A DNA stretch of 60,134 nt from an uncultured Candidatus Saccharibacteria bacterium (GTDB lineage: Bacteria; Patescibacteriota; Minisyncoccia; UBA6257; 2-01-FULL-56-20): positions 1 through 60,134 of the forward strand of contig CAZDFQ010000005.1 in the NCBI GenBank assembly GCA_964505005.1. The letters run 5' to 3'. The first letter of the stretch is position 1, and every line of letters begins with the position of its first letter. Below are positions 1-60,134 of this stretch, one piece after another. The position numbers were made by a program, and so were the translations under genes. The notes beneath the pieces are model-generated. The model did not search any database and was not told where the DNA came from. It saw only the letters and a list, made by a program, of their open reading frames with translations.

Positions 1-272
1 CGTTCCCAGCCTCGGTCAGCGTCAAGAAACCGAAACTCCAGGAAGTGGCGCCATAATATTATTCTGCCACTGCCAAAAAACGCCGCCCCGCCTGCCAACG
101 CCTGTTAGTGAAATTTCTAATGGCTTCAAAGACAATCTTAGATTTCCGCTTTCACTGCTGAACTTCATTGAAAGGCAATGGCGGGCGGGTATCAAAACGC
201 GGCGTCTTGTGTTAGATTTAACTTAATTCGGATGGACGCATTTGTAATGCGCTATTCGGATACCTGGTTTTA

Positions 273-1466
273 ATGCTGACCCTAAAAGAAAAAATAAAAA
301 ATCTCCTCTCGCGGAACGTCGAAGAAGTAATTGACAGAAGGCATTTGGAATCAGCGTTGAAAAACGGTAAAAAACTTCGCGTTAAATTAGGCATTGACCC
401 GACCGGCGAAAAAATCCACATTGGCCGAGCCGTGGCGCTCTGGAAACTCCGGGAATTCCAGGAATTAGGCCATAAAATTGTTTTAATTATCGGCGATTTC
501 ACGGCCCAAATCGGCGACCCTTCGGACAAACTGGAAAAACGGCCGTTTCTCACCAAAGAACAGGTTAAGAAAAATCTTAGAAATTATCTTCCGCAAATAG
601 GTAAAATTATTGACCTCAAAAAAATAGAAATTCGCTACAATAGCGACTGGTTGTCCAAGCTCGATTTCCGCGAAACCGCTGAATTGGCCGAATCCTTCAG
701 TGTCAGCCAGATGCTTCGCCGACGCGCTTTCCGCGACCGGCTTGAAAAAGGCCAGGACATCAGTTTGCGCGAATTTTTGTATCCTTTAATGCAGGGTTAT
801 GATTCAGTGGCGGTCAAGGCGGATGTGGAATTGGGCGGCACAGACCAGCTGTTCAATCTTCTGGCTGGCCGGGAAATTCAGAAGAGCTACGGCCAAAGAC
901 CGCAGGACATTATGACTGTTCAAATGCTTGTCGGCACTGACGGCCGGAAAATGAGCACGAGCTGGGGCAATGTCATCAACATCGTTGATTCCGCTGACGA
1001 GCAATTCGGGAAATTGATGGCGACGCACGACAAAGTCATTCCGGATTATTTCCGCCTGGCCACTCGTCTTTCGGAGCCGGAAATTAAAAAATATGAAAAG
1101 GAACTAAAAGCCGGAGCCAACCCTCGGAATATAAAAATGATTCTTGCCAAAGAAATCGTGGCGCTTTATCACCGCCGGGAAGAAGCAGAGAAAGCCGCTC
1201 AAAAATGGGAAAAAGTTTTTTCCAAAAAGGAAATTTCCGGCGCGGCAATTCCGGAATTGAAATTGAAATCAAAGAAAATTTCGGCTCTGGATTTGGTTTT
1301 GGCCGCCGGCGTTGTCAAAAGCAAAAGCGAAGGCCGGCGCTTGATTGAGCAGGGCGCCGTGGAAATCAACGGCCTCGTTAAAAATAATTCCAATGAAATT
1401 CTGACGCTTGAAAGCGGCGCAATTCTGAAAATCGGCAAAAGACATTTTTTCCGGATTAAAATTTGA
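273..1466 (+). CDS. tyrS: tyrosine--tRNA ligase
   Basis: GIDPT, HIGR (HIGH-like), YPLMQGYD, GGTDQ and KMSTS motifs; C-terminal S4 domain. Confidence 0.97.
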   Translation: MLTLKEKIKNLLSRNVEEVIDRRHLESALKNGKKLRVKLGIDPTGEKIHIGRAVALWKLREFQELGHKIVLIIGDFTAQIGDPSDKLEKRPFLTKEQVKKNLRNYLPQIGKIIDLKKIEIRYNSDWLSKLDFRETAELAESFSVSQMLRRRAFRDRLEKGQDISLREFLYPLMQGYDSVAVKADVELGGTDQLFNLLAGREIQKSYGQRPQDIMTVQMLVGTDGRKMSTSWGNVINIVDSADEQFGKLMATHDKVIPDYFRLATRLSEPEIKKYEKELKAGANPRNIKMILAKEIVALYHRREEAEKAAQKWEKVFSKKEISGAAIPELKLKSKKISALDLVLAAGVVKSKSEGRRLIEQGAVEINGLVKNNSNEILTLESGAILKIGKRHFFRIKI

Positions 1467-1504
1467 ATTGTTTGTCCTGACTCTTTTGTTAGAACGCAAG
1501 GGAT

Positions 1505-2464
1505 ATGACTCGTTCGTTTCTGATTAAAATTCCTCCGAAATCCCTGCCTTATAATTTCGATTTCTTTCTTGAGCATTATGTATTCCAGCCGTGGGTCGTC
1601 GAGGGCAAAGAATTAGTAAGATTATTCAAATTGAAAAGCGGTAAGTTCGCGTTGGTCAATGTAGGTTTCACCGACGGCAAAAGACCGGACTTAAAATTAA
1701 AAATTGATTCTAAAGACCAATTGACCAGCAAAGAAATTTACTGGTTAAAAGATACAATATCCTGGGTTTTCGCAGTGGATGATGATGTCAGATATTTTTA
1801 TGAAGTAATTTGTCGGCGCGACCCGGTTCTTAAAGCCGCTGCCAAAGAAATTTACGGCGCGCATCTGCGGACCGACCCAACTGTTTTCGAATCAGTTCTT
1901 GGCGTTGTTGTCGCCCAAAATGTCTATTTCAAGAGAATTTACGAAATGACCAAACTTTTATGTCAAAGATTCGGCGAATCAAGAGTTTTTAACGGCAAAA
2001 CCTACTATACTTTTCCGACGCCAAAGCGCCTGGCCAGCGCCAAACTATCTGAAATCCGGCGTTGCAAAGTCGGCTACCGCGATAAATACATTCAAGGCGT
2101 TGCCAGAAAAATTGTCAAAGAAAATATTGATTTGGACAAATTAAGAGAACTCGATGATATTTCCGAAATCCGCCGGAAACTGGATGAATTGCCGGGCGTC
2201 GGTCCTTATACAGCTGGTTTGACCATTGCCATAAGCTTCAGGAAGTCGGTATTTCATCTTGATTTATTCAGCCGAGAGGCGATGTATACTTTTTATTTTC
2301 AAGGGAGAAAAGTTCCGGATAAAACCCTGCAGAATTTTGCCGACAAGCATTGGGGCAAATGGAAACATTATGCCATGCTTCTTCTGACAACCAACACTGA
2401 TTCTTGGGCGAGGAATCTCGGCAAAAAATTCCGTCTTAAATCCGGCGCTAAGTCGCCTGTTTGA
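1505..2464 (+). CDS. HhH-GPD family DNA glycosylase (AlkA/Ogg-like)
   Basis: FESVLGVVVAQN, TFPTP, GYRDKYI and helix-hairpin-helix LPGVGPYTA. Confidence 0.85.
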   Translation: MTRSFLIKIPPKSLPYNFDFFLEHYVFQPWVVEGKELVRLFKLKSGKFALVNVGFTDGKRPDLKLKIDSKDQLTSKEIYWLKDTISWVFAVDDDVRYFYEVICRRDPVLKAAAKEIYGAHLRTDPTVFESVLGVVVAQNVYFKRIYEMTKLLCQRFGESRVFNGKTYYTFPTPKRLASAKLSEIRRCKVGYRDKYIQGVARKIVKENIDLDKLRELDDISEIRRKLDELPGVGPYTAGLTIAISFRKSVFHLDLFSREAMYTFYFQGRKVPDKTLQNFADKHWGKWKHYAMLLLTTNTDSWARNLGKKFRLKSGAKSPV

Positions 2465-3026
2465 ACAAACGAGAACTTCCGAAATTTTTGAGACAGTCCT
2501 CCACGGCTCGAGCTATGTTTTTATTCCAGGTATGGCCAGCCGCCACTTCGATGAGCTTGAGGCCGCTGTTTTTGATGATTGCCGCTGACTTCTGGTCGCA
2601 AAAATAGTTGTCATTTTTGCCTCTGATAACAATCAGGTTCTCTTTGGGAATTTTTTGCATTGCCTGCCAGACATCAATCTTTAAAAGTTCCCTAAGCTCT
2701 TTCAAGTCATGGAACCAGTTGCTCACCGGCATTATTTTCTTTCTTTCAATGCCTTCACCAAAAAGAAATCTAAGCCAGTCCCAGAAAAGTATTGCCAGGT
2801 TTCTTTTTCTTATCAGAGGATTTACAAAAATAAACCGGCTGTCTTTATCTCGAACGGAATCATAATGAGCCAGGATAAAATTCACTCCGGTACTGTCGCC
2901 GATGTAATAATCAGCAGCCGGGATTTCTTTTTCAGAAAAAGATTTCAGCCAGATGTCCAGGCCGGAATAGCTCCCGTAATTTTTCACCGCTTGAAAAGCT
3001 CCCGGCAGAATCAAAACCCTCCTCAT
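2448..3026 (-). CDS. small alpha/beta-hydrolase-like protein
   Basis: GDSTG nucleophile-elbow-like motif, GKNDNY and AGHTW. Confidence 0.55.
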   Translation of the reverse strand: MRRVLILPGAFQAVKNYGSYSGLDIWLKSFSEKEIPAADYYIGDSTGVNFILAHYDSVRDKDSRFIFVNPLIRKRNLAILFWDWLRFLFGEGIERKKIMPVSNWFHDLKELRELLKIDVWQAMQKIPKENLIVIRGKNDNYFCDQKSAAIIKNSGLKLIEVAAGHTWNKNIARAVEDCLKNFGSSRLFKQAT

Positions 3027-3078
3027 TTTTTTAAAGATAAACCATTCGTCTTTAGTAAGAGTATTTTAATTTTAGATT

Positions 3079-3118
3079 TGGAGCGAGAGACGGGAATCGA
3101 ATCCGCGTATCCTGCTTG
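3079..3118 (-). pseudogene. 3' half of a tRNA (Gly-like) with CCA; 5' half missing
   Basis: minus strand CAAGCAGGATACGCGGATTCGATTCCCGTCTCTCGCTCCA gives T-arm, acceptor strand and CCA; upstream it joins CTACTACGGGG instead of a D-arm. Confidence 0.7.
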
Positions 3119-3147
3119 CCCCGTAGTAGAAATTGCGAAATATCCGG

Positions 3148-3218
3148 AGCGGGCGATGGGAATTGAACCCACGCTTGGACCTTGGAAGGGTCCCGTACTG
3201 CCACTATACTACGCCCGC
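3148..3218 (-). tRNA. tRNA-Gly(TCC)
   Basis: GCGGGCG/CGCCCGC acceptor stem; anticodon loop with TTCCAA; GGTTCAATTCC T-loop. Confidence 0.95.
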
Positions 3219-3348
3219 TTAGCCCTGATTTCTCTTGTTAACTTATTTTCTAACATAAACGTTCCAGAGGCAAGGTTGCCAATTTTTAAAAAATCGGTTA
3301 AAAATAATCCAACTTCAGCATTCAAAAATATTCATTCAGATAACCAAA

Positions 3349-3945
3349 ATGTTCCACTTCTCCCGCCGGACAAAAATTTTTTTAATAGTCATTGCCTCGA
3401 TTGTGGCAGTATTTCTGGGGAATCGGCTTCTGGATTCTAAAAACTCTGTGCCAGGGGAGTTTACCGAGGCCCGGCTTCAGGGCGCGATTATTTCCCAAAA
3501 CATTGTTGAGTTGTCGAGAAAATCAACCGCTGATTTGGAAGCCATTAACAAGCTGGACAGCGAGAAAAATTTCGGACAAGCACTGGACCTGACTCTGAAA
3601 GTAATTCAACAGAGCCGCGAGATTCGCGAGCAAGCCGTCAAACTTTCTGACCAGGTTTCTAAAATGACTCAGGCGCTGTCCGGCATAAAATCTTTTGAAG
3701 CCAGACAGGCGGCCCTGGAAGCCATTGCCAGCCAATTGGCCATTATCAGTCGGCTGATTAATTACAGCGATTATCTTGGTCAGCTTCTGACAATTCTTCA
3801 GGCCAGATTCGTCGGTCAGCCCGGCGACCACCGGGTGGCGACAATCATTGACCAGACTAACGCCGAGGTCAACGCCATCAATAATTTCAATAATCAGGCC
3901 ACCCAGGCGATGGCCAGATTCGACAGCATAGTGGATAGCCGCTAG
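3349..3945 (+). CDS. membrane-anchored coiled-coil hypothetical protein
   Basis: N-terminal TM helix followed by heptad-rich helical sequence. Confidence 0.75.
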   Translation: MFHFSRRTKIFLIVIASIVAVFLGNRLLDSKNSVPGEFTEARLQGAIISQNIVELSRKSTADLEAINKLDSEKNFGQALDLTLKVIQQSREIREQAVKLSDQVSKMTQALSGIKSFEARQAALEAIASQLAIISRLINYSDYLGQLLTILQARFVGQPGDHRVATIIDQTNAEVNAINNFNNQATQAMARFDSIVDSR

Positions 3946-4095
3946 GGCCTGCAGACAGATTTATGTTGGAGGTTTATTCGGGGGGCGCATTCGTATGAAG
4001 TTTCGCTTCATCAATCGGTTCGCTCGGCAATCACAAGAATTTTGTAATCTTACGTTGCCTCGCTGCCAATTGTAGCGCGCTATTCGGATGCAAAG

Positions 4096-4869
4096 ATGAA
4101 GCTCATTTCTTTAAACATTTGGGGTGGCCGCGAATACGAACCGTTGCTTAATTTTTTGAAAGAACATTCTTTCAAGACCGACATCTTTTGCTTTCAGGAA
4201 GTTTTCAGCTCTTCTTCGGGAATAGTTGAAAGTCGCCGCAGCCGGGTCAATATCCTGGCTGACCTCGCTAATTTACTGAAGGATTTTAATTATTATTTCG
4301 CGCCCGAACAGGATGGCTTTGATTTTGAAGGCCGAGTAGATTTCGATATTTCTTTTGGCCAGGCGACTTTTGTCAAAAAAATCCATCAGGTTGATTCCGA
4401 AGGCAGTATTTTCACTCATCTTGACCGGAATCAAGCCAGGAAAGCGCTTGATTTTCCGGCTAATTTCCACTATGTCCGATTCCAGGCCCAAGGCAAAAAA
4501 TTCGTTGTCTTGAATTTTCACGGCCTTTCCGAACCCGGCAGTAAGCTGGATACGCCAGAGCGCTTGAATCAATCCTGGCTAATAAAAAATTTTTTGACTA
4601 AAGAAACCGGCGCCAAGATTCTTACCGGAGATTTCAATCTTTTGCCGGAAACGCAAAGCATTGCCATCCTGGAAGAAAACCTACTCAACTTGATTAAAAA
4701 ATCCAAAATTCCGCGAACCCGGAGCCGGCTGTCGCCGTTTTTCGGCAAAGCTGATTTCCAAAAATTCGCCGATTACGTGCTTGTTTCGCCAGAAGTAAAG
4801 GTTATAAATTTTGAAGTGCCGGATGTGGCTGTCTCTGACCATTTGCCGATGGTCTTGGAATTTTCGTAG
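4096..4869 (+). CDS. endonuclease/exonuclease/phosphatase (EEP) family protein
   Basis: SLNIW, DIFCFQEV, GDFN and SDH motifs. Confidence 0.92.
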   Translation: MKLISLNIWGGREYEPLLNFLKEHSFKTDIFCFQEVFSSSSGIVESRRSRVNILADLANLLKDFNYYFAPEQDGFDFEGRVDFDISFGQATFVKKIHQVDSEGSIFTHLDRNQARKALDFPANFHYVRFQAQGKKFVVLNFHGLSEPGSKLDTPERLNQSWLIKNFLTKETGAKILTGDFNLLPETQSIAILEENLLNLIKKSKIPRTRSRLSPFFGKADFQKFADYVLVSPEVKVINFEVPDVAVSDHLPMVLEFS

Positions 4870-4951
4870 TGCCGCCGAGAGGGTTCGAACCTCTAACCCT
4901 TACGGGACAGCGTCCTAAGCGCTGCGCGTATTCCATTTCCGCCACGGCGGC
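4870..4951 (-). tRNA. tRNA-Leu(TAG)
   Basis: GCCGCCG/CGGCGGC acceptor; CAGCG-CTTAGGA-CGCTG anticodon arm; long variable arm. Confidence 0.95.
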
Positions 4952-5024
4952 AAAATTTTAGTGGTGGGATTTCATCACCTGTCCACTCCTAATTTTTATA
5001 TATTTTTTAAGCAAAAATCAAGCA

Positions 5025-5054
5025 TTGACTTTTTAATAATTTTATGCTTATATT
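5025..5054 (+). promoter_or_regulatory. sigma70-type promoter of cassette 1
   Basis: TTGACT-N18-TATATT; 28/30 identical to 6248-6277. Confidence 0.7.
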
Positions 5055-5183
5055 TTGAAAGTATGGCTGACAGAGATTGAATTTCTCGGCAGCCAGTTTG
5101 AGAACAAACAAGAAGTAACAAATCACAGAATCAGCATTTCACAATAGCCCTGGACAGTAGGGCAACAGAAGGAGGGACCGAAA

Positions 5184-6152
5184 ATGAGGTGGCCACAGGT
5201 GGACTTCGAAAAAATCCTCAGGAACGCAAGAAGAGGGGCTAAGTGGGTCGCTATCGCCATCATCGTAGCAGCGGCGATGCTCTTTGCATTCCGCATCCTG
5301 GACCTGTTGGTGGCGTGGCGCGTCTACTCCTGGTTTTTCCAGCCGTTGGCACAATCAGGAATCCCGGAAACGCTAAGCGGCGCTATCGCTATCTGGCTGA
5401 TGGCAGCGGTGATACTTGTCCTTCCGAGTCTCGCCTATGCTTTTGTCTTCAATAGGAGCAAGGCGATTCTCATCGTCACCGCCGGCGTCTCAGCTTGGTT
5501 CGTGATTGCCTACTTCATTTCCTTGCCGAGGGATGGTCAGCTCTTCAATCCGATAACCGGCAAGGCGATGTATCGGTATTCACAAGCCACGGATGGAAAG
5601 ATTAAACTTCTGCCGCTCGGCTACCGGTACGACCCCGCAACCGGAGAAGAGTTGAAAGACCTGACCTCCGAGATAGCAAAGAAGTATGCCGAGCAGTCGG
5701 CACAACCGGCGCAGTCGAGGCCAGCGCAACCAACACAATCAACACCGGCGCAACTGGCACCGATACAACCAACCCCGCCAGTTGAAGCGATAACCGGAGA
5801 AATCCCCTTGTGCGATGGGGATCACCCTACCCCAGACAACACCATTCCTGAACCTACCTATCCTACTTTTGCAGGGAACTCGGTTCGGTTCAATCTAAAT
5901 CCTAATTGTTGGGGTGATTGGTTTGATATACGCAGAAGCAAATTTGCTCCAACAAAGGATACAAAAGTTCAACTTGTGGTACCAAAGGGCGGGTGGGTCG
6001 AATTGATGACGCCGGATGGCAAGGTGACGATGGTCAATAGCGTTATTGACCTCAGACAGCAATTCAGTAGATTTCGAATCCGAGGGAGTGCTGGTGGAGG
6101 GTATACGGGGTCGGTCACTATCCGTAGGGTCCCTGTCCCTGATCAGCAATAA
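5184..6152 (+). CDS. membrane protein with Pro/Gln linker and C-terminal globular domain
   Basis: three hydrophobic segments, AQPAQ-type repeats; SD AAGGAGG. Confidence 0.8.
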   Translation: MRWPQVDFEKILRNARRGAKWVAIAIIVAAAMLFAFRILDLLVAWRVYSWFFQPLAQSGIPETLSGAIAIWLMAAVILVLPSLAYAFVFNRSKAILIVTAGVSAWFVIAYFISLPRDGQLFNPITGKAMYRYSQATDGKIKLLPLGYRYDPATGEELKDLTSEIAKKYAEQSAQPAQSRPAQPTQSTPAQLAPIQPTPPVEAITGEIPLCDGDHPTPDNTIPEPTYPTFAGNSVRFNLNPNCWGDWFDIRRSKFAPTKDTKVQLVVPKGGWVELMTPDGKVTMVNSVIDLRQQFSRFRIRGSAGGGYTGSVTIRRVPVPDQQ

Positions 6153-6174
6153 CACTCGAACACAAAAGGCACTG

Positions 6175-6222
6175 AACCAACCCCGCCTTCTGAAAGCCGT
6201 TAGGCAATCGGGAAGCGGGGTT
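6175..6222. repeat. cassette-end hairpin, copy 1 (AACCAACCCCGC...GGAAGCGGGGTT)
   Basis: inverted arms; homologous to 7828-7887 and 8838-8887. Confidence 0.75.
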
Positions 6223-6247
6223 GACCATTTTATAGCCCCCCGCAAAT

Positions 6248-6277
6248 TTGACATTTTTATAATTTTATGCTTATATT
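6248..6277 (+). promoter_or_regulatory. sigma70-type promoter of cassette 2
   Basis: TTGACA-N18-TATATT. Confidence 0.75.
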
Positions 6278-6401
6278 TAAATAGTACGGCTGGCTCGGGA
6301 ATTGTCCTGGGTCGGCTGCCAGCAGCTTGAGAACAGAATACATAATCACACCTTTCGCATTGCCGTTCGGCTTGACCAGCGGCAAACAAAGGAGGCAAAC
6401 C

Positions 6402-7373
6402 ATGCTCGTTATGGTTGTGGCGGCTGTAGTTGCAGTTGCAGTAACATTCGTAATTCTGAGTTCGCTTATCATCGTTCCGGCCTATCACTTTGGCGTGGCC
6501 GAGTTATTTGGCGAGCGGACCGGCAGGATTATCCGCGAGGGGCTGGGCTTCAAAATGCCCTTCTTTGAAACAGTCGAGCTTATTTCGCTCGAGCTCGAGC
6601 GAACCGAGGTTAAGGCAAAATTCACGACCGCCCCGCCCGACCGGCTAGCCCTTGTCATCAAGGGGTCGCTCCAGTACAAGCCCGACCCCGACGTCGATGA
6701 GCTCGACGAACACGGCAACCACACCGGCCGCAACGTGTTCATCAGTATTTCGGAAGAAATCATCGCGGCCGGGATCACGGAAGCGGTGCAGTCGGTTCTC
6801 GGAAACATCGGCGGCGTGACGCCATCCGATGGGTTCATCCGGAACCGCCGGGCAGTGGAATCTCTGATCAACTGCTTCCTGCGTCTGGGCGTGCCCCCGC
6901 ATCTCAATCATGCGCCGGGCGATGCTCATACCTGCGGGCAGGAGAGGTGCAGGTATCCTCAAGGACGCATCCCTGCCAAGCAAGTCCTCCGGTTCTATGA
7001 CAACCACACGGAGGGCATCCGCCGCATCCTTGGCAGAGAGCAACAGGAGCCGGAGGTGCGTTCGGACATTGAGAACCGCTACGGCATCGACATCACGACT
7101 TTTGCCGCGGCGGAAATCGACTTCTCTGAGGATGTTCAGCGGTCCTTTGAGAAGCGCCGAGAGGCCCAGGCGCGCAAAGAGGCCTTTGGGTTTAAAATGC
7201 AGATGGCTAGGCGCGTCAAGGACGACCTCGATGCCGACGCACAGGTAGCCTTGAACGCCGCCGATGTCTCGCTTGACCCGGCGGTGAAGAAGCAAGTGGT
7301 CTCGGTCGAAGGAAGCGCAGGAGTCATCGGCGGCTTCCTCGGTCTGCTGGCTGGAGAGAAAGGAGGGAAGTGA
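6402..7373 (+). CDS. SPFH/Band-7-like membrane protein
   Basis: TM helix then IVPAYHFGVAELFG...EGLGFKMPFFETVE and RYGIDI; start chosen at the ATG after AAAGGAGG. Confidence 0.75.
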   Translation: MLVMVVAAVVAVAVTFVILSSLIIVPAYHFGVAELFGERTGRIIREGLGFKMPFFETVELISLELERTEVKAKFTTAPPDRLALVIKGSLQYKPDPDVDELDEHGNHTGRNVFISISEEIIAAGITEAVQSVLGNIGGVTPSDGFIRNRRAVESLINCFLRLGVPPHLNHAPGDAHTCGQERCRYPQGRIPAKQVLRFYDNHTEGIRRILGREQQEPEVRSDIENRYGIDITTFAAAEIDFSEDVQRSFEKRREAQARKEAFGFKMQMARRVKDDLDADAQVALNAADVSLDPAVKKQVVSVEGSAGVIGGFLGLLAGEKGGK

Positions 7374-7374
7374 G

Positions 7375-7803
7375 ATGCCGACGCATCGTAAGGGTCCGGT
7401 ACCGCCAGTTATCAAGAAGCCGGCGGTGAAGAAGACGTTGCTGTGGGGGGTCATCGTTATCATCGGCATAGGCGTCGTCGCTGCCTTCGCCGGCTGGTTC
7501 GCTGACCAAGCGGTGCAAGGAATGACGGGAGCAAGAGACCAAGCGGTAATAGTCGGCCCGCGGGACGAGGTAGAGGTGCGTCTGCCTCCTAGGTCGTGGG
7601 GGCAGATTTGCACCGACAAGCCAGCCCTGATTCGGCTAGCAGAGGGCGGCGAGTTCCGGCTTGAGCCGCCATGTAAGGTGGTACGCCAATCGGACAGCGT
7701 TTCGGTCCCGAGCATGGGGGATAACACTTCGGGTATCCTCTATGTGAAGGCCGCGCCAAGCGAGAAGATGGCGCGGGTAACCATCACGACGGTTAGGAAG
7801 TAA
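7375..7803 (+). CDS. single-TM hypothetical protein, translationally adjacent to the SPFH gene
   Basis: TGAGATG junction, SD AAGGAGG, one TM helix. Confidence 0.75.
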   Translation: MPTHRKGPVPPVIKKPAVKKTLLWGVIVIIGIGVVAAFAGWFADQAVQGMTGARDQAVIVGPRDEVEVRLPPRSWGQICTDKPALIRLAEGGEFRLEPPCKVVRQSDSVSVPSMGDNTSGILYVKAAPSEKMARVTITTVRK

Positions 7804-7827
7804 CGCAGCCGTCGCGAAAGGAGGTGA

Positions 7828-7887
7828 AACCAACCCCGCTTTCTCAAAGCCTCAGGCAGACGCCTGAAGGCCGAGAGGAAGCGGGGT
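7828..7887. repeat. cassette-end hairpin, copy 2
   Basis: AACCAACCCCGCTTTCTC...GAGAGGAAGCGGGGT. Confidence 0.75.
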
Positions 7888-7955
7888 CAAGTATTTTAAT
7901 TATAGTAAATAGAATAGCGCTTGGTTTTTAGCTGAACTTTTGTTATGATTTTACA

Positions 7956-8192
7956 ATGCTGCCTGAAAATCTTAAAAAATATTTTTGGGATTCGGATTTT
8001 TTTTCGTTAAATCCCGATATTCATAAACGATATATTCTTGAGCGGCTGTTGGAGTTGGGCGACGAAAAAGCCGTCAACTGGCTGAAATCCGCCTTCCGAG
8101 AAAATGATATAAAAGATGTGCTGCAGAAAAGCCGGACGCTTTCTAAGCGGAGTCTTAATTTTTGGCGCTTGGTTTTGGATAAGACGGCATGA
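7956..8192 (+). CDS. putative antitoxin (DUF6922-like)
   Basis: KYFWD...YILERLLELGD...NFW signature; overlaps the toxin gene (ATGA). Confidence 0.75.
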   Translation: MLPENLKKYFWDSDFFSLNPDIHKRYILERLLELGDEKAVNWLKSAFRENDIKDVLQKSRTLSKRSLNFWRLVLDKTA

Positions 8193-8830
8193 ATTTTCAT
8201 CCGGAAATCCTTTCGGGAGAAGCCCAGAAAACATTCTCCTCGCTTAAAAATTTTCCGCTGATTCGGAAATTTTATCTCGGCGGCGGCACGGGATTGGCTT
8301 TGCAAATCGGTCATCGAACTTCGGCGGATTTAGATTTTTTCATTGACGGAGATTTTGATGAAGCCGCCTTGATTCAAGAACTCAAAGACCAGGGCGAATT
8401 TCAGCTGGAAAAAAAGGCGGAAAATACGGCCATCGGAATATTGAACGGCGTAAAGATATCTTTTCTGGGATACAAATACCCGCTTCTTGAAAAAATAGAG
8501 GAATTAGAGGCGATTAAAATCGCTTCCATTATGGATATTGCCTGTATGAAAGTTGACGCGATTGCCAGCCGGGGGACGAAACGCGATTTTGTTGATGTTT
8601 ACTTTGCCGCCAGAGAAAAGTTCTCGTTAAAAGAAATTTTGGATAATTTCGAGAAAAAATACGTTTCCCTCAACTACAACTTGATACATGTTAAAAAAAG
8701 CCTGGTTTATTTTGAGGACGCCGAAGCGGACCCGATGCCGATTATGTTAAAACCGGCCAAATGGACGGAGATTAAAATATTTTTTGAACAGGAAGTGCTT
8801 AAGTTGATTAAGATTAACACCGCTGATTAA
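8189..8830 (+). CDS. AbiEii/AbiGii-family nucleotidyltransferase toxin
   Basis: YLGGGTGLALQIGHRTSADLDFF, MKVDAIASRG.KRDFVD. Confidence 0.9.
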   Translation: MNFHPEILSGEAQKTFSSLKNFPLIRKFYLGGGTGLALQIGHRTSADLDFFIDGDFDEAALIQELKDQGEFQLEKKAENTAIGILNGVKISFLGYKYPLLEKIEELEAIKIASIMDIACMKVDAIASRGTKRDFVDVYFAAREKFSLKEILDNFEKKYVSLNYNLIHVKKSLVYFEDAEADPMPIMLKPAKWTEIKIFFEQEVLKLIKINTAD

Positions 8831-8837
8831 GGACTGT

Positions 8838-8887
8838 CCCGCTGGAAAGGCGGAGAATTTGGGCGGCCGGCCGAGAGGAAGCGGGGT
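8838..8887. repeat. cassette-end element, copy 3 (19-bp direct repeat of 7869-7887)
   Basis: GGCCGAGAGGAAGCGGGGT at 8869-8887. Confidence 0.8.
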
Positions 8888-9047
8888 GAGCTATTTTTAG
8901 GCATCCGAAAAGCAGTTACGAATAGCCTTATCGAATAAGCACGCTCGAATAAAATCCAATGCGCCCATACGAATTTTTTATACAGACGAAAAAAGAAGCG
9001 CCGAGCGAGTCGGCCTTCTTTTCCAGTGTTTATTTGGTGGATTTATT

Positions 9048-9404
9048 CTATTGGAACGGCGTTACAGAGACGCCAAATAGATTGCCGACAAGCTGCGGTA
9101 TGCCGAGCGCCAGAATTCCGATAGCCACAGCAACAGCGGCGTAGATTAAGTTATGGTTAGCTGATTTTATTTTTTCCGCATCACCGGCTGCTGTCAGATA
9201 TTTATAAGCAGCTAAAAGAATATAAATAACCGCCACGGCGATGAGAATACCAAATATCCATCTACCGATGGTCCCGATGAGGGTCACTACATCGCCATAA
9301 GTAGTCACCTTATTGGGAAGTACCGGCTGAGCAAGCGCCAGGAACGGCAGGGCCACAGCGCCTACTATTGTCAGCGACGCCAATTTCAAAGAAATTTTTT
9401 TCAT
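9048..9404 (-). CDS. TrbC/VirB2-like pilin
   Basis: signal peptide plus TM-YLTAAGDAEKIKSA-TM. Confidence 0.85.
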   Translation of the reverse strand: MKKISLKLASLTIVGAVALPFLALAQPVLPNKVTTYGDVVTLIGTIGRWIFGILIAVAVIYILLAAYKYLTAAGDAEKIKSANHNLIYAAVAVAIGILALGIPQLVGNLFGVSVTPFQ

Positions 9405-9481
9405 AAATTTAGATTTAGGCGAGCTCGACCTTTTTTAAGATTGTTTCTATTATACCAAATTGCGTTCGAAATTGAACCTCC

Positions 9482-9844
9482 TTACCGGCAAGTAGAAATT
9501 CCTTGAACCTTGAATAGATTCCCGATAAGAGTCGGGAAACTGCCGGCAATAATGGCAACCGCGACAGCTATCGCGGCATAAGTTAATGTTTTTGTCGCCT
9601 TCTTTATCTGTTCTTCGTCGCCGCCGGCAGTCAGGTACATATAAGCGGCTATCAGAATGACTATCACCGCGACCGCTATGAAAATTCCGAACATCCACCT
9701 GGCAATCGGGCAAAGAATTTTGGTGTTGATGTCGGCCGGCGATTTGAGTTCCACGCCAGTCAGGGCCACAGCCGGCTGGGCGGTTAAGAGCATCAAAATC
9801 AATTCCAAAAACAGCGGTTTAGAAAGCTTTATTATTTTTTTCAT
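9482..9844 (-). CDS. TrbC/VirB2-like pilin
   Basis: YLTAGGDEEQIKKA between TM helices. Confidence 0.85.
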   Translation of the reverse strand: MKKIIKLSKPLFLELILMLLTAQPAVALTGVELKSPADINTKILCPIARWMFGIFIAVAVIVILIAAYMYLTAGGDEEQIKKATKTLTYAAIAVAVAIIAGSFPTLIGNLFKVQGISTCR

Positions 9845-9856
9845 AAAAATTTTTTA

Positions 9857-10237
9857 CTAAAGATTCTGTATGATAGTCACCACACTGTTGGCTATCAAGA
9901 TTACTCCAAAACCGATGGCCGCGTAAAGAATCGTTTTCCGGCCCAACTTGAATTTTTCTTCATTGCCGCCGGCGGTTAGAATCTGGAACCCGCCGATGAG
10001 AACCATTATGGCGACAATCGGGATGGAAATGTCAAAAAGGATATTGATGATTTTTCCGACTACGCAGGGGATGTCGCCGCAGGCCAAGGGGTTGGGGAGT
10101 GTGATGGGGCCGCCCCCGCCGGTTCCGATATTAGAATCAGTACCAACATTGTTGCTAGTACCGATATTTTCTGCGGCGAAGACCGCCTTAAAAAACCCGG
10201 AAGGCCCGAAAAGTTTTTCCCAAAGCCACCAAACCAT
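9857..10237 (-). CDS. TrbC/VirB2-like pilin
   Basis: LPNPL and ILTAGGNEEKFKLGRK motifs. Confidence 0.8.
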   Translation of the reverse strand: MVWWLWEKLFGPSGFFKAVFAAENIGTSNNVGTDSNIGTGGGGPITLPNPLACGDIPCVVGKIINILFDISIPIVAIMVLIGGFQILTAGGNEEKFKLGRKTILYAAIGFGVILIANSVVTIIQNL

Positions 10238-10297
10238 TCTATCTATTGTAGGTTATAAAAACAAAAACTTAAACCCGAGTTTTCCCCAAATGATGCC

Positions 10298-10747
10298 TTA
10301 CTGTTGGCATTGAATGGTCCAGCCAGTGGTGCCGAGGTTCAGACCAACTTCAGTTAGTTTGGCGGTGTTGGCAATAACCGACAGGAAGGTATTGAGGACT
10401 ATGAAAGCCCCCAGCGCGATGGCAATGCCGATAACCGCGCTGGTGGCAATTTTCCGGCCCGAGGAAAATCTTTCTTCCGAGCCGGCGGCAATAAGCATCA
10501 TCAGGCCGCCGACGACAATCATCGCCGGACCAACCGCGAAAAGAATCAGCGTCATTAGGAAATAGATAATGCGCTGAATAGTGGACAAGAGGCCGCACAA
10601 ATTACAACTTGCGCCAGTGCAGGAAACCAGCGGGACGTCTTGGGAGGGCCAGTAAGGGAAGCCGACCCCAGCCGCGGAAACCAAAAACGGCGAAAACGAC
10701 AAGAGAGAAGCGACAAGCAACAAGGAAATTTTTTTAGTCATAGTCAT
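10298..10747 (-). CDS. TrbC/VirB2-like pilin with Cys-rich N-terminal loop
   Basis: PLVSC..SCNLC, IAAGSEERFSSGRK. Confidence 0.8.
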   Translation of the reverse strand: MTMTKKISLLLVASLLSFSPFLVSAAGVGFPYWPSQDVPLVSCTGASCNLCGLLSTIQRIIYFLMTLILFAVGPAMIVVGGLMMLIAAGSEERFSSGRKIATSAVIGIAIALGAFIVLNTFLSVIANTAKLTEVGLNLGTTGWTIQCQQ

Positions 10748-10772
10748 TATTTTAGAAATTAGAATTTAGAGA

Positions 10773-12068
10773 TTAGAAATTACTCATAAGTTGGCTTATC
10801 TGGTCCTGGGCCTGCCTTAAGGCGCTGTCCGGACTGAACCGGCCGCTTAAGGTGCCGGTGATGGCCTTGTCGAAAATATCATTTATTTTTTGTTCGTCAA
10901 TTTCGTACCAGGAGCGACTGCTCAAAGCTTGTTTGGTAAATACGCCGAGAACCGGGTCATTCAGGTTCTGGCCGATGAGCGTCCGCAGTGCCGGCGGCTG
11001 ATTGGTGGCCTGAAGATAAATTTGGGAAACCTCGGGCTGGGTAGTCAGATAAATTATGAAATCCCAAGCCCAGCCGCTGACCTGGCTTTGTTTGGAAACC
11101 GCCAAACCCCAATAGTCCGCATAGCTCACGGCATTGGCTCCGGCAATCTGGGGCAAAGGCGCCGCCCCGATGTTCTGGAAAGGAGCTTTGTTTTTAAGCG
11201 CCAGATAATCAGAATAATAGCCGAAAATCACCGCGGTCTGGCCGCTTGAGAAACTCTCGAGCCAATCTGGCTGATTGTCGTTCCAGGCGTAATAACCGGT
11301 CCCCGAGTTTCCGAACTGAAGATAAAAATTGAAAGCTTCCAAGCCCCGGGTGGAGGCAAAAGTCGCCTGGCGGAAATCCGGCTCAATCATCTGGGTGCTG
11401 TTTTGGAGCATCAGGACATTCAGAATATCCGTCGCGGTTCTGATAGTTTTGGTGGTGCCGCCGATGGCCGCGGCGGCTTTTTGGATTTGGCCGTTTGGAG
11501 AGAGGGAGCGGAGCCGGGGAATTAGGCTTTGAAATTCAGTCCAGTTTTTGGGCGGACTGACAACGGCCGCGCTGTCAAACAGGTCTTTGTTGTAAATAAG
11601 AGCCAGAGTATCAAGGTAGAGCGGCAAAGCGTAAATTTGCCGGCTGGCTGGTTGCGAAGAAGTGCTGAAAGAAAAATCCTGCTCGACAACGGTCGGGAAC
11701 AAATCCTCCAGTTGGCTGACGGTGAACTGCTGGGGACTGACCGGACTCAATTTATCCTTTTCTTTCGGCAGCCAGCGATTGTGAATCGGGAAAACATCGG
11801 GACCGTTAGTGCTGGCCAAAGCATTCAAAAGCTGGTTTTTGTAATCCCCCCGGGAAACTTGGCGGTAATTGATTGTCACATTCGGCCTCAGCTGCCTGTA
11901 GCCATCGATAATCGGCCGGAGAACATCCTCTCTTTCGAATCCCCAGAAAGCCAAGCTAACCGGCGCGTTGCCTGACGACCGGAGACCGAAAAAGATGATG
12001 ATGAGAAACAAAATAACGACGGCAGCCGCGCCGGCGATGATGAAAATTTGGCGTTGGGAAAATTTCAT
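10773..12068 (-). CDS. extracellular solute-binding protein (sugar ABC family 1-like)
   Basis: N-terminal TM, GPDVF, YALPLYLDTLALIYNKDLF, AWDFIIYLT. Confidence 0.88.
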   Translation of the reverse strand: MKFSQRQIFIIAGAAAVVILFLIIIFFGLRSSGNAPVSLAFWGFEREDVLRPIIDGYRQLRPNVTINYRQVSRGDYKNQLLNALASTNGPDVFPIHNRWLPKEKDKLSPVSPQQFTVSQLEDLFPTVVEQDFSFSTSSQPASRQIYALPLYLDTLALIYNKDLFDSAAVVSPPKNWTEFQSLIPRLRSLSPNGQIQKAAAAIGGTTKTIRTATDILNVLMLQNSTQMIEPDFRQATFASTRGLEAFNFYLQFGNSGTGYYAWNDNQPDWLESFSSGQTAVIFGYYSDYLALKNKAPFQNIGAAPLPQIAGANAVSYADYWGLAVSKQSQVSGWAWDFIIYLTTQPEVSQIYLQATNQPPALRTLIGQNLNDPVLGVFTKQALSSRSWYEIDEQKINDIFDKAITGTLSGRFSPDSALRQAQDQISQLMSNF

Positions 12069-12188
12069 ATACTTATTTGCGCGATTCGAATTTCTCGAAT
12101 TCCACTCGAATGCCCCGAAGGCTTATTTGGAAGATTTTTATTTTATTCGAGCGATTCGAGTGCGTTCGCGTAGTCCGAGTTGCGTTAA

Positions 12189-15100
12189 TTATATGACGAC
12201 GATTCCGGCCAGCTTGTCTCCTGATTTTAGGTTCATTATTCGGACTCCCTGGGCCGAGCGGCCGGTCAGGCGGATTTCTTTCAAAGAGGTTCTGATGACC
12301 TGACCTTTTTCCGAAAGCGCCAGGAGTTCGGTCTGGTCTTTAATAACCTGAGCGGCAACTACTTGTCCTGTTTTTGCTGTTACTTTGGCAGTTCTGATGC
12401 CGGCACCGCCGCGATTCTGAATTTTATACTCCTTAAGAGGCGTTTTCTTGGCAAAACCGCTTGCCATCACCACCAAAACCAGCAAATCGCCTATCGCCAA
12501 TCGCTTGTCGTCCGACGATTTGCTCTTTGCTCTTTGCTCTTTGCTATATTTTATTATATCAAACCCGGCCACTTCGTCTTCCTGCCCGCCACCGGCTTGC
12601 GCCGAAGGCGCTGGCAGGCGGGCTTTTCTAAGGCGGATGGCCCGGATACCGGCCGCCGCCCGGCTCATTGATCTTATCTGCGATTCTTTAAAATGAATGG
12701 ATTGGCCGTTCCTGGTTGCCAGGATTACTTCGTCTTGGCCGCTGGAAAGCCGCACCCATTTCAGGGCATCACCTTTCTTTAAAGAAATAGCGATGATGCC
12801 AGTCCGTCTTATGTTTTTAAAGTCCTCGATTTTGGTTTTTTTAATCAGGCCGTTTTTGGTTGCCATTATTAAGAATTTATCTTTTGCCTCTTGTTTGTCC
12901 GCTGCCTCTTGTTTGTCCGCCGCAGCTTCAGCGGAGGACCTTTTGTCGCTATAATTTATGACCGCACTGACGTTCTCATCAGCCGGCAGTTCCAAGAAAT
13001 TGTGGATAGCTCGGCCCTTGGAAACGCGGCTGGCCGCTGGGATTTCATACGCTTTGGTCTGGAAAACCCGGCCAGCGTCAGTGAAGAACAAAATATTGTC
13101 GTGCGTTTTGGCGCTGAAAAACTGGGTGATGAAATCCTCTTCGCCAACCTCTGAGCCAATCAGGCCCTTGCCGCCTCTTTTTTGTGACCGGAACAGATTG
13201 GGCGGCAGGCGCTTTACATAACCACTGGCCGAAAGCGTTATAACCGCTTCTTCTTCAGGGACCAAATCTTCTTCTCGGAATTCTTTCATCCCGCTTGGAA
13301 CGACCTGGGTTCTCCGTTCATCGCCGTATTTCTCTTTCAATTCTTTGACTTCATTTTTGATGATGGTCAGAATTTTCGCCGGACTTTTGAGAATCAGTTC
13401 TAATTCTTTGATGAGTTCGAGTTTTTCTTTGAGCTCGTCCTCAATTTTTCTCCGTTCCAGGGCGGCCAGGGCCTGCAGCCGCATTTCGAGAATGGCATTG
13501 GCTTGAAGCTCACTCAACTTGAACTGCTTGACCAAATTTTGGTGCGCCTCGTCTTTGTCTTTTGATTTTTTGATGAGAGCGATGACTTTGTCGATGACCC
13601 CCAGCGCTTTGGCCAAGCCAGTTAAGATGTGGGCGCGCTCCTGGGCTTTTTTCAAATCAAATTCGGTGCGCCGGCGGACGACTTTTTTGCGGTAATCGAG
13701 ATAGGCAATCAAGATGTCCTTCAGGGTCAGGAGTTGCGGCTGAAGGCCGTCAACCAAGGCAATCATATTTAAATGAAAGTATTTTTGGAGGTCGGTGGAT
13801 TGATACAGCTGGTTGAGGATTTTTTGCGGGGCCGCGTCGTTTTTCAGCTCAACCACAATGCGCAACCCCCCGCGGTCGGATTCGTCGCGGATGTCGCGGA
13901 CTCCCTCGATTTTTTTGTTCTGCACCAGTTCGGCGATATGTTTGATGAGTTCGGCTTTGTTGACCTGATAGGGGATTTCAGTAACTACAATATCCCAGCC
14001 CGAGGCTGGTCCGCCTTTGGCGGAGAATTTGCGGCTTCGCTCCTGAATATCGGCCTTGGCTCTGCAGAGAATCGGCCCTTTGCCGGAAACATAGGCCTCG
14101 GCAATGGCTTTCTGGTCAAAGATGATTCCGCCGGTCGGGAAATCCGGACCTTTGACGAATTTCAAAAGCTCTTCGGCCCCGGCTTCGGGATTGTCCGCGA
14201 GATAGAGAATCGCGTCAGCCAATTCATTTAAATTGTGCGGCGGAATACTGGTGGCCATGCCGACGGCAATACCCAGGCCGCCGTTCAAAAGAAGGTTGGG
14301 TAGCTTGGCCGGCAGAACCTTTGGCTCCTGCCGGGTGGCGTCGTAGTTCGGCTGCCAGTCAACGGTCTCTTTTTCAATATCCACTAAGAGTTCTTCGGCG
14401 ATTTTTGCGAGGCGCGCCTCGGTATTGTGATTGATAAAACCGTTACCGACAAATGAATGACAATCGCTCTTAACCTTTATTGAATAAACGGTTTGGATCT
14501 CTTTTTTTTCTATTTTCGTTATCGGGTCGAAAATATAGGTATTGGCAAGGAGATTCTGGAATAAGGCCTCTATATTCATTTTTAGAGCTGGTTCAAGAAC
14601 GGCCACTACTTGGCGGTAGTTTCTCTCCATATTGGCATAACGGTCAAAATTGTTCTTAACGACAAATTCTTTTGTTTCAAATTTTTGTCGGAGATTGAGC
14701 GAGAAACGAGCGAAATCGCTTATAAAAGGCACGAAATCGGTTTGAGAATAATCCTTGTGAAGTCGAAGAATTGCTTCGTTCAATTTCCTTCTTTTCAGAG
14801 GAGAAAGAAACCCGATTTCTCTTTGAAAAGCGATATAGTTTTTAAGTCCCCTGAGGTAGAGTTTGTGGGTGTGGCGATAGGCGTCAAATCTTTTTGTCGA
14901 GGCGATACCGAATTTCAAAAGGACGATTTGTAATTGGTTTATTAAAGCTTCGCTTGTAGAGATGGCAGACAACTCCGTCATTTTTCCGCTATAACTAATA
15001 CTTCCATCGCCTTCGAAATAGGCCGCAAGAAAAATCGACATCGCCGACTTCGAGGAATGAAGAATCAGACGGGGGATCGTGCGGAGCGAAGACTTTTGCG

Positions 15101-16124
15101 GCTCAAGGCCGAGATTTCGCAGAAATTCAATCACATAGCGAGAGTGAATTTCTAAGGCGTGGTAAGGTTTTTTACCAAAGGAATTTGGTTTGCGGCAGAA
15201 ACGATGAAGGCGGCAGTCGGGAAAAGTTTTATGCCATCTTTGCTCAAATTCGTTAATCCAAACTAAATCACTATTACAAAATTCAATTTCATTCTTTTTA
15301 ATCGTTCCCTCTGAAATCAGCGCACCCAGGATATAGGCGAGGTTCTCATCGAGTTCCCTCGGGAGAACTTTCTTCTCGGTCCGTCGATTCTGATGATTGG
15401 GCCAATATTCAATGAGCGAAACATTTTTGTCTGGCCATAATAGATTCGGCGACCTGTCAATAACAGCCACATCTTTCTCTCGGAGTTGTCCCAGGAGTTT
15501 CCAGACGAAGCGGGGCTGGCCGCTGGCAGGATCTTTCTCCCAAGTAAGAATGGGGTGGTTGAACGACCCTTGAATAGAGAAGCCGTTTTGAGTTTCTATT
15601 TTCAGGGTGGGATGTTCCCCTGAGTTGAACCATTTGGTGGCGCGATTGACAATCCTGTCCTTAGAAAGAATCTTTATTTCGATGTCTTCTTCCTGTTTGT
15701 TGGCGTTAACGACCATCTCCTTAATAGGTACAAGTCCATCCTCGGTGGATATAAGGGTATCGCCGGTAACGCAATATCTCATGGCTGCCGGGCTGTCGCC
15801 ATCGATCGAACCCCAATTGCCCTGACCGTTAATCAAGGGGTAGCGCAACGAGAAATCCTGCGCCATCCGAGCCAAGGCGTCATAGACCGCAATGTCGCCG
15901 TGCGGGTGATAACGGCCTAAGACTGCACCCACCACATTAGCCGACTTCCGGAATTTGGCATTCGAAGAAAGCCCATCGTCCCACATCGCCCAGAGAATCC
16001 GGCGCTGGACCGGTTTTAAGCCATCGCGGACATCGGGCAAAGCCCGGCTGACGATGACCGACATCGCGTAATCAAGATACGACTCCTGCAGTTCTGAAGT
16101 TATTTCCCGCTTTTGGATGTTCAT
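12189..16124 (-). CDS. gyrA: DNA gyrase subunit A, intein-containing
   Basis: [40 protein letters not shown], GyrA-box QKRGGKG. Confidence 0.97.
14424..15773 (-). mobile_element. intein (450 aa) with LAGLIDADG homing endonuclease
   Basis: Y|CVTGDT...FINHN|T; block B SFNHPIL; [12 protein letters not shown] and [10 protein letters not shown]. Confidence 0.95.
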
Positions 16125-16219
16125 ACGCTTACGTTAAATAATCCTAATCTCCGAATGCATTCGAATGATACGAATGATTATTTTATTCGTAGCATTCGTT
16201 AAAAATTTGCATTATGTTT

Positions 16220-16507
16220 TCACGGTTGGATAATGTAATCCTTCGGCGACTTCAGGATTCCCAGCCAACTCTTAATTTCGCTTTTGATATTCTCCGAGAT
16301 TATTCCTAAGCCGGTTTTAAATGTCTGCCAGAAACTTAAATCCGCAGATTCGGTTGGCGGCGGTGCATTGACCGGCTGGATAAGGGCGTTGAAATAGCCG
16401 AGCCAGAGGAAAATCACTATTGCCATTAGAATTGCCGAGGAAGCAATCAGCCAGCGCTGCTTGACGCCCTCGTCGCTCGCCTGAAGTTTTTTGAGGAAAT
16501 TAAGCAT
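16220..16507 (-). CDS. small membrane protein
   Basis: single TM helix; ORF co-oriented with gyrA. Confidence 0.7.
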   Translation of the reverse strand: MLNFLKKLQASDEGVKQRWLIASSAILMAIVIFLWLGYFNALIQPVNAPPPTESADLSFWQTFKTGLGIISENIKSEIKSWLGILKSPKDYIIQP

Positions 16508-16582
16508 TGGACTATTCGCTAATAACTCGAATTTATTTTAATAACGCGAATAATTTATTAGCATTATTTGCCGCCATCCGCG

Positions 16583-17164
16583 TTATTCGCGATCACTCCC
16601 TGCCGATTTTAGCACCACGACTTTGGTTTTTAATCCGGCCAAATCCTTTTTCTTGAAGACGAATTTTTCCTGGACTTCGGCTTTCTGGCCGATGGCTTTA
16701 AGGAATTCGTTCGGATTTTTGAAAAAACTCGGGATGATGGCCGCGGGTTCGAGTTTCTTTGCCAGCTTGGCCGCCAGCTCGGCCGAGAGAAAATGGCCGC
16801 CGCCCACTGGAATGAAAAGAATATCCGCCTCAGTCAGCTCCTCGAAGATCTCCGGCTCCAAACCATTGGAAAGACAACCCAAAAACACGAAGCTTATATC
16901 CTCCCAGTTTACGAGATAAATTGTTTTTAAAATTTTTCCAGTTGATTCTTTTTGGACCGGCCAGCCCTGAATCTGGATGCTTTTTATTTCGTATTCTCCT
17001 GGGAAAGAAATTTCATTGCTGTTTTGAGGCGTTTCTGGCAGGGACAAGGTTTTGACAACAATGTCGGCTTTCAGGCGGTTGTTGTTCGGGTCGAGCAGGA
17101 GCGAGGTCTCGCCGCTCTGCAAGCGGAAACAGCCGTCGCCGAAGTAGTTTATCACCATAGCCAT
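16583..17164 (-). CDS. MBL-fold metallo-hydrolase-like protein (degenerate)
   Basis: YFGDGCFRL, PGEYEIK, DILFIPVGGG, IIPS; canonical HxHxDH motif absent. Confidence 0.75.
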   Translation of the reverse strand: MAMVINYFGDGCFRLQSGETSLLLDPNNNRLKADIVVKTLSLPETPQNSNEISFPGEYEIKSIQIQGWPVQKESTGKILKTIYLVNWEDISFVFLGCLSNGLEPEIFEELTEADILFIPVGGGHFLSAELAAKLAKKLEPAAIIPSFFKNPNEFLKAIGQKAEVQEKFVFKKKDLAGLKTKVVVLKSAGSDRE

Positions 17165-17389
17165 AATAGTTTAATCGAAAAATCGTTGTTTCGCAATAAC
17201 CAAATTTGCCATTTTTAAATTTATCATTTACAATTGAAGACAATCTCATAAATCAAATTTACATTCGCAGCATTCGCATCCATTCGTAGATTAGCATTAT
17301 ATTCAAGCCGTTTGACCACAATGCGAATGACCCGAATTATATGCGAATGATGCGAATTGAATTGGATAATAACAAGCATAAAACAGAAA

Positions 17390-17656
17390 ATGCTCACCAA
17401 ACGGGTAAAATCAAAAATAATCAAAGAGACCCAGCGGCACGAAAAAGATACGGGTTCAGCCGAAGTCCAGGTCGGAGTGTTAAGCCGCCGGATTGAAGAA
17501 CTAACCGCTCATCTCAAAAAGCATCCCCAAGACCAGCATTCCCGAAGAGGTCTTTTGAAAATGGTCAGCCAGCGCCGCCGATTTTTAAATTATCTTAAAG
17601 ACCGCCAGCCGGCAGTTTATACAAAACTCGCTAAAAAATTAGAGCTCACCAGGTAG
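17390..17656 (+). CDS. rpsO: 30S ribosomal protein S15
   Basis: DTGSAEVQV, HSRRGLLKMV. Confidence 0.97.
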   Translation: MLTKRVKSKIIKETQRHEKDTGSAEVQVGVLSRRIEELTAHLKKHPQDQHSRRGLLKMVSQRRRFLNYLKDRQPAVYTKLAKKLELTR

Positions 17657-17791
17657 TGAAAATTCGACCCGTCCCGACTTCAGTCGGGACAAAAAGGATT
17701 ATATTCGAGAATATCATACCCAGCGCCTAATCAGGATTAAATGGAGGGTCAAAAATATAAGCTAAAATCAAGTCGGATTTCTACTACCTGG
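17649..17791. mobile_element. MITE-like element with CCAGGTAGTGAAA terminal inverted repeats
   Basis: CCAGGTAGTGAAAATTCGAC...GTCGGATTTCTACTACCTGG; homologue at 47197-47331. Confidence 0.65.
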
Positions 17792-17860
17792 CTCACCAGG
17801 TAGTGATAATTAGAATTTTTCCGTCTGCCAGCAGGCCGGCACCGCTTGGCTCAAAAAATA

Positions 17861-18370
17861 ATGGCAATTAAGGATTATCCCAATCAGCGCGTCGGAATTT
17901 TCATTGACGTCCAGAATCTTTATCATTCGGCGAAAAATCTGTATCACGGCCGGGTGAATTACCGCGAACTCGTAAAATACCTGGTGGCTGGCCGTCAGCT
18001 GATTCGGGCTGTGGCCTATGTGGTTAAAAGCGAAACCGCCGCCGGAGAAGCCGCCTTTTTCGAAGCCCTGGAGAAATCCGGTCTTGAATTGCGGGTAAAA
18101 GATTTGCAGGTTTATCTGGACGGGCTCAAAAAAGCCGATTGGGATGTTGGTATGGCGGTTGATGCCATCAGAATGTCTTCATTTCTTGATGTTATCATCC
18201 TCGTTACCGGCGACGGTGATTTCATTCCCTTGGTTGATTATCTGAAATGGGGGACTGGCCGCTTGGTGGAAGTGGCCGCTTTCCGGCGCAGCGCTTCGGC
18301 CAAACTTCAGGAAACCGCTGACCGCTTTGTTAATATTGAAGAGATACCGAGGATCATTTTAAGAAAATAA
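17861..18370 (+). CDS. NYN domain (LabA/DUF88) protein
   Basis: FIDVQNLY, KADWDVGMAVD, GDGDF. Confidence 0.92.
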   Translation: MAIKDYPNQRVGIFIDVQNLYHSAKNLYHGRVNYRELVKYLVAGRQLIRAVAYVVKSETAAGEAAFFEALEKSGLELRVKDLQVYLDGLKKADWDVGMAVDAIRMSSFLDVIILVTGDGDFIPLVDYLKWGTGRLVEVAAFRRSASAKLQETADRFVNIEEIPRIILRK

Positions 18371-18451
18371 TACTAATCTACGAATGGCATTCGAATGCTA
18401 CGAATAAAAATTCATTCGTATCATTCGCATAAAATTCGTATCATTCGCATT

Positions 18452-20575
18452 ATGCCTATTTCCAGAAAACAATACTCAATCGAGATTGCTGGCAGAAAAC
18501 TTGTCCTGGAGGTTTCTTCTTTGGCCGAACAAGCCGATGCCGCTGTTTTGGCTAAATACGGCGAGACCGCGGTTCTGGTAACGGTCGTGATGGCTGATAA
18601 AGAAGGTGCTTTCGATTATTTGCCTTTAAGAGTTGATTATGAAGAAAGATTTTACGCCGCCGGCAAAATCATCGGCAGCCGCTTCATCCGCCGCGAGGGC
18701 CGGCCATCCGAAGAAGCGATTTTGGCCGGCCGGCTGGTTGACCGCGTTATTCGGCCGCTTTTTGACGATCGACTCCGACGGGAAATTCAGGTTGTGGCTA
18801 CCGTCCTGGCCATTGACGAGGAAAACGAGCCGGATTTCGTCGGTCTTATCGCTGCTTCAACCGCGCTCGGCATTTCCAAAATTCCTTGGAACGGCCCGGC
18901 GGCCGGCATCCGAGTTGCCCAAATCAACAAAGAATTTGTCATTAGTCCTACCAATTCGGAAATAAGAAAACCGGAATGCGCCTTCGAGGTTTTTGCCGCG
19001 GGCCCCCAAGAAAAAATAAATATGCTCGAACTTAGCGGCAAAGAAGCTCGGGAAGAAGACATTCTTTCCGCCGTTGAAATTGGAAAAAAAGAAATTAACA
19101 AACTGATTGAATTCCAGAATTCGATAATCCGAGAAATCGGCCAGCCAAAAGAAGGGGTGGCCTTGGTCGGCGTAGACCCGAAAATGCGGGCAGCCGCAGA
19201 AAGATTCTTGGCTGGGCGACTTGAAGAAGCGCTTTATAAACCGAACAAGCTCGATTATCAGGAGGCGATGACAAAGTTAAAGGACGACTATTTGATTGAA
19301 CTTCAGGCCGCTCCGGAAAACTTCGATTTGCGTTCCGCTGAGATTCTTTGGGAAGAGACCGTCAGCCGGCTTGTTCATAAAAATATTCTGGAAAAGGAAA
19401 AAAGACCTGATGGCCGGCGCCTTGATGAAATCCGCGAGCTTAACGCTGAAGTGGGGCTTTTCGAGCGGACTCACGGCTCGTCGCTTTTTGTCCGCGGCAA
19501 CACCCAGGCCTTAGCCGTGGCTACTCTCGCCGCCCCAGGCGCCGAACAACTGATTGAGACCATGGAAACAACCGGTAAGCGCCGGTTCATGCTCCATTAT
19601 AATTTCCCGCCCTATTCGGTCGGCGAAATCGGCGCTTTCCGCGGGCCAGGCCGCCGGGAAATCGGCCATGGCGCCTTGGCTGAAAAGGCCCTTCATCCTC
19701 TTATTCCTAGCCAGGAGGAATTCCCTTACACGATTCGCGTGGTTTCCGAAACCCTTTCTTCCAACGGCTCTTCTTCCATGGCTACGGTCTGCGCCTCCTC
19801 GCTTTCTTTGTTCGATGCTGGCGTGCCAATGAAAAAAGCCGCGGCGGGCATTGCTATGGGAATAATAGTTGACCAGGAACCAGGAACCAGGGACCAGGGA
19901 CCGGCCTACAAGATTCTGACTGATATTCAGGGGCCGGAAGACCATTACGGCGACATGGATTTCAAAGTCGCTGGCACCGAAGCCGGCGTAACCGCCATCC
20001 AACTCGATGTAAAGATAAGCGGCTTGACTCCGGAGATGATTGCTAAAACCCTTGAGCAGGCCAAAAAAGCCCGACTGACCATCCTTGATTTTATGAAAAA
20101 AGTTCTCCTTTCTCCCCGAAGCAAGCTCTCGGCTTATGCGCCGATTATTCTTCAGCAGCGAATCGCGGCTGATAAAATCGGCCTCTTAATCGGGCCGGGC
20201 GGCAAGACCATTAACGGCTTGATTAGAAAATACGAATTAACCGGCATCGATGTCAGCGAAGACGGCCTGGTTTTTATTTCCGCTCTTAATGAGAAGCAAG
20301 CTGAACAGGCCTTGCAGGAAATTAAAGCCCTGAGCCGGGAGTTCAAAGTCGGCGAAATAGTCGAAGGCAAAGTCGTCAAAAACCTGGAGTTCGGCTCCAT
20401 TGTCGATCTGGGCGGAGGCCACGACGGTATGATTCACATTTCCGAGCTTAAAAACGGCTTTGTGAAAAACGTCGAGGATGTTTTGAAAGTTGGCGACTTT
20501 GTCCGGGCCAAAATTATCCGGGTTGACCCCGACGGCCACATTGGCCTGTCACTCAAGCAACTAACTGATAACTGA
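18452..20575 (+). CDS. pnp: polyribonucleotide nucleotidyltransferase
   Basis: RREIGHGALA, SNGSSSMA, GDMDFKVAG, KH and S1 domains. Confidence 0.97.
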   Translation: MPISRKQYSIEIAGRKLVLEVSSLAEQADAAVLAKYGETAVLVTVVMADKEGAFDYLPLRVDYEERFYAAGKIIGSRFIRREGRPSEEAILAGRLVDRVIRPLFDDRLRREIQVVATVLAIDEENEPDFVGLIAASTALGISKIPWNGPAAGIRVAQINKEFVISPTNSEIRKPECAFEVFAAGPQEKINMLELSGKEAREEDILSAVEIGKKEINKLIEFQNSIIREIGQPKEGVALVGVDPKMRAAAERFLAGRLEEALYKPNKLDYQEAMTKLKDDYLIELQAAPENFDLRSAEILWEETVSRLVHKNILEKEKRPDGRRLDEIRELNAEVGLFERTHGSSLFVRGNTQALAVATLAAPGAEQLIETMETTGKRRFMLHYNFPPYSVGEIGAFRGPGRREIGHGALAEKALHPLIPSQEEFPYTIRVVSETLSSNGSSSMATVCASSLSLFDAGVPMKKAAAGIAMGIIVDQEPGTRDQGPAYKILTDIQGPEDHYGDMDFKVAGTEAGVTAIQLDVKISGLTPEMIAKTLEQAKKARLTILDFMKKVLLSPRSKLSAYAPIILQQRIAADKIGLLIGPGGKTINGLIRKYELTGIDVSEDGLVFISALNEKQAEQALQEIKALSREFKVGEIVEGKVVKNLEFGSIVDLGGGHDGMIHISELKNGFVKNVEDVLKVGDFVRAKIIRVDPDGHIGLSLKQLTDN

Positions 20576-20631
20576 TAACTGATAACTGATGACTGGCAAC
20601 TTATAAAATTATATAACTTATAACTAACGAC

Positions 20632-21654
20632 ATGGCCGATTCTTCGGACAAAATTCTTCCAGAATCTTCTAATCCGCCGACCGGAGCGCCGGCTTCAAGA
20701 ATAGCGCCGCCGCCAACTGAAATAAGCATCCGGACAACGGCTTCGGACCTGGCCTCAATAAAGCGGACCGGCGGCGGGCCACCAGAACCGACCAGTATCA
20801 GCCTCCCCGCTCTTTTAGAAAGAGAAAAAGGCGCCGAACCCGCTGGAGCCGCTGGACAAATTGAACAGCCGTCAGCGCCTCAGCCGTCACAACCAGTTCC
20901 TTACAAGCCGCTTTCGCCAGCCGCCAAGTCAGTAATCTTTGTTGTTTCCGCACTCTTAGTTGCCGTCGCGATTTTCTGGGGGAGTTATTATTTTCTTTAC
21001 CCGCTTGTTCCTAAAAAATCTTCTCAGCCCGCTGCCGTTCTGACTGCTTCTTCAACTGCTTCAGCAGCGCTAACTTTCCAGCATCAGTCATTCTTTAAAC
21101 AGCCGACTGATGGGACGCTTATCCTGAAAATTTCTTCTTCAACTTCCAGTTTCAAAGAAAATAGCAGGCAGCTGGCTCCTTTTTTGTCAGCACTCGGCGC
21201 TTCTTCGACCCTACTCTTTGAAATCGTTCTCCAATCGCCGGCCAACCAACCGATTCCCGCCGCTGATTTCTTCTCTTTAATCAAGGCCGATATTCTTGAC
21301 AGGGATTTTCTTGTTTCTGATTTCAACCAGGATTTCACCTTATTTTTATACAAAGATAAAAACGGGCTTTGGCCCGGCTACATTCTTCAACTGAAAACCA
21401 CTCAAAATCCGCTCCTTTTGCGGGACAAGACAAGGCAAATCGAAAACGTTTCTTCCAGCTGGTCCAGTATCTTTCTGCAACCGCCGACCATTATGCCAGC
21501 TGCCCAGTTTCAAGACGCTTTGGTTGCCGGCCAGCCGGTCCGAGTTCTCAATTCTGAAAAAGGCGCTGCTCTTTCTTACGGCTGGTTCTTCAACAAGTAT
21601 CTCATAATCAGCACTTCACTCGACGGCCTGAAGCAGGCGCTGGGACGATTGTAA
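20632..21654 (+). CDS. single-TM hypothetical protein with Pro-rich N-terminus
   Basis: long ORF with one TM helix. Confidence 0.75.
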   Translation: MADSSDKILPESSNPPTGAPASRIAPPPTEISIRTTASDLASIKRTGGGPPEPTSISLPALLEREKGAEPAGAAGQIEQPSAPQPSQPVPYKPLSPAAKSVIFVVSALLVAVAIFWGSYYFLYPLVPKKSSQPAAVLTASSTASAALTFQHQSFFKQPTDGTLILKISSSTSSFKENSRQLAPFLSALGASSTLLFEIVLQSPANQPIPAADFFSLIKADILDRDFLVSDFNQDFTLFLYKDKNGLWPGYILQLKTTQNPLLLRDKTRQIENVSSSWSSIFLQPPTIMPAAQFQDALVAGQPVRVLNSEKGAALSYGWFFNKYLIISTSLDGLKQALGRL

Positions 21655-21709
21655 TCTACGAGTGGATACGAACGCTGCGAATGGGAATTATTATATATAA
21701 TAATAAAAA

Positions 21710-22960
21710 ATGTCTTGTTTTTCTTGCAAAGACCGGCGGTCTTTCACCCTGGTCGAGCTCCTAGTCGTCGTCGCCCTCCTCGCCATCCTGGCTGCTGTGG
21801 TTATAATGGTTCTCAACCCTCCGGAACTCCTGAAACAGGCCCGGGACTCCACCCGCTTAGCTGACCTGGAAACTCTCAACAAGGCCCTGCTTCTTTACCA
21901 GCTGGAGAACACCTCGGGCTATGGCAATTCCAATACTGTCTATGTCTCCATCCCTGACTTAGCCGCCACCTCCACCTCAGGCACCAACTGCGGCTCTCTG
22001 GGCCTGCCTTCCTTGCCCTCGGCCTGGTCTTACCGCTGCGCGGCTTCCTCGACTTACCGCAATGTTGATTCTCTGGGCTGGCTGCCGGTCAACTTCTCCT
22101 CTCTTTCTTTTGGAACACCTTTGGGGGTGCTGCCTGTTGACCCAGTCAATACCACTTCTTCCGGCAACTATTATACCTATGTGAGCGGCGGGAGCTGGGA
22201 TCTGACTACTTTATTTGAATCAGATAAATATGCTGACAAAGCCGTAAATGATGGTGATGCTTATCCTGGGGTCTATAGTTTGAGAACCTCGGCTTCGCCT
22301 TTAACTCCTGGTATTAGAGACAAAGGTTTAGTCGGCTACTGGAAGTTTGATGAAGGGAGCGGGAGTACGGCATCGGACTCATCGGGCAGTGGTAATGTTG
22401 GCACGTTCGGTAGCGGGGTAACATGGATAGATGGGAAGGTAAACAAGGCACTCGCTTTTAATGGAAGCGGTGGCGTCGTCGCCCCTGATGCAAGTACGTT
22501 AAGACTCCCGAACGATTTTACTATTATAGCTTGGTTTAATCTCGCTGCACCTCCAGGAGCTGCAGATTCCCGACCAATAGTTGGTAAATTAGGGACCGGC
22601 TTTCCCTTAAATTATGTTTTGAGTGTAGCTTACGATCCTATACGGATATATCCGAGTGTTTATAGTTCGGGAGGACAGGCTTATTCCTTTACTTCTAATG
22701 CAACAATCAATCTTAATACTTGGTATTTTGTAGCGCTGACGAGAACAACTACTGATTCTGGAAAACTTTACCTTAACGGTCTCCTTGATAAGACAGGAAC
22801 CTTCCCTAGCGGTACTCTTGCTGTAAATAATGACTTATTACGGATTGGAGAATCGGGCGGCTTCGTCCGATATTGGAACGGTCTCATCGACGACGTTCGC
22901 ATCTACAACCGGGCCTTATCCGCCGCCGAAATCGCGGCCATTTACAACGCCACAAAGTAA
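21710..22960 (+). CDS. type IV pilin-like protein with C-terminal LamG/ConA domain
   Basis: SFTLVELLVVV N-methylation motif; GLVGYWKFDEG...IDDVRIYNRALS. Confidence 0.9.
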   Translation: MSCFSCKDRRSFTLVELLVVVALLAILAAVVIMVLNPPELLKQARDSTRLADLETLNKALLLYQLENTSGYGNSNTVYVSIPDLAATSTSGTNCGSLGLPSLPSAWSYRCAASSTYRNVDSLGWLPVNFSSLSFGTPLGVLPVDPVNTTSSGNYYTYVSGGSWDLTTLFESDKYADKAVNDGDAYPGVYSLRTSASPLTPGIRDKGLVGYWKFDEGSGSTASDSSGSGNVGTFGSGVTWIDGKVNKALAFNGSGGVVAPDASTLRLPNDFTIIAWFNLAAPPGAADSRPIVGKLGTGFPLNYVLSVAYDPIRIYPSVYSSGGQAYSFTSNATINLNTWYFVALTRTTTDSGKLYLNGLLDKTGTFPSGTLAVNNDLLRIGESGGFVRYWNGLIDDVRIYNRALSAAEIAAIYNATK

Positions 22961-23048
22961 ACCCTGTTATGCCCAGGCATAACACTTCTAGTAAGCAACT
23001 ATTGAAGTTCAACCTCCGTAACTCTTTCACTTCCATAACTCCTTCAAC

Positions 23049-23123
23049 ATCGACTACATTCGCATCTACAACCGGGTTTTATCAGCGGCCGAGATAACGG
23101 CTATTTATAACGCGACGAAATAA
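23049..23123 (+). pseudogene. orphan copy of the LamG gene's last 25 codons
   Basis: IDYIRIYNRVLSAAEITAIYNATK*; 61/75 nt identical to 22886-22960. Confidence 0.85.
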
Positions 23124-23312
23124 TCAAGTGTTATGCCCGGGCATAACACTAGCCAAAACTTCCGAGCCCGTCTTAACGCGCGACAATGCGGCGCTGTGAT
23201 GCATCACAGCGCTTAAATTGCAGTACTGAAATTGCAGCCGGTTGTTATAAATAATAGCAGCAAAGCGGCGATATGATGCGTCATATCGCGGGAGAACTCA
23301 CTCGCGTTACAA

Positions 23313-24320
23313 TTATTGTCCGGATATCGCTGCCCGGGTTTTTCCCTCAAGCGAGTTTAAAAGTTTTTTGTCTTCCTTGAGCTTGACCGCTACATTCTCG
23401 AAGCCGGTGCCGAGTTTTTCGCCCTGGAAGCTGTAGCTTGAGCCGGATTTGGTGACTACGCCGTGTTTGATGGCGGCGTTCAGAACATCGGCTTCGTAAG
23501 AAATTCCCTGGCCGAACATAATGTCGAATTCCGCCTGCTTGAACGGCGGCGCCACTTTATTTTTGACCACTTTGGCCTTGACGCGACTGCCGACCGCTTC
23601 CTCGCCTTTTTTTATCTGGGCGGTTTTCCGGACATCAATGCGCACCGAAGCGTAAAACTTCAGCGCCCGGCCGCCCGGCGTGGTTTCCGGATTGCCGAAA
23701 AACACGCCAATCTGCATCCTGATTTGGTTGATGAAAATAATCAGTGTTTGCGATTTGGCGGCAATGGCCGTCAATTTGCGGAGGGCCTGGGACATCATTC
23801 TGGCTTGTAAGCCGATGAACTGGCTGCCCATTTCGCCTTCGATTTCCGCCCGAGGAGTCAAGGCCGCCACTGAATCAATGACAATAACTGAAATAATACC
23901 GGAGCGCACCAAGCTTTCCAGAATATTCAACGCTTCTTCGCCGTTGTCCGGCTGGGAAATCAAAAGCTCGTTTATTTTGACGCCGAGTTTTTGGGCGTAT
24001 TCTGGATCAAGGGCGTGCTCAGCATCGATGAAAGCCGTTTTGCCGCCTTGTTTTTGAGCTTGGGCAACGACATTGAGCGCCAGCGTGGTCTTGCCGCTGC
24101 CTTCAGGCCCGAAAATCTCCACGATTCGGCCGCGCGGTAGACCACCAACTCCCAAAGCCAAATCAAGAGAAAACGAGCCGGTCGGAATCACGGCCACATC
24201 CACACGCCTCACTTCGCCGAGCTTCATTACTGCGCCTTCGCCGAATTTGCCGCGCAACGTTTCCATCAAGTCATCCAACTGATTCTTTTCTTCCTTTTGC
24301 TTGGCTTTTTTGTCGGGCAT
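23313..24320 (-). CDS. recA: recombinase A
   Basis: [29 protein letters not shown]. Confidence 0.98.
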
Positions 24321-24379
24321 AGATATAGAAATTCGTCTTTAATTATAAAATTATAATTCAAAAGAGACAATCTCCAAAT

Positions 24380-25048
24380 TCAAGGATTAATTATTGAGGG
24401 GATGCTCGCTGAAGCATTTTTCGGCGGTTCATAAATAATCTGCCGCGTTAGTTTCGTTTCTCTCCCCAAGAATTTTCCCGCCACCAGTTCAATAGTGTTG
24501 AGACCCGGCTGGAGAGCAATCGTTTTCTGCCACTCGCCGTTCTGCCCTATCGAAACTGCCTCGCCATTTATTATCAGAGAATCGGCGTTCGTAACCCGGC
24601 CGTTGAAAGAAACATAGTTTCGGCTTGCGACTGTTAAATTGTCCGGCGGGGAAGAAATAGCGATGATTGGCTGGCCTAAAATTTTGACTGTCCTAAATCC
24701 CAAATAGATGACAATTAACAAGACAATGGCGCTAATCAAAAAATATTTTTTAAGCGGTTCTTTTCTGAATCTATTTTTTGACGGTTCATCATAATGGCCG
24801 GAGCTTTTAACCGCCGGCTCTTTTTTAAGGATTTCCCACCATTGGTTAGCGTCGAAATCGAGGATTTGGCCGAGCCGGATAAGATAACCGCGAAGATAAG
24901 GCGCTGACGGTAAATCGTCAACCCGGTTTTGCTTGAGCGCCTCTAGATGTTTAACGGAAATCCCGCTGAGTTCGGAAAGTCGTTTCACGGTTAAGCCACG
25001 CTCCTGCACCTTTTCATTTAAAAAATTGGCGAAATCGGCGTAGTCCAT
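24380..25048 (-). CDS. RodZ-like HTH-TM-Ig protein
   Basis: N-terminal HTH with LPSAPYLRGYL, TM helix, C-terminal PGLNTI Ig-like domain. Confidence 0.75.
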   Translation of the reverse strand: MDYADFANFLNEKVQERGLTVKRLSELSGISVKHLEALKQNRVDDLPSAPYLRGYLIRLGQILDFDANQWWEILKKEPAVKSSGHYDEPSKNRFRKEPLKKYFLISAIVLLIVIYLGFRTVKILGQPIIAISSPPDNLTVASRNYVSFNGRVTNADSLIINGEAVSIGQNGEWQKTIALQPGLNTIELVAGKFLGRETKLTRQIIYEPPKNASASIPSIINP

Positions 25049-25106
25049 GATAGACAGTAAAAATGGATAGGTTTGTTCATATCAGGGAATGATAACCCGC
25101 AAGAAT

Positions 25107-26291
25107 CTATTTCTTTTCTTTAGTTTGCCTGGGGTTCTGATAGATTAAGTCCGGGGAGCCAGCTGTTGCACTTCTGTATGTTTGATACAGTTCGTCATTT
25201 TTGGGGTCTCGCTGAGTTGCCTGGTACCATCCATCGTAATTTCCTATTTGTTTGCCATCCCTATAGCGTTTGAGATCAGCGAGGTCCTCCATATGATGCT
25301 CTAATCTCGAACTTAAGGCACTCGACAAATCAGACGCATAAGGAAGTGCCGTAAGTTCGTTAATCCTATTTTGCACTTCCCACGAATCCAAGATGATAGC
25401 CCTGAATTTTTCATTAAGTTGAGCCAGCAGGCTTTTAACTGCTTCAGATTGCTTTTCTAAACCGGAGTATAGTTCGAGCGCCCGGGTATATTCTTCAAAG
25501 GCGCTTGTTCCAGAGAGAATAAAATCTATGGCTGCTTTCTCTTTCCCCTTAAACCATCCTAAAGATTCTCTTTCTTTAGCAAGAAGTTCTTTTATTTTTT
25601 TTGGGTCTTGGTTATGTTCAATCCCCTCGAGTTTAAATGTAAAATCTGATTTTCCTTCGAGCATTCCTTTTGCTCGGCTGAATAAATTTGCAACTCTTCT
25701 TCGAGCCGAGGCAATTATTTCCTTTTGCTTCTTTTGTTGTTCCCACGCGGAAAGTCGTTCGCTGCTTAGGCTTTTGATATCTTTTGCTAATGCGTCAATT
25801 TGAGGATCGAGCCTTTCATGCGCCTGTTTGATTTCTTTATTAATGATTCTTTCAACGTCTTCTTTTTCGGCCGCCTCAACCATTCTTGCGAAAATCTCGG
25901 GCGTATCTTTTATGGCAACGACTTTTTTATCAATTTCTAATCCCTGTTCTTTCAAAGAATTAACCAATCTCTTAATTTCTTCCAGCTTTCTTACGTCGGC
26001 AGGATCCGTGAGCTGGCCAAGCTTTTGTATAGAAGTAAAGTAATCTAAAGCTTCTTGAGCTGTTTGGAGTAATTCTTCATTCCTTCGTCTTTCAGCTATT
26101 AAAGTTTCATGTTCGCTTAGCTTTTGTTCAATGTCTTTTTCTTGTTGTGCTTTGGCAGCGGCAACTTTAGCTTTCAATTCTTCAGCAGCTCTTTTTATAT
26201 CATCAACAGTTGGAAGCCTCTCTTGTCCAGGCTTTTCTTCCCCAGGTGTTTCTTCGGGGCTCGCAGGTTTTCGCTCTAAATCCTCTGTCAT
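25107..26291 (-). CDS. charged coiled-coil hypothetical protein
   Basis: 394-aa E/K-rich ORF. Confidence 0.75.
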   Translation of the reverse strand: MTEDLERKPASPEETPGEEKPGQERLPTVDDIKRAAEELKAKVAAAKAQQEKDIEQKLSEHETLIAERRRNEELLQTAQEALDYFTSIQKLGQLTDPADVRKLEEIKRLVNSLKEQGLEIDKKVVAIKDTPEIFARMVEAAEKEDVERIINKEIKQAHERLDPQIDALAKDIKSLSSERLSAWEQQKKQKEIIASARRRVANLFSRAKGMLEGKSDFTFKLEGIEHNQDPKKIKELLAKERESLGWFKGKEKAAIDFILSGTSAFEEYTRALELYSGLEKQSEAVKSLLAQLNEKFRAIILDSWEVQNRINELTALPYASDLSSALSSRLEHHMEDLADLKRYRDGKQIGNYDGWYQATQRDPKNDELYQTYRSATAGSPDLIYQNPRQTKEKK

Positions 26292-26378
26292 ATTTTTTAG
26301 AGAGTTATCCTCTCATAAGCTTCATTTTAATGATATTCATAATAAGTATATTGCGCAAGCAAATTTATAATTAATTCA

Positions 26379-28457
26379 TCAATTAGTTTCGCGGTTTTGG
26401 ATATTTTCCAAATAAACTTCTCTTGGCTTCGCGCCTTCGCCGGGTCCGATTAATCCCTTTTCTTCCATCAAATCAAGCAAGCGAGCGGCCCGCGCATAGC
26501 CGATTTTCAGCCGGCGCTGGAGAAGCGAGGCCGAAGCTTTTTTGGCCTGACGGACAACTTCTACAGCTTCCTCGTAGAGTTCATCACCATCTTCGGCATA
26601 TTCGTCAAGATTCAAGGCCGGTAATTCAATTGTTCCGTTCATCGCCGGAAACCCCATCTCTTCTTCAGCCGCGGCATTGTGCTCTTTTATAAAGTCCGCC
26701 ACTTTCTTGATTTCTTCTTCAGAGAGGTAGGCGCCCTGGATTCTTTTTGGCTTGGTGAGTTCCGAAGAAACGAAAAGCAGGTCGCCGCCACCAAGCAATT
26801 TTTCCGCGCCCGCCGTATCGATTATTGTTCTCGAGTCGACCTGACTGGCCACTTGAAGCGCCATTCGGCTCGTGATATTGGCTTTTATAAGACCGGTAAT
26901 AATTTCCACCGATGGTCTTTGGGTGGAGAGAATCAGGTGAAGACCGGTGGCCCGGGCCATCTGGGCCAAACGGACAATCGAACCCTCGACCTCGCGGCCG
27001 AAGGAGGTCATCAAGTCAGCCAATTCATCAATGACTATTACTATATAAGGAAGAATTTCCTCCTTCGTTGAAGCTTCGGAGGACAAGCGCGCGTTGTAGC
27101 TTTTAATATCCCGACTGCCGGATTTTTGCAAAAGCTCGTAGCGTCTTTCCATTTCCTGGATGGCCCAGCGGAACACACTAAGGGCTTTTTTGTTCTCCAC
27201 GATTACCGGCGCCACCAGATGAGGGATGCCTTCATAGACCGACAGTTCTACCCGCTTGGGGTCAACCAGAATCAACTTCAGAGTCGAAGGCGAATTTTTA
27301 TAAAGAAAAGAAACTAAAATGGAATGGATGGCGATAGATTTGCCTGAGCCGGTGGCACCAGCCACCAAAAGATGAGGCATCCGCTCCAAGTCCGCGAAAA
27401 TCGGCTCGCCAGTAACATCGCGGCCCAGAACAAATCCCAAAAGACCGGCTGACTGGAAATCCGGGTAAGCCATCAAGCTGCCGAGACGCACCAAAGCCGC
27501 GGCTTTGTTAGGGACTTCAATGCCGACCAGCGACTTACCGGGAATCGGCGCTTCGATTCTTATCGGATGAGCTGCCAAAGCCAGGGCCAAGTCCTGGCTA
27601 AGCGCGGTGATTCTTGAGAGTTTGACCCCTTCAGCTGGCTTCAAGGTGTAGCGGGTGACCTTGGGGCCGATGTTTATTTCGCCCATTTCCACCGGAATGC
27701 CGAAGCTCTCGAGTGTTCGTTTGATGATGTTGGCATTGGCCCTCAAATCGCCGGTGGTCGGCTTCTCAGTGGCTGATTTCAAAAGCTCAATCGGCGGCGG
27801 AACATAGTTTTTGAACTTGAAGACGGGCTTCCTCTTTGAGACAGGCGGGATTTTGAATTTGGCTTTTTCAGGTTCTGATTCAATCATTTCTTCTTTAGCC
27901 GGTTCTTCTTTTATTGTTTCCGCCGGACCCTCTTGGCTTTCTCCGGTGACAACCGGCGCGATTTCTCTTTTTGGCAATTTTATTTTAAGCGGCGCATTGA
28001 AGGTGATTAAGACCGCTGCTAAAAGAATGATGACGTTTATGATAACTGCCGCGATTTCGCCAAAAGGAATTTTTAGTGAACCCAGGACAAAGCCCAGCCA
28101 GCCGCCCCGGCCTTCCTGCCACAGATGAAGCAGGCCCAAGAGAGCGAGCATCAAAAGAAAACTGCCGGCCAGGGTCAGGCCGACCAGTTTTTGTCTCTCG
28201 GATAAAAGAAAGATGACCGCCGACACTAAAAGGAGAGTTGGCAGAGCGAAATAGCCCCAGCCGATCAGGGTTTGAAAAATCCGGTAAAGCAAATCGCCGG
28301 CTGGCCCGGCCTTTTGGAAACCAGCCAGAAAAAAAATTGCTGCCAAACCTAACAAAACCACGGCCCAGACGCTCTTTTTGGTTTCCGGGTGGAGCCAGCT
28401 CCGGGTTTTTTCTTCCAGTCCCAGCCGGCTTTTGGAGCCATTCTTTTTTGCCATCAT
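26379..28457 (-). CDS. ftsK: DNA translocase FtsK/SpoIIIE
   Basis: 4TM N-terminus, GATGSGKS, IDELADLM, gamma domain LLQRRLKIGYARAARL; start moved to MMAKK. Confidence 0.96.
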   Translation of the reverse strand: MMAKKNGSKSRLGLEEKTRSWLHPETKKSVWAVVLLGLAAIFFLAGFQKAGPAGDLLYRIFQTLIGWGYFALPTLLLVSAVIFLLSERQKLVGLTLAGSFLLMLALLGLLHLWQEGRGGWLGFVLGSLKIPFGEIAAVIINVIILLAAVLITFNAPLKIKLPKREIAPVVTGESQEGPAETIKEEPAKEEMIESEPEKAKFKIPPVSKRKPVFKFKNYVPPPIELLKSATEKPTTGDLRANANIIKRTLESFGIPVEMGEINIGPKVTRYTLKPAEGVKLSRITALSQDLALALAAHPIRIEAPIPGKSLVGIEVPNKAAALVRLGSLMAYPDFQSAGLLGFVLGRDVTGEPIFADLERMPHLLVAGATGSGKSIAIHSILVSFLYKNSPSTLKLILVDPKRVELSVYEGIPHLVAPVIVENKKALSVFRWAIQEMERRYELLQKSGSRDIKSYNARLSSEASTKEEILPYIVIVIDELADLMTSFGREVEGSIVRLAQMARATGLHLILSTQRPSVEIITGLIKANITSRMALQVASQVDSRTIIDTAGAEKLLGGGDLLFVSSELTKPKRIQGAYLSEEEIKKVADFIKEHNAAAEEEMGFPAMNGTIELPALNLDEYAEDGDELYEEAVEVVRQAKKASASLLQRRLKIGYARAARLLDLMEEKGLIGPGEGAKPREVYLENIQNRETN

Positions 28458-28470
28458 GCATATTTTCTTA

Positions 28471-28644
28471 CATTTGGCAGCGAGAAGCAAATAAATAGTT
28501 TTTATTTGCGACGAGCGAACCAAATGATGAAATGAAATTTCATCCATTTGGCAGCGAGCCGCAAGTGAACGATGATTCATTTGCGGCGAGCGTCCGGCCT
28601 TTGCAGCCGAAGCAGCTGCTTCGGCGGAGGAGGCAACCAAATGA
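28471..28644. repeat. two tandem structured units CATTTGGCAGCGAG...CGAGCG(AA)CCAAATG
   Basis: direct repeat with internal hairpins; third copy inverted at about 3991-4071. Confidence 0.7.
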
Positions 28645-28743
28645 AAAATGTCGCTCTGGCGACATTTTTATATTCTGTTGTAAAATTCAATTATCGTAAG
28701 GCCCATAAACCCACTAGTCCTCTTGGACTTATTGGACCTATTT

Positions 28744-29544
28744 ATGAAAAAAGAATTTCAGAACAAAAAATTGATTGTTTTCGACCTTGACGGCACGCTC
28801 ACTGAAAGTAAATCAGTTATGGATTCGGGGATGGCGAAACTTTTGGCGAAGCTGTTGGAGGAGAAAAGAGTCGCGGTTATCGGCGGCGGCAAATTCGGGC
28901 AATTCAAAAATCAATTTACTTCTCGTCTTGAATGTCTGCCGGCGGGACTGAAAAATCTTTTTTTGTTTCCGACTAATTCCACTTCTTTTTACCGGTTTGA
29001 ACGCGGCCGCTGGAAAAAAATTTATGAATTCCGGCTGAAAAGTTCCGAAGTAAATAAAATTTCCAAAGCTTTTCAGGAAACATTCAAAAAATTCGGCTAT
29101 CAGCATCCTGAAAGAAACTATGGGCCGATTATCGAGAACCGCGGCACCCAGATTACTTTTTCCGCTCTCGGTCAGGAGATTGTCAGCCGGCTCGGCCGGC
29201 GCGGTTTAAAACTTAAAGAGAAATGGCACCGAGAAAATAATAAATTGCGGTTGCGGATGGCCGCTTTTCTTCAGAAACTTTTACCGGAATTCGAAGTCCG
29301 GGTCGGCGGCCTGACTTCCATCGATGTGACCAAAAAGGGCATTGATAAAGCTTACGGGGTCAGACAAATCAGCAAACATCTTCGCATTCCCATCAAAGAT
29401 ATGCTTTTTGTGGGCGATGCGCTTTTCCCGGGCGGCAATGATTATGCGGCCAGAAGAACCGGTGTTGATTGTTTAGAAGTCAGCGGCCCAACAGAAACCA
29501 AAAAATTCATAAACTTTTTGCTTGCCCCTCGCCTTTTGGTATAA
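28744..29544 (+). CDS. HAD-IIB hydrolase (phosphomannomutase-like)
   Basis: FDLDGTL, ENRGTQITFS, GGLTSID, VGDALFPGGND. Confidence 0.9.
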   Translation: MKKEFQNKKLIVFDLDGTLTESKSVMDSGMAKLLAKLLEEKRVAVIGGGKFGQFKNQFTSRLECLPAGLKNLFLFPTNSTSFYRFERGRWKKIYEFRLKSSEVNKISKAFQETFKKFGYQHPERNYGPIIENRGTQITFSALGQEIVSRLGRRGLKLKEKWHRENNKLRLRMAAFLQKLLPEFEVRVGGLTSIDVTKKGIDKAYGVRQISKHLRIPIKDMLFVGDALFPGGNDYAARRTGVDCLEVSGPTETKKFINFLLAPRLLV

Positions 29545-29714
29545 ATTCACGCAGAATGTCTACTTCCTAAAATTAAAGAGTATATGACTCGCGCCCCAAA
29601 AGGTGAGGGGTGGAAAACCTGTTGAGAAATTGTTTATTCAGGGGGGATTGATATTTAAAATTTTTTTGGTAATTTTTAATCAGCACCAAATCTCGGCGAA
29701 AGGAGGTGAGAACC

Positions 29715-29990
29715 ATGAACGCCGAGGATGTCAAGCAGAAGGAGGAGGCGATTGTTCGCTTCCTCAAGCGGCTGGCTGGTATGGCGGACATCAAGCTGGG
29801 TCCCAAGCCCAGCGAAGAGGAGCTGGAGCGAATCAGAGCGGTTTTCAACGTGGTGGCGCGGGTGCGTCGTAGCGTTGAAGAGGCGCTCAACGAGCTGGAG
29901 CGGGCTGAGGAAACGCTCAGTCGCCGGCTCGAGAACGATAACAGCTCCAAGAATAACCGCAACGGCTCCACCCTGATGGCAATCGCCTGA
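29715..29990 (+). CDS. small GC-rich coiled-coil hypothetical protein
   Basis: SD AAAGGAGGTGA; downstream hairpin. Confidence 0.7.
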   Translation: MNAEDVKQKEEAIVRFLKRLAGMADIKLGPKPSEEELERIRAVFNVVARVRRSVEEALNELERAEETLSRRLENDNSSKNNRNGSTLMAIA

Positions 29991-30340
29991 ACGGAGGAAG
30001 CCCGATGCTCCAGCCAGCTGCCAGCCGATAAAGCGCCCAAAAGAGGAAACTCTGCGGGCGCTTTGCATTTTAATAATCCGACTTCTTATTTCATTCGCAT
30101 CATTCGCATAAGAATTCGCCCGCCTGCCAAAGCCTGTCAATCAAATTTTAGTAGTGATTTCAAAACGGTCGGAAATGTCCAAATTATTATCCCAGTCATC
30201 TTAGAAGGCAATTGGCGGGCAGGTATTATTCGCATTATGTTAAGCCGCTTAAAATATAATGCTAATCTACGAATTAGTTCGAATGATGCGAATAATGTTT
30301 TCCACTTGATAATCGTAATTATTGAGTTATACTGCTGGAG

Positions 30341-30850
30341 ATGCCTGAATTCTTAAATAGTTCTTTTGGATTCAAATTGACCATCCGGCAGGTGGCCGAG
30401 GAAATCATCCGGTTTATGCTGGCGGACAGCCGGCGCCGCTACAAAATTATGATTGGCACCGATTCCGAGCGTTTGGCTGACAGCCGGGCCGACTTCGTGA
30501 CCGCAGTGGTAATCCATCGGATAGGCAACGGCGGTCGTTATTTCTGGCGCCGGCTGGAGCTCGGTAAATTCCCTACGCTTCGCCAGCGAATCATCCAGGA
30601 AGTTTTGATTTCCCTTGAATTGGGCAAAGAAATTCTGACCGAGCTGAAAAAAATCTCCAATCCCCTCGGCGGAGACAAAAAAACTGCTCTGCCGGATTGG
30701 AATTTTGAAGTCCATGTCGACATCGGCGAGTTCGGACCGACTAAAGCTATGATTCAGGAAGTTGTCGGCATGATTCGCGCCAATAATTTCGCGGCCATCA
30801 CCAAACCGGAAAGCTACGCGGCCTCCAAAGTGGCGGACCGCCACGTTTAA
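30341..30850 (+). CDS. RNase H-like YkuK/DUF458 protein
   Basis: IGTDS, EVHVDIG, AASKVADRH. Confidence 0.88.
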   Translation: MPEFLNSSFGFKLTIRQVAEEIIRFMLADSRRRYKIMIGTDSERLADSRADFVTAVVIHRIGNGGRYFWRRLELGKFPTLRQRIIQEVLISLELGKEILTELKKISNPLGGDKKTALPDWNFEVHVDIGEFGPTKAMIQEVVGMIRANNFAAITKPESYAASKVADRHV

Positions 30851-30968
30851 AAGCATTGAAACCATCAGCATAAATCAGCTGCCATCAGCATTTATCAGCG
30901 TTTTGCGGAGATTCAAGTTCAAGACCGCTGATTTATGCTGATAATGGTTGATTGATGCGGATTTTTAT

Positions 30969-32366
30969 ATGAGGAGGATTTATTTCGACTACGCGGCTTC
31001 GACGCCGGTTGACCCCAGGGTTGAAGCCGCAATGCGGCCTTATTTTTCAGAAAAATTCGGCAATGCTTCTTCGCTCCATTCATTTGGACAGGAGGCCTTA
31101 GCGGCGGTTGACAACGCGCGCGAAACCATTGCGAAAGCCATCGGGCGTCCGCCAGCCGGCGGATTCCGCGAAATAATTTTCACCGGCTCGGCCACCGAAG
31201 CGAACAATTTGGCGCTCCGCGGCGTCATTAACGCGACTCGAAAAACTCGAATTTCACTCGAATTATCCGAAAAAAACCATTCGAGTCATTCGGGTGTATT
31301 CGTAGATTCGGGTCGCGTAAGGATGATTGTATCATCCATTGAGCATGAATCCATTCTGGAAACCGCCCGCGACCTTGAAAACGAAGGCCGCACTGAAGTC
31401 GTCTATTTGCCGGTTGATAAGAGCGGCCTGATTGACCTTGAAGAACTGAAAAAATCTTTGACTGAAAATACGATTCTTGTTTCGGTCATGTATGCTAATA
31501 ATGAGATTGGGACAATTCAGCCGGTCGCGGAAATTTCGAAAATAATTTCAGAATTTAGAAAACAGAAAATAGAAAATAGAAACACGAAAAATTCTATATT
31601 CTACTTTCTAAATTCTAAATTCTATCCCTTATTCCACACCGACGCTGTTCAGGCCTTCCAGTATCTTGATTGCGACGTCAATAAACTCGGCGTTGACTTG
31701 ATGACTTTGTCAGGTCATAAAATCTACGGGCCGAAAGGTAGCGGCGCGCTGTATATAAGACCTATAGGACTTATAAGTCCTATAGGTCCTATCGTTACCG
31801 GCGGCGGTCAGGAATTCGGGCTTCGTTCCGGCACGGAAAATGTGCCGGCCATTGTTGGTTTTGGCAAAGCCGTCGAGTTGGCCACGGCGGTTCGTGAAAA
31901 AGAAGTTAAGAGAGTCGGGAAGCTCCGCGATTATTTCTGGCAGGGGCTGAAAAAAGTTTATCCGAAAGCGGAAATTAATGGAGCCGCGACCCGAAAAATT
32001 CGAACCTCATCCGAATTACCCGAAAAAAATAAAAATCATTCGGGGCATTCGGATGCATTCGCCCGCCCGCCTTCGAGTTGCCGAAGGCAAGTCGGGCAGG
32101 TAGATTCGGATTGCTTACCCAATATTCTGAACGTTTATTTCCCGGATTATCGGGCCGACGAACTGCTCACCCGCTTTGATTTAGTGGGCTTAGCAGTTTC
32201 TGCTGGTTCGGCCTGTTCCAGCCGGTCAGCCGAGCCTTCCTATATTATAAGGGCGCTTGGCCATGATAATGAACGGGCGAAAAGAAGCCTTCGTTTCAGT
32301 TTCGGCCGACCGACAACCAGAAAGGATATTGACAAGGCGCTAAAAATCATTAGAGGATTAATATAA
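30969..32366 (+). CDS. iscS: cysteine desulfurase with five in-frame repeat insertions
   Basis: YFDYAASTP, ATEANN, HTDAVQ, SGHKIYGPKG, RSGTENV, SAGSACSS. Confidence 0.93.
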   Translation: MRRIYFDYAASTPVDPRVEAAMRPYFSEKFGNASSLHSFGQEALAAVDNARETIAKAIGRPPAGGFREIIFTGSATEANNLALRGVINATRKTRISLELSEKNHSSHSGVFVDSGRVRMIVSSIEHESILETARDLENEGRTEVVYLPVDKSGLIDLEELKKSLTENTILVSVMYANNEIGTIQPVAEISKIISEFRKQKIENRNTKNSIFYFLNSKFYPLFHTDAVQAFQYLDCDVNKLGVDLMTLSGHKIYGPKGSGALYIRPIGLISPIGPIVTGGGQEFGLRSGTENVPAIVGFGKAVELATAVREKEVKRVGKLRDYFWQGLKKVYPKAEINGAATRKIRTSSELPEKNKNHSGHSDAFARPPSSCRRQVGQVDSDCLPNILNVYFPDYRADELLTRFDLVGLAVSAGSACSSRSAEPSYIIRALGHDNERAKRSLRFSFGRPTTRKDIDKALKIIRGLI

Positions 32367-32401
32367 TAAGACCTATAAGTCCAATAAGTCCTATAGGACC
32401 T

Positions 32402-33697
32402 ATGAACAATAACTTCGATAAAAAAATTTTAATAGTTGCGGTTGCCGGCATCGTCATCGGCGTCATTGTTGCTCCGGCTTTGAGAACGCCATCAGCCCAG
32501 GCGAACATTTTGAATGATTTATGGAACAGCCTGATTTCGCCTTTTGCCAAGAACATCACCCCCCAAGTCAGCACTTCTTCATTGCCAAGTTATCAGAACA
32601 CTTCTAACAAGTCGGCTTATCAGCCGGTCCTTGACTATGAAAGGGCGGTCATCGAAGCAGTCAAAAAGGCCTCGCCGGCTGTGGTTTCGGTAACTATTTC
32701 CAAATATGTTCCAATTATTGAGCAATGCCCTTATAATCCTTTTTCTGATTTACCGCCGGAATTCCAGCAGTTCTTTGGCCAAACGCCTCAATTTTACACT
32801 CCCTGCGATACTGGCAAAAAACAACTTCAGGAAGTGGGCGGCGGCAGCGGTTTTATAATCTCTTCGACCGGCTTGATTTTGACCAATAAACATGTGGTTT
32901 CGGAAAAAAGCGCTGCCTATACTGTTTTGACCAATGACGGCAAAAAATACGAGGCCCTAGTTTTGGCTCGGGACCCGGTCCAGGACCTGGCCGTTCTAAA
33001 ACTAAAAATAGAAGCTACGAATTTGCCGACTGTGGAATTAGGCGATTCAGATTCGGTTGAGCTTGGGCAGACCGCCATTGCCATCGGCAATGCCCTGGGC
33101 GAATTCCGAAACACCGTTTCGGTTGGGGTAGTTTCCGGTTTGGCCCGAACCGTTACTGCTTCCGGCCCTGGTTTTGGCGAAGAAACCATTCAGGGAGTTA
33201 TTCAGACCGATGCGGCAATCAATCCCGGCAACTCCGGCGGACCGCTTCTTAATCTCCGCGGCCAGGTTATCGGCATCAACACCGCCGTTGCTTCCGGCGC
33301 CCAGAACATTGGTTTTGCCATCCCGATTAATCGGGCCAAGCGCGATATCGAGTCAGTTAAAACCAGCGGCGAAATCAAAGTGCCGTTTCTCGGCGTGCGT
33401 TACCTCGCCGTGACGCCGGACATCGCTCAGCAACAAAAACTACCGGTTGATTACGGCGCTTTGGTTCAAAAAAGCGACAGCGGTTCGGCTGTCCAGCCCA
33501 ATTCGCCGGCGGCCAAAGCCGGGATTAAAGCCGGCGACATAATTTTGGAGCTCGATGGCCAGAAGATTGATAAAGACCATTTACTCGGCAATCTGATTTC
33601 GGAAAAGAATGTTGGCCAGACGATTCGTCTTAAAATAAATCGGGCCGGCAAAGAAATTGAACTTGATGTTATCCTTGAAAAACGGCCGAACTTATAG
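32402..33697 (+). CDS. htrA: HtrA/DegP-family serine protease with one PDZ domain
   Basis: LTNKHVV, DLAVL, GNSGGPL catalytic triad. Confidence 0.93.
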   Translation: MNNNFDKKILIVAVAGIVIGVIVAPALRTPSAQANILNDLWNSLISPFAKNITPQVSTSSLPSYQNTSNKSAYQPVLDYERAVIEAVKKASPAVVSVTISKYVPIIEQCPYNPFSDLPPEFQQFFGQTPQFYTPCDTGKKQLQEVGGGSGFIISSTGLILTNKHVVSEKSAAYTVLTNDGKKYEALVLARDPVQDLAVLKLKIEATNLPTVELGDSDSVELGQTAIAIGNALGEFRNTVSVGVVSGLARTVTASGPGFGEETIQGVIQTDAAINPGNSGGPLLNLRGQVIGINTAVASGAQNIGFAIPINRAKRDIESVKTSGEIKVPFLGVRYLAVTPDIAQQQKLPVDYGALVQKSDSGSAVQPNSPAAKAGIKAGDIILELDGQKIDKDHLLGNLISEKNVGQTIRLKINRAGKEIELDVILEKRPNL

Positions 33698-33856
33698 TAT
33701 AATTAGTTTCGCGAGCCGCTGGCGAGCAAACCTCGGCGGAGCCAAGTATCTCCACGATATCAATGTGATATTTGCAGCGTCGCTGCGATACTGATAGATA
33801 TTAATTATTAATTGTCATTTTGATTTTTGAATTTTGCATTTTGAATTTTATTTATT

Positions 33857-36514
33857 ATGCCTCAATTTCATCGTTTTACTATTAAAGCCCAGGAGGCGCT
33901 TCAGAACGCTCAGGAATTGGCCGCGGCCCGAAGCCACGGTGAATTAAAAACCATTCACCTTCTTTCGAGTCTGCTCGAAGACCAGCAGTCCCTGGTCCAG
34001 CCGATGCTTCTCCGGAGCGGCGTTAATATCGAGAAACTTCATCGCGAACTGGAAGCCGAACTTAACCGCTTGCCGAAACTCGTCAGCGGCTCCAATGTCG
34101 GCCAGCTTTATCTTTCCCAAGAATTGATGCGGGTTCTGGACCAGGCCGCCAAAATCGCCGGTCAGCAGAAAGACGAATTCATCTCCTGCGAGCATCTTTT
34201 GTTGGCTGTTTTGGACGTTGATTCACCTGCTCAGCGCATTTTGCAGAGTTTCGGTGTCAGACGCGAGGCCATGCTGCGAGTTCTCGCCCAACTTCGCGGC
34301 TCGGTCCGGATTACTGACGAAACCCCGGAATCGAAATTTCAGGTTTTAGAAAAATATGCCATTAATCTAACCGAAAAAGCCAAAGCCGGCGGGCTTGACC
34401 CGGTAATCGGTCGTGACACCGAACTGCGAAGAGTCATCCAGGTTTTGAGTCGCCGGACCAAAAATAATCCAGTTCTTATCGGTGAGCCCGGCGTCGGGAA
34501 AACCGCCATTGTCGAAGGCCTGGCTCAGCGGGTGGTGGCTGGCGACGTGCCCGAACCCCTTAAAAACAAACAGATTATCATGCTCGACCTCGGCGCCTTG
34601 ATTGCCGGCACCAAATTCCGCGGCGAATTCGAAGACCGTTTGAAGGCCTTTGTCAAAGAAATCAAAAACGCGGCCGGCCAGCTGATTCTTTTTATCGATG
34701 AAATTCACACGATTGTCGGCGCTGGCGCCGCCGAAGGCGCGGTCGATGCCTCCAATCTTTTGAAGCCGGCTCTTTCGAGAGGCGAACTTCACTGCATCGG
34801 CGCCACCACGGTCAGGGAATATCAGCGCTACATTGAAAAAGACGCGGCTTTGGAGCGCCGGTTTCAGCCGATTATGGTCGAGGAACCGAATATTGAGGAC
34901 AGCATCGCGATTCTTCGCGGGCTTAAAGAAAAATACGAAATTCATCACGGCTTGCGTATCAGCGACGAGGCGATTGTCGCCGCGGTGCAGTTATCCGCCC
35001 GTTATATAACCGACCGGTTTCTGCCGGATAAAGCCGTTGATTTGATTGACGAAGCCGCTTCGGCCAGACGTTTAGAGAGCGAGAGCTTGCCTAAAGAATT
35101 AGACCGCCTTCGTCGGGAAATAACGCGGCTCGAAGTCGAACGCCAAGCCCTTTCCAAGGAAAACCACGGGAAAAACGTCGAGCGGCTGAAAGAACTCGAT
35201 TTGGAATTGAAAAAATACAGAGAGGAAAATGACGACTTGTCAGCCAAGTGGCATGCCGAGAAAATTAAATTCGAAACCCTCCATCAGCTCCGCCAGAAAA
35301 TCGAGAATCTCCGGCGCGAAGCCGAGATAGCCGAGCGCGAAGGCAATCTTGAGCGCTTGGCTCAGATAACTTACGGCGAACTGCCGACCGCCCAGAAGGA
35401 TTTTGAGGTCTTTGAAAAAAAGAATTTTAGCGGGACCAAAGCCGCTGGTCGGCGCCGCGGCAAAGGCGCCCCGGCTGAACAATTTTTGAAAGAAGCGGTT
35501 GACAAAGAAGATGTGGCCGCCGTGGTGGCTTCCTGGACTGGCATTCCGCTTCACCGGATGCTCGAAACCGAGACCGACAAGCTGGTCAGAATTGAAGAAG
35601 TGCTTCGGCAGCGCATCATCGGTCAGACCGAAGCTATTCAGGCCGTGGCCAGTGCTTTGCGCCGAGCCCGGGCTGGCCTGGCTGATGTTGGCCGGCCACT
35701 CGGCTCGTTCATGTTCTTAGGGCCGACCGGCGTGGGGAAAACCGAGCTGGCTCGGGCGCTGGCTGAATTTATGTTCAATGACGAAAAGGCCTTAGTTAGA
35801 ATAGATATGTCCGAATATATGGAACGTCATTCAGTCAGCCGCCTGATTGGTTCGCCGCCGGGCTATGTTGGCTACGAGGAAGGCGGGCAGCTGACCGAAA
35901 CCATCAGGCACCGGCCTTACAGTTTGATTCTTTTTGATGAAATCGAAAAAGCCCATCCAGAAGTTTTCAATCTGCTTTTGCAGATTCTGGACAACGGCCG
36001 ATTGACTGACAGCAAAGGCAAACTCGTTAATTTCAAAAATGCCATCATCATCATGACTTCCAATGTCGGCAGTCAGTATCTCCGCGCCATGTCCACCTTG
36101 GGCTTCAGCACTTCCACTAATGAACAATTAAAAAAAGAAGAAGATGATTATCGCGAAAAAATAAAAAGCGCTTTGCGGGAAAATTTCCGGCCAGAGTTTC
36201 TGAACCGCATTGATGAAATCATTATCTTCAATCCTTTGAAGCCGGAGGACATCGAAAAAATCGTTGACTTGCAACTCAAAGAAATTGAAGAACGGCTGGC
36301 CGAGCGTAAAATAAAAATTGCCATCGAGCCGGCCGCCAGAAAATATTTAGCTAAGGAGGGCTTTGACCCGGAATTCGGGGCCCGGCCCCTGAAGCGGCTG
36401 ATGCAAAAACTTATTCTCGACAAACTGGCCGACAAAATCATTCGCGGCGAACTGAAAGACGGCGGCAAAGTCAAAGTCAATTTCAAAGTCGATTCCCTGG
36501 TTTTTTCTCCGTAG
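33857..36514 (+). CDS. clpB: ATP-dependent chaperone ClpB
   Basis: two AAA modules ([16 protein letters not shown]) with a long middle coiled coil. Confidence 0.93.
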
Positions 36515-36579
36515 CCGGAAACCTCAAAGATTGCTTGGTCGTCGCCGCTTTGGTCAACGCCGGAGGATTTTGGATTGAC

Positions 36580-37296
36580 ATGAAATTAAACGAGAAAATA
36601 AAAAGCGCCATTCCGCTCCGCCTCTCGCTCCAGCGGTTGCTCCTTAAATCCGCTATCTTTAGTTTGAGCTGGTTCTTTTTGCCTTTTTGGCTTTTTCTTA
36701 TCCCGGCTTTTTATTTTTATTTCTTTCCGCTTTTTAATTCTAAACAGCTGGCCCTGCCATTTTTTCTAACGCTTTTGGCAGCCGCTATTCTTCCCCAGAA
36801 TTTCTGGTTCTCCTTATTTTTCGGGATTCTTCTTTATCTTATTATCGGAATAAAAAATCTGCTTTTCGTTAATCGGTCGGTTCATCATCAATTCCTCGTC
36901 TTCCTGCTTTTATTTCTCATTTTTTACGGCTTTTTTTCCGGTTTTGAAAGTTGGCAACGTTGGGATATCTCTTTATGGGCCTTAGGCCCCAGCCTGGTTT
37001 TTTTATTTTTGGTTAAAGAATTGGCCGACTACAATTCTTTAGCCGGCCACTGGCAAAAAAATTTAATCATCGGACTCGCTTCCTTTATCATCTGGCAGCT
37101 CAGCTTAGCCATTTTTTTTCTACCGCTTAATTATTTTTACGCCACCGCCCTTCTTTTCTTAGTGGCGGTTCTTTTGGCGGATATTCTGCTTGAGTATTTT
37201 GACGGCCACCTGGCGCGGCAAAAAATCCTGGTTGATTTTTCTATTTTCTTCGTTTTAGCGGTAATAATTTTAGCTTCTTCAAAATGGGTGCTTTAG
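36580..37296 (+). CDS. polytopic membrane protein
   Basis: about 7-8 hydrophobic segments. Confidence 0.75.
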   Translation: MKLNEKIKSAIPLRLSLQRLLLKSAIFSLSWFFLPFWLFLIPAFYFYFFPLFNSKQLALPFFLTLLAAAILPQNFWFSLFFGILLYLIIGIKNLLFVNRSVHHQFLVFLLLFLIFYGFFSGFESWQRWDISLWALGPSLVFLFLVKELADYNSLAGHWQKNLIIGLASFIIWQLSLAIFFLPLNYFYATALLFLVAVLLADILLEYFDGHLARQKILVDFSIFFVLAVIILASSKWVL

Positions 37297-37338
37297 AGTG
37301 TAATATATTTTCGTAATCAACCTTAAAAGAAACGAGAC

Positions 37339-38241
37339 ATGAGAAATGAGAAATTAGGGGTAACGAGAAAAATAACCAAAGCCGTTCTGCCAGCCGCCGG
37401 CCTGGGAACGAGATTTTTACCGGCCACCAAAGCCATGCCCAAGGAAATGCTGCCAGTTGTTGACAAGCCCGTAATTCAGTACGTGGTCGAGGAAGCAGTG
37501 ACTTCGGGCATTAAAGATATAGTTATCATTACCGGCTGGCACAAAAGAGCCATTGAGGACCATTTCGACCGGTCGCTGGAAATGGAACGACAGCTAAAAG
37601 AGAAAGGCAAATACGAGCAAGCCGAAGAAATAAAAAAAATTGCCGAGTTGGCCAATTTTATTTATCTCCGTCAGAAAGGGGACTTGTACGGCAACGCCAT
37701 TCCGGTTCTGACCAGCCAGCCAGTTATCGGCGAAGAGGATTTTGCGGTTCTCTGGGGCGATGAATTCATCTGGGCTGAACCGCCCCGCTTGTTCCAAATG
37801 CTCAAAGTTTATGAAAAATATCAGGGAGCGGTTATCTCGGCAATTAGTATCAACGAAAAAAATAGCCTTTCCCGTTACGGGATTGCCGCGGTCGACCACT
37901 TGGAAGATAATGTTTTCAGAATCAAGAGCATTGTCGAAAAGCCGTCGCCGGAAAACGCGCCTTCGAATTTAGCGACTCACGGCGCCTACATTCTGCCCGC
38001 GCAAATTTTTGAAATTATCAAAAATTTGAAGCCGGGCCAGGGGGGAGAAATCTGGCTGGTTGATGCCATCAACGAACTAATCAAAACCGGTTATCCGGTT
38101 TATGCCTGCGAAATCAAAAACGCTAAATATTACGATACCGGCAATAAACTGGAATATCTGAAAACCGTGGTAGAATTCGCCCTGCGCCATCCTGATTTCA
38201 ACTCTGAATTCAAAAATTATTTGAAAGGCCTCAATCTGTGA
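37339..38241 (+). CDS. galU: UTP--glucose-1-phosphate uridylyltransferase
   Basis: KAVLPAAGLGTRFLPATKAMPKEML, VEKP. Confidence 0.95.
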   Translation: MRNEKLGVTRKITKAVLPAAGLGTRFLPATKAMPKEMLPVVDKPVIQYVVEEAVTSGIKDIVIITGWHKRAIEDHFDRSLEMERQLKEKGKYEQAEEIKKIAELANFIYLRQKGDLYGNAIPVLTSQPVIGEEDFAVLWGDEFIWAEPPRLFQMLKVYEKYQGAVISAISINEKNSLSRYGIAAVDHLEDNVFRIKSIVEKPSPENAPSNLATHGAYILPAQIFEIIKNLKPGQGGEIWLVDAINELIKTGYPVYACEIKNAKYYDTGNKLEYLKTVVEFALRHPDFNSEFKNYLKGLNL

Positions 38242-38394
38242 ATCTCTAATTTCTAAATCCTAATTTCTAAACAATCCGCCGGGTGGCGGACAAATAACCG
38301 AAACCCAAAATTCTAAACCCATTTTAAGTTTAGAACATTTGGATTTAGAGATTGTTTAGGATTTAGAGATTAGGATTTAGGATTTTTCAATTTT

Positions 38395-39078
38395 ATGCAA
38401 GCAGTTATCTTAGCCGCTGGAGAAGGGGTAAGATTGCGGCCTCTGACAAATGATGTTCCTAAGTGCCTTCTTAAAGTCGGCAAAGCCACTATTTTAGAGA
38501 ACACTCTTTCTCAGCTCCCTCAGGAGATAGATGAGGTTATTCTGGTCGTCGGCCGTCTAAAAAAGAAAATTAAAGATTACATCGGGAGTTTTTTCGGTGG
38601 CCGCCGAATTCGTTATATTGAACAAGAGGACCGGCGCGGCACTGGCCACGCTCTTTTTGTTTCCAGAGACGTCCTGCGGAATGAAAAATTCTTGGTGTTG
38701 ATGGGAGACGATTTGTATATCAGAAAAGACATTGAAAATTCTCTTACTCACGGGCTTTCAATTCTGGCTCATAAGCTTGAGTCGCCGGAGCGCTTTGGCG
38801 TGCTGAAAGTGGAAAACGGCATTCTCAAAGACATCATTGAAAGCCCCAAGATTGCGGTTGGCTCGCTGGTGAATTGCGGCCTCTATGTTTTGGACAAAAG
38901 AATTTTCAACTATGAACTCGTGCCGATAAGCGAAACCGAATTCGGTCTGCCTCAGACGATTGTTAAGATGGCTAAGGACCACCCTATCCATATCGAAACC
39001 GCCAGTTTCTGGCTGCCGATTAATACTCTTCAGGATTTAAAACGCGCCGACAAATACCTAAAGAAGATTTATCAGTAG
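38395..39078 (+). CDS. sugar-phosphate nucleotidyltransferase
   Basis: VILAAGEGVRLRPLT..PKCL, GDD. Confidence 0.9.
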   Translation: MQAVILAAGEGVRLRPLTNDVPKCLLKVGKATILENTLSQLPQEIDEVILVVGRLKKKIKDYIGSFFGGRRIRYIEQEDRRGTGHALFVSRDVLRNEKFLVLMGDDLYIRKDIENSLTHGLSILAHKLESPERFGVLKVENGILKDIIESPKIAVGSLVNCGLYVLDKRIFNYELVPISETEFGLPQTIVKMAKDHPIHIETASFWLPINTLQDLKRADKYLKKIYQ

Positions 39079-39263
39079 TCTGGCAATCAGCATAAATCAG
39101 CTATCATCAGCATTTATCAGTGTTGCCGGCAAAGGAAAAGTTTTTGACACTGATTTATGCTGATTTCGGCGGATTTATGCCGATATTATTAATCCGTTGT
39201 AGAGAAAGCCGGTTTCCGGCAATCAGTTGACTTTTTTCCTCCTTTGCCGCTAAAATACTCCTG

Positions 39264-39992
39264 ATGCCAAAAACCGACCCGGCTGGATTTTTCCGGAAAA
39301 AGGCCTTTGAGCTCAGCTATGCTCTTTTTCGAATTGCGGCAATTGTCAGAAGCCGTTCTTTTGCCGATACCCTTGAGGAAAAAGCAGTGGGTCTTTTTGA
39401 CTCGACGATTTCCGGAAATGCTGGCAAAACTAAGGAAACCCTTAATAAAATCGAATATCTCATAAGATTCGGCAGCGATACCGGCTTGGTTCACTTAAGA
39501 AATGCGGAAATGGTTATAAAGGAAATCGGCAATTTGTATAGTTTGGTTGCCGATTTTCCGGAAATTCCGGAAACACCCCAAAAGCCAAAGACCGAAGAAG
39601 TAAATCTTGCCGGTATATTTTCTAAATCAATTCCGGCAAAACGGATTCCGGTAAAGAATGAGGCAGCTGTTGAGGAAGCGGAAATTCCGGCAATTGCCGA
39701 AGACAAATTGCCGGAAATAGAGGAGGAAAATGCTGCCAATTCTGCAATGCGGCAATCGGCAATTATGCAGAAATTGCAGGAAATCGGCAAATTTCCGGAA
39801 CGGCAAACTGGCTGCCGGTTCAGTGAATTGCAGGAACTGTTTCCGGAAATAAGCGATCGGACAATCCGCTACGATTTGCAGTCATTAGCTAATAGAGGCC
39901 TGATTGAAAGAATAGGCAGCGGCAAAAAGGGCTTTTATCGGCTGAAAAATCAGAGAACAGAGGTTATTGAACTCCCCGGCATTTCTTCATAA
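39264..39992 (+). CDS. hypothetical protein with C-terminal DeoR-like winged HTH
   Basis: ISDRTIRYDLQSL..RGLIERIG. Confidence 0.7.
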   Translation: MPKTDPAGFFRKKAFELSYALFRIAAIVRSRSFADTLEEKAVGLFDSTISGNAGKTKETLNKIEYLIRFGSDTGLVHLRNAEMVIKEIGNLYSLVADFPEIPETPQKPKTEEVNLAGIFSKSIPAKRIPVKNEAAVEEAEIPAIAEDKLPEIEEENAANSAMRQSAIMQKLQEIGKFPERQTGCRFSELQELFPEISDRTIRYDLQSLANRGLIERIGSGKKGFYRLKNQRTEVIELPGISS

Positions 39993-40648
39993 AGGCATCC
40001 GAAAGCGCTTGTCAAATGCGCCCACCCGAATTCGTGTAACTTTCGTGTAACTATTGTGTAACCATTTAATTCTTTACTTCGTTATAAGTTATGCCAAGCC
40101 GTTAGATGCTGTGAATTGGAAGTTATCCACAGATTTTTTATTCCGGCTTTGCTATAATATAGTTCGTCCTCCAAAATTTTGTAATTTTGTTAGCCAAAAT
40201 TTAGGAGGATAAAGGTTCAGAGTGAGGCTGAACCAAGGAGTAATCGCCAATACCGCGAATTTTAAGCAAATAATGCGAATTCGCGTTATTGAATTCAGAT
40301 TCGTGTTATTCGCGAATACTCCATTGGCCTCGCTTTGAATCAAGCGAGTTTTTTATTGAATAATGCGAATACGCGAATCTTATGCGAATGATGCGAAATA
40401 TTAAATTTAAATAATGATATCAACACCCGGTTTTTCATTTTTCTGCCACTAATCCTCCCGCCATCCTCACTGGTGGCGAGGCTCGCCCCGAAAGGCGGCA
40501 CTTAGATTGGCGGTGGGTCGAAGTGGAGAATCGCGGTTGTCCGGAAATTTAAAGGTCGTGCGGTCCTATGGGCCTATAAGACCAATAAGTCCTATAAGTC
40601 CAATAGGTCCTATAAGTTAAAATAAAAAAGTCGAAAAATAAAAAATAA

Positions 40649-43600
40649 ATGAGTACAAGTAAAAAAATTGCATCGATTGCGCTTTCTGTCACCACCGGAG
40701 TGTGGATGTCGGGAGCGCTTTTTTTGCTTCCAGTAGCTCAAGCCCAGAATGCTTCTGGCATTCAGGCGCAGATTAACGCTTTGCTCACCCAGATTCAGCA
40801 GCTCCAGGCCCAGCTCCAAACAGCTCAGGGCGGAGCCGCTGCTTGCAGTTTCACCCGCTCCCTCACAGTGGGTTCAACTGGAAATGATGTGAAATGTCTG
40901 CAGCAGTACCTTAACGGCGCTGGCTACAAAGTGGCTGCCAGCGGCGCTGGTTCGCCCGGCAATGAGACAACCTATTTTGGTCCGGCGACCAAAGCCGCAG
41001 TTCAAAAATGGCAGGCCGCTAGCGGCGTTACTAATAGTGGCTACTTTGGTCCGCTTTCCCGGGCCAAGTACACCTCATTGGCTGGCGGAGCGGCCCCGAC
41101 AACCGGCGGCGCGCCAACCACCGGCGGAACGCCACAGCTTCCTGCTCCGGCTTCCGGCCTGGCAGTTAGCTTGGCTTCAGACAATCCACCGGCTGGTTCC
41201 CTGGTGGCTGGCTCAGGCCGAAATCGGGTCTTGAGAGTCAGCTTGACTGCCGGTAATGCTTCCGGGGTCACCGTTTCTGACATTAAGTTCAGAAAGACCG
41301 GCGTTGTTTCGGACAGCCAGATTACCGGCGCCTACTTGACGGAATCAGGCCAGGTGATTGCGCAGTATCAGTCGCTTTCCAACGGCGTGATTGATATTCC
41401 GGTGAACTTGTCAATCGCCGCAGGTCAAACAAGAACCTTCGGATTGTCGATTGACATTTCCACCGGCGCGTCTGCCGGCAACACGATCAGCTTCCAGCTT
41501 GCTTCAGTAAATGACATTACGTCTACTGACGCGAGCGGCAACGCGGTCGCCGAAGCCGGCCTTTTCCCGATTAACGGCAATACCTTTACGGTAACCAAGG
41601 TTTCCAGTCCTGACCTCGCCAGTTTGAGCGTGGCTTCGAGCTCAATCGGGAGCTCGGTTAATGCCGGCACCCAAGCGGTCATTGTCGGCGCTTGGAATCT
41701 TACGGCTACAAACAGCAAAGTTTGGCTGCAGAATATCAAGTTCACGGTCGTCGGTTCGGCGAATCCGGCCGATATTCGGAACATAAAGCTGCTCGTCAAC
41801 GGCACGCAATACGGCAGCGCTTTAGCCGCCTTGCCTCCGTCGAATATCGCCTACTTTGACTTGTCGTCCAACCCGGCGCAAATCAACACCGGCTCGAACA
41901 ATGTCCAGCTTTATGCTGATGTGATGGGCTCGCCGAACAAGGATTTCCAGTTTGAAATTCTCAATTCCTTTGACATTTACGCCCTGGACTCTCAGTACAA
42001 TGTCTCAATTACTGGCGCAGCCAGTGTCGGAACGAAGGTATCCATCAATACCGGCACGATTACGGTCAGCGCCGATTCAGGGACGCCGACCGGCAATGTT
42101 GCCAAAGGACAGACCGGCGTAACGCTCGCCAAGTTTGATATTTACGCTGCTGGCGAAGCGGTGCGGGTCAAATTCATCGGCTTTAGTCTCGCCTTGACAG
42201 GCGTGGTGACAAGCACTTCAGCGTCAACACTCTCGAGTTTCGTCAAGAACGTGGCGCTGACTGATGATGCCGGCGGCCAGGTTGGGACAACGATTAACAC
42301 GCCGCCCACCGCCACTTCGTGCGACGCCGGTTCAGGTTCGATAAGCGGCTGGGCAACAAACACCTTTGCCGGACAAGGCACGTTTAGCGGCTCTTCTGCT
42401 GCTACCTACGTGGATTGTTTCGGTACAGGCAGTTCGAACATAAACTACACCGTGCCGGCAAACACCACGAGAGTGCTCTCGCTTAAAGCAGACCTCCAGT
42501 CGCCATCAAGTCCGGCGACATTCGGCACAATCACAGCTGCTCTTATCGCCGAGACCTCAAACTTGCAGGGCTTGGTTTCCAGCCAGACCAACTCCAGCGG
42601 CGCGGCATCAGGTAGCTCTCTGACCCTTGCCGCGAGCTCGCTGACGGTTGCCCAGAACAGCGCGCTTGGCACGCAAAATGTCGGCCGGGGCGCGAGCAAC
42701 GTAAAAATCGGTTCCTACGCGCTTACGGCTTCCTCGGCTGAAGGCGTGAATATCTCGAACATCACGATTCAGAGCGCGACAACTTCAACCTCGCCGTATC
42801 CGTTGCAGAACCTGAAAGTCAAAGTCGGCAGCACGCAGTTCGGCACAACCCAGCCGACGCTTTCTTCCGGCGGCTCCTACTCGTTCTCCGGAACGCCAAT
42901 TGCGATTCCTATCGGCAGCACGGTTTATCTTGATGTCTACGCCGATATTCTGTCTTCGGCAACAGCCGGAACCTACGCGACATCCACCACGCTTTCGGGC
43001 TGTTCAGCTTCGGGCGCGACTTCGCTCGCGGCCGTCAGCTGCACTCCAACCGGCGGTCAGAATTTGAGCGTGGCGGGTCAGGCGTCGGTTACCGTCACGG
43101 CTGACACCAGCCAGCCCGCTTCCGGACAAATCGTCATGGGCTCAAGCCAGGCCGGCTTAGCGTCATTCCGATTCACTGAAACCTCGAACATTGAGCCGGT
43201 CAAAATCACGATTTTGACCGTGGTTGACCAGGTTTCTTCAACCACCGCGACTAAAGCCGCGTTCTCCAATCTGAACCTCTACAACTCGGCTGGCAGCGTG
43301 GTTGGCACCGCTGGCGCGGCCAGCGCGTCGGGCACCAATATGTACGCCTACACCTTCAACTTCGCCACTCCGATTGTGGTTCCGCAGGCGAACTCGGTGA
43401 CTTATGCCCTGAAAGGCGATGCCGCTTCCTACAGCTCCTCGGGCGCGACCGACAACACCACCCACGTGTTAAAGGTGGCCAATGCTGCCGCGGCAACGGC
43501 TTTTGGCAACACTTCCAATGCCACCAGTTCGGTTACCATCAGCTCGGCTAACGGCAACACGATGACAGTGTTGCGGACAGCCCTGTCTCCTTCAGCAGCC

Positions 43601-44116
43601 GCCATCAACGGTGGCACTCGCTCCGGCAGAAGCTCGCAGGATAACCTCGGCACGCTCACTTTCTCGGCGAACAGCGCCGGCGCCGCGGCCATCAACACGG
43701 TAACCATTACCTTCAGCGGCAATGGTCCGTCGAACACCACCTTCTTGGACGGCGTGACGCTTCTTGACGCCAACGGCAACAACGTTACATTGACGAGCGG
43801 TGTAGCTGTGGCTACTTCTTCTGTGCCCTGCAGTAGCACGACTACCTGTATCAAGAGCTGGAACTTCGGCGCTGGCATCAACAGCGCGTTTGCGGTTAGC
43901 GGCGGCTCATCTTACGCCTTCACATTGAGGGTGGATGACACCAAGGCCTATGGCCCGGTTTCGAACACCTCGATCGGTATTACGGCCGCGATCAATAACG
44001 CGACGGATGTCACCTACACCGATGGTTTGGATAGCGCTGCCACAACTGGCCTCAGCTTCCCGACCAATGTCGTGCCGCTCCAGATCAACTCCGTGGCCTT
44101 CCCGGTTGGCGGATAG
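40649..44116 (+). CDS. large secreted S-layer-like protein with peptidoglycan-binding domain
   Basis: signal peptide, FTRSLTVGSTGNDVKCLQ...YFGPATKAAV, S/T/A/G-rich beta repeats, downstream terminator. Confidence 0.85.
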   Translation: MSTSKKIASIALSVTTGVWMSGALFLLPVAQAQNASGIQAQINALLTQIQQLQAQLQTAQGGAAACSFTRSLTVGSTGNDVKCLQQYLNGAGYKVAASGAGSPGNETTYFGPATKAAVQKWQAASGVTNSGYFGPLSRAKYTSLAGGAAPTTGGAPTTGGTPQLPAPASGLAVSLASDNPPAGSLVAGSGRNRVLRVSLTAGNASGVTVSDIKFRKTGVVSDSQITGAYLTESGQVIAQYQSLSNGVIDIPVNLSIAAGQTRTFGLSIDISTGASAGNTISFQLASVNDITSTDASGNAVAEAGLFPINGNTFTVTKVSSPDLASLSVASSSIGSSVNAGTQAVIVGAWNLTATNSKVWLQNIKFTVVGSANPADIRNIKLLVNGTQYGSALAALPPSNIAYFDLSSNPAQINTGSNNVQLYADVMGSPNKDFQFEILNSFDIYALDSQYNVSITGAASVGTKVSINTGTITVSADSGTPTGNVAKGQTGVTLAKFDIYAAGEAVRVKFIGFSLALTGVVTSTSASTLSSFVKNVALTDDAGGQVGTTINTPPTATSCDAGSGSISGWATNTFAGQGTFSGSSAATYVDCFGTGSSNINYTVPANTTRVLSLKADLQSPSSPATFGTITAALIAETSNLQGLVSSQTNSSGAASGSSLTLAASSLTVAQNSALGTQNVGRGASNVKIGSYALTASSAEGVNISNITIQSATTSTSPYPLQNLKVKVGSTQFGTTQPTLSSGGSYSFSGTPIAIPIGSTVYLDVYADILSSATAGTYATSTTLSGCSASGATSLAAVSCTPTGGQNLSVAGQASVTVTADTSQPASGQIVMGSSQAGLASFRFTETSNIEPVKITILTVVDQVSSTTATKAAFSNLNLYNSAGSVVGTAGAASASGTNMYAYTFNFATPIVVPQANSVTYALKGDAASYSSSGATDNTTHVLKVANAAAATAFGNTSNATSSVTISSANGNTMTVLRTALSPSAAAINGGTRSGRSSQDNLGTLTFSANSAGAAAINTVTITFSGNGPSNTTFLDGVTLLDANGNNVTLTSGVAVATSSVPCSSTTTCIKSWNFGAGINSAFAVSGGSSYAFTLRVDDTKAYGPVSNTSIGITAAINNATDVTYTDGLDSAATTGLSFPTNVVPLQINSVAFPVGG

Positions 44117-44180
44117 AGTCCCTGAGATTTCTGAGTTGATACCGGTTAGCGGTTGCTTAACCGCTTGAACCGGAGACTAA

Positions 44181-44216
44181 ACGCAAGCCCCCATCTTTAT
44201 GGTGGGGGCTTTGCGT
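44181..44216 (+). terminator. GC hairpin after the surface-protein gene
   Basis: ACGCAAGCCCCCATC...GGTGGGGGCTTTGCGT. Confidence 0.6.
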
Positions 44217-44271
44217 TCGCTGATTTATGCTGATAAAGCTGATAAATGCTGATATAATTATAATTAGGTAG

Positions 44272-44676
44272 ATGGCTAAAAAACGAGTGGAAGATTTTTT
44301 GTACGAGAAAGAGTCATACGGAATAAGGGGTGCCTGTTTTGATGTTTATAATAATCTTGGAGGCGGAATTAAAGAAAAAATAATTGAGCGGGCCCTGCTT
44401 AGCGAATTTAAAAAACGCCAGTTAGAAGTTAAAAGTCAAGTTAGAATAAAAATTTTTTATAATAGCGAACATATTGGCATTTACATCCCAGATTTTGTTG
44501 TGAACAATAAAATCATAATTGAGTTGAAATCGAAACCCTTTATAACAAAGATGGACGGAAGACAATTCTGAGGCTATCTTAAAGGTTCACATTATAAATT
44601 GGGACTTCTGATAAACTTCGGCCCACAAAAATTGACCATTAAACGATTTGTCCACACTTTAGAAACATCAGCATAA
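44272..44676 (+). pseudogene. GxxExxY (PD-(D/E)XK-like) protein with in-frame TGA at 44569-44571
   Basis: YNNLGGGIKEK, PDFVV..KIIIELK; reading through TGA gives GYLKGSHYKLGLLINFG...KRF. Confidence 0.85.
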
Positions 44677-44724
44677 ATCAGCCAAAATCAGCATGAATCA
44701 GCGTTAAATAAATTTGTTTTAACT

Positions 44725-47187
44725 GTGAGTCAGAAATTTCTTCTCAAGACAATAATATTCCTGATATTCGTGGCAGTGGTTGGCACGCCGCTTTTTTACG
44801 GCGGCTTGCCGCGGATTTTTAACTTTCAATACATCGCCCAGCAGGTTTACCCCTACACTTTTTCCAAAGAACTTTTTTTTCAGGCCGTTGTTGAGCTGAT
44901 TTTCGGATTTTGGCTGGCGCTGGTAATTATTGAGCCGCGCTTCCGGCCGAAGCTGACGCCGGCAATGAAAGCGCTTTTAATTTTTCTTGCCGTTCTTACT
45001 CTCGCTGCTTTCCTCGGCTTAGACCCCTGGCGGAGCTTCTGGTCAACCTATGAAAGGGGAATCGGCGTGATTGCCATTTATCATTTGGCCGCTCTCGGCT
45101 TGGTTTTAAGTTCGCTTTGGCAGGAGATTCCCTGGCGGAAACTCTTCTTGGCTTCGCTTTGGACATCGGTTATCGTCAGCCTTTTAGCTTGGCTGCAATC
45201 AGGCATCCCTAATCTTCTTCTCATTGAAGAGAAAGCGGCTAGGGGAGCCGGTTTTTTCCGGCCGGGCTCGACCCTCGGCAATCCGACTTTTCTGGACGGC
45301 TATCTGATTTTCAACATTTTTATAGCGGTATATCTTTTGCTGGATGAATTACGCGATGCGAAACTGCCTGCCCGACTTCGCATGGACGAGGTCCAGGCGG
45401 GCGGGCGAATACATGCGAATGTCGCGAATAACTATCCGCATAAATCCGGCGAAATCCGCATAAATCCGCGTTCTACATTATTAATCAGCGCCTTCCTCTT
45501 TCTGTCGGTTATTCTCAATGTAGTTACAATTTTTCTTTCTCAAACCCGCGGCGATATCTTGGCGATTAGCGCCGGTTTCCTGGTTTTGCTGATTTTGTTT
45601 TCTTTGAAACCGCCGGAGCTGCGCTTCAGTTTTTTAAAGGCCCGGAGGATTTACGCCGCTGTTTTTTTGACGGTTGTAATTTTCGGTCTGGGATTTTGGT
45701 TCACCCGCCGGTCCCCCTTCTGGAGCCGTCTGCCTGGCTTGAACCGCTTCCAAGAAGTTTCTTTTGGTGGTAGCGATTTACTGCCTCGGCTGATTGCTCT
45801 CCAAACTGCCTGGAAAGGCTTTTTGGAAAGGCCGGTGCTCGGCTGGGGCCCGGAAAATTTCAACCTTGTTTTTAACAAATATTACGACCCGCGGGCTTTA
45901 ACCGTCAGTTATCAGGAAACCCGTTTTGATAAGCCGCACAATTTTGTTTTTGAATATTTGATTTGGGGCGGCCTGCTTTTAGCTTCGGCTTATTTTACTT
46001 TTTTAGCTATAACGTTTTGGCAGGCCTGGCGCTTCAATCGACTTTTTGGCGATGTCATGTTAGCTGGTTTTGCTACCTATTTCGTCGCTAATTTTTTTGT
46101 TTTTGAAACCATTGGTCCGCTGTTGATGCTTTATCTGATTTTTGGATATAGTGATGGCGCGTATAGGACTAGAGACAAGAGACAAGTTTATCAGCATCAA
46201 TCAGCTGAAACGTCGAAGCAGATGCTGCGCATCGCTCCGGGGCGGGTCGGCATAAATCAGCATAAATCAGCGTTGAACTTGAGGAAGTATTTTGCTTTTG
46301 CTGCTATTGTTGTCGCAATTATTCTGGCTTACTTTTTGAACTTCCAAACCTTTTTAGCTTCCTATTACCACTACTGGGCCTTTCAGTATATGGGCAATGG
46401 TCGTTTTAGCGACGGCATCGAATATTTTAAAAAAGCCATAAACATTTGGACGCCTTACCGTTGGAACTTTGAACGTGATTACGCTATGGCTGTTGTTGAG
46501 GCCTACTTTTATAATCCCGGCGCCATTTCTTCTCAACAAGCCGAAGACGCTCTTCAAGCCATGGAAAACGCCAGAGACGCCCATCCCTTGGACGCTTACA
46601 ATCACTACGCTTTAGTTGATCTTTATAACGAAATTTCTGACCTTAATCTCCCCAAATACACTGCCTTGGCTGAAAAAGAAGCGAAAATCGCTTTGGAACT
46701 TTCTCCTGACCGGCAGGAGGTTTATTTTTCGCTGGCCAAAACAAAAACCTTAAAGAAAGATTATCCGGCCGCCTTGGATTTACTTAAATACACCCTCTCG
46801 CTCGACCCCAAAGTGGCCGACGCTCATTTTTACTACGGCTTAGTTGCTTATGCGGCCGGAGACAATATTACGGGGTATAATGAAATCAAAGAATCCCTGC
46901 GGCTCGGTCGCCAATGGAAAAACGCCAATGAACCTCGAGTGGTGGCTAATTTTTTTGCCGATTCCGGTCATCTGGACGAAGCCATTGATTTATACCAGAA
47001 GTCATTGGAACTGGAACCGCAGAATCCGGAGACGATGATTAAGCTCGGCATCGCTTATTTCTTGGCTGGCAACCGCGACTTGGCAAAAAAATACATCAGC
47101 GAGGTGACAGTCAAATATAATTTAAGGGGAAATCCGTCCTTTGACCAAGTTAAGCCGATTTTGGACTCCTTGGGAATAAAATATTGA
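44725..47187 (+). CDS. O-antigen ligase (Wzy_C/PglL-like) with C-terminal TPRs
   Basis: STLGNP, SQTRG, GWGPENF, FDKPHN; TPR helices. Confidence 0.88.
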   Translation: MSQKFLLKTIIFLIFVAVVGTPLFYGGLPRIFNFQYIAQQVYPYTFSKELFFQAVVELIFGFWLALVIIEPRFRPKLTPAMKALLIFLAVLTLAAFLGLDPWRSFWSTYERGIGVIAIYHLAALGLVLSSLWQEIPWRKLFLASLWTSVIVSLLAWLQSGIPNLLLIEEKAARGAGFFRPGSTLGNPTFLDGYLIFNIFIAVYLLLDELRDAKLPARLRMDEVQAGGRIHANVANNYPHKSGEIRINPRSTLLISAFLFLSVILNVVTIFLSQTRGDILAISAGFLVLLILFSLKPPELRFSFLKARRIYAAVFLTVVIFGLGFWFTRRSPFWSRLPGLNRFQEVSFGGSDLLPRLIALQTAWKGFLERPVLGWGPENFNLVFNKYYDPRALTVSYQETRFDKPHNFVFEYLIWGGLLLASAYFTFLAITFWQAWRFNRLFGDVMLAGFATYFVANFFVFETIGPLLMLYLIFGYSDGAYRTRDKRQVYQHQSAETSKQMLRIAPGRVGINQHKSALNLRKYFAFAAIVVAIILAYFLNFQTFLASYYHYWAFQYMGNGRFSDGIEYFKKAINIWTPYRWNFERDYAMAVVEAYFYNPGAISSQQAEDALQAMENARDAHPLDAYNHYALVDLYNEISDLNLPKYTALAEKEAKIALELSPDRQEVYFSLAKTKTLKKDYPAALDLLKYTLSLDPKVADAHFYYGLVAYAAGDNITGYNEIKESLRLGRQWKNANEPRVVANFFADSGHLDEAIDLYQKSLELEPQNPETMIKLGIAYFLAGNRDLAKKYISEVTVKYNLRGNPSFDQVKPILDSLGIKY

Positions 47188-47196
47188 CAGGATTCA

Positions 47197-47331
47197 CCAG
47201 GTAGTGAAAGTTCGACTGCTCCGCGGTCGAGAAAGGCAGCAGCTGATTGAATCTATCTGGGGGAGTACGGTAGGAAATATCTCCAGTCAAAGATCCACTC
47301 TAAAATCTAAAGTCGAATTTCTACTGCCTGG
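47197..47331. mobile_element. MITE-like element, same family as 17649-17791
   Basis: CCAGGTAGTGAAAGTTCGAC...GTCGAATTTCTACTGCCTGG. Confidence 0.65.
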
Positions 47332-47368
47332 TTTGCTTTTGATATTGATTTTGCTATACTTATAGCAA

Positions 47369-47503
47369 GCCCCGTAGGAAATAGCGAGAAAATTTAAGTA
47401 TTTTTGAGCTAAAATCAAGTCATCTAAACATGACCTGAAATTAGCTCTTAACGTCACAGGCCATTCCAGGCCTCAACGGAAAATACTTTATTTCCTACGG
47501 GGC
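47369..47503. mobile_element. MITE-like element with GCCCCGTAGGAAATA inverted termini
   Basis: 15-bp perfect TIR; CAAG on both sides. Confidence 0.65.
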
Positions 47504-47637
47504 AAGCAAGTCTCCAAAGGTCGGCATTAAAAATGAGCTTTTAGGTTATGACTCCCAGCTTTCAGTTAATCCTTTTTATTCCCGTTGCTCGAAATTTACT
47601 AAAAGCTAATACCTAACAGCTAAAAGCTAAATAGAAT

Positions 47638-47913
47638 ATGACCAAAGAAGGTTTGGTGGAAGCAGTATTGAAAGCCGCGGACCTTGAATCCAAGGCCCAG
47701 GCGCACCGGCTGGTTGAGGCCGTTTTCGACACTATTGTAAAGACTATGGGTCGGGGAGAGGATGTGGCAGTTACCGGTTTCGGCACCTTCCGCGTTGCCA
47801 AGCGGGCAGCCCGGCAGGGACGGAACCCCAAAACCGGCGAAACCATCCAGATTCCGGCGTCAGTCAAACCAAAATTCCGCGCCGGCAAAGTTCTGAAAGA
47901 AGCCGTCAAATAG
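47638..47913 (+). CDS. hup: HU DNA-binding protein
   Basis: GFGTF...RQGRNPKTGE...KPKFRAGKVLKE. Confidence 0.95.
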   Translation: MTKEGLVEAVLKAADLESKAQAHRLVEAVFDTIVKTMGRGEDVAVTGFGTFRVAKRAARQGRNPKTGETIQIPASVKPKFRAGKVLKEAVK

Positions 47914-48223
47914 GAAATCGGTAATTCTCTGCAGGGCTCTCTCACGGAATCGCTGTTGGTTTGCTCTCCTTCGACGGTGAGCCGCTCAGGACGGTCGAAC
48001 CGCAGCGGCAAACCCCAGCTTGCTCTCGGTGCCGAAACCAAGCACATAAGGTCTTATGTGCTTGGACTAATCTTTCGGCGCCTCCGAGACATTCCGTTCA
48101 AGAGCCCTGCGGAGAACCTCTTTGAAGTTAAGATAAAAATTATCTCCCGCGTTTAGCCCCGTTAGAGAAAAGTCGCTGTAAGCGACTGAAGATGCGCCGA
48201 TAGCGCGAGGTTCTCTAATGGAG

Positions 48224-49042
48224 TCAGCGGGAGATAATTTTTTGTGTTTCGTCTTGGATGTCAAAAAAGTTTTGATAAACATTCTTCAAATATTCCAGTG
48301 ATGACTTCATAAGTATCGGCAAATAGTCGGGCTGGCCCAATCTTTTAAATACATTTTCGGCTTGATTGTTGTATTCTTTAGCTTGACGGAAATTATTTTC
48401 TGCATCTTTAAGAGAGGTTCTGATAGTTTCATAGTCGGTTAACTTAAGCGCCCGGACGGTTATTTCCATTTGGTTCAATCGGTTTTCGGTTGTCTGGACG
48501 AGTTCTTGATTTTTGGAAAAAATTTCGAAATTGGCTCCGAGGCCGGCTAACGGTGTATAGTTTGAAGCCCGCCAATCTTTCAAATTTATAGCGAACCTTT
48601 TGCTTCCCTCAACGCCTAAATTATTGACGAGAGTTTTTTGATAAGAGTAATAATTGATGATTTCGTCGAATTTCGAAACCAGCCGGTTTTGAATATCTTT
48701 TATTTCCGGAATATTAATTGAGAGAGATTTTATATTAGATTGTAATTTGGCGGCATCATTGATAGCGCAGTCGATTATCTGATTAAGAAGATTTCTTCGG
48801 ATGGCTAATTCAGTTTGGATATCGGACGACGAATTCGTTTCGGCTGACGACAATTGTTTAAGGTCACTCTGAAATTCACAAACATTAGCGGCGACTGTCT
48901 TGACTGGGGAATGGAAAAACAAAACCAGCGCTGCTAATACGGCGAACAGCGCCATTGACGGGAGAATGTTTCTCAAAAAATTATTCACCTTGAGAAGATT
49001 TATAAAAAGACGCTCCTCCGTATCGTCCTTAAGTAGAATCAA
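48224..49042 (-). CDS. secreted or membrane-anchored helical hypothetical protein (start uncertain)
   Basis: TM/signal segment plus helical body. Confidence 0.7.
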   Translation of the reverse strand: MILLKDDTEERLFINLLKVNNFLRNILPSMALFAVLAALVLFFHSPVKTVAANVCEFQSDLKQLSSAETNSSSDIQTELAIRRNLLNQIIDCAINDAAKLQSNIKSLSINIPEIKDIQNRLVSKFDEIINYYSYQKTLVNNLGVEGSKRFAINLKDWRASNYTPLAGLGANFEIFSKNQELVQTTENRLNQMEITVRALKLTDYETIRTSLKDAENNFRQAKEYNNQAENVFKRLGQPDYLPILMKSSLEYLKNVYQNFFDIQDETQKIISR

Positions 49043-49057
49043 AAAAGTTTCTACCCG

Positions 49058-49537
49058 CTATTGCGAAAGCTTATCAAGAGCTTCGTCGATTAAGACACTG
49101 GTCGAAGTGCTCGACACCGGCAAATTTTCCGTCTGTTTGGCCGCTCGCGGGGATTTAGCTGTTTGCCGGGGCAACAGATTACTCAGGGGTATGGTACTGG
49201 TTTCGTTTAGAAGCCCGCTTTCCTGATAGGCAATGTTTGTCAGCTGAATCTGGATGCCGATGGCTTCGGCTTCAGCTCTGAGACCAGCCACATCAATGCC
49301 AACCGGATTGGTGGCGGAGAAAAATTTCCACACCGAAAATCCTCCTAAAACAAGGACTAAGAGCACGGCCGTTAAAGCAATGGCTGAGCCAGATTGAAGG
49401 ATACTTACCAACGTCTCTTTGAACAAAAACCAGGACCGCGCCTTGCCGTGGCTGAGAATTATTTTTCTAGACCTCAACGTATAACCAGCTTCCGGTTCAA
49501 GTTTTTTAAATTTTTTTAATGTTTCCAATAAATCCAT
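49058..49537 (-). CDS. single-TM protein, putative anti-sigma factor
   Basis: directly downstream of the ECF sigma gene; one TM helix. Confidence 0.6.
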   Translation of the reverse strand: MDLLETLKKFKKLEPEAGYTLRSRKIILSHGKARSWFLFKETLVSILQSGSAIALTAVLLVLVLGGFSVWKFFSATNPVGIDVAGLRAEAEAIGIQIQLTNIAYQESGLLNETSTIPLSNLLPRQTAKSPRAAKQTENLPVSSTSTSVLIDEALDKLSQ

Positions 49538-49546
49538 CTTATTGTG

Positions 49547-50089
49547 TTAACCATTATCTTTCAAAATATTTTTTAACTCCTTAATGGCGCGGTGCTGCAT
49601 CAATTTGATTGCTCCTTCAGTTTTATCGACACTGGCTGCCACTTCTTTAAGCGGCAGATCCTCGATGAATCTCATAATGATGATGTCCTGATAATCCGGC
49701 TTGAGCTTTTTGATGGCTTTGGCAATCCGGTCAAGCTCGGAACGCTCCTCGATATTTTTTTCGCTGGCGCCGAGTTCCGAAAGGTAATCGGGGTCGAGGC
49801 CATCCAGAGGAATTTGCGGTTTTTTGGCGCGATAACAATCGATTACCTGATTCCGGGCAATTCGGTACAGCCAACTTGAAAAAGGGAAGCCCAAATTTTT
49901 GTAATTGGCAATGTTCTGCCAGGCATTGAGAAATACCTGATGAGTAAGGTCCTCGGCTTCCTCACGCTGACCCACCCTGATTAGAACGAACCGGTATATT
50001 TTCGGCTGATAATAATCGTAAAGCGAGCCAAAAGCCGAGGCCTTACCCTTGATGGCCATCTCAATCAGTTTGTTTTCGCCATCTAACAT
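49547..50089 (-). CDS. ECF RNA polymerase sigma factor
   Basis: AEDLTHQVF, FSSWLYRIARN, region-4 HTH. Confidence 0.93.
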   Translation of the reverse strand: MLDGENKLIEMAIKGKASAFGSLYDYYQPKIYRFVLIRVGQREEAEDLTHQVFLNAWQNIANYKNLGFPFSSWLYRIARNQVIDCYRAKKPQIPLDGLDPDYLSELGASEKNIEERSELDRIAKAIKKLKPDYQDIIIMRFIEDLPLKEVAASVDKTEGAIKLMQHRAIKELKNILKDNG

Positions 50090-50571
50090 AGAAAACGATT
50101 TAATAGCGGTTTAAGTTACAAAGAAGAAGATTAGATGCATCATTCGCCTGCATTCGTCCGCCCGCCTGGACTCCCGCCTGACTTCGAGAAGACGAAGTCC
50201 TGTCGGGCAGGTCGTCCATACGAAGTCGGGCAGGTAGATTCGCCTTGCTTCCAAGCCGTTTGACTATAATGCGAATGATTCGAATTATATGCGAATGCTA
50301 CGAATCTGATAATAACAAGGCAGAATTAAAAAATAAGGCATCAGGCCTTAAATAAAGCATAGCATTTTTATCCGAAAATAACAATCGGCATCCGAAAGCG
50401 TTTGACCTACCCGCCATTCGCTTGCGCCGAAGGCGCTGGCAGGCGGGCGAAGGCGCCCACCCGAATAAATTAATGTAAACATCTACATCTATTCAATCAG
50501 CCAAACCAAAATCCCGCACCTCTGCAGAGATACGGGGATTGGTTAATTCGTTCCTGGCAGATGCCTTCAAT

Positions 50572-51162
50572 CTAATCGTTCCCGCCCTGCTTCACTCGAA
50601 GTTGCTCCTGAAGTTGTCTTAACTGTTGGAGAAGTGACTCGATTTGTTGGCGCAGAGCGTCGATGCCTTGCTGTCTTAAAGAATCGTCTCTTATTTTTTC
50701 CGCGGTGATTAGACCGGAATTGGAATCAATTGTTCCCCAGACATCGATGACGTCTCCGGTTTTCATGTCGCTGAATGAGGACGAACCGCTGGCATTGGCA
50801 ATCACGCCGATGAGTTCAGTTGAACTCGTCAGGCCCACCGTCAGATTCAAACCGAATGATTTAAGCTGGAGCGATTGGCCGCTGTTGCTGAGAAGAGCAG
50901 CGTTCTGAATTCTGATGTCGCCTTGCGGCTTGATGCTGAGAAGCGGCTGATTGGAGGATTCATTCTCTAATTCATTTTCAACCTCCGCTGATTTATCAAG
51001 CCCGCTGTCGTTCTCGTTTTCCGTCTCGGCCTTGTTCCGCAATTCAGCAGCCTTGGCATTCGAATTATCCCGTTCAGCTCTGATTGTGGCGCCCCAGGGC
51101 CCGGCCACTGCCGTTATCCCTATCACCGCTATGGCGATAAGAAAAATTTTAGTTTTTGTCAT
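50572..51162 (-). CDS. secreted protein with OB-fold-like (DUF5666-like) domain
   Basis: signal peptide; DMKTGDVIDVWG...ITAEKIRD. Confidence 0.65.
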   Translation of the reverse strand: MTKTKIFLIAIAVIGITAVAGPWGATIRAERDNSNAKAAELRNKAETENENDSGLDKSAEVENELENESSNQPLLSIKPQGDIRIQNAALLSNSGQSLQLKSFGLNLTVGLTSSTELIGVIANASGSSSFSDMKTGDVIDVWGTIDSNSGLITAEKIRDDSLRQQGIDALRQQIESLLQQLRQLQEQLRVKQGGND

Positions 51163-51249
51163 ATAAGTATCCGAATGGCCTTAACGAATAGGCACATCCG
51201 GATCCAATTTTTGTTTTTTTGTCGACCTTTATTAATTTTCCACTCGTTT

Positions 51250-51801
51250 TTAACTCTTCATATTGCCAACTCCGCACTTAGAAACCAAAAAATCATTTAT
51301 TGCCCTAAACCCCTTCAGTTTGGGGGCCCAATGCGCTCCGTCTTCTGATAATGCTTTTTCAATTTCATCTTTACTCAGCCATTTGACTTTCTGGACCTCG
51401 CCGTCATTGAATTTCAAATCATTGATATCGCCTTTAAATATAAAGTAATGAACCCTGGTGAATTCCCGATTATCTCTATGGTCTCTTTTATACAGGTCTC
51501 CTTCGATTAAATCATTCATTGAAACTTCAATTCCGGTTTCATCCTTCACTTCACCTAAAGCCGCTTCGTCAAAAGTTTCGCCGCTTTTTAAATGGCCGCC
51601 AAAGCGGGTATCCCATTTATCCGGGTTTGAATCTTTATTCTTGGAACGCAGATGAACAAGGTATCTCCTTCTATCTTCATCTAAAAAATAGATATGAACG
51701 GTCCGGTGCCAGTCGCCGTCACGATGCGCTTCAGAACGCAATTTTTTTATCCCGAGCAACTGATTGTTTTCGCCAACAATGTCAAAATATTCTTCCGGCA
51801 T
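51250..51801 (-). CDS. NUDIX hydrolase (IDI-like)
   Basis: AHRDGDWH, GGH..SGE...EVKDETG. Confidence 0.88.
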   Translation of the reverse strand: MPEEYFDIVGENNQLLGIKKLRSEAHRDGDWHRTVHIYFLDEDRRRYLVHLRSKNKDSNPDKWDTRFGGHLKSGETFDEAALGEVKDETGIEVSMNDLIEGDLYKRDHRDNREFTRVHYFIFKGDINDLKFNDGEVQKVKWLSKDEIEKALSEDGAHWAPKLKGFRAINDFLVSKCGVGNMKS

Positions 51802-51821
51802 AGCGATTTTAGATTTTTATG

Positions 51822-51893
51822 AGCGGGTGAGGAGAGTCGAACTCCCTTCTCGATCTTGGCAAGATCGCATAATAGCCGTTATACGACACCCGC
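51822..51893 (-). tRNA. tRNA-Gly(GCC)
   Basis: GCGGGTG/CACCCGC acceptor; CGATC-TTGCCAA-GATCG anticodon arm. Confidence 0.95.
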
Positions 51894-52094
51894 CTTTCTA
51901 TATTCTATATTCTATATTCTGAATTCTCAACCCCCCACCTTTGCCGTGAAGTTCTAACTAAACAGAATACTGGTGCGGCCATCGCCTGCGGCTTTGCTTT
52001 TACTGGGTATTCAAAGTTTTTGCCGAAAAGGTGAGGAGTTAAAGTTTTCTTGATAAATTTTGTTCGTCTTCAACTTCAAAATTTATAGAAAATT

Positions 52095-52346
52095 TTAATA
52101 ATTCGGCGGCGGGCCCTGGGGGCCGATGATGCGTGGCTGGCCAGTTGGTCCGCGGAAACCAGGCGGCCCTGAACTCGTGGCATTAGGATTTTTCTGGCTG
52201 GAAGGTGTCTGATTCCTATTCAGTTCCGAGGGAGAGGCCGCTCCGCTGTTGTTGTTTAAATAAGCACCCTTGTTAAAGTCGCCAAGAAAATAAAAAAACA
52301 AAAAAGCCGCGATAATAAAAAGGCTTAAGATCACAACGAGTTTCAT
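52095..52346 (-). CDS. small membrane protein with Pro/Gly tail
   Basis: MKLVVILSLF TM helix, PPGFRGPTGQP tail. Confidence 0.6.
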   Translation of the reverse strand: MKLVVILSLFIIAAFLFFYFLGDFNKGAYLNNNSGAASPSELNRNQTPSSQKNPNATSSGPPGFRGPTGQPRIIGPQGPPPNY

Positions 52347-52629
52347 TTCGAAGGGTGCGGAATACTTGAAATAATTCAAACGCATTTCGCCGCCGCAAGC
52401 GGCGGCGAAACAGAAAGCTCCCGCCCCCGCGCGGCTCCGCCGCGCCAATAACAACTTCAAGTTTTTAATCGAGTTAATAATAACTCAATTTAGCAAATTT
52501 TTCAAACGAAATTATTTTGAAAAATTTGGTACTTTGGCGGCAAATTCTTTCGTTCTTTCAAATTCAAAAAAGAAATGGAGCCGATCCGCATTGCGAACCG
52601 GCTCCGTGTCGGGAGCGAGACCGAGAGCA

Positions 52630-53112
52630 TCACGTGAGAAGCCGTCGAACGGCGTCTTGAATCTGTTCGTCGAGGTGGATAGAGACATTCGGATCGCCAT
52701 CGTGTCCTGTGCCCGGGCAAGGGATGTTGAGGAAGTTCCTCCACCGAATGTACTTTCCCTGGTCGGCGACGTCGGCTCCGAACTGATCAATGAGCCACTG
52801 TCCGTACTTGCCGGAGTTCTTGGATAAACCGAAAGCGGCTTGAAGGTCTCCATCGTTGAACTGCGAGCGTCCGCGCACGCCTTCCTCGTAAGGTTTGCAC
52901 TGGACGACCTCCCAATCCACGAACCACCCTTTCGCGTCCGGATATACCGACGATGCCCTCCGAATCATGACCTTAGCCGCGCTTCCACTGATGACGAGGG
53001 TACGATTCTGCTCGTCGAGTTGCTCGACGCGCATCTTGTTGCCGTGGTGATGACACCAGATTGGAAAGTACCATCGAAAGGCCGGGTCTCGCCGCTGGAC
53101 TGCTGTTTTCAT
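52630..53112 (-). CDS. GC-rich hypothetical protein
   Basis: SD AAGGAGGTGATCC; downstream hairpin at about 52577-52605. Confidence 0.75.
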   Translation of the reverse strand: MKTAVQRRDPAFRWYFPIWCHHHGNKMRVEQLDEQNRTLVISGSAAKVMIRRASSVYPDAKGWFVDWEVVQCKPYEEGVRGRSQFNDGDLQAAFGLSKNSGKYGQWLIDQFGADVADQGKYIRWRNFLNIPCPGTGHDGDPNVSIHLDEQIQDAVRRLLT

Positions 53113-53355
53113 CGGATCACCTCCTTAAAGAGTTTTGGTTGATGTTTGTGTACCAATTATGAAATTACCACTAAACGCTAAAATAATCAAGTAAAAACAG
53201 AAAAGAAACTTATTGAGTTTCTTTTCTGAAAAATCTTTATGAAAAATCTCTTTTCGCAAAAACGAAACCGCCAACTGATTTTTTCGCCCAAAATTCCCTA
53301 CAATTTGGCCGCCGCGTGCGGTGGCTGTGCACAAAATGGCTTGCAATTTCCTTTC

Positions 53356-53430
53356 TGGTGCCCCCGGGAGGAATCGAACCCCCATTACGAGATCCGCAAT
53401 CTCGCGTCCTATCCATTGAACGACGAGGGC
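53356..53430 (-). tRNA. tRNA-Arg(GCG)
   Basis: CGAGA-TTGCGGA-TCTCG anticodon arm; encoded CCA. Confidence 0.93.
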
Positions 53431-53478
53431 GTTTCAACCACTGGAATTTTACTTGAAACAGGAGAATTGGACAAACCG

Positions 53479-53946
53479 CTAAAAGCCGAGGAATTTTTGC
53501 AGGTTATCGAGAAAGGAATCTTCAAATTCAGTTTTTTTGACGACGGCCGTCAATGCTTTTTCTATTTCGGCCGAACGACTGCGGGGAATTTTGATTTTCA
53601 ATAGCGGTTGGAATCGCCGCCGAAAACGGAAAATTAACTTCGACCATTCCTCGCTTTCTTCCTTTAACCCGAAAGCGTCCATTTCGCTTGAAGGGTAGAA
53701 TTTTTTTCCGGCAATGGTCAGCCCTTTTTCATCGAGCTTGAATTCTATGGTCGCCGGCTCCCGGTTGGCCCAGACCAAAATGAGAATTTCCGCCAGGATG
53801 ATGAAAATGACGAAAAGAAAATTTTTCTGCCAAATTGCCGCGCTTAAAAGAATAACCGCGATAATCACGCTCAGCCAGTACCAGGAAATATCTTTTTCGC
53901 GGTAATCAAATTCCGGCGCCTGCCATTTGATTTCGAATTTTGCCAT
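53479..53946 (-). CDS. two-TM hypothetical protein
   Basis: WQAPEF...WY plus two TM helices. Confidence 0.75.
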   Translation of the reverse strand: MAKFEIKWQAPEFDYREKDISWYWLSVIIAVILLSAAIWQKNFLFVIFIILAEILILVWANREPATIEFKLDEKGLTIAGKKFYPSSEMDAFGLKEESEEWSKLIFRFRRRFQPLLKIKIPRSRSAEIEKALTAVVKKTEFEDSFLDNLQKFLGF

Positions 53947-54121
53947 CAACCTCGATTTTATCAAAGCCGGGCGGAAAAGCAAAAGTATACTAAAATTCAG
54001 AAATGCATAAGATCTTAATTTCCAATTCCCAATTTTCAATTATCAATCAATGACTTAATTTTCTAATTTTCAATTAACACTTTCTATGTTTGAAAATTGA
54101 ACATTGGAAATTGATAATTAA

Positions 54122-54826
54122 TTAACCTTTTGCCGCCGCCAAGCAGATGATTTTTCGGGCGCCAGCTTGTTTAAGGCAAGTAGCCGCTTCAAAGAAAGTG
54201 GCTCCAGAAGTGGAGACGTCGTCGATTAAAATGAAATTTCTACCAGTAACCAATTCCGGCTCTTTTATCGAAAAGCAGTTTCTCGCATTCTCTTTTTTCT
54301 GGTCGTAATTTTTTATTTCACTCTGCGGCTTGGTGTTCCGGGTCCGGACCAAAATTTCCGGCTTCATCTCCAGATTGAAATGTCGGCTGAAAATTTCAGC
54401 CAGCAACAACGACTGGTTGAAGCCGCGCTGCCTGTGGCGCAACCGGCTTAACGGCACAGGCAAAACGACATAGCCGCTGACGGCCAAGGGAATGTTCCGG
54501 GCATAATTTATGAGAAGCGCTCCAAGCGGCCGGGCCGCTGATTTCAAAAAATTGAATTTAAGGCCCTGAACAAGATTTTTGACTGCTTCGTCCCGGTAAT
54601 CGGCTGCTGAACCTAAAATATAAGGAAAATCAAAATGGCAGATTTTTTTATTTTGAGGCAAGCGAGCTAAGCAGCGGCCGCAGAAAAGGGAATTGAAAAT
54701 TTTTATTTTAGAGAAACATTGTTCGCAGATGGCTTGGCCGCTTTCCACGTTTGTCCGGCAGTTGACGCAGACCGGCGGGAAAATCAAATCAAGAAGCCGG
54801 GAAAATATTGAAGCTAAAAGTGCCAT
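54122..54826 (-). CDS. comF: ComF family phosphoribosyltransferase
   Basis: double zinc-ribbon CxxC, RGFNQ, LIDDVSTSGAT. Confidence 0.93.
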   Translation of the reverse strand: MALLASIFSRLLDLIFPPVCVNCRTNVESGQAICEQCFSKIKIFNSLFCGRCLARLPQNKKICHFDFPYILGSAADYRDEAVKNLVQGLKFNFLKSAARPLGALLINYARNIPLAVSGYVVLPVPLSRLRHRQRGFNQSLLLAEIFSRHFNLEMKPEILVRTRNTKPQSEIKNYDQKKENARNCFSIKEPELVTGRNFILIDDVSTSGATFFEAATCLKQAGARKIICLAAAKG

Positions 54827-54942
54827 AGTTATCCACAATCGGCTAATGTCTTTATTCTATAATAATCTTAAATATCAATTATCAATAATTAGAAAGGTCG
54901 GTTAGACAACGATAAATCAAGAAATATTTTTCAGCGCATTCT

Positions 54943-55200
54943 ATGGACGGACAATTTTCATCGCCAGCAGCGGACAAATTCGAATTGGGAAAAAAGTGGT
55001 TCTGGCTCGGAATAGTCATCGCTTTTTTGAATGTGGTCGCGGGTTTAGTTTACGGCATTGCGGTAATGACCGAGGGCCGGCGCCGCGAAGGCCTGATTAT
55101 CGTCGGCTGGGCCATTGTCTGGATTTTAATCAGTTTCTTCCTTATCGGCCCCTGGCTGATTAAAAGCGGACTGCTGCCGAGATTCCAGATTATAAGGTAA
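54943..55200 (+). CDS. small membrane protein
   Basis: two hydrophobic segments. Confidence 0.65.
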   Translation: MDGQFSSPAADKFELGKKWFWLGIVIAFLNVVAGLVYGIAVMTEGRRREGLIIVGWAIVWILISFFLIGPWLIKSGLLPRFQIIR

Positions 55201-55224
55201 GAGGCCCTTCTTCCAGACCGATTT

Positions 55225-56619
55225 TCAGAACTTTACTTCTTCCCGAAGAACATTGAATCTCTGGTTTCCTTTTTTGTAGTCAACCGAACGCATCTCTCCG
55301 TCGGACAAGATGACGCCGGCGGAATCTTTGACTCCGCTTATGATAACCGGAAGCTCCAGAGAAACACTCTCGATTTTTCTGAAATTATTGGCGAGATAGA
55401 GATAGTGACCGATTCCCAATTCAACCCAGCGGTTGCTGCCGGGATTGATTATCATTTCGGCGCCGGCTTTTTTATATTCCCAGAGATCTTCCGGATAATA
55501 AATCTCGATGCAAATAGGCGCGGCCAAAAGAATTTTCCGGCCGTTTTTTTCAAAGCTCAAGAGATTTTTCTCGCCCCTGAAATAGGGATTGGCCGGATTA
55601 AAGACCGCATAATTTTTGAATCCCGGGCTGGTTTCGAGAGCCCAATTAAAAAAAAACGGATACCATTTGCCGAACGGCCAGTATTCGCCGATGAAGGTCA
55701 GCCGGTATTTGCTGCGGCTAGCCGCGACCCCGCCGCTTTCATTAAACAATAAATCGGAATTATATCTTTTGTTGTTCTGGAAAGTGTCGAAACTGGCAAT
55801 AACCGGCGTGTTCAAATTTTTTGCCAGGCCGCCACTGATGCTGAACATCTGGTTTTCTTCTGATGGCTGACCGCTGTAATCCAGCAAATCTTCGGGCAGA
55901 ATAATGAGGTCGCTTTTTTCTTTTTTCAATTCGTTCTCTAAAGCGCCTAAATCGGTCGAGCGGAAATTTTCATCGGCAGAAACAACGGCGACTTTAAGAG
56001 AATTAGTCAGTTTTTGATAGTTTGAATAATTTTTTTGGAGCTGGAGTTGGGAAAGTCCCCAGCCGGAAAACAGAATAACCGCCGTTAAAACTACGGGCCG
56101 GACAACCGATTTTTTATTGCCCTCTTTCAGTTTCAAAATAAAATAAGCGAGCAGTGCATTGATGACCGCTCCGAAGAAAATCAGCGAAGTTAAGCCGCCG
56201 AAGCCGGCCAAACCCACAAAAGCCGAGGCGCCGAAAGCATTGCCGAGCGTCATTACATAGGTTGGCAGAAAAGAATATCTCGCCTCCAAGATGTCCCAAA
56301 TCGTCCAAAGAAAAGGCAGAGTTGCGAGAATAATTTCCGGCCGCCTCGCGATTTTTTTCAGCAGAAAAACCGAAACCGGCAAGCCAAGAAAAATCAGCAC
56401 CGAAAAAAACCAGGTTATTGGTTCAAACGTGTAATAAACCACTCCCAGGGCGAAAGCCACCCGGAAAAGAGCGGCGCCAGCCAGCAGGCGCCAGAGTTTT
56501 TCCTCTTTCAAAAAAAACAGAAAAAGCGGGACCAGAAAAATAAAGCCGAAAAGATAAGAAAATTTGAAAGGCAGAAAAGCCAAAATCCCGAGAACCGCGG
56601 CTGAAGTCGGCAGAAACAT
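55225..56619 (-). CDS. lnt: apolipoprotein N-acyltransferase-like protein (CN hydrolase)
   Basis: N-terminal TM bundle; triad motifs ILPE, SKYRLTFIGEYWP, PICIE. Confidence 0.75.
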   Translation of the reverse strand: MFLPTSAAVLGILAFLPFKFSYLFGFIFLVPLFLFFLKEEKLWRLLAGAALFRVAFALGVVYYTFEPITWFFSVLIFLGLPVSVFLLKKIARRPEIILATLPFLWTIWDILEARYSFLPTYVMTLGNAFGASAFVGLAGFGGLTSLIFFGAVINALLAYFILKLKEGNKKSVVRPVVLTAVILFSGWGLSQLQLQKNYSNYQKLTNSLKVAVVSADENFRSTDLGALENELKKEKSDLIILPEDLLDYSGQPSEENQMFSISGGLAKNLNTPVIASFDTFQNNKRYNSDLLFNESGGVAASRSKYRLTFIGEYWPFGKWYPFFFNWALETSPGFKNYAVFNPANPYFRGEKNLLSFEKNGRKILLAAPICIEIYYPEDLWEYKKAGAEMIINPGSNRWVELGIGHYLYLANNFRKIESVSLELPVIISGVKDSAGVILSDGEMRSVDYKKGNQRFNVLREEVKF

Positions 56620-56854
56620 TTCTTGATTATAGCATTCGCAAGCGCGCCGCTCTTTAGGTGATTATTTTTTAATTGCGTGAATTGCCCCGCCCTTCCGGAC
56701 GGGGGCTTCTTATAATATAATTCAAGACTTTGTTCACTGTTATGCTACAGCATAACAGTGAATCTTATTTTCGTGTCCCTTCTGCAAATCTTACGCAAAA
56801 ACCGAGGAGAACCGGCGCCCTCCCCATTCATTACGTAGCTTTCCAAGCCCTCAA

Positions 56855-56881
56855 GGCGATGCCAAGGTATTGAACCATTAC
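56855..56881 (+). repeat. 27-bp direct repeat, copy 1
   Basis: GGCGATGCCAAGGTATTGAACCATTAC. Confidence 0.9.
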
Positions 56882-56995
56882 AATTTATTGATTTTTAAAG
56901 GGAAATATGTTTAATTTTAAACAGGTGTTTGATCGTTTAAGTGTTAGGTGCTGGTAACGGGATGAGCGGCTATGGCCGTAGAGGGGAGGGCAAAA

Positions 56996-57433
56996 ATGAA
57001 AGCGTTGTCGCTCGCGGTGCTCGCTGTTGTGCTGGCTGGTTGCTCGGTCTATATGGCCGCCAATCAGCCAGCGGCCAAGAACCTTGACCTGCTCAAAGTC
57101 GGGACGCCGCGGGCCGAGCTCATTGCCGAGTTCGGCCAGCCCGCTGTATCCGAAACAAAAAATGGAAGGCGGGTGGACACATTCTCCTTTGTGCAAGGAT
57201 ACAGTACCGGCGCCAAGGTGGGCCGGTCGCTGTTCCACGGCGTGGCCGATGTCTTCACGCTCGGTTTGTGGGAGGTGGTCGGCACTCCCACCGAGATGGT
57301 CTTCTCCGGCGACAAGGTCGCCTTTGAGGTGACCTATGACGCCGAGGACCTGGTTGCCGAGGTGAAGCAACTCGGCACCGCCAAGCCCAAGGAGAAGGCC
57401 TCTCCGTCGCCCGCTCCCTCGGGTTCGAAATAG
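56996..57433 (+). CDS. predicted lipoprotein (SmpA/OmlA-like fold)
   Basis: lipobox VLAG-C; VGTPRAELIAEFGQP; SD GGAGG. Confidence 0.8.
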   Translation: MKALSLAVLAVVLAGCSVYMAANQPAAKNLDLLKVGTPRAELIAEFGQPAVSETKNGRRVDTFSFVQGYSTGAKVGRSLFHGVADVFTLGLWEVVGTPTEMVFSGDKVAFEVTYDAEDLVAEVKQLGTAKPKEKASPSPAPSGSK

Positions 57434-57500
57434 CCCCTAGTCCCTGCCACGGCCCCGATTTCTCGCACCAGCAAGAAGTCGGGGCCGATTCATTATCTTG

Positions 57501-57527
57501 GGCGATGCCAAGGTATTGAACCATTAC
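57501..57527 (+). repeat. 27-bp direct repeat, copy 2
   Basis: identical to 56855-56881. Confidence 0.9.
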
Positions 57528-57663
57528 GCAAGGTTGACTTTTTGAAAATTATTGGTAAAATATAAAATAGTAAATTCGGGACCAGTGCGGTTCCGAGTGG
57601 ATTGCCAAAGACGCAATACGGACGAAAAGGATGCGGCCAACAATGGCCGCGAGGGAGGCTGCG

Positions 57664-57921
57664 ATGAAGAAGATGTTGTTCGTGGCGGTGGTCGGCCTGC
57701 TGGCGCTGGCGGCAGGGTGCGCGTTCACGCCTTGGGTGGGCATGGAACGGCCCCGGCTCGTTGCCGCGCTCGGGGAGCCCTGGACCATTGGGATCCAGGA
57801 TGTCTTCTTCGAGGGCGATACCGCCTACGTGGTCAGCTACGACGACCACGGCCGGGTGAAGACGTTTGAACGGCACCCGGTGGAGATGCGGGCCCTGCCG
57901 ACCGGGAGCGTTGCCCGCTAA
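57664..57921 (+). CDS. small predicted lipoprotein
   Basis: lipobox LAAG-C; VGMERPRLVAALGEP; SD GGAGG. Confidence 0.75.
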   Translation: MKKMLFVAVVGLLALAAGCAFTPWVGMERPRLVAALGEPWTIGIQDVFFEGDTAYVVSYDDHGRVKTFERHPVEMRALPTGSVAR

Positions 57922-58129
57922 CCTCATAGCGGACGACGCTCAGAAGATTCGAGGCTCGGTTGCTAATGCAGCCGGGCCTCCTCGCTTTTAATAAAATGAC
58001 TCAAAATTTGGATTTGACTTTTTTATAAAAAATTGCTATTGCTAAAATAGTAATTTTCGGTAACTATCATAGGTGAGAAGTTGATCTATAATAGCTCGCG
58101 GCTGATAAGCCGCAAGAGGAGGGCTCGAG

Positions 58130-58753
58130 ATGAAGAAGATGTTAGTGGTCGTGGTTGCCGCGCTCGTGTCTGGATGTGCGCCGCAGCAGCTGGGGCAATG
58201 GAACCCGGCTGCCAAATGGATTGAACTGCAGCCAGGCATCCAAGTGGTAGCTTCGCGTCTAGCTGACAGAAAGACCGCCTACTACGCCATCGAGCTACAC
58301 AAGGCGGGCTGGCTGTCTTGGAACGGAGTCATAGACGAGCCCTTGTCGTTGGACGACAAGGGACGGCCGGCGACCCAGGAAGTCGGAGATTTGCTCGGCA
58401 AAAAAACCGAGCAATTATTCGACGAATATGGCATCAGGCTCATCAGGGTAGCGAGCCTGAAAGACGTTCCTGCCGGCAATGTCGCCATTGATATCTGGGT
58501 CGGGGTCAAGACACTCCCGCGTTCTGCCCGGGATGAACAGCGGGGACGAGTTATCCTCGGGGCGGCAACGAGGTGGCTCGTCTACTACAACAGCAGGAAG
58601 GAAGCAGATCTGTATCAACTTGCAACCCAGACGTTGAGCGCTTGGGCCGGGAAAGAAAAGGCCCCGGCGTACTTCGCCGAGACGCTGGCTGATATCCTGA
58701 CAAGCAGGCTTTTCAGCGCCCTTGCTGGCAAGGAACTCAGCCAGGCTAGATAA
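58130..58753 (+). CDS. predicted lipoprotein
   Basis: lipobox LVSG-C; SD AGGAGG; downstream hairpin 58772-58807. Confidence 0.8.
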   Translation: MKKMLVVVVAALVSGCAPQQLGQWNPAAKWIELQPGIQVVASRLADRKTAYYAIELHKAGWLSWNGVIDEPLSLDDKGRPATQEVGDLLGKKTEQLFDEYGIRLIRVASLKDVPAGNVAIDIWVGVKTLPRSARDEQRGRVILGAATRWLVYYNSRKEADLYQLATQTLSAWAGKEKAPAYFAETLADILTSRLFSALAGKELSQAR

Positions 58754-58886
58754 ACTCGCCCAGAGATGAATGCGACCTCGCTTCGAAACGAATCGGAGCG
58801 AGGTCGTCTGCTTTTTTATTATATTATAATTATACATACCAACTTATCCCCAAGCTTATTAATCCGGATATTGTATAATAACCTTG

Positions 58887-60134
58887 ATGCAAAAACTCTA
58901 TCAAAATAAGTTTCTGACCGTTCTTCTGATTTTAGGCGTGCTAATTTTCTCCACCCGGATAGCTGAAGCCAAAGGGGTTTTTAACTGGATAGGGGCGATA
59001 TTAATGATGATTGTTGTGGCAGTCATTGTTTTTGTCCAGCCAGAGCTTATTTTCGGTGCCACCTCAATAATCGGCGCAATCTGGGTTGCTTCGGAAGGTC
59101 TATCAGCAGGGCTTGCTATAGGTTTGGGAATAACAGCAGCCACAATGGTAAGCGTAGGCACTAGCGTAGCTCTATCTTTCGGTTTATGTCAGCTGGGCGT
59201 TGGATCCACCTATTTCACTGGCTGCGCCAGCCGCGGCGGCACGCCGGTTATCCAAATTTCGTCTCAATCAATCTCCAGCTGTTCCTACCAAATACCAATC
59301 AAGTTTTACCTTCCTTCTTTTAACCGCGGTTACGGGGGGCAATACTGCGAGGTTTCGACTCCGTCTAGCGGCGAGTCCGGGACTTCCGAGTGCCTTTCCT
59401 ATAAAAGCTTGGTAAGCGGGACCCAACGTTACAGCGACGAGGTTTGTTCCGTGCCGGCTGCCAATGGGCCTTATGCTAAAGTCAATATTTCTACGGACGG
59501 CGGCCGGAGCTACGCTACCCAGTGCACTCCTGTGGACCAGTACTGCGGTCTTGCAACAATTGACGAAACTCAGAGCAAAATTGCTCTCTACCGCTTATCA
59601 AAACCAGATACGACCAATGAAGACCTCAATCGCTGGTTCTTCGAACAAATAGGAAATCAGGTAGGTAACGGCTTCACGGCTATCACTACTACTGGTGCTG
59701 GTGCCGGCCCTTCGAGCATCTATCACACTGCCAGTGATGTCGGGGCTTTTGCCGTGGTCAATTACGCGGACATCTGCTCCGGCAATGTCTGTGAATTCAA
59801 AGACGGTTCAGCCCCCAATAACTCGGACATTGTTTATGCGGCCAAAATCCTCGGCCAATATCAGGGCTATGTTCCGCCGGCGGAGCCAAGCGGTGGTAGC
59901 CAGCTGCCCGTTCCTTTGGTTTACGCTCAGACCCTTGGCGGCGCTTGCGGCATTGCCGGAGACAACAAATTTCTGAACACCGACAACGCCAATACCGTTA
60001 CTTTTCCCTGGGTAGGCGGCGCGAATTACGGCCAGGGCAATGCCTTTGCCGGGCCTTACAAAACCGAAACCCCTCAATGCCAGCCAGCCCAACCAGTTCC
60101 TACTGTCTCCCTTTCCGTTCTCGGCCCCAATACC
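58887..60134 (+). CDS. secreted Cys-rich surface protein, truncated by the window end
   Basis: ATG at 58887, frame open to the end of the window (absent from the ORF track because it has no stop); signal peptide ending AEA. Confidence 0.8.
   Translation, partial: MQKLYQNKFLTVLLILGVLIFSTRIAEAKGVFNWIGAILMMIVVAVIVFVQPELIFGATSIIGAIWVASEGLSAGLAIGLGITAATMVSVGTSVALSFGLCQLGVGSTYFTGCASRGGTPVIQISSQSISSCSYQIPIKFYLPSFNRGYGGQYCEVSTPSSGESGTSECLSYKSLVSGTQRYSDEVCSVPAANGPYAKVNISTDGGRSYATQCTPVDQYCGLATIDETQSKIALYRLSKPDTTNEDLNRWFFEQIGNQVGNGFTAITTTGAGAGPSSIYHTASDVGAFAVVNYADICSGNVCEFKDGSAPNNSDIVYAAKILGQYQGYVPPAEPSGGSQLPVPLVYAQTLGGACGIAGDNKFLNTDNANTVTFPWVGGANYGQGNAFAGPYKTETPQCQPAQPVPTVSLSVLGPNT

Follow-up and report, generated by a model that had tools for sequence, protein, structure and literature searches.

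Rickettsia-type palindromic elements (RPE) are palindromic repeats of ~100–150 nt dispersed through a small genome; they lie between genes and also, in frame, within unrelated housekeeping genes at sites compatible with the protein fold (Ogata et al. 2000, summarised in PMC10969869). Repeats of comparable design occupy a cysteine desulfurase gene in a window of 60,134 nt, the whole stretch of DNA analysed here, from an uncultured bacterium with a genome of 810 kb (98.9% complete). Five repeat features, A to E, lie inside this gene (Table 1). B and E belong to one family of ~100-nt foldbacks with many copies, among them in-frame genic copies at tolerated positions: B measures 88 nt, E with its nested hairpin 129 nt, and intergenic copies 99–108 nt; genome-wide, 161 hairpin loci fall within ORFs. 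The differences from RPE are several. The host belongs to an unrelated lineage, the Patescibacteria; the arms consist of tandem 7–11-nt units; smaller classes (16-, 30-, and 39-nt hairpins) coexist and elements nest; and the repeat units are genome-specific, with the same loops rewritten in many genera. The repeats appear to work like RPE, to which they are likened by architecture and not by sequence homology to the ten RPE families of Rickettsia, and they are not filed as members. A literature search found no paper linking Rickettsia-type palindromic elements with Patescibacteria, and no publication on this class of repeats.

Cyanobacteria carry heptanucleotide arrays (STRR) and small dispersed repeats (SDR), reportedly described by Mazel in 1990 and by Elhai and colleagues in 2008. 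Here too period 7 is the commonest among the arrays found by TRF (218 of 807, with period 14 in another 74), and tiny GC-rich inserts are nested at fixed points of a repeat in at least 6 of 24 cases. The phylum is a different one, however; the arrays face reverse-complement copies of themselves, which yields hairpins, and they stand in frame within a probably essential enzyme. The likeness is one of description, not of sequence.

Hairpins can arise and persist through template switching (PMC8794818). Two traits of that account recur here: one arm resembles a reverse-complement copy of adjacent native sequence, and where lineages differ, both sides have changed in a compensatory way. That work concerns single events in RNA genes, whereas lineage-wide protein insertions are proposed here. 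REP/REPIN-RAYT systems share the short dispersed hairpin palindromes, which are mostly extragenic (PMC3116915); genic in-frame copies, in contrast, are common here, and no RAYT (Y1 transposase) gene was found in this genome (0 matches to PF01797, with control hits in 6 of 14 reference genomes). The tandem repeats of Borgs are likewise fast-evolving, in frame, and a source of disordered protein segments, but they are direct repeats of archaeal extrachromosomal elements (PMC9879509), whereas the repeats here are hairpin foldbacks in the chromosome of a streamlined bacterium.

Table 1. Repeat features in and around the desulfurase gene, with an intergenic copy of the B/E family (positions in the window).
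Feature	Position	Strand	Basis
NifS/IscS-like class-V PLP cysteine desulfurase, 465 aa	30969..32366	+	PF00266, PDB, AF2
Hairpin of ~10-nt units (ATCAGCATAA) in the spacer directly upstream of the start codon	30864..30962	+	z −4.3
Insert A: mini-hairpin TCCGCC-AGCC-GGCGGA, read RPPAGG, net +4 aa	31146..31163	+	fold, alignment
Insert B: CGAAT-unit foldback copy, read ATRKTRISLELSEKNHSSHSGVFVDSGR, ~+22 aa against the shortest homologue	31231..31318	+	fold, repeats
Insert C: heptamer foldback, (AGAAAAT)n facing (ATTCTAA)n, read RKQKIENRNTKNSIFYFLNSKFY, ~+17 aa	31550..31623	+	fold, TRF
Repeat D: four 9-nt units (AAGACCTAT and similar), read RPIGLISPIGPI, net +3 aa	31754..31792	+	TRF, fold
Insert E: second B-family copy, same orientation and element frame, ~+41 aa	31985..32113	+	similarity, fold
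Nested in the right arm of E: 39-nt GC-rich hairpin (CCCGCCCGCC...GGGCAGG) between ATTCG and TAGATTCG	32062..32100	+	seed search
Array of the 9-nt unit of D, filling the spacer from the desulfurase stop codon to the htrA-like start	32366..32403	+	repeat search, TRF
Full-length intergenic relative of the B/E family	12080..12187	+	repeat search, frame comparison

The gene is intact and, judged from its sequence, most likely encodes a working enzyme. A Pfam search returned PF00266 (E 1.2e-61, broken into 4 stretches), a sequence search matched cysteine desulfurases in the PDB (E ~1e-78), and the AF2 model (pLDDT 85.6) reaches TM 0.85–0.93 against IscS, NFS1, and NifS, normalised to the target. 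Fold and active-site residues are those of class-V PLP enzymes (group I). The earlier note had held that catalytic motifs and frame are intact and had proposed alignment with orthologues as a check. The ORF is indeed open throughout, and in an alignment of 120 homologues all 40 of the 40 invariant columns are retained, H126, D225, Q228, K251, and C416 among them. From the IscS literature, we take K251 to be the PLP lysine, C416 the catalytic cysteine, and H126, D225, and Q228 the active-site His, Asp, and Gln. The genome has no other match to the desulfurase. On the FastTree core tree its terminal branch, at 0.188, ranks 82 of 120 (median 0.152). The name iscS given in that note is loose: the cysteine desulfurase fold stands, but the NCBIfam models score below their cut-offs (NifS 362 bits against 530.75; IscS 336.7 against 643.2), with the inserts splitting the match into 3–4 stretches, and a search of the genome for a NifU/IscU-type scaffold gene came back empty (0 matches to PF01592).

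The protein is ~87 aa longer than the shortest homologues. All five repeat features listed in the note are present at the positions it gives, and all five form hairpins (z −3.3 to −7.1, DNA fold energy against dinucleotide shuffles). The hairpin proper of A, at 31148–31163, folds with −7.2 kcal/mol (z −3.3), and its exact 16-mer occurs at 4 other sites in the genome. B ends in 12-nt arms that are 92% complementary (z −5.2). C has arms of 32 nt (31550–31581 and 31592–31623) that are 84% complementary (z −7.1), with period-7 arrays on both according to TRF. The core of D (31759–31788) is a perfect 30-nt palindrome that matches itself on the reverse strand (z −5.8). Five in-frame insertions had been claimed; A, B, C, and E are real gains, whereas the D loop has 16 residues against 13 in the shortest homologue and stays below the median of 23.5, so D is an array in a native loop and not a 30-bp insertion. 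As had been proposed, B and E represent the same element (84% identity over 45 nt); they share the peptide frame ATRK.R.S.EL.EKN..HSGHS..FVDS; the further element said to lie within E is the 39-nt GC hairpin. The gene is also flanked by repeats. The upstream hairpin belongs to a dispersed family other than those of A–E, with 25 genome matches, and the gene downstream encodes a Do/HtrA-family protease by profile match.

All inserts fall in alignment gaps relative to PDB chains. When loop placement was checked on the AF2 model, as had been suggested, the E and D regions proved to have a mean pLDDT of 46–53 and E (residues 341–380) is modelled as disordered; B and C (pLDDT 72–80) are modelled as extensions of helices 75–104 and 186–205. 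The enzyme most likely works with the inserts as flexible loops at its surface. A read-level check, also suggested, used Logan contigs of four runs, all from one sample that is probably the source sample: the contigs span the inserts with 0 differences and 0 indels, and no empty-site or polymorphic alleles were seen in them. Three contig joints are listed at repeats, with sides of 26–30 nt, and are read as other organisms or repeat-induced contig paths.

The inserts are multiples of 3 in length and free of stops, and 35 of the 36 related genomes having a match read through without a stop, which bears out the selection for frame that had been inferred from the locus. In the element frame equivalent to the genic one, a stop occurs in 3 of 4 intergenic B/E copies and in 0 of 2 genic copies. 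The inserts are most likely tolerated repeat DNA that is translated and not spliced out. More broadly, it is likely that a working desulfurase carries ~87 of its 465 residues as translated repeats, that these repeats spread by slippage or template switching, and that the phenomenon is lineage-wide. Slippage during replication, together with template switching, would spread and renew the repeats as DNA; genic copies would persist only if in frame, stop-free, and in loops that tolerate extra residues, where they would be read through as loops or helix extensions.

Every insert, including A, C, D, and the nested hairpin, has further copies across the 810-kb genome. These repeat families are mostly intergenic, the B/E-family foldbacks (~90–110 nt) included. 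The intergenic relative noted near 12080–12185 proved to be a full-length copy, which folds more weakly (z −1.9), and E is nearer to the intergenic copies than to B. The genome has 34 CCGSC-N4-GSCGG palindromes, and the genic ones mostly read PPxGG; uninterrupted ATTCGTAGATTCG occurs 10 times, and the most abundant 11-mers belong to heptamer repeats. Hairpin loci number 424, against 60 in a locally shuffled genome, and divide on home-made ORF calls into 180 intergenic, 83 at gene edges, and 161 inside ORFs, which make up ~87% of the DNA. No ORF of the genome holds more strong hairpin loci than the 3 in the desulfurase gene, which shares this maximum.

Priming would come from short stretches of identity that a repeat unit shares with the native codons flanking a loop. 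This local-priming model draws on two sites: site A has the native palindrome GCGGA(W)TTCCGC, and at site C the GAATTTAGA codons (Glu-Phe-Arg) are the exact complement of the C right arm. The stem of A also speaks for local templating: it reads TCCGCC/GGCGGA in locus L001 and TCCGGC/GCCGGA in L007, changed on both sides, and the difference parallels that between GCG and GCC alanine codons in insert-free orthologues. SbcD, MutS1, and XseA (ExoVII large subunit) were not detected in the 98.9%-complete genome, nor was a true SbcC, for which there is only a 25.9-bit N-terminal match; absence of SbcD, SbcC, MutS, and XseA would ease hairpin retention. On the anatomy of the copies alone, spread was probably by template switching. 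Mini-hairpin copies also occur in AT-rich intergenic repeats, for example at 38276–38289, and since copies of this type have no local GGCGGA, a real dispersal mechanism is needed, which could be an unrecognised enzyme.

Homologues have extensions in these loops too. Among 5.8 billion proteins, none is more than 57–60% identical to the desulfurase, and a genome of the same genus (G001) had no match to the desulfurase query. Among 119 homologues, loops are extended by at least 5 aa in 105 (B), 106 (C), 79 (D), and 80 (E), and a 4-aa insert stands at A in 15; the set comprises the 120 best of 8000 by similarity to an insert-containing query, which biases occupancy upward. The extended loops mostly carry differing sequences, the insert types are scattered on the core tree, and hairpins recur at sites C and D among 20 orthologue loci (counts below). 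When metagenomes were scanned for DNA from close relatives, 6 loci reached at least 50% identity, none with a C-type insert. Repeated targeting had been proposed for this gene: the same sites are indeed reused, but targeting is not separable from loop tolerance or microhomology-primed copying.

Each genome of the lineage would write its own repeat units into the same desulfurase loops. Genome G009 has 10 hits to AATCCTC in two tandem copies, of which 5 lie in the iscS of that genome, and four other genomes have 0–2; TCATCTC in two copies has 19 hits in G002, 5 in its own iscS, and 0–2 elsewhere. Often the element of one loop would be copied to another loop of the same gene. Pairs of loops at different sites score at least 45 in 30 of 637 comparisons within proteins against 25 of 5321 between proteins (the control being different proteins, not genes of one genome), and 26 of the 120 proteins have the same element in two loops. 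In locus L010, EFR, the native flank of site C, reappears at site D.

These observations can be taken one step further. Tentatively, the repeats may reflect a mutational process common to the Patescibacteria and not a transposon, in which microhomology-primed template switching rewrites conserved loops and copies one loop to a neighbouring loop; such a process would be helped along by the missing SbcCD, MutS, and ExoVII.

It is unlikely that the inserts are non-autonomous, MITE-like transposons whose enzyme is encoded elsewhere or has been lost and whose preferred target lies in these loops, although several traits point that way. The terminal arms of B are inverted repeats of the MITE kind, and the ends of full-length B/E copies are conserved (GCGACCCGAA ... 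TTCGGATTGC). At least 6 of the 24 CCCGCCCGCC seeds in the genome sit at the same point of B/E-type arms (ATTCG / TAGATTCG). A 13-mer of the family is patchily distributed: of 200 further genomes in the order, 17 have it, spread over at least 12 families, and the reversed control gave 4 hits. No target-site duplication or direct repeat is visible at the element ends, however, and the search for a Y1/RAYT transposase, with PF01797 as the only family searched, gave no match. Units and lengths vary continuously and the heptamers are genome-specific; moved copies bring native flanking codons with them, as EFR does in L010, unlike cut-and-paste movement.

The hairpins or peptides might instead have been selected for a function in translation pacing, transcript stability, or partner binding by the loops; we regard this as improbable. 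Stable hairpins do recur at C and D in many genera despite differing sequences: in 20 orthologue loci, z is −2 or below in 8 of 12 for C and 8 of 16 for D, against 12 of 140 core control segments, whereas the excess for B (6 of 19) and E (2 of 9) is not clearly above the worst control segment, k1 (5 of 20). The KNSxFYFL peptide at C in 11 homologues and PPAGG at A in 16 could also speak for function, as could the parts of B and C modelled as helix extensions. Yet the same repeat families occupy intergenic spacers and other genes. Loop sequence and length vary widely (B 10–63 aa, E 4–57 aa), and some homologues are nearly without inserts, the minimum being 9 aa extra in total. Insert types have no phylogenetic signal: they are scattered on the core tree (FastTree, 341 columns; support of at least 90 on 44 and at least 70 on 92 of 118 branches) and cluster no more than shuffled labels. 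The A type requires 15 changes for its 16 carriers (shuffled mean 15.2), the C type 11 for 11, and the B and D types 5 for 5 each.

Decay of the gene into a pseudogene, or inserts that are assembly artefacts, can be almost wholly discounted: the joint-maximum load of hairpin loci, the tendency of repeats to mislead assemblers, and the contig joints listed at repeats would fit, but the 465-aa frame is open with every invariant residue kept on a branch of ordinary length, the gene is the sole match in its genome, separate Logan assemblies of the four runs (one sample) agree over the inserts, and orthologues from many other assemblies repeat the pattern. Equally remote is removal of the hairpins from mRNA, or of the inserts from the protein, leaving a mature enzyme without them; the earlier note had offered RNA-level removal as an alternative because each insert is a hairpin, but excision would free insert length and stops, and both are constrained here, and 35 of 36 matched relatives are likewise in frame and stop-free, genic B/E copies lacking the stops of intergenic ones, while Rfam gives no intron or other known RNA family at threshold (two sub-threshold matches are chance) and Pfam reports PF00266, the aminotransferase domain, alone in the desulfurase, with no intein. 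Bacteria are not known to have a hairpin-splicing system.

With translated repeats as the preferred reading, a streamlined 810-kb genome devotes about one-fifth of one probably essential enzyme to repeat DNA, and its relatives fill the same loops with other repeats. The desulfurase thereby offers a natural experiment on three matters: the positions of a well-studied fold that tolerate insertion, the way selfish or mutational DNA lives within essential genes, and the origin of disordered protein segments. Such inserts also have practical consequences: they drop curated family models below their cut-offs, as for NifS/IscS here, split alignments, and inflate the apparent novelty of proteins in CPR metagenomes. 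If the tentative mutational process holds, apparent compensatory evolution of hairpins in genes would be a mutational by-product, and hairpin-driven copying would make and remake a measurable part of the protein length that the smallest bacterial genomes encode.

The genome from which the window comes (810 kb in 12 contigs, of which the window is C5; 98.9% complete) encodes a cysteine desulfurase in the ORF at 30948-32366 on the forward strand; no other match to this protein occurs in the genome. The organism names of its homologues point to the Patescibacteria. Its start codon is most likely the ATG at 30969, giving the N-terminus MRRIYFDYAA as in homologues. The 465-aa product matches Pfam Aminotran_5 in four separate stretches (E 1.2e-61) and cysteine desulfurases of solved structure in three to four (~E 1e-78). 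The earlier note named the gene iscS. Among NCBIfam models, NifS scores highest (362 bits) and IscS next (337 bits), each under its curated cut-off, and the genome has no match to a NifU/IscU-type scaffold gene (PF01592); NifS/IscS-like cysteine desulfurase is therefore the safe name.

Five repeat features, A to E, lie in the gene where the earlier note had placed them (table). Relative to the shortest state of each site, they contribute a surplus of ~87 residues in total, and the alignment indicates clear gains at A, B, C and E. The claim of five in-frame insertions holds for these four. D does not qualify as a 30-bp insertion, being made of four 9-nt units (TRF period 9, 4.3 copies) with a net gain of three codons; its perfect 30-nt palindrome exists because the unit is nearly self-complementary.

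Repeat features of the cysteine desulfurase gene and other repeat loci of the genome. Positions are in the window unless prefixed by another contig of the genome (C1, C2, C3, C6). Fold z compares single-stranded DNA folding energy with dinucleotide shuffles. Loop lengths (gene / minimum / median, aa) are variable stretches between conserved anchor residues in the gene and 120 homologues. Extensions (+4 aa at A, +5 aa or more at B to E) are counted in the 119 other homologues and are biased upward, the 120 being the best of 8000 matches to an insert-bearing query. Hairpin-bearing segments (z ≤ -2) are from 20 orthologue loci of related genomes.
Feature	Position	Fold z	Loop length	Extended	Hairpin-bearing
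A	31146-31163	-3.3	8 / 4 / 4	15/119	
B	31231-31318	-5.2	32 / 10 / 27	105/119	6/19
C	31550-31623	-7.1	23 / 6 / 22	106/119	8/12
D	31754-31792	-5.8	16 / 13 / 23.5	79/119	8/16
E	31985-32113	-4.4	45 / 4 / 14	80/119	2/9
GC hairpin nested in E	32062-32100	-2.7			
Seven core control segments					12/140
Full intergenic copies of the B/E family	C3:25030; C2:88972; C6:11725; 12080-12187				
Hairpin of ~10-nt ATCAGCATAA units filling the spacer directly 5' of the start codon	30864-30962	-4.3			
Relative of the ATCAGCATAA-unit hairpin (~15 others in the genome)	39085-39165				
Inverted repeat in the conserved N-terminal coding region (16-nt arms, 81% complementary)	30993-31030				
D-type 9-nt array exactly spanning the 38-nt gap from the stop codon to the ATG of an HtrA-like protease gene; does not fold	32366-32403	-0.8			
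Intergenic heptamer foldback (TCTAATT/TCTAAAT units), mini-hairpin TCCGCCGGGTGGCGGA nested near the loop	38241-38385				
Strongest of the contig's hairpin loci (AATT-rich units, 27 paired bases, gene edge)	54015-54121				
32-nt near-perfect palindrome ACATTC.AACATTCTGCAGAATGTT.GAATGT, in three different ORFs	C1:135056-135087; C1:108288-108319; C2:104827-104858				
Triple nesting: B/E-type arm, GC hairpin, further ~70-nt GC-rich insert	C3:79990-80150				

The features have relatives throughout the genome. A is one of 34 CCGSC-N4-GSCGG mini-palindromes, and most genic ones translate as Pro-Pro-x-Gly-Gly, whichever their orientation. C is composed of the heptamers that dominate the most frequent 11-mers of the genome, where 7 is the commonest TRF period (218/807 arrays); arrays of the D unit occur at a dozen other places. 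B and E are both copies of a ~90-110-nt foldback with conserved ends and with arms made up of repeated 9-11-nt CGAAT units, and the intergenic relative noticed near 12080-12185 is a full-length copy. The reading of B and E as one element thus stands at the level of the family; over 25 nt at its right end, E matches the C3 copy without a difference, which makes it a fresh family member rather than a copy of B. The second element reported inside E, the 39-nt GC hairpin, belongs to a dispersed family with 24 seeds, at least 6 of them at one point, between ATTCG and TAGATTCG; the corresponding uninterrupted 13-mer occurs 10 times. Genome-wide, hairpin loci number 424 (vs 60 in a locally shuffled genome): 180 intergenic, 83 at gene edges and 161 inside ORFs, the latter being our own calls, which cover ~87% of the DNA. 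With three strong loci, the cysteine desulfurase gene shares the maximum for any ORF. The intergenic heptamer foldback at 38241-38385 (table) places the mini-hairpin TCCGCCGGGTGGCGGA outside a coding context.

The same loops hold extensions across the lineage (table). Ordinary homologues from other organisms (~40% identity) span only 363-417 aa. Loop DNA in the 20 orthologue loci consists of short-period arrays and hairpins with different units, including GTCAAGT, TATCAAG, TCCAACC, GCGTCAC and AATCCTC. Only C and D clearly exceed background in hairpin-bearing segments, since one control segment reaches 5/20; that segment matches the inverted repeat at the N-terminus, where the mRNA may have a conserved structure close to the start. 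Each unit is dispersed but largely particular to one genome: two AATCCTC in tandem have 10 matches in one related genome (G009) and 0-2 in four others, and two TCATCTC have 19 in another (G002), over nine contigs, and 0-2 elsewhere. Some orthologues, namely locus L013 (genome G019) and proteins P0018, P0025, P0029 and P0032, have additional inserts elsewhere: after residue 28, after ~residue 136, ahead of the last helix or in the 'ALG..' loop. Inserts thus land commonly, but not exclusively, in the five loops.

Insert types are scattered on a core tree as shuffled labels are (FastTree, 341 core columns, loop columns removed; support ≥90 on 44/118 branches): 15 changes for the 16 carriers of type A (PPAGG; shuffled mean 15.2), 11 for the 11 of type C (KNSxFYFL), and five for the five carriers each of types B and D. 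Loop length has phylogenetic signal (long D: 22 changes vs a shuffled mean of 39.5). Cross-site loop pairs scoring ≥45 make up 30/637 within proteins vs 25/5321 between them, the control pairs coming from different proteins instead of from different genes within one genome. The same element sits in different loops of 26/120 proteins, so the presence of one element twice, as described in this gene, recurs in the gene family. In P0002 the B and C loops are near-identical over 33 aa. The site-D copy of L010 contains Glu-Phe-Arg codons native to site C, which suggests that a stretch of DNA was copied rather than that an element with defined ends moved.

How the inserts arise is suggested by their junctions. 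At site A, insert-free orthologues natively contain the palindrome GCGGA(W)TTCCGC, with the same stem as the inserted hairpin; the hairpins of L001 and L007 differ on both sides (TCCGCC/GGCGGA vs TCCGGC/GCCGGA), mirroring the use of GCG or GCC for alanine at that spot. At site C the right arm TTCTAAATTC is complementary at every base to the native codons GAATTTAGA, and at site D the array continues into native Pro-Ile codons. These matches suggest that short homology primes the copying, and the inserts are most likely made by replication slippage and template switching so primed. In E. coli, SbcCD, MutS and XseA keep palindromes, repeat slippage and quasi-palindrome mutation in check. SbcD, true SbcC, MutS1 and XseA are not detectable in this 98.9% complete genome, the only SbcC signal being a 25.9-bit N-terminal match (C1:93138-93269). 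One study shows that template switching can both create and repair hairpins (PMC8794818).

A mobile element would also fit the patchy spread of the B/E-family 13-mer, found in 17/200 other genomes of the order. Mini-hairpins within AT-rich intergenic repeats indicate that some true dispersal takes place as well. No target duplications were seen at B/E-family or GC-hairpin copies, and the genome has no match to a Y1/RAYT transposase.

Removal at the RNA level, raised in the earlier note, would free both the length and the content of an insert. Limits on frame and stops are what is observed. All five inserts keep the frame without a stop, and 35/36 related genomes with a match read through, consistent with the proposed selection for frame. 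The element frame shared by B and E has a stop in 3/4 intergenic copies; the TAG and TAA triplets in the period-7 arms of C miss the reading frame, the unit that would place one in it being altered. Rfam finds no known RNA family in the inserts and Pfam no intein domain in the protein. The inserts are thus most likely read through and translated, not removed. Against decay of the gene stand an ordinary terminal branch (0.188; median 0.152) and the retention of all 40 columns that are invariant in the 120-sequence alignment. Among them are H126, D225, Q228, K251 and C416, which form the active site in IscS-type enzymes; the catalytic motifs are intact, as first read. Separate contig assemblies of four runs, all from one sample (probably the source sample), cover the inserts without difference.

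All inserts fall in alignment gaps relative to solved structures. The AlphaFold model (mean pLDDT 85.6) superposes on IscS, NFS1 and NifS with TM 0.85-0.93 target-normalised and 0.70-0.78 query-normalised, the lower value being expected from ~80 extra residues. Mean pLDDT is 46-53 at E (residues 341-380) and ~51 in the D region; B and C (72-80) are partly predicted helix extensions, their first halves modelled as extending helices 75-104 and 186-205.

REP/RAYT membership fails for want of the transposase. In anatomy the inserts resemble the heptamer arrays of cyanobacteria, in which small dispersed repeats are nested. In behaviour they resemble Rickettsia palindromic elements (PMC10969869), and our literature search found no paper mentioning both 'Rickettsia palindromic' and Patescibacteria. 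The cysteine desulfurase gene would be a particularly dense and informative example of translated hairpin repeats.

Follow-up and report, generated by a model that had tools for sequence, protein, structure and literature searches.

A candidate selfish cassette: a decaying GxxExxY nuclease gene between inverted hexamer arrays in an uncultured Candidatus Saccharibacteria bacterium

Organization of the Locus

The window, i.e., the whole 60,134-nt stretch of contig CAZDFQ010000005.1 (assembly GCA_964505005.1) that was analyzed, contains a short gene of the GxxExxY type placed between two inverted hexamer arrays, with a surface-protein gene on one side and an O-antigen ligase-like gene on the other. 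The features of the locus are as follows.

40649–44116, + strand: upstream context, 1155-aa PG_binding_1 surface-protein gene (profile match)
44179–44217, + strand: GC-rich hairpin, terminator-like for the upstream surface-protein gene (read from the sequence)
44218–44254, + strand: left end of the cassette, C followed by four GCTGAT units (read from the sequence)
44272–44676, + strand: GxxExxY/PDDEXK_3 pseudogene of 134 codons (profile matches across the stop)
44667–44703, + strand: right end of the cassette, four ATCAGC units followed by G (read from the sequence)
44725–47187, + strand: downstream context, Wzy_C (O-antigen ligase-like) and TPR gene (profile match)

The cassette measures 486 bp, arrays included, and carries terminal inverted repeats. 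The earlier note on this DNA had described four GCTGAT units with a 9–10-nt period ahead of the ORF and four ATCAGC units behind it, and both arrays are found as claimed: GCTGAT starts at 44219, 44229, 44238, and 44248 (periods of 10, 9, and 10; span 44219–44253), while ATCAGC starts at 44667, 44677, 44687, and 44697 (period of 10; span 44667–44702), such that the hexamers are spaced by about one helical turn. A TATAAT-like box abuts the 3′ side of the left array, 18 nt ahead of the ATG, and the right array overlaps the final codons and the TAA of the GxxExxY gene. In the window, GCTGAT and its complement occur 81 times, compared with 28.0 ± 5.5 times in 100 shuffles (maximum of 44), and there are three runs of at least four units at 8–12-nt spacing, compared with none in each of 20 Markov-1 simulations. 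Across the whole genome, the pattern GCTGAT-N3-6-GCTGAT is present 53 times and the reversed control pattern is absent. The same hexamer is found with the same polarity 5′ of related genes at the loci L034, L037, L040, and L064, and a by-eye reading of five GCTGAT-flanked cassettes places the GCNGAT strand upstream of the gene in each of them.

Syntenic fixation, which the earlier note had named as evidence against mobility, was not encountered: in all five family-level relatives examined (L006–L010), the surface-protein gene lies next to the ligase gene with no cassette between them, and the cassettes in RecG and LepA described below are sporadic. The intergenic gap of 608 nt here compares with an estimated 45–170 nt, roughly, in these relatives, whose gaps are too short for the cassette and contain only a hairpin; hairpins comparable to that at 44179–44217, which forms the left boundary of the insertion, fill the short intergenic region in L007–L010. 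By this comparison, the whole unit, arrays included, is evidently an insertion between the terminator and the next gene. A target-site duplication was sought at the cassette borders, which have at most TT in common, and the relatives are too diverged for a base-level empty site.

The GxxExxY Gene and Its Decay

The ORF matches PF13366 with an E-value of 1.1e-31 and 110.1 bits (cut-off of 22) over positions 3–117 of the 117 in the profile, and TIGR04256, "GxxExxY", with 2.7e-32 and 111.5 bits (cut-off of 35) over its whole length, and these full-length matches uphold the earlier assignment of a GxxExxY-like ORF between the arrays. PDDEXK_3 is the sole Pfam match of the gene. The name-giving motif reads G32-I-K-E35-K-I-I38, in which the Gly and Glu are kept and the Tyr is replaced by Ile; this Tyr is missing in the close clade too. 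The catalytic triad of D74, E84, and K86 is kept in full in the window copy, and across 71 sequences there is no variation at D74 and at least 90% conservation at E84 and K86. The predicted structure (pLDDT of 94) resembles the cores of Cas4, lambda exonuclease, and Hjc at the level of a generic PD-(D/E)XK fold (TM of ~0.45). Searching the PDB by sequence returned nothing below an E-value of 0.5 for the protein, PHROGs gave zero matches, and PADLOC gave weak matches only (E > 0.001; best E of 0.0013), none of which is significant. In the accessible sections of a census of PD-(D/E)XK enzymes, the PF13366/TIGR04256 family is entered as "Unknown" (PMC3424549), in agreement with its earlier description as a PD-(D/E)XK-like family of no known function.

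An in-frame TGA at 44569–44571 interrupts the ORF at a codon that specifies Trp in relatives, and the window gene is therefore regarded as a pseudogene. The TGA is also present in contigs of the sequencing runs X1 and X2, which likely represent the source sample, and the genome otherwise translates in table 11. One run contig covers the entire cassette without a joint or a variant, and other contigs reach the arrays only. The premature TGA did not feature in the earlier note. Stops occur in 7 of the 87 PF13366 matches of the phylum sample. Copies of the cassette evidently decay by nonsense mutation, as in the window.

Between the orthologues L040 and L064, dN/dS amounts to 0.086 at a dS of 0.30; the spacers differ, but 46 of the 48 positions in the hexamers are the same. 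Both the protein and the hexamers are under purifying selection. An amino acid tracking the variable third base of the hexamer (GCT/G/A-GA) was sought among 26 labelled cassettes, and no alignment column separates the classes.

Array Brackets Across the GxxExxY Family

Inverted arrays surround all four GxxExxY paralogues of this 810-kb genome, which are 28–39% identical and have hexamers of their own, namely GCTGAT, GCGAAT, GCGGAT, and GCTGAC/GCGGAC. Across genomes, a bracket score was defined as the Smith–Waterman score of the 130 nt upstream of a gene against the reverse complement of the 130 nt downstream, and the threshold was set at the 95th percentile among 702 ordinary ORFs. Inverted brackets exceed this threshold at 55 of 73 loci in the phylum (39 genomes; controls: direct orientation, 7/73; shifted, 3/144) and at 51 of 76 loci in a second, GTDB-wide set (direct orientation, 7/76; shifted, 1/145), whereas an exact-hexamer version of the comparison gives 33/73 inverted vs. 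3/73 direct. A general lack of such flanks had been put forward as grounds for discarding the proposal; instead, they accompany the majority of loci in both sets, against 0.7–10% in the controls. No significant bracket is present at 18 of the 73 and 25 of the 76 loci; one clade of four is wholly devoid of it, and some loci have direct repeats instead. Moreover, the bracket is not universal, since a plasmid copy from a cultured member of the Fusobacteria (CP102406.1) has direct rather than inverted flanking repeats of ~50 nt. The tandem heptamers of cyanobacteria (STRR) are a candidate comparison for the arrays; a tblastn search against plasmids returned only four records, none of them cyanobacterial.

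In the phylum sample, 39 of 301 genomes contain PF13366, at no more than six copies each. The co-variation of repeat unit and protein clade that the earlier note had proposed is seen in both locus sets, and over many phylum-level lineages motif class and protein clade go together, a correlation that co-inheritance alone could explain. The unit evidently recurs around the GxxExxY family in many lineages, each protein clade keeping its own hexamer. GxxExxY genes are present in five of the six genomes of this sample with at least 10 GCTGAT pairs, against the base rate of 39/301, where the GCTGAT-rich GxxExxY genomes amount to only ~2 independent lineages. The genome G152 contains 27 GCTGAT pairs, yet both of its GxxExxY genes are flanked by other motifs.

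In-Frame Copies in Protein-Coding Genes

Two further array elements lie within the ligase/TPR gene downstream of the cassette.

45405–45468, + strand: in-frame doublet of another motif class, GCGAAT three times and then AAATCCG three times
46190–46271, + strand: in-frame array remnant, two ATCAGC pairs (read from the sequence)

The remnant, both pairs of which are in the ATCAGC orientation, is translated as YQHQSA...INQHKSA in a loop of variable length among five orthologues, which corroborates the in-frame array reported earlier for the ligase gene. The doublet at 45405–45468 adds ~22 residues that are missing from all five ligase orthologues.

In RecG, a cassette is located in frame at a single site in 2 of 25 genomes (this genome, G000, and G027) and is absent in 23 of 24 relatives. 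The insert is the exact unit from array edge to array edge; the two cassettes are 46% identical and are not mutual nearest relatives, which argues for independent insertions. The arms of the RecG cassette are now largely non-complementary (score of 20), with the cassette still in frame. In LepA, the whole cassette is in frame at a single site in 5 of 41 genomes and, in addition, in G129, and the inserted unit again consists of exactly the arrays and the gene; LepA of this genome has a gene-less doublet at the site that is occupied by the cassette in the others. The LepA cassettes are about as diverged as their hosts and may reflect vertical descent with losses. A native GCGGAT in the LepA codons beside the arrays was considered as a target motif and rejected as too weak, as it is present in G000 and G001 and absent in G002 and G129. 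Taken over all loci, the sites where the cassette evidently inserts are intergenic gaps and loops of conserved proteins (RecG, LepA, and a glycosyltransferase), the latter in frame and in the sense direction.

Gene-Less Doublets

Array elements that enclose no gene occupy two other places in the window.

30864–30962, no strand assigned: gene-less palindromic doublet of ~100 nt, ATCAGC four times, a 27-nt loop, and GCTGAT-type units four times (read from the sequence)
39086–39184, no strand assigned: second gene-less doublet of the same family

The doublets are identical at 36 of the first 39 nt and at 71 of 99 nt overall, and they are predicted to form hairpins of −40 kcal/mol (z of −5.1) for the doublet at 30864 and −41.7 kcal/mol (z of −6.1) for that at 39086. 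The former fills the gap between two genes. The gene-less copies had been noted before in the order right end, spacer, left end, and they were located in that order and with that identity; however, they are not the cassette minus its gene, the arms being reversed. Since the arms face outward, the doublets are not simple internal-deletion derivatives of the cassette, and those of the window form a ~100-nt palindromic family of their own with a conserved loop. Doublets lie 6–20 nt away from the start and stop codons of ordinary genes, and thus ordinary genes also become bracketed. In the same-genus genome G001, the contig matching the site of the doublet at 30864 ends 33 nt past the match, where the doublet would begin; the site of the doublet at 39086 was not found in that genome. 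As worded, the suggestion that such elements lie behind a large share of the repeats in the window fails, as only ~5 of its 15 arrays of at least three units are of the GCTGAT type and the rest belong to sister classes. The whole genome contains 89 arrays of at least three units in many motif classes, together with four GxxExxY and 10 IVP genes.

Four-Helix-Bundle Cassettes and RNA Folding

The same kind of bracket is carried by 9 of the 10 four-helix-bundle (23S_rRNA_IVP) genes of this genome. Since their proteins lack a nuclease fold, the design is not nuclease-specific and does not need a nuclease. One of these four-helix-bundle cassettes is inside the 16S rRNA gene. For the cassette in the window, both the minimum-free-energy and the centroid folds of 44205–44715 pair 44218–44254 with 44667–44703 and enclose the ORF (MFE z of −4.1), and the inter-hexamer spacers are complementary between the arms at 52% of positions vs. 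31% expected. Rfam matches in the window comprise two tRNAs only, and the cassette locus is intergenic rather than within a 16S or 23S rRNA gene.

Comparison with Known Systems

The ends of Tn7 and Mu consist of repeated, oriented transposase-binding sites in an inverted arrangement, and TnsA of Tn7 is a PD-(D/E)XK nuclease that takes part in excision. The cassette likewise has oriented, repeated putative sites at its ends in an inverted arrangement; unlike these elements, it contains neither a DDE transposase nor an ATPase, is only ~0.5 kb long with a single protein of 125 residues, and shows no clear target duplication. PD-(D/E)XK enzymes are also found among homing endonucleases, e.g., I-Ssp6803I. 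At the level of the family rather than of the window locus, the likeness to homing endonuclease genes lies in a sporadic, decaying nuclease gene at one precise site of a highly conserved gene (RecG, LepA) in distant genomes. The array ends and the many unrelated intergenic sites of the family set it apart, and the cassette insert is simply translated since, unlike for homing genes, no intron or intein restores the host product. Insertions in the rRNA genes of CPR bacteria bear LAGLIDADG and GIY-YIG homing endonuclease genes, according to the accessible part of one survey (PMC11270868).

The closest systems in print are the ORF-bearing rRNA intervening sequences and the REPIN/RAYT systems; no account of flanking arrays around GxxExxY/PF13366/PDDEXK_3 genes was found in the article text covered by a literature search. 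The 428-nt intervening sequence with S23p in the 23S rRNA gene of Coxiella burnetii has three to four GACAGAT units beside its ORF and is termed a selfish element in the sections available of that report (PMC4990558). The cassette shares with it a small ORF without known function, an inverted stem-forming frame, sporadic occurrence, and a decaying ORF. Unlike in the intervening sequences, the locus in the window is intergenic and its ORF encodes a PD-(D/E)XK nuclease rather than S23p/23S_rRNA_IVP; furthermore, relatives of the cassette are in frame in protein genes, where ligation-free excision could not work, and gene-less array elements are scattered through the genome.

As in the REPIN/RAYT systems, to the extent covered by the available text of two reports (PMC3116915, PMC3337134), inverted short repeats flank a gene, gene-less hairpin doublets are dispersed, and the repeat is clade-specific. 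The arms of the doublets here are in the opposite relative order to those of the cassette. In contrast to those systems, the ends are arrays of 3–5 hexamers rather than a single REP, and in-frame gene insertion is common in the cassette family. In addition, RAYT is an HUH/Y1 (IS200/IS605-like) transposase, whereas the cassette protein belongs to PD-(D/E)XK, and GxxExxY genes are multi-copy, patchy, and often decayed, whereas RAYTs are described in the same texts as single-copy and mostly vertical. Rickettsia palindromic elements, as presented in the accessible part of PMC10969869, are also palindromic repeats that are translated in frame, similar to the elements at 45405–45468 and 46190–46271 in the ligase gene and that in LepA; they differ in sequence family and host, in lacking hexamer-array arms, and in that the full versions of the cassette carry a gene.

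Proposed Mechanism and Alternatives

The reading that we prefer, with a probability of roughly 0.55, is that the locus represents a decaying copy of a selfish cassette of ~486 bp, consisting of the gene for a PD-(D/E)XK nuclease of ~125 residues and inverted arrays of four hexamers. The hexamers would serve as putative binding sites read by the encoded protein, comparable to the multi-site ends of Tn7 and Mu or to REPs for RAYT. The predicted nuclease would introduce breaks either at the ends of its own cassette or in target sites, after which recombination or the repair of these breaks could copy the cassette into empty alleles or new sites in a homing-like spread. Gene-less arrays of the same hexamer, such as the ~100-nt doublets here and the solo arrays of G193, may be non-autonomous or relic partners. 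In the transcript, the arms might form a long stem resembling the one in rRNA intervening sequences; this property is probably incidental rather than the target of selection. In our inference, it is the nuclease that recognizes the arrays and mobilizes the cassette.

A minority possibility, worth about one chance in five in our judgment, is that selection acts on the arrays as an RNA stem, which RNase III would cut to release or insulate a small mRNA or to clear an rRNA insert. In this reading, GxxExxY would be cargo that serves the cell in some other way, with movement via host recombination or an unknown factor acting in trans. The pairing of the arrays around the ORF in the minimum-free-energy fold (z of −4.1), the bracket common to two unrelated protein families, and the four-helix-bundle cassette within the 16S rRNA gene of this genome all suit a stem, as do the RNase III-excised Coxiella 23S sequence with tandem GACAGAT heptamers 5′ of its S23p ORF (PMC4990558) and the 23S_rRNA_IVP ORFs in CPR 16S and 23S insertions (PMC11270868), both as given in the accessible sections. 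However, a stem needs complementary spacers, and it is the hexamers that are conserved, whereas the spacers are 52% complementary and drift between orthologues; neither a ~10-nt period nor a fixed polarity relative to the gene is required of a stem, and the mostly non-complementary arms of the in-frame RecG cassette are in keeping with an insert that is translated rather than excised from the RNA.

Somewhat less probable still is that the arrays constitute a pervasive, independent intergenic repeat family, spread by another agent, slippage, or gene conversion, with the GxxExxY and four-helix-bundle genes as captured or trans-mobilized passengers. The excess of arrays over such genes (89 in many classes vs. 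4 and 10), the doublets that bracket ordinary genes too, and the arrays of G152 without a matching gene would all be expected of passengers. Against this, the bracket score is reached by ~5% of ordinary ORFs vs. 75% of GxxExxY genes, the RecG and LepA inserts are exactly the arrays plus the gene, and the motif class follows the protein clade across phylum-level lineages. It is improbable that the arrays are operators for self-regulation only, in an addiction or toxin-like module with incidental mobility, even though hexamers spaced by a helical turn are typical of cooperative repressor sites and the left array abuts the TATAAT-like box just before the ATG. Such operators leave unexplained the inverted array downstream, the gene-less copies, the promoterless in-frame copies, and the recurrence at the same sites of RecG and LepA, and PADLOC gave no significant match (best E of 0.0013).

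Returning to the selfish cassette read by its own nuclease, a wider and distinctly more tentative conjecture, which we hold to be rather less than an even chance, is that GxxExxY proteins are array-reading nucleases driving the smallest known autonomous mobile elements of bacteria (~0.5 kb, one protein of 125 residues, and ends of 3–5 oriented hexamers). These would spread by a mixture of homing and transposition into intergenic gaps, rRNA genes, and, in frame, loops of essential proteins, e.g., RecG and LepA; rRNA intervening sequences and S23p/IVP cassettes would be special cases, and doublets and strand-biased solo arrays would be non-autonomous progeny that make up a large part of the repeats in ultra-small bacteria.

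Significance

For annotation, the arrays matter since they break assemblies, as at the contig end of G001 33 nt past the match, and since translated arrays yield spurious peptide tails. If the proposed mobility is real, the cassette would be a source of in-frame inserts of ~155 residues in conserved proteins of ultra-small bacteria. The mobility of ORF-bearing rRNA intervening sequences is an old question, for which the cassette design offers a concrete, testable mechanism. PF13366/TIGR04256 is a large orphan family that extends over multiple phyla, and array reading, if true, would give it a directly testable function. The occurrence of the same design around this family in many uncultured bacteria suggests a class of selfish DNA that is for the most part undescribed.

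Insertion of the cassette between conserved neighbours

Orthologues of the 1155-aa surface-protein gene and the Wzy_C/TPR 'ligase' gene adjoin in five family-level relatives (L006–L010), where the intergenic regions, estimated from ORF ends, measure ~45–170 nt and contain only a terminator-like hairpin. The same gap is 608 nt in the window, in which a hairpin (44179–44217) is followed directly by a 486-nt unit (44218–44703). The gaps in the relatives are far below cassette size; the cassette is an insertion comprising the arrays plus the gene. The presence/absence polymorphism expected of the mobile element proposed in the earlier note is thus observed, the cassette having no counterpart between the neighbour genes in 5/5 relatives. 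Outer arms are absent from the cassette borders, which have TT alone in common.

Arrays of the window cassette (sequence reading)
44219, 44229, 44238 and 44248 (starts): left array, GCTGAT, four units
44667, 44677, 44687 and 44697 (starts): right array, ATCAGC, four units

The ORF between the arrays matches PF13366 (PDDEXK_3, 1.1e-31) and TIGR04256 ('GxxExxY', 2.7e-32) end to end, and is interrupted by a TGA at 44569–44571. Three close relatives carry Trp at this codon (RQFW-YLKGS), so that the stop is a TGG-to-TGA nonsense mutation in a gene that is well kept otherwise; table 11 gives a normal reading for the remainder of the window. The host genome (G000; 810 kb, 12 contigs, 46% GC, 98.9% complete) contributes the window as its entire contig C5, in which GCTGAT and its complement together occur 81 times versus 28 ± 5.5 in shuffles, and four-unit runs occur three times versus none in each of 20 simulations. 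In the predicted cassette RNA fold, the two arrays pair around the ORF. What had been read from the sequence is confirmed: arrays, ORF, gene-less copies and in-frame units within the ligase gene. The ligase protein also has an 11-residue insertion in its N-terminal region (GGLPRIFNFQY region; 44785–44830), absent from 5/5 orthologues.

Generality across genomes

The GxxExxY family is present in 39/301 genomes of the phylum sample, with 87 matches, of which 73 loci were analysed, leaving out three partial and the 11 weakest. When exact hexamer repeats spaced 7–13 nt were required on both sides of the gene, inverted orientation was found at 33/73 loci versus direct orientation at 3/73. A more sensitive local alignment set the 130 nt upstream of each gene against the reverse-complemented 130 nt that follow it; the median score was 32, versus 16 when the flanks of ordinary G000 ORFs (702) were treated alike, and the 95th percentile of this control (24) was exceeded by 55/73 loci. 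The controls gave 7/73 (direct orientation) and 3/144 (windows moved by 400 nt), so that the expectation that CPR GxxExxY genes carry flanking inverted arrays is borne out. The bracket is absent in one clade of four proteins in the tree of 73, and a copy on a cultured Fusobacteria plasmid has direct repeats in place of inverted ones.

A second, GTDB-wide set of 80 loci (76 testable) bears labels from many Patescibacteria lineages, Omnitrophota, Gammaproteobacteria, Methylomirabilis, Akkermansiaceae, Pirellulales, Calditrichia, Bacteroidales, Bathyarchaeia and a Helarchaeota bin, some of which may be binning errors. Here 51/76 loci exceeded the threshold, with 7/76 (direct) and 1/145 (shifted) in the controls. 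Loci L160 and L161, labelled Helarchaeota and Gammaproteobacteria, score identically in every test and are probably one sequence binned under two names.

Hexamer words, protein clades and selection

On the tree of 73 proteins, which rests on a short alignment and has numerous unresolved forks, motif classes track clades. GCNGA(T/A) words characterize a well-supported group of nine that includes the window copy, and the remaining groups have TGATT, TACGGA/TACGAA, ACTAAT or (T/G)GCGAA words. The predicted co-variation of repeat unit and protein clade recurs GTDB-wide near L040, a cassette with a related gene, where proteins 45–66% identical to it have CGCTGA, CGCGGA or GCAGA(T/A) words; co-inheritance alone could explain such co-variation. 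A residue tracking the variable hexamer base was sought in 26 cassettes and not found. In the GCTGAT-flanked cassettes read by eye, the gene has the GCNGAT strand on its upstream side in 5/5.

Selection was assessed in the orthologous cassettes L040 and L064, from two species of one genus. The dN/dS of 0.086 (dS 0.30, dN 0.026) indicates a protein maintained by selection. In the hexamers, 46/48 positions are unchanged, and the inter-hexamer spacers have changed in length as well as sequence. Spacer complementarity between arms, measured over 19 cassettes whose arrays are clear, is 52% versus 31% expected from composition; a selected stem would need a far higher value. The hexamer word, ~10-nt period and polarity look like the selected features.

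Paralogues, in-frame copies and recurrence at shared sites

PF13366 matches occur at four places in G000, each bracketed by inverted arrays with their own word.

GxxExxY copies in G000
C5:44311: arrays GCTGAT / ATCAGC; gene with one TGA
C2:90599: arrays GCGAAT / ATTCGC; two TAA within the match
C2:122630: arrays GCGGAT / ATCCGC; gene intact
C2:65474: arrays GCTGAC-GCGGAC / GTCCGC; in frame in a 906-aa RecG, between DEQHRFG and SATPIPRT

Identity among the four proteins is just 28–39%, with D74, E84 and K86 kept in all; given the stops in C5:44311 and C2:90599, two of the four are pseudogenes. G027, from another family of the order, has a cassette at the identical RecG position, and the RecG halves abut in 23/24 relatives, including the same-genus genome. 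These two cassettes are 46% identical, and that of G027 is nearer to LepA-borne cassettes (60–64%) than to that of G000, which favours separate insertion events at this one site. Further upstream of the cassette, the G000 RecG gene (C2, L100:529-3246, minus strand) has a second in-frame doublet, gene-less and translated as RVNADTTRINAD...IRENPRKNPRES, which is missing or different in seven aligned orthologues.

In LepA, a cassette between ITIK-APVRM and LNLIDTPGH is found in 5/41 genomes (G001, G002, G017, G019, G038) and likewise in G129, from another family; the RecG and LepA extra segments span array edge to array edge (~155 residues). The G000 LepA gene (C7:15768–16526) lacks a GxxExxY gene and holds an in-frame GCGAA-type doublet, arms inward, at the site of the full GCGGAT-type cassette in five relatives; its codons for V-R-M at the insertion site read GTGCGGATG, a native GCGGAT. 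As the divergence of LepA cassettes approximates that of their hosts, ancient insertion with repeated loss is a possible alternative there. Other hosts are a glycosyltransferase (in frame, G031) and RsmI (C-terminal fusion, G287).

Gene-less elements

Approximately 16 copies of a ~100-nt palindrome (ATCAGC x4, ~27-nt loop, GCTGAT x4) occur in G000, including those at 30864–30962 and 39086–39184, which are identical at 36/39 first nt. Fourteen copies can be aligned in one orientation; the 8-mers ATCAGCAT / ATGCTGAT are conserved, the loop is half-conserved and the asymmetry constant. The hairpins have folding energies near -40 kcal/mol (z between -5 and -7) and occupy gaps between mostly co-directional genes, 6–20 nt off stop and start. 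The family is present at other locations in the same-genus genome G001. The gene-less copies are real and share the hexamer; however, they are not the cassette without its gene, since their arms face outward and those of the cassette inward, which rules out an origin by internal deletion. A single inward-facing GCTGAT doublet exists in G000 (C9:30125–30183, upstream of the 16S gene), and doublets of other motif classes mostly face inward.

Genome G193 has an intact GCTGAT-flanked gene; where the gene is missing, the repeats there take the form of solo four-unit arrays that follow a conserved AGCAAGC, and the 58 pattern matches fall almost exclusively on a single strand of the largest contig. 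On contig C1 (L118–L129), the solo arrays between 41 kb and 538 kb are nearly always plus-strand, regardless of neighbour gene direction, which suggests a link to replication direction. Only six genomes of the phylum sample have at least 10 GCTGAT pairs; five of them, representing ~2 independent lineages, have GxxExxY genes, and those of G152 are bracketed by words other than GCTGAT. Arrays of at least three units at 8–12 nt spacing number 89 in G000.

Further window arrays (at least three units), in or beside gaps between ordinary genes
12086–12159, 16152–16176, 17262–17286, 30093–30119, 31236–31262, 32037–32061, 40034–40062, 40365–40389
Words: TCGAAT, CGAATG, ATTCGC, ACTCGAA, CATTCGG, GTGTAAC, GCGAAT

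Judging by its translation alone, the window gyrA gene (12189–16124, minus strand) encodes a 1311-aa protein in which the conserved ...AMRY-C motif seems to be followed by an intein-like insert.

The proposed mobile cassette and intervening sequences

The main argument against the nuclease as mobiliser is that the same bracket surrounds four-helix-bundle genes. The threshold applied to the GxxExxY loci is also exceeded by the inverted flanks of nine of the ten 23S_rRNA_IVP genes of G000 (different words again, e.g. TCTAAA, CACATAT, TAGAAA), and one array-framed copy (C9:30762–31079, outside the window) lies within the 16S rRNA gene, its flanks reading as 16S around the 515 region. Long palindromes of TCTAAA / ATCCTAAA words, the class that frames such genes, also stand on both sides of ordinary G000 genes (C1:5746–6429, ABC ATPase; C3:84303–84995, uridylate-kinase-like; C2:124918–126630, secretion ATPase). 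PMC11270868 reports that rRNA insertions in CPR bacteria carry 23S_rRNA_IVP-type ORFs, and PMC4990558 describes a Coxiella 23S intervening sequence, excised by RNase III, whose S23p ORF is preceded by GACAGAT heptamers in tandem. The cassette resembles these in the predicted pairing of its ends around an ORF; the array-bracket design thus overlaps known intervening sequences and does not require a nuclease.

The GxxExxY protein model is confident (pLDDT 94), and its fold matches generic PD-(D/E)XK cores (Cas4 SSO0001, lambda exonuclease, Hjc; TM ~0.45). Sequence searches found no solved-structure relative, and defence and phage family searches no significant match; nor did paper searches, whose coverage excludes supplementary tables, return a description of GxxExxY cassettes. 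The reading of the locus as a mobile cassette that ends in arrays is supported by insertion polymorphism, generality versus controls, words particular to each clade, decay, and recurrence at the same site. The conserved word, period and polarity would be the pattern expected of a putative protein-binding array, and we propose that the nuclease may read the arrays and move the element.

Follow-up and report, generated by a model that had tools for sequence, protein, structure and literature searches.

Three lipoprotein genes of probable horizontal origin, with probable solo IS481-like ends at promoters, in an ultra-small Patescibacteria-type genome

An islet of three unrelated lipoprotein genes (LP1, LP2 and LP3), probably acquired horizontally, lies in an ultra-small genome of the Patescibacteria type (810,360 bp, 98.9% complete), and the two copies of a 27-mer within it are best explained as solo ends of an IS481-like insertion sequence (IS) docked at promoters. 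The window referred to below is the whole stretch of DNA analyzed, 60,134 nucleotides long. The first-pass annotation had taken the 27-mer for a cassette boundary and a site of serial capture; the repeat matches instead the left end of an IS481-like element, and it flanks one gene of the three. The stumps of a promoter-seeking IS would then replace an apparent cassette junction, which guards against over-reading repeats in tiny genomes.

In the favored scenario, transfer would have run into this genome, with promoters of recipient-type DNA becoming joined to foreign ORFs. Each gene would form its own transcription unit, which runs from an AT-rich promoter of sigma-70-like type through a short GC hairpin and a GGAGG SD to the ORF and closes with a hairpin or terminator. 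The IS family would insert upstream of existing promoters, with a single orientation and 6-7 bp from the -35, and its transposase bodies would have been lost while stumps remained; as an alternative step, one stump may have been copied when the LP1 unit joined by recombination at the repeat. In window positions, the locus reads:

55225..56619, minus strand: Lnt-like membrane CN-hydrolase gene (464 aa), a neighbor in divergent orientation with native-like composition
56838..56854, plus strand: possible older, degenerate inverted-repeat-like stretch GCTTTCCAAGCCCTCAA abutting 27-mer copy 1; a weak match (about 12/17 positions, by eye against the IS end consensus)
56855..56881, plus strand: 27-mer copy 1, putative solo left terminal inverted repeat (IRL) of an IS481-like IS; the repeat alone matches the IS, with no transposase adjoining
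56888..56893, plus strand: -35-like hexamer TTGATT of unit 1, 6 nt past the 27-mer, which fits the 6-7 nt of metagenome loci
56966..56989, plus strand: unit 1 5' UTR hairpin GCGGC-TATG-GCCGT, then SD GGAGG (56985-56989), by pattern search and fold
56996..57433, plus strand: LP1, lipobox protein of 145 aa (LAG|C) belonging to a family of small BamE/OsmE-like lipoproteins of double-membraned bacteria, from homologues and fold search
57450..57487, plus strand: hairpin after LP1, 17-nt arms, 88% complementary, no T-run; from an inverted-repeat search, not called as a terminator
57501..57527, plus strand: 27-mer copy 2, putative second solo IRL stump, beginning 14 nt past the LP1 hairpin
57534..57561, plus strand: unit 2 promoter TTGACT, 16-nt spacer, TG-TAAAAT (10/12 matches, TG present), its -35 lying 6 nt past the 27-mer
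57633..57658, plus strand: unit 2 5' UTR hairpin GCGGCC-AACAAT-GGCCGC, then SD GGAGG (57654-57658), by pattern search and fold
57664..57921, plus strand: LP2, orphan lipobox protein of 85 aa (AAG|C) that may be a minimal BamE-like domain (protein search, atlas, hhalign)
57951..57990, plus strand: terminator-like hairpin and T-run after LP2 (terminator scan)
58014..58053, plus strand: unit 3 promoter module TTGACTTTTT ... TAAAATAGTAA, a homologue of the unit 2 module, with no 27-mer upstream (word search)
58098..58122, plus strand: unit 3 5' UTR hairpin GCGGCT-GATA-AGCCGC, then SD GGAGG (58118-58122), by pattern search and fold
58130..58753, plus strand: LP3, lipobox protein of 207 aa (VSG|C) from a rare family of lipoproteins, by homologues
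58772..58817, plus strand: terminator after LP3, 15-pair stem and T-run (terminator scan)

Composition and relatives of the three genes

The three ORFs had been annotated as GC-rich, foreign-looking lipobox genes, and each of these descriptions held. All carry the lipobox cysteine (pattern [LVI][ASTVI][GAS]C), and their third-position composition is extreme for a genome with a mean GC of 0.46 and a mean GC3 of 0.504 (sd 0.084) across 831 ORFs. GC and GC3 are 0.62 and 0.767 for LP1 (99.9th percentile), 0.67 and 0.872 for LP2 (the highest of all ORFs), and 0.57 and 0.673 for LP3 (98th percentile, 0.981); the Lnt-like neighbor has a GC3 of 0.529, the 62nd percentile. A loose genome-wide lipobox scan gave 11 matches, of which the four highest in GC3 are LP2, LP1, C4:31952-32791 and LP3.

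Searches with LP1 found 974 relatives at E <= 0.001, the best of them 59-71% identical, and those named among the best come from Nitrosomonas, Nitrosospira, Syntrophorhabdus and Pseudomonadota; identity to lipoproteins of double-membraned lineages is 53-68%. In a collection of species-representative genomes, 197 of 202 matched stretches encode an LP1 relative, and among the best 80 of these loci none is titled Patescibacteria or CPR, with most of the named ones belonging to double-membraned lineages. Neither LP1 nor LP3 was found in any of 60 relatives of the organism. At the 80 loci neither LP2 nor LP3 turned up within 3 kb of an LP1 homologue; tblastn there gave five weak matches for LP2 (E 0.17-0.8) and none for LP3. 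A quick tree gave LP1 no supported position and no close donor (best identity 68%, branch length 0.4).

The lipobox Cys is invariant in the LP1 family, and the N-terminal half of LP1 matches the phage family phrog_3135 (E 3.6e-9). The top Foldseek matches of a structural model of LP1 (pLDDT 76) were BamE chains, OsmE and BtiO, at probability 0.97-1.00 with E-values of 0.06-0.13 and TM-scores of about 0.5 target-normalized and about 0.34 query-normalized, and some sources label LP1 relatives as BamE. There was no Pfam BamE match at E <= 10, nor a PDB match to the family profile at E <= 1. By these structural matches LP1 may have the alpha-alpha-beta-beta-beta fold of BamE/OsmE proteins (SmpA_OmlA fold); a highly conserved segment, GRxxFHGxADVxTLGLWE, is extra in LP1.

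For LP2, a word-based search of 5.8 billion clustered proteins returned only LP2 itself; its language-model look-alikes in the atlas (0.88-0.92) include BamE/BLIP clusters and are a lead only, and hhalign gave a probability of 14%. LP3 has three relatives at 29-35% identity, in which Cys16 is invariant, and an atlas score of 0.96 to Pseudomonadota-labelled clusters, again a lead; its single-sequence AlphaFold model (pLDDT 41) was unusable. Best-hit taxonomy, proposed earlier as a check, leads for LP1 to double-membraned lineages, for LP3 to three distant relatives and for LP2 to nothing but itself. A foreign origin of LP2 and LP3 is suggested by their composition, by the absence of LP3 from relatives and by the language-model look-alikes. 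No single donor lineage is nameable for the lipoprotein genes, and the first-pass idea that they came from a host and serve mimicry is speculative. Descent as tandem, vertically inherited paralogues, which had been named as the refuting case, did not emerge: LP1 and LP3 lack counterparts in the 60 relatives, and pairwise BLASTP among the three proteins gave E-values of 0.056 (over 15 residues), 5.6 and 1.3. A DNA likeness between the LP2 and LP3 signal peptides (78% over 32 nt) was not counted as homology, since proteins of the LP3 family also often begin with MKK.

Promoters, leaders and flanks

A promoter had been annotated in each cassette, and this stands for two of them. Units 2 and 3 have -35 and -10 words of their own and have in common, at identical spacing as described before, TTGACTTTTT (57534, 58014) and TAAAATAGTAA (57563, 58043), words that occur 7 and 4 times genome-wide, respectively; unit 1 has only TTGATT, and the consensus scan called no full promoter there. 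The claim of a terminator per cassette likewise applies after LP2 and LP3, where the scan called terminator-like sites at 57951-57980 and 58772-58807, but the hairpin after LP1 lacks a T-run. The hairpin directly before GGAGG was confirmed in all three units, the pattern GCGGC-N3-10-GCCG[CT]-N1-8-GGAGG-N3-12-ATG having three matches in the genome, exactly those at LP1-LP3. The small stems are present in minimum-energy folds with the SD left unpaired, and overall leader fold energies are ordinary (z = 0.31, -0.07 and -1.44). A parallel drawn with the region at 5.0-8.9 kb is partial: promoter and terminator modules are paired around GC-rich ORFs there also (near-identical promoter modules from 5024 and 6247, homologous terminator modules at 6175 and 7828), but these ORFs encode membrane or SPFH proteins and not lipobox proteins.

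Two sources of this arrangement were considered and rejected. Amelioration as the cause of the AT-rich spacers was set aside because the GC3 of the ORFs is still extreme. For a GCGGC leader brought along from a donor, none was seen by eye before the SD in the 26 delimitable upstream regions among the 80 LP1-homologue loci.

The neighbors of the locus are a ComF-like gene and the Lnt-like gene. The latter matches Pfam CN_hydrolase (E 3.6e-8) and scores under the cut-offs of LNT_N (23.7 bits, cut-off 27.1) and TIGR00546 lnt (E 2.8e-22, 79.5 to 84.8 bits, cut-off 132.9); it has no PDB sequence match and no counterpart among the five closest relatives. The ComF-like gene is common to a same-genus genome at 67-74% DNA identity, the contig of which stops just past this gene, and synteny with genome G002 ends near 54 kb. 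Since the Lnt-like gene and the downstream ORF were not found in the five closest genomes and synteny ends this early, an empty site in relatives is not definable; since the five nearest genomes contain no relatives of the right-flank ORF (417 aa, cut by the end of the contig), the locus is anchored in the organism's genome on its left side only.

The 27-bp repeat and its probable insertion sequence family

The exact direct repeat and 646-bp unit given in the first-pass annotation are present: two copies of the 27-mer GGCGATGCCAAGGTATTGAACCATTAC, at 56855-56881 and 57501-57527, are 27/27 identical, in direct orientation and offset by 646 bp. At up to 3 mismatches it has two matches in the window, compared with none in 100 shuffles, and the genome-wide search that had been suggested found these two copies only in 810,360 bp. 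A 21/27 match at C2:62192-62218, with 6 differing positions, forms one end of an element of 0.93 kb that has inverted repeats of 18 nt and a transposase gene (HTH+rve) with a frameshift; no obvious -35 box follows this copy. Its transposase gene is the only such gene in the genome, and its end differs from the window end.

Metagenomic contigs, more than 122 of which contain the 20-mer CCAAGSTATTGAACCATWAC, place the repeat in a family. Loci were chosen by exact match to one repeat variant, and 80 were fetched, of which 74 non-identical ones were scored. A second inverted arm was found in 31 loci, at 878-948 bp in 30 and, spuriously, at 57 bp in one, so defining elements of 0.88-0.95 kb, roughly 930 bp, with ends identical to the 20-mer. 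In the window, the 7 bases that precede the 20-mer agree with the inner, conserved portion of the IS repeat, and their heptamer, GGCGATG in both window stumps, occurred in 0/80 metagenome loci. An intact 311-aa transposase, built of an HTH domain and an rve DDE core, had the IS481 model as its best match (E 5e-52), at 177 bits against a curated cut-off of 224. Among 301 genomes from the phylum, 12 contain the 20-mer at no more than 1 mismatch, frequently at the ends of contigs, and a reversed control gave none. Judged by these alignments, the 27-mer matches the terminal inverted repeat of IS481-type DDE-transposase elements. The window itself holds stumps only: no transposase homology, inverted arm or other IS DNA was found between 56500 and 58900, and no intact IS with a window-type end is assembled in the genome. 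Transposase was absent from 18 of 44 loci having at least 1 kb on the inner side, and solo stumps are therefore common. Short high-depth unitigs match 57500-57542 with 2-3 differences and fit other IS ends in the sample.

The position of the family relative to promoters was regular. A perfect TTGACA starts 4-9 nt past the 20-mer in 42/74 loci and a -35 box with at least 5/6 matches in 57/74, of which 54 have the offset 6 (22 loci) or 7 (32 loci); at five control offsets there were 0 perfect boxes and 2-6 near ones, and 17/74 loci have no near-consensus box. Of 24 two-armed loci, 8 have a target duplication of 6-8 bp positioned between the -35 box and the end of the IS, and the other 16 have no exact duplication. 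The IS group thus appears to dock at promoters, keeping a fixed distance and orientation to a -35 that lies outside the target duplication. In the window, a -35-like hexamer (TTGATT or TTGACT) starts 6 nt downstream of both copies. If the IS lands beside the -35, the promoters of LP1 and LP2 would both be places where it once landed, marked by the stumps, or one of the stumps was copied. As the two stumps share the same inner boundary, and two independent decays to one nucleotide would be odd, an origin by duplication or recombination is as likely as two decays.

The strongest competitor, doubtful but carrying real weight, is a sub-variant of the same explanation, in which a stump and promoter came first and the LP1 unit, bearing its own IS end, was added there by short-homology or transposase-assisted recombination, in analogy to the IS26 translocatable unit. 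It draws on the 27/27 identity and common boundaries of the copies, on the 8-nt ATTCATTA seen by eye to the left of both, and on the capacity of an IS end to serve as portable homology between genomes. However, 27 bp is very short for homologous recombination, such a mechanism was not found documented in the literature for IS481-type elements, and no second direct copy occurred among the 80 fetched loci (one match per locus).

Retention of the 27-mer as a regulatory site and not as a neutral relic, for example as an operator or upstream element for the promoters of LP1 and LP2 to which an HTH protein (the transposase N-terminus, for instance) would bind, is unlikely. The same register to the -35 in both copies would suit it, as would perfect identity of the repeat against agreement at only about 8/15 in the next 15 nt, and metagenome stumps that keep just the conserved repeat. 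The register is already explained by the docking rule, however; the genome's only transposase gene is frameshifted with a different end; and the homologous promoter of unit 3 lacks the 27-mer.

Slightly less probable still is an attachment or recombination site of cassette capture, integron-like or belonging to a small integrative element, by which the LP1 unit entered as a 646-bp circle. Campbell-type integration of a one-copy circle would look exactly like this locus, in which the repeat is sharp-edged on both sides, brackets a single complete gene unit and has a heptamer variant private to its two copies. Yet its sequence matches the end consensus of an IS family with a DDE transposase, no copy lies between units 2 and 3, and the genome's sole tyrosine recombinase gene, the single PF00589 match (C1:87765-88289), is on another contig, with no intI-type integrase beside the array. 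An Rfam cmscan of 56400-59000 (E <= 1, Rfam models only) gave no attC-like match, only two unrelated sRNA matches below gathering scores. The earlier proposal to look for empty-site or circle reads brought no support at the level of contigs: the contigs of two runs contain no joint across the unit, and no joint or empty-site contig across it was found in the contigs of four runs, contigs being assemblies that drop rare variants.

Mis-assembly, in which DNA of a co-occurring double-membraned bacterium was joined as a GC-rich block to a Patescibacteria contig, would fit the strong compositional contrast, a block with only 1.3 kb between it and the end of the contig, at which other contigs part from this one (loose ends at 60076), and a right-flank ORF without relatives in the nearest genomes, but it is hardly credible when two per-run assemblies each run unbroken from the ComF-like gene, itself shared with a same-genus genome, past LP3 (a 6854-nt contig of run X2 spanning 54500-60109 and a 4454-nt contig of run X1 spanning 55656-60109, both with 0 differences), those assemblies used 31-letter words, longer than the 27-mer, and the AT-rich spacers between the GC-rich ORFs carry an IS end known in this phylum. 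All runs derive from one sample, possibly the source of the assembly, and those of runs X3 and X4, the contigs of which cover 10/30 and 13/30 bins of the stretch, are uninformative either way.

Lipoprotein route and comparison with known systems

Intact, well-signalled genes for outer-membrane-type lipoproteins are an oddity in a genome without detected Lgt or LspA. Neither Lgt (PF01790) nor LspA (PF01252) had a match in the 98.9%-complete genome, with controls positive in 10 of 14 genomes, and Lgt was above cut-off in 1 of 60 relatives. The options are an unknown lipobox route, unlipidated export, or genes that are very recent freight. Non-homologous lipoprotein enzymes have been proposed for archaea (PMC12462473), and such enzymes may stand in place of Lgt and LspA here. 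Lacking both, the cell would export the products and either anchor them by an uncleaved signal peptide or cut them by signal peptidase I.

A broader proposal is a long shot: that a Patescibacterium without the canonical lipoprotein route keeps a growing set of outer-membrane-type lipoproteins beside its Lnt-like gene, taken from double-membraned sources, possibly hosts, and expressed from recipient-type promoters with common GC hairpin-SD leaders. BamE-like products would be among those acting at the epibiont-host interface, for example on the host outer-membrane assembly machinery, and IS ends would supply portable homology for adding units.

Among known systems, phage morons are units that bring their own promoter, ORF and terminator, deviate in composition and in many cases encode lipoproteins, lambda Bor for one; they are reportedly a subject of Juhala and Hendrix in 2000. 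The LP units are like them in being autonomous, deviant in GC and in encoding a small envelope protein, to which the phrog_3135 match of LP1 may be added, and unlike them in that no phage genes were recognised around them, the neighbors being the ComF-like and Lnt-like genes. Integron cassettes are similar in forming arrays of small, unrelated, mostly single-gene units, and the hairpin close before each SD counts as a further likeness; they are mostly promoterless and read from a common promoter, whereas units here have their own promoter and terminator and, for a repeat, an IS end. An integron cassette array was rejected on these grounds, there being no intI, no attC (the stems before the SDs, at 5-7 bp, are unlike attC sites), and promoters and terminator-like sites proper to units 2 and 3.

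Elements of the IS481 family have inverted repeats and a transposase, whereas the window keeps the 27-bp left end only, twice, in direct orientation around a foreign gene. No description of promoter docking by IS481-type elements was found in the literature. The IS group appears to read promoters at 6-7 bp from the -35, and such a rule was found published only for Mutator-like elements: TnGBS, ISLre2 and ISKra4, which count among the Mutator-like DDE elements and have their insertion sites upstream of sigma-A promoters (PMC3942029, in which IS481 is mentioned 0 times). They differ from the IS group in transposase superfamily and in a distance of 15-17 bp instead of 6-7 bp (PMC3942029). They are like it in inserting in an oriented way, a constant distance upstream of the -35, and a further likeness is the asymmetry of their two inverted repeats, which goes with orientation (PMC3942029).

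Layout of the lipoprotein gene array

The array at 56855..58810 consists of three promoter-SD-ORF units (units 1-3, the SD being GGAGG), carrying the lipobox genes LP1, LP2 and LP3, and an exact 27-bp direct repeat (the 27-mer, GGCGATGCCAAGGTATTGAACCATTAC) flanks unit 1:

56855-56881, first copy of the 27-mer
56996-57433, + strand, LP1, 145 aa, signal peptide end ..VLAG/C
57501-57527, second copy of the 27-mer
57664-57921, + strand, LP2, 85 aa, ..LAAG/C
58130-58753, + strand, LP3, 207 aa, ..LVSG/C

The repeat is real, with 0 copies in 100 shuffles and, at up to 3 mismatches, no third copy in the 810,360-bp, 12-contig genome. The promoter words that the first-pass annotation had assigned to both the second and third cassettes are present, TTGACTTTTT and TAAAATAGTAA lying at identical spacing in units 2 and 3 (7 and 4 occurrences, respectively, in the whole genome). 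A hairpin ahead of each SD had also been claimed, and this was borne out: GCGGC-loop-GCCG[CT], then GGAGG, then ATG, matches three times genome-wide, exclusively at LP1, LP2 and LP3. The stems are present in minimum-energy folds that leave the SD unpaired, and as wholes the leaders are no more stably folded than shuffled sequence (z = 0.31, -0.07 and -1.44). Of the terminators proposed for every cassette, those of LP2 and LP3 were recovered as terminator-like sites downstream, and that of LP1 was not, the hairpin 3' of this gene having no T-run; with this single qualification the original observation is confirmed. Separately, the spacer between the start of the divergent Lnt-like gene (Lnt being apolipoprotein N-acyltransferase) and the first 27-mer holds a perfect palindrome with 14-bp arms at 56732-56763 (TTCACTGTTATGCT AC AGCATAACAGTGAA), with a T-rich run after it; it scored as terminator-like, yet no + strand gene ends there.

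The 27-mer as an IS481-like end

The 27-mer was initially taken as a cassette boundary; in place of this, its copies are read here as stumps of IS ends that docked at promoters. With up to 6 mismatches allowed, one more site appeared, C2:62192-62218 (21/27 matches), the left end of the sole IS481-like element copy in the genome (C2:61283-62222; L012 2284-3220). This element is about 0.93 kb long and bounded by 18-nt terminal inverted repeats, and its transposase (HTH+rve) is frameshifted into ORFs of 226 and 137 aa; no clear -35 box follows its left end, a point against the docking reading. Directly adjoining it, at C2 ~62.6-64.3 kb (L012 3630-5340), is a run of small genes with cassette-like spacing, among them one for a ParE-type toxin preceded by a small ORF; these are parted by imperfect palindrome copies (CTATCGAGGTTGAACCTCGAT-like), with a TTGACTT... 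promoter-like word after each.

More than 122 metagenome contigs carry the 20-mer CCAAGSTATTGAACCATWAC, frequently some 100 nt short of a contig end, and 80 loci (L014-L093) were fetched from these. A second, inverted arm is present in 31 of the 80, lying 878-948 bp away in 30; the remaining one, at 57 bp, is spurious. An intact 311-aa transposase found its best match in the IS481 model (E 5e-52), its 177 bits falling short of the cut-off of 224, and since it starts just inside the 20-mer end and points away, this end is the left one. The seven bases 5' of the window 20-mer agree with the repeat's conserved inner positions, two of them carrying minor variants, and identity of the window copies starts at the onset of the repeat's conservation and ends at the element's outer end. 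No other IS DNA or protein was detectable in 56500-58900. Across the phylum, the 20-mer (at most 1 mismatch) was found in 12 of 301 sampled genomes, and a reversed control in 0.

Docking was counted at 74 non-identical loci, for boxes starting 4-9 nt past the 20-mer. TTGACA is perfect in 42 of these and matched at 5/6 or better in 57, at an offset of 6 in 22 loci and 7 in 32, whereas five control offsets gave 0 perfect boxes and 2-6 near matches; a -10 hexamer at 16-18 nt is also present in 32/74. Exact target duplications of 6-8 bp were seen in 8 of 24 two-armed loci (16 had none), their placement constant: immediately beyond the right-hand arm, and between the 20-mer end and TTGACA. The -35 box is thus the target's and not the element's. 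Among loci with at least 1 kb of inner side (n=44), 25 have a full transposase, one a fragment and 18 none; solo stumps by promoters are a common end state. In the window, TTGATT or TTGACT starts 6 nt past each copy, and the copies fit the picture of docked IS ends in every respect.

The heptamer variant that precedes the 20-mer in both window copies, GGCGATG, was found in 0 of the 80 metagenome loci, and the genome assembly contains no intact IS ending in the 27-mer; hence the two window stumps bear a specific relation to one another. They may derive from two insertions by one since-lost IS lineage, each decayed to the bare repeat, or a single stump may have been copied as the LP1 unit joined at the stump. 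An integron-like system is unlikely, because the only tyrosine recombinase gene of the genome is on contig C1, Rfam gave no attC-like match, and the 27-mer parts units 1 and 2 only.

Contiguity and origin of the genes

Although none of the 5 nearest genomes has a relative of the right flank, which runs off the contig, and all runs come from one sample, possibly the source of the assembly, with contigs unable to reveal rare variants, it is very improbable that the array is a chimeric assembly. Uninterrupted contigs of two per-run assemblies (X2, 6854 nt, covering 54500-60109; X1, 4454 nt, covering 55656-60109) show 0 differences and no joint, and a ComF-like gene at 54.1-54.8 kb anchors the left side by its 67-74% DNA identity to a same-genus genome. 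At 57500-57542, runs X1-X3 also hold 31-59-nt unitigs that align, at 2-3 differences, to the second 27-mer and the 15 nt beyond it before diverging; their depth is 13-110 in X1 and X2, mostly above the 11-18 of this genome, and 3 in X3, and they probably represent IS ends from other organisms sampled.

Since GC-rich patches abound in this genome, GC at the third codon position (GC3) is the meaningful measure. Among 831 crude ORFs (mean 0.504, sd 0.084), LP2 ranks top (0.872), LP1 falls at the 99.9th percentile (0.767) and LP3 at the 98th (0.673); the adjoining Lnt-like gene is ordinary (0.529). LP1 is a member of a large and well-conserved family of lipoproteins, with 974 matches at E <= 0.001, the best 59-71% identical; those that bear names are Nitrosomonas, Nitrosospira, Syntrophorhabdus and Pseudomonadota. 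A relative is encoded in 197 of 202 matching stretches from species-representative genomes; named lineages among the best 80 of the 202 include Nitrosomonadaceae, Methylocystis, Hyphomicrobium, Desulfobacteraceae, Syntrophorhabdus, Omnitrophota, Binatia, Planctomycetales and Elusimicrobia, and none of these 80 has a Patescibacteria label. In a quick tree LP1 forms a lone branch of length 0.4, no sister being supported, and its top identity there is 68% (to a Syntrophorhabdus row), so that no donor can be named. Its AlphaFold model (pLDDT 76) resembles BamE, OsmE and a T6SS immunity lipoprotein, with high probability and weak E (0.06-0.13); sequence models do not assign LP1 to BamE, and its N-terminal half matches phage family phrog_3135, of unassigned function (E 3.6e-9). 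LP3 has only three relatives among 1.84 billion representatives, all distant (29-32% identity) and with the same MKK...GC lipobox, and its language-model look-alikes, a lead only, are Pseudomonadota-labelled clusters. LP2 has zero relatives by word-based search; its look-alikes include BamE/BLIP-type clusters (likewise a lead only), and profile comparison with the LP1 family gave 14% probability.

The proposal that the genes are foreign stands, given their extreme GC3, the relatives of LP1 elsewhere, and the presence of LP1 and LP3 in 0 of 60 relatives of this genome. Vertically inherited tandem paralogues, the refuting condition set by the first-pass annotation, fail on this distribution, on the lack of detectable similarity among LP1, LP2 and LP3, and on the finding of no LP2 or LP3 homologue near LP1 homologues in 80 loci. 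Elsewhere, a fourth GC-rich ORF (GC3 0.71) lies outside the window at C4:31952-32791 (-), with a plausible lipobox (..ALSG/C) and neither the hairpin-SD leader nor the 27-mer, and a further compositional outlier of the contig, at 40649-44116, encodes a 1155-aa secreted protein (GC 0.57; Ala/Ser/Thr/Gly-rich, with a coiled N-terminal stretch).

Scanned loosely for lipoboxes, the whole genome gave just 11 matches, the top four in GC3 being LP2, LP1, a contig C4 gene and LP3. The processing enzymes Lgt and LspA were absent from searches of this 98.9%-complete genome, the same searches being positive in 10 of 14 control genomes; Lgt exceeds the cut-off in only 1 of 60 relatives. The LP lipoboxes cannot be processed here by the canonical route, which fits a foreign origin. 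Two Lnt-like CN-hydrolase membrane genes are present, one at C12:3526-4803 (128 bits; cut-off 132.9) and the other, divergent from the array and under every curated cut-off, at window 55396-56445 (85 bits); an Lnt-like gene occurs in 4/60 relatives. The LP products may keep an uncleaved anchor, be cut by signal peptidase I, or be lipidated by some other route; Lgt-independent lipoproteins have a precedent proposed for archaea (PMC12462473).

Re-used modules and known systems

Units 2 and 3 have homologous promoters, and LP1, LP2 and LP3 have the hairpin-SD leader in common; by eye it is found in none of the 26 delimitable upstream regions of LP1 homologues (of 80 loci). The spacers are very AT-rich while ORF GC3 is still extreme, and gradual amelioration would therefore not explain the mosaic; recipient-type promoters appear to have been fused to foreign leader-ORF-terminator segments. 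This pattern recurs at 5.0-7.9 kb, where two near-identical promoter modules (5024-5075 and 6247-6298; TTGAC[TA]TTTT..AATAATTTTATGCTTATATTT..) and two homologous terminator modules (6175-6222 and 7828-7890; AACCAACCCCGCYTTCT...GAAGCGGGGT), each found twice only in the genome, frame GC-rich ORFs for a 322-aa membrane protein, a Band_7/SPFH protein and a 142-aa anchored protein, and adjoin tRNA-Leu (4869-4951) and an AbiEii-type toxin-antitoxin pair (7956-8830).

Together, these findings make it fairly likely that the array is an islet of autonomous small-gene units gained by horizontal transfer, combined with decayed IS ends docked at promoters. The islet and the IS ends each belong to known kinds of element; the modest surprises are lipobox genes in a genome with no detected Lgt or LspA, and the re-use of promoter and leader modules. 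In anatomy the LP units are like phage 'morons', with no phage genes recognised near them. No description of IS481-type promoter docking was found in the literature searched (subscription journals and ISfinder being outside its scope). Promoter-directed insertion 15-17 bp upstream of the -35 box, in an orientation governed by inverted-repeat asymmetry, is described for the Mutator-like TnGBS, ISLre2 and ISKra4 in PMC3942029, a paper that makes no mention of IS481. The distance to the -35 box sets these elements apart from the IS481-like group, in which it is 6-7 bp.
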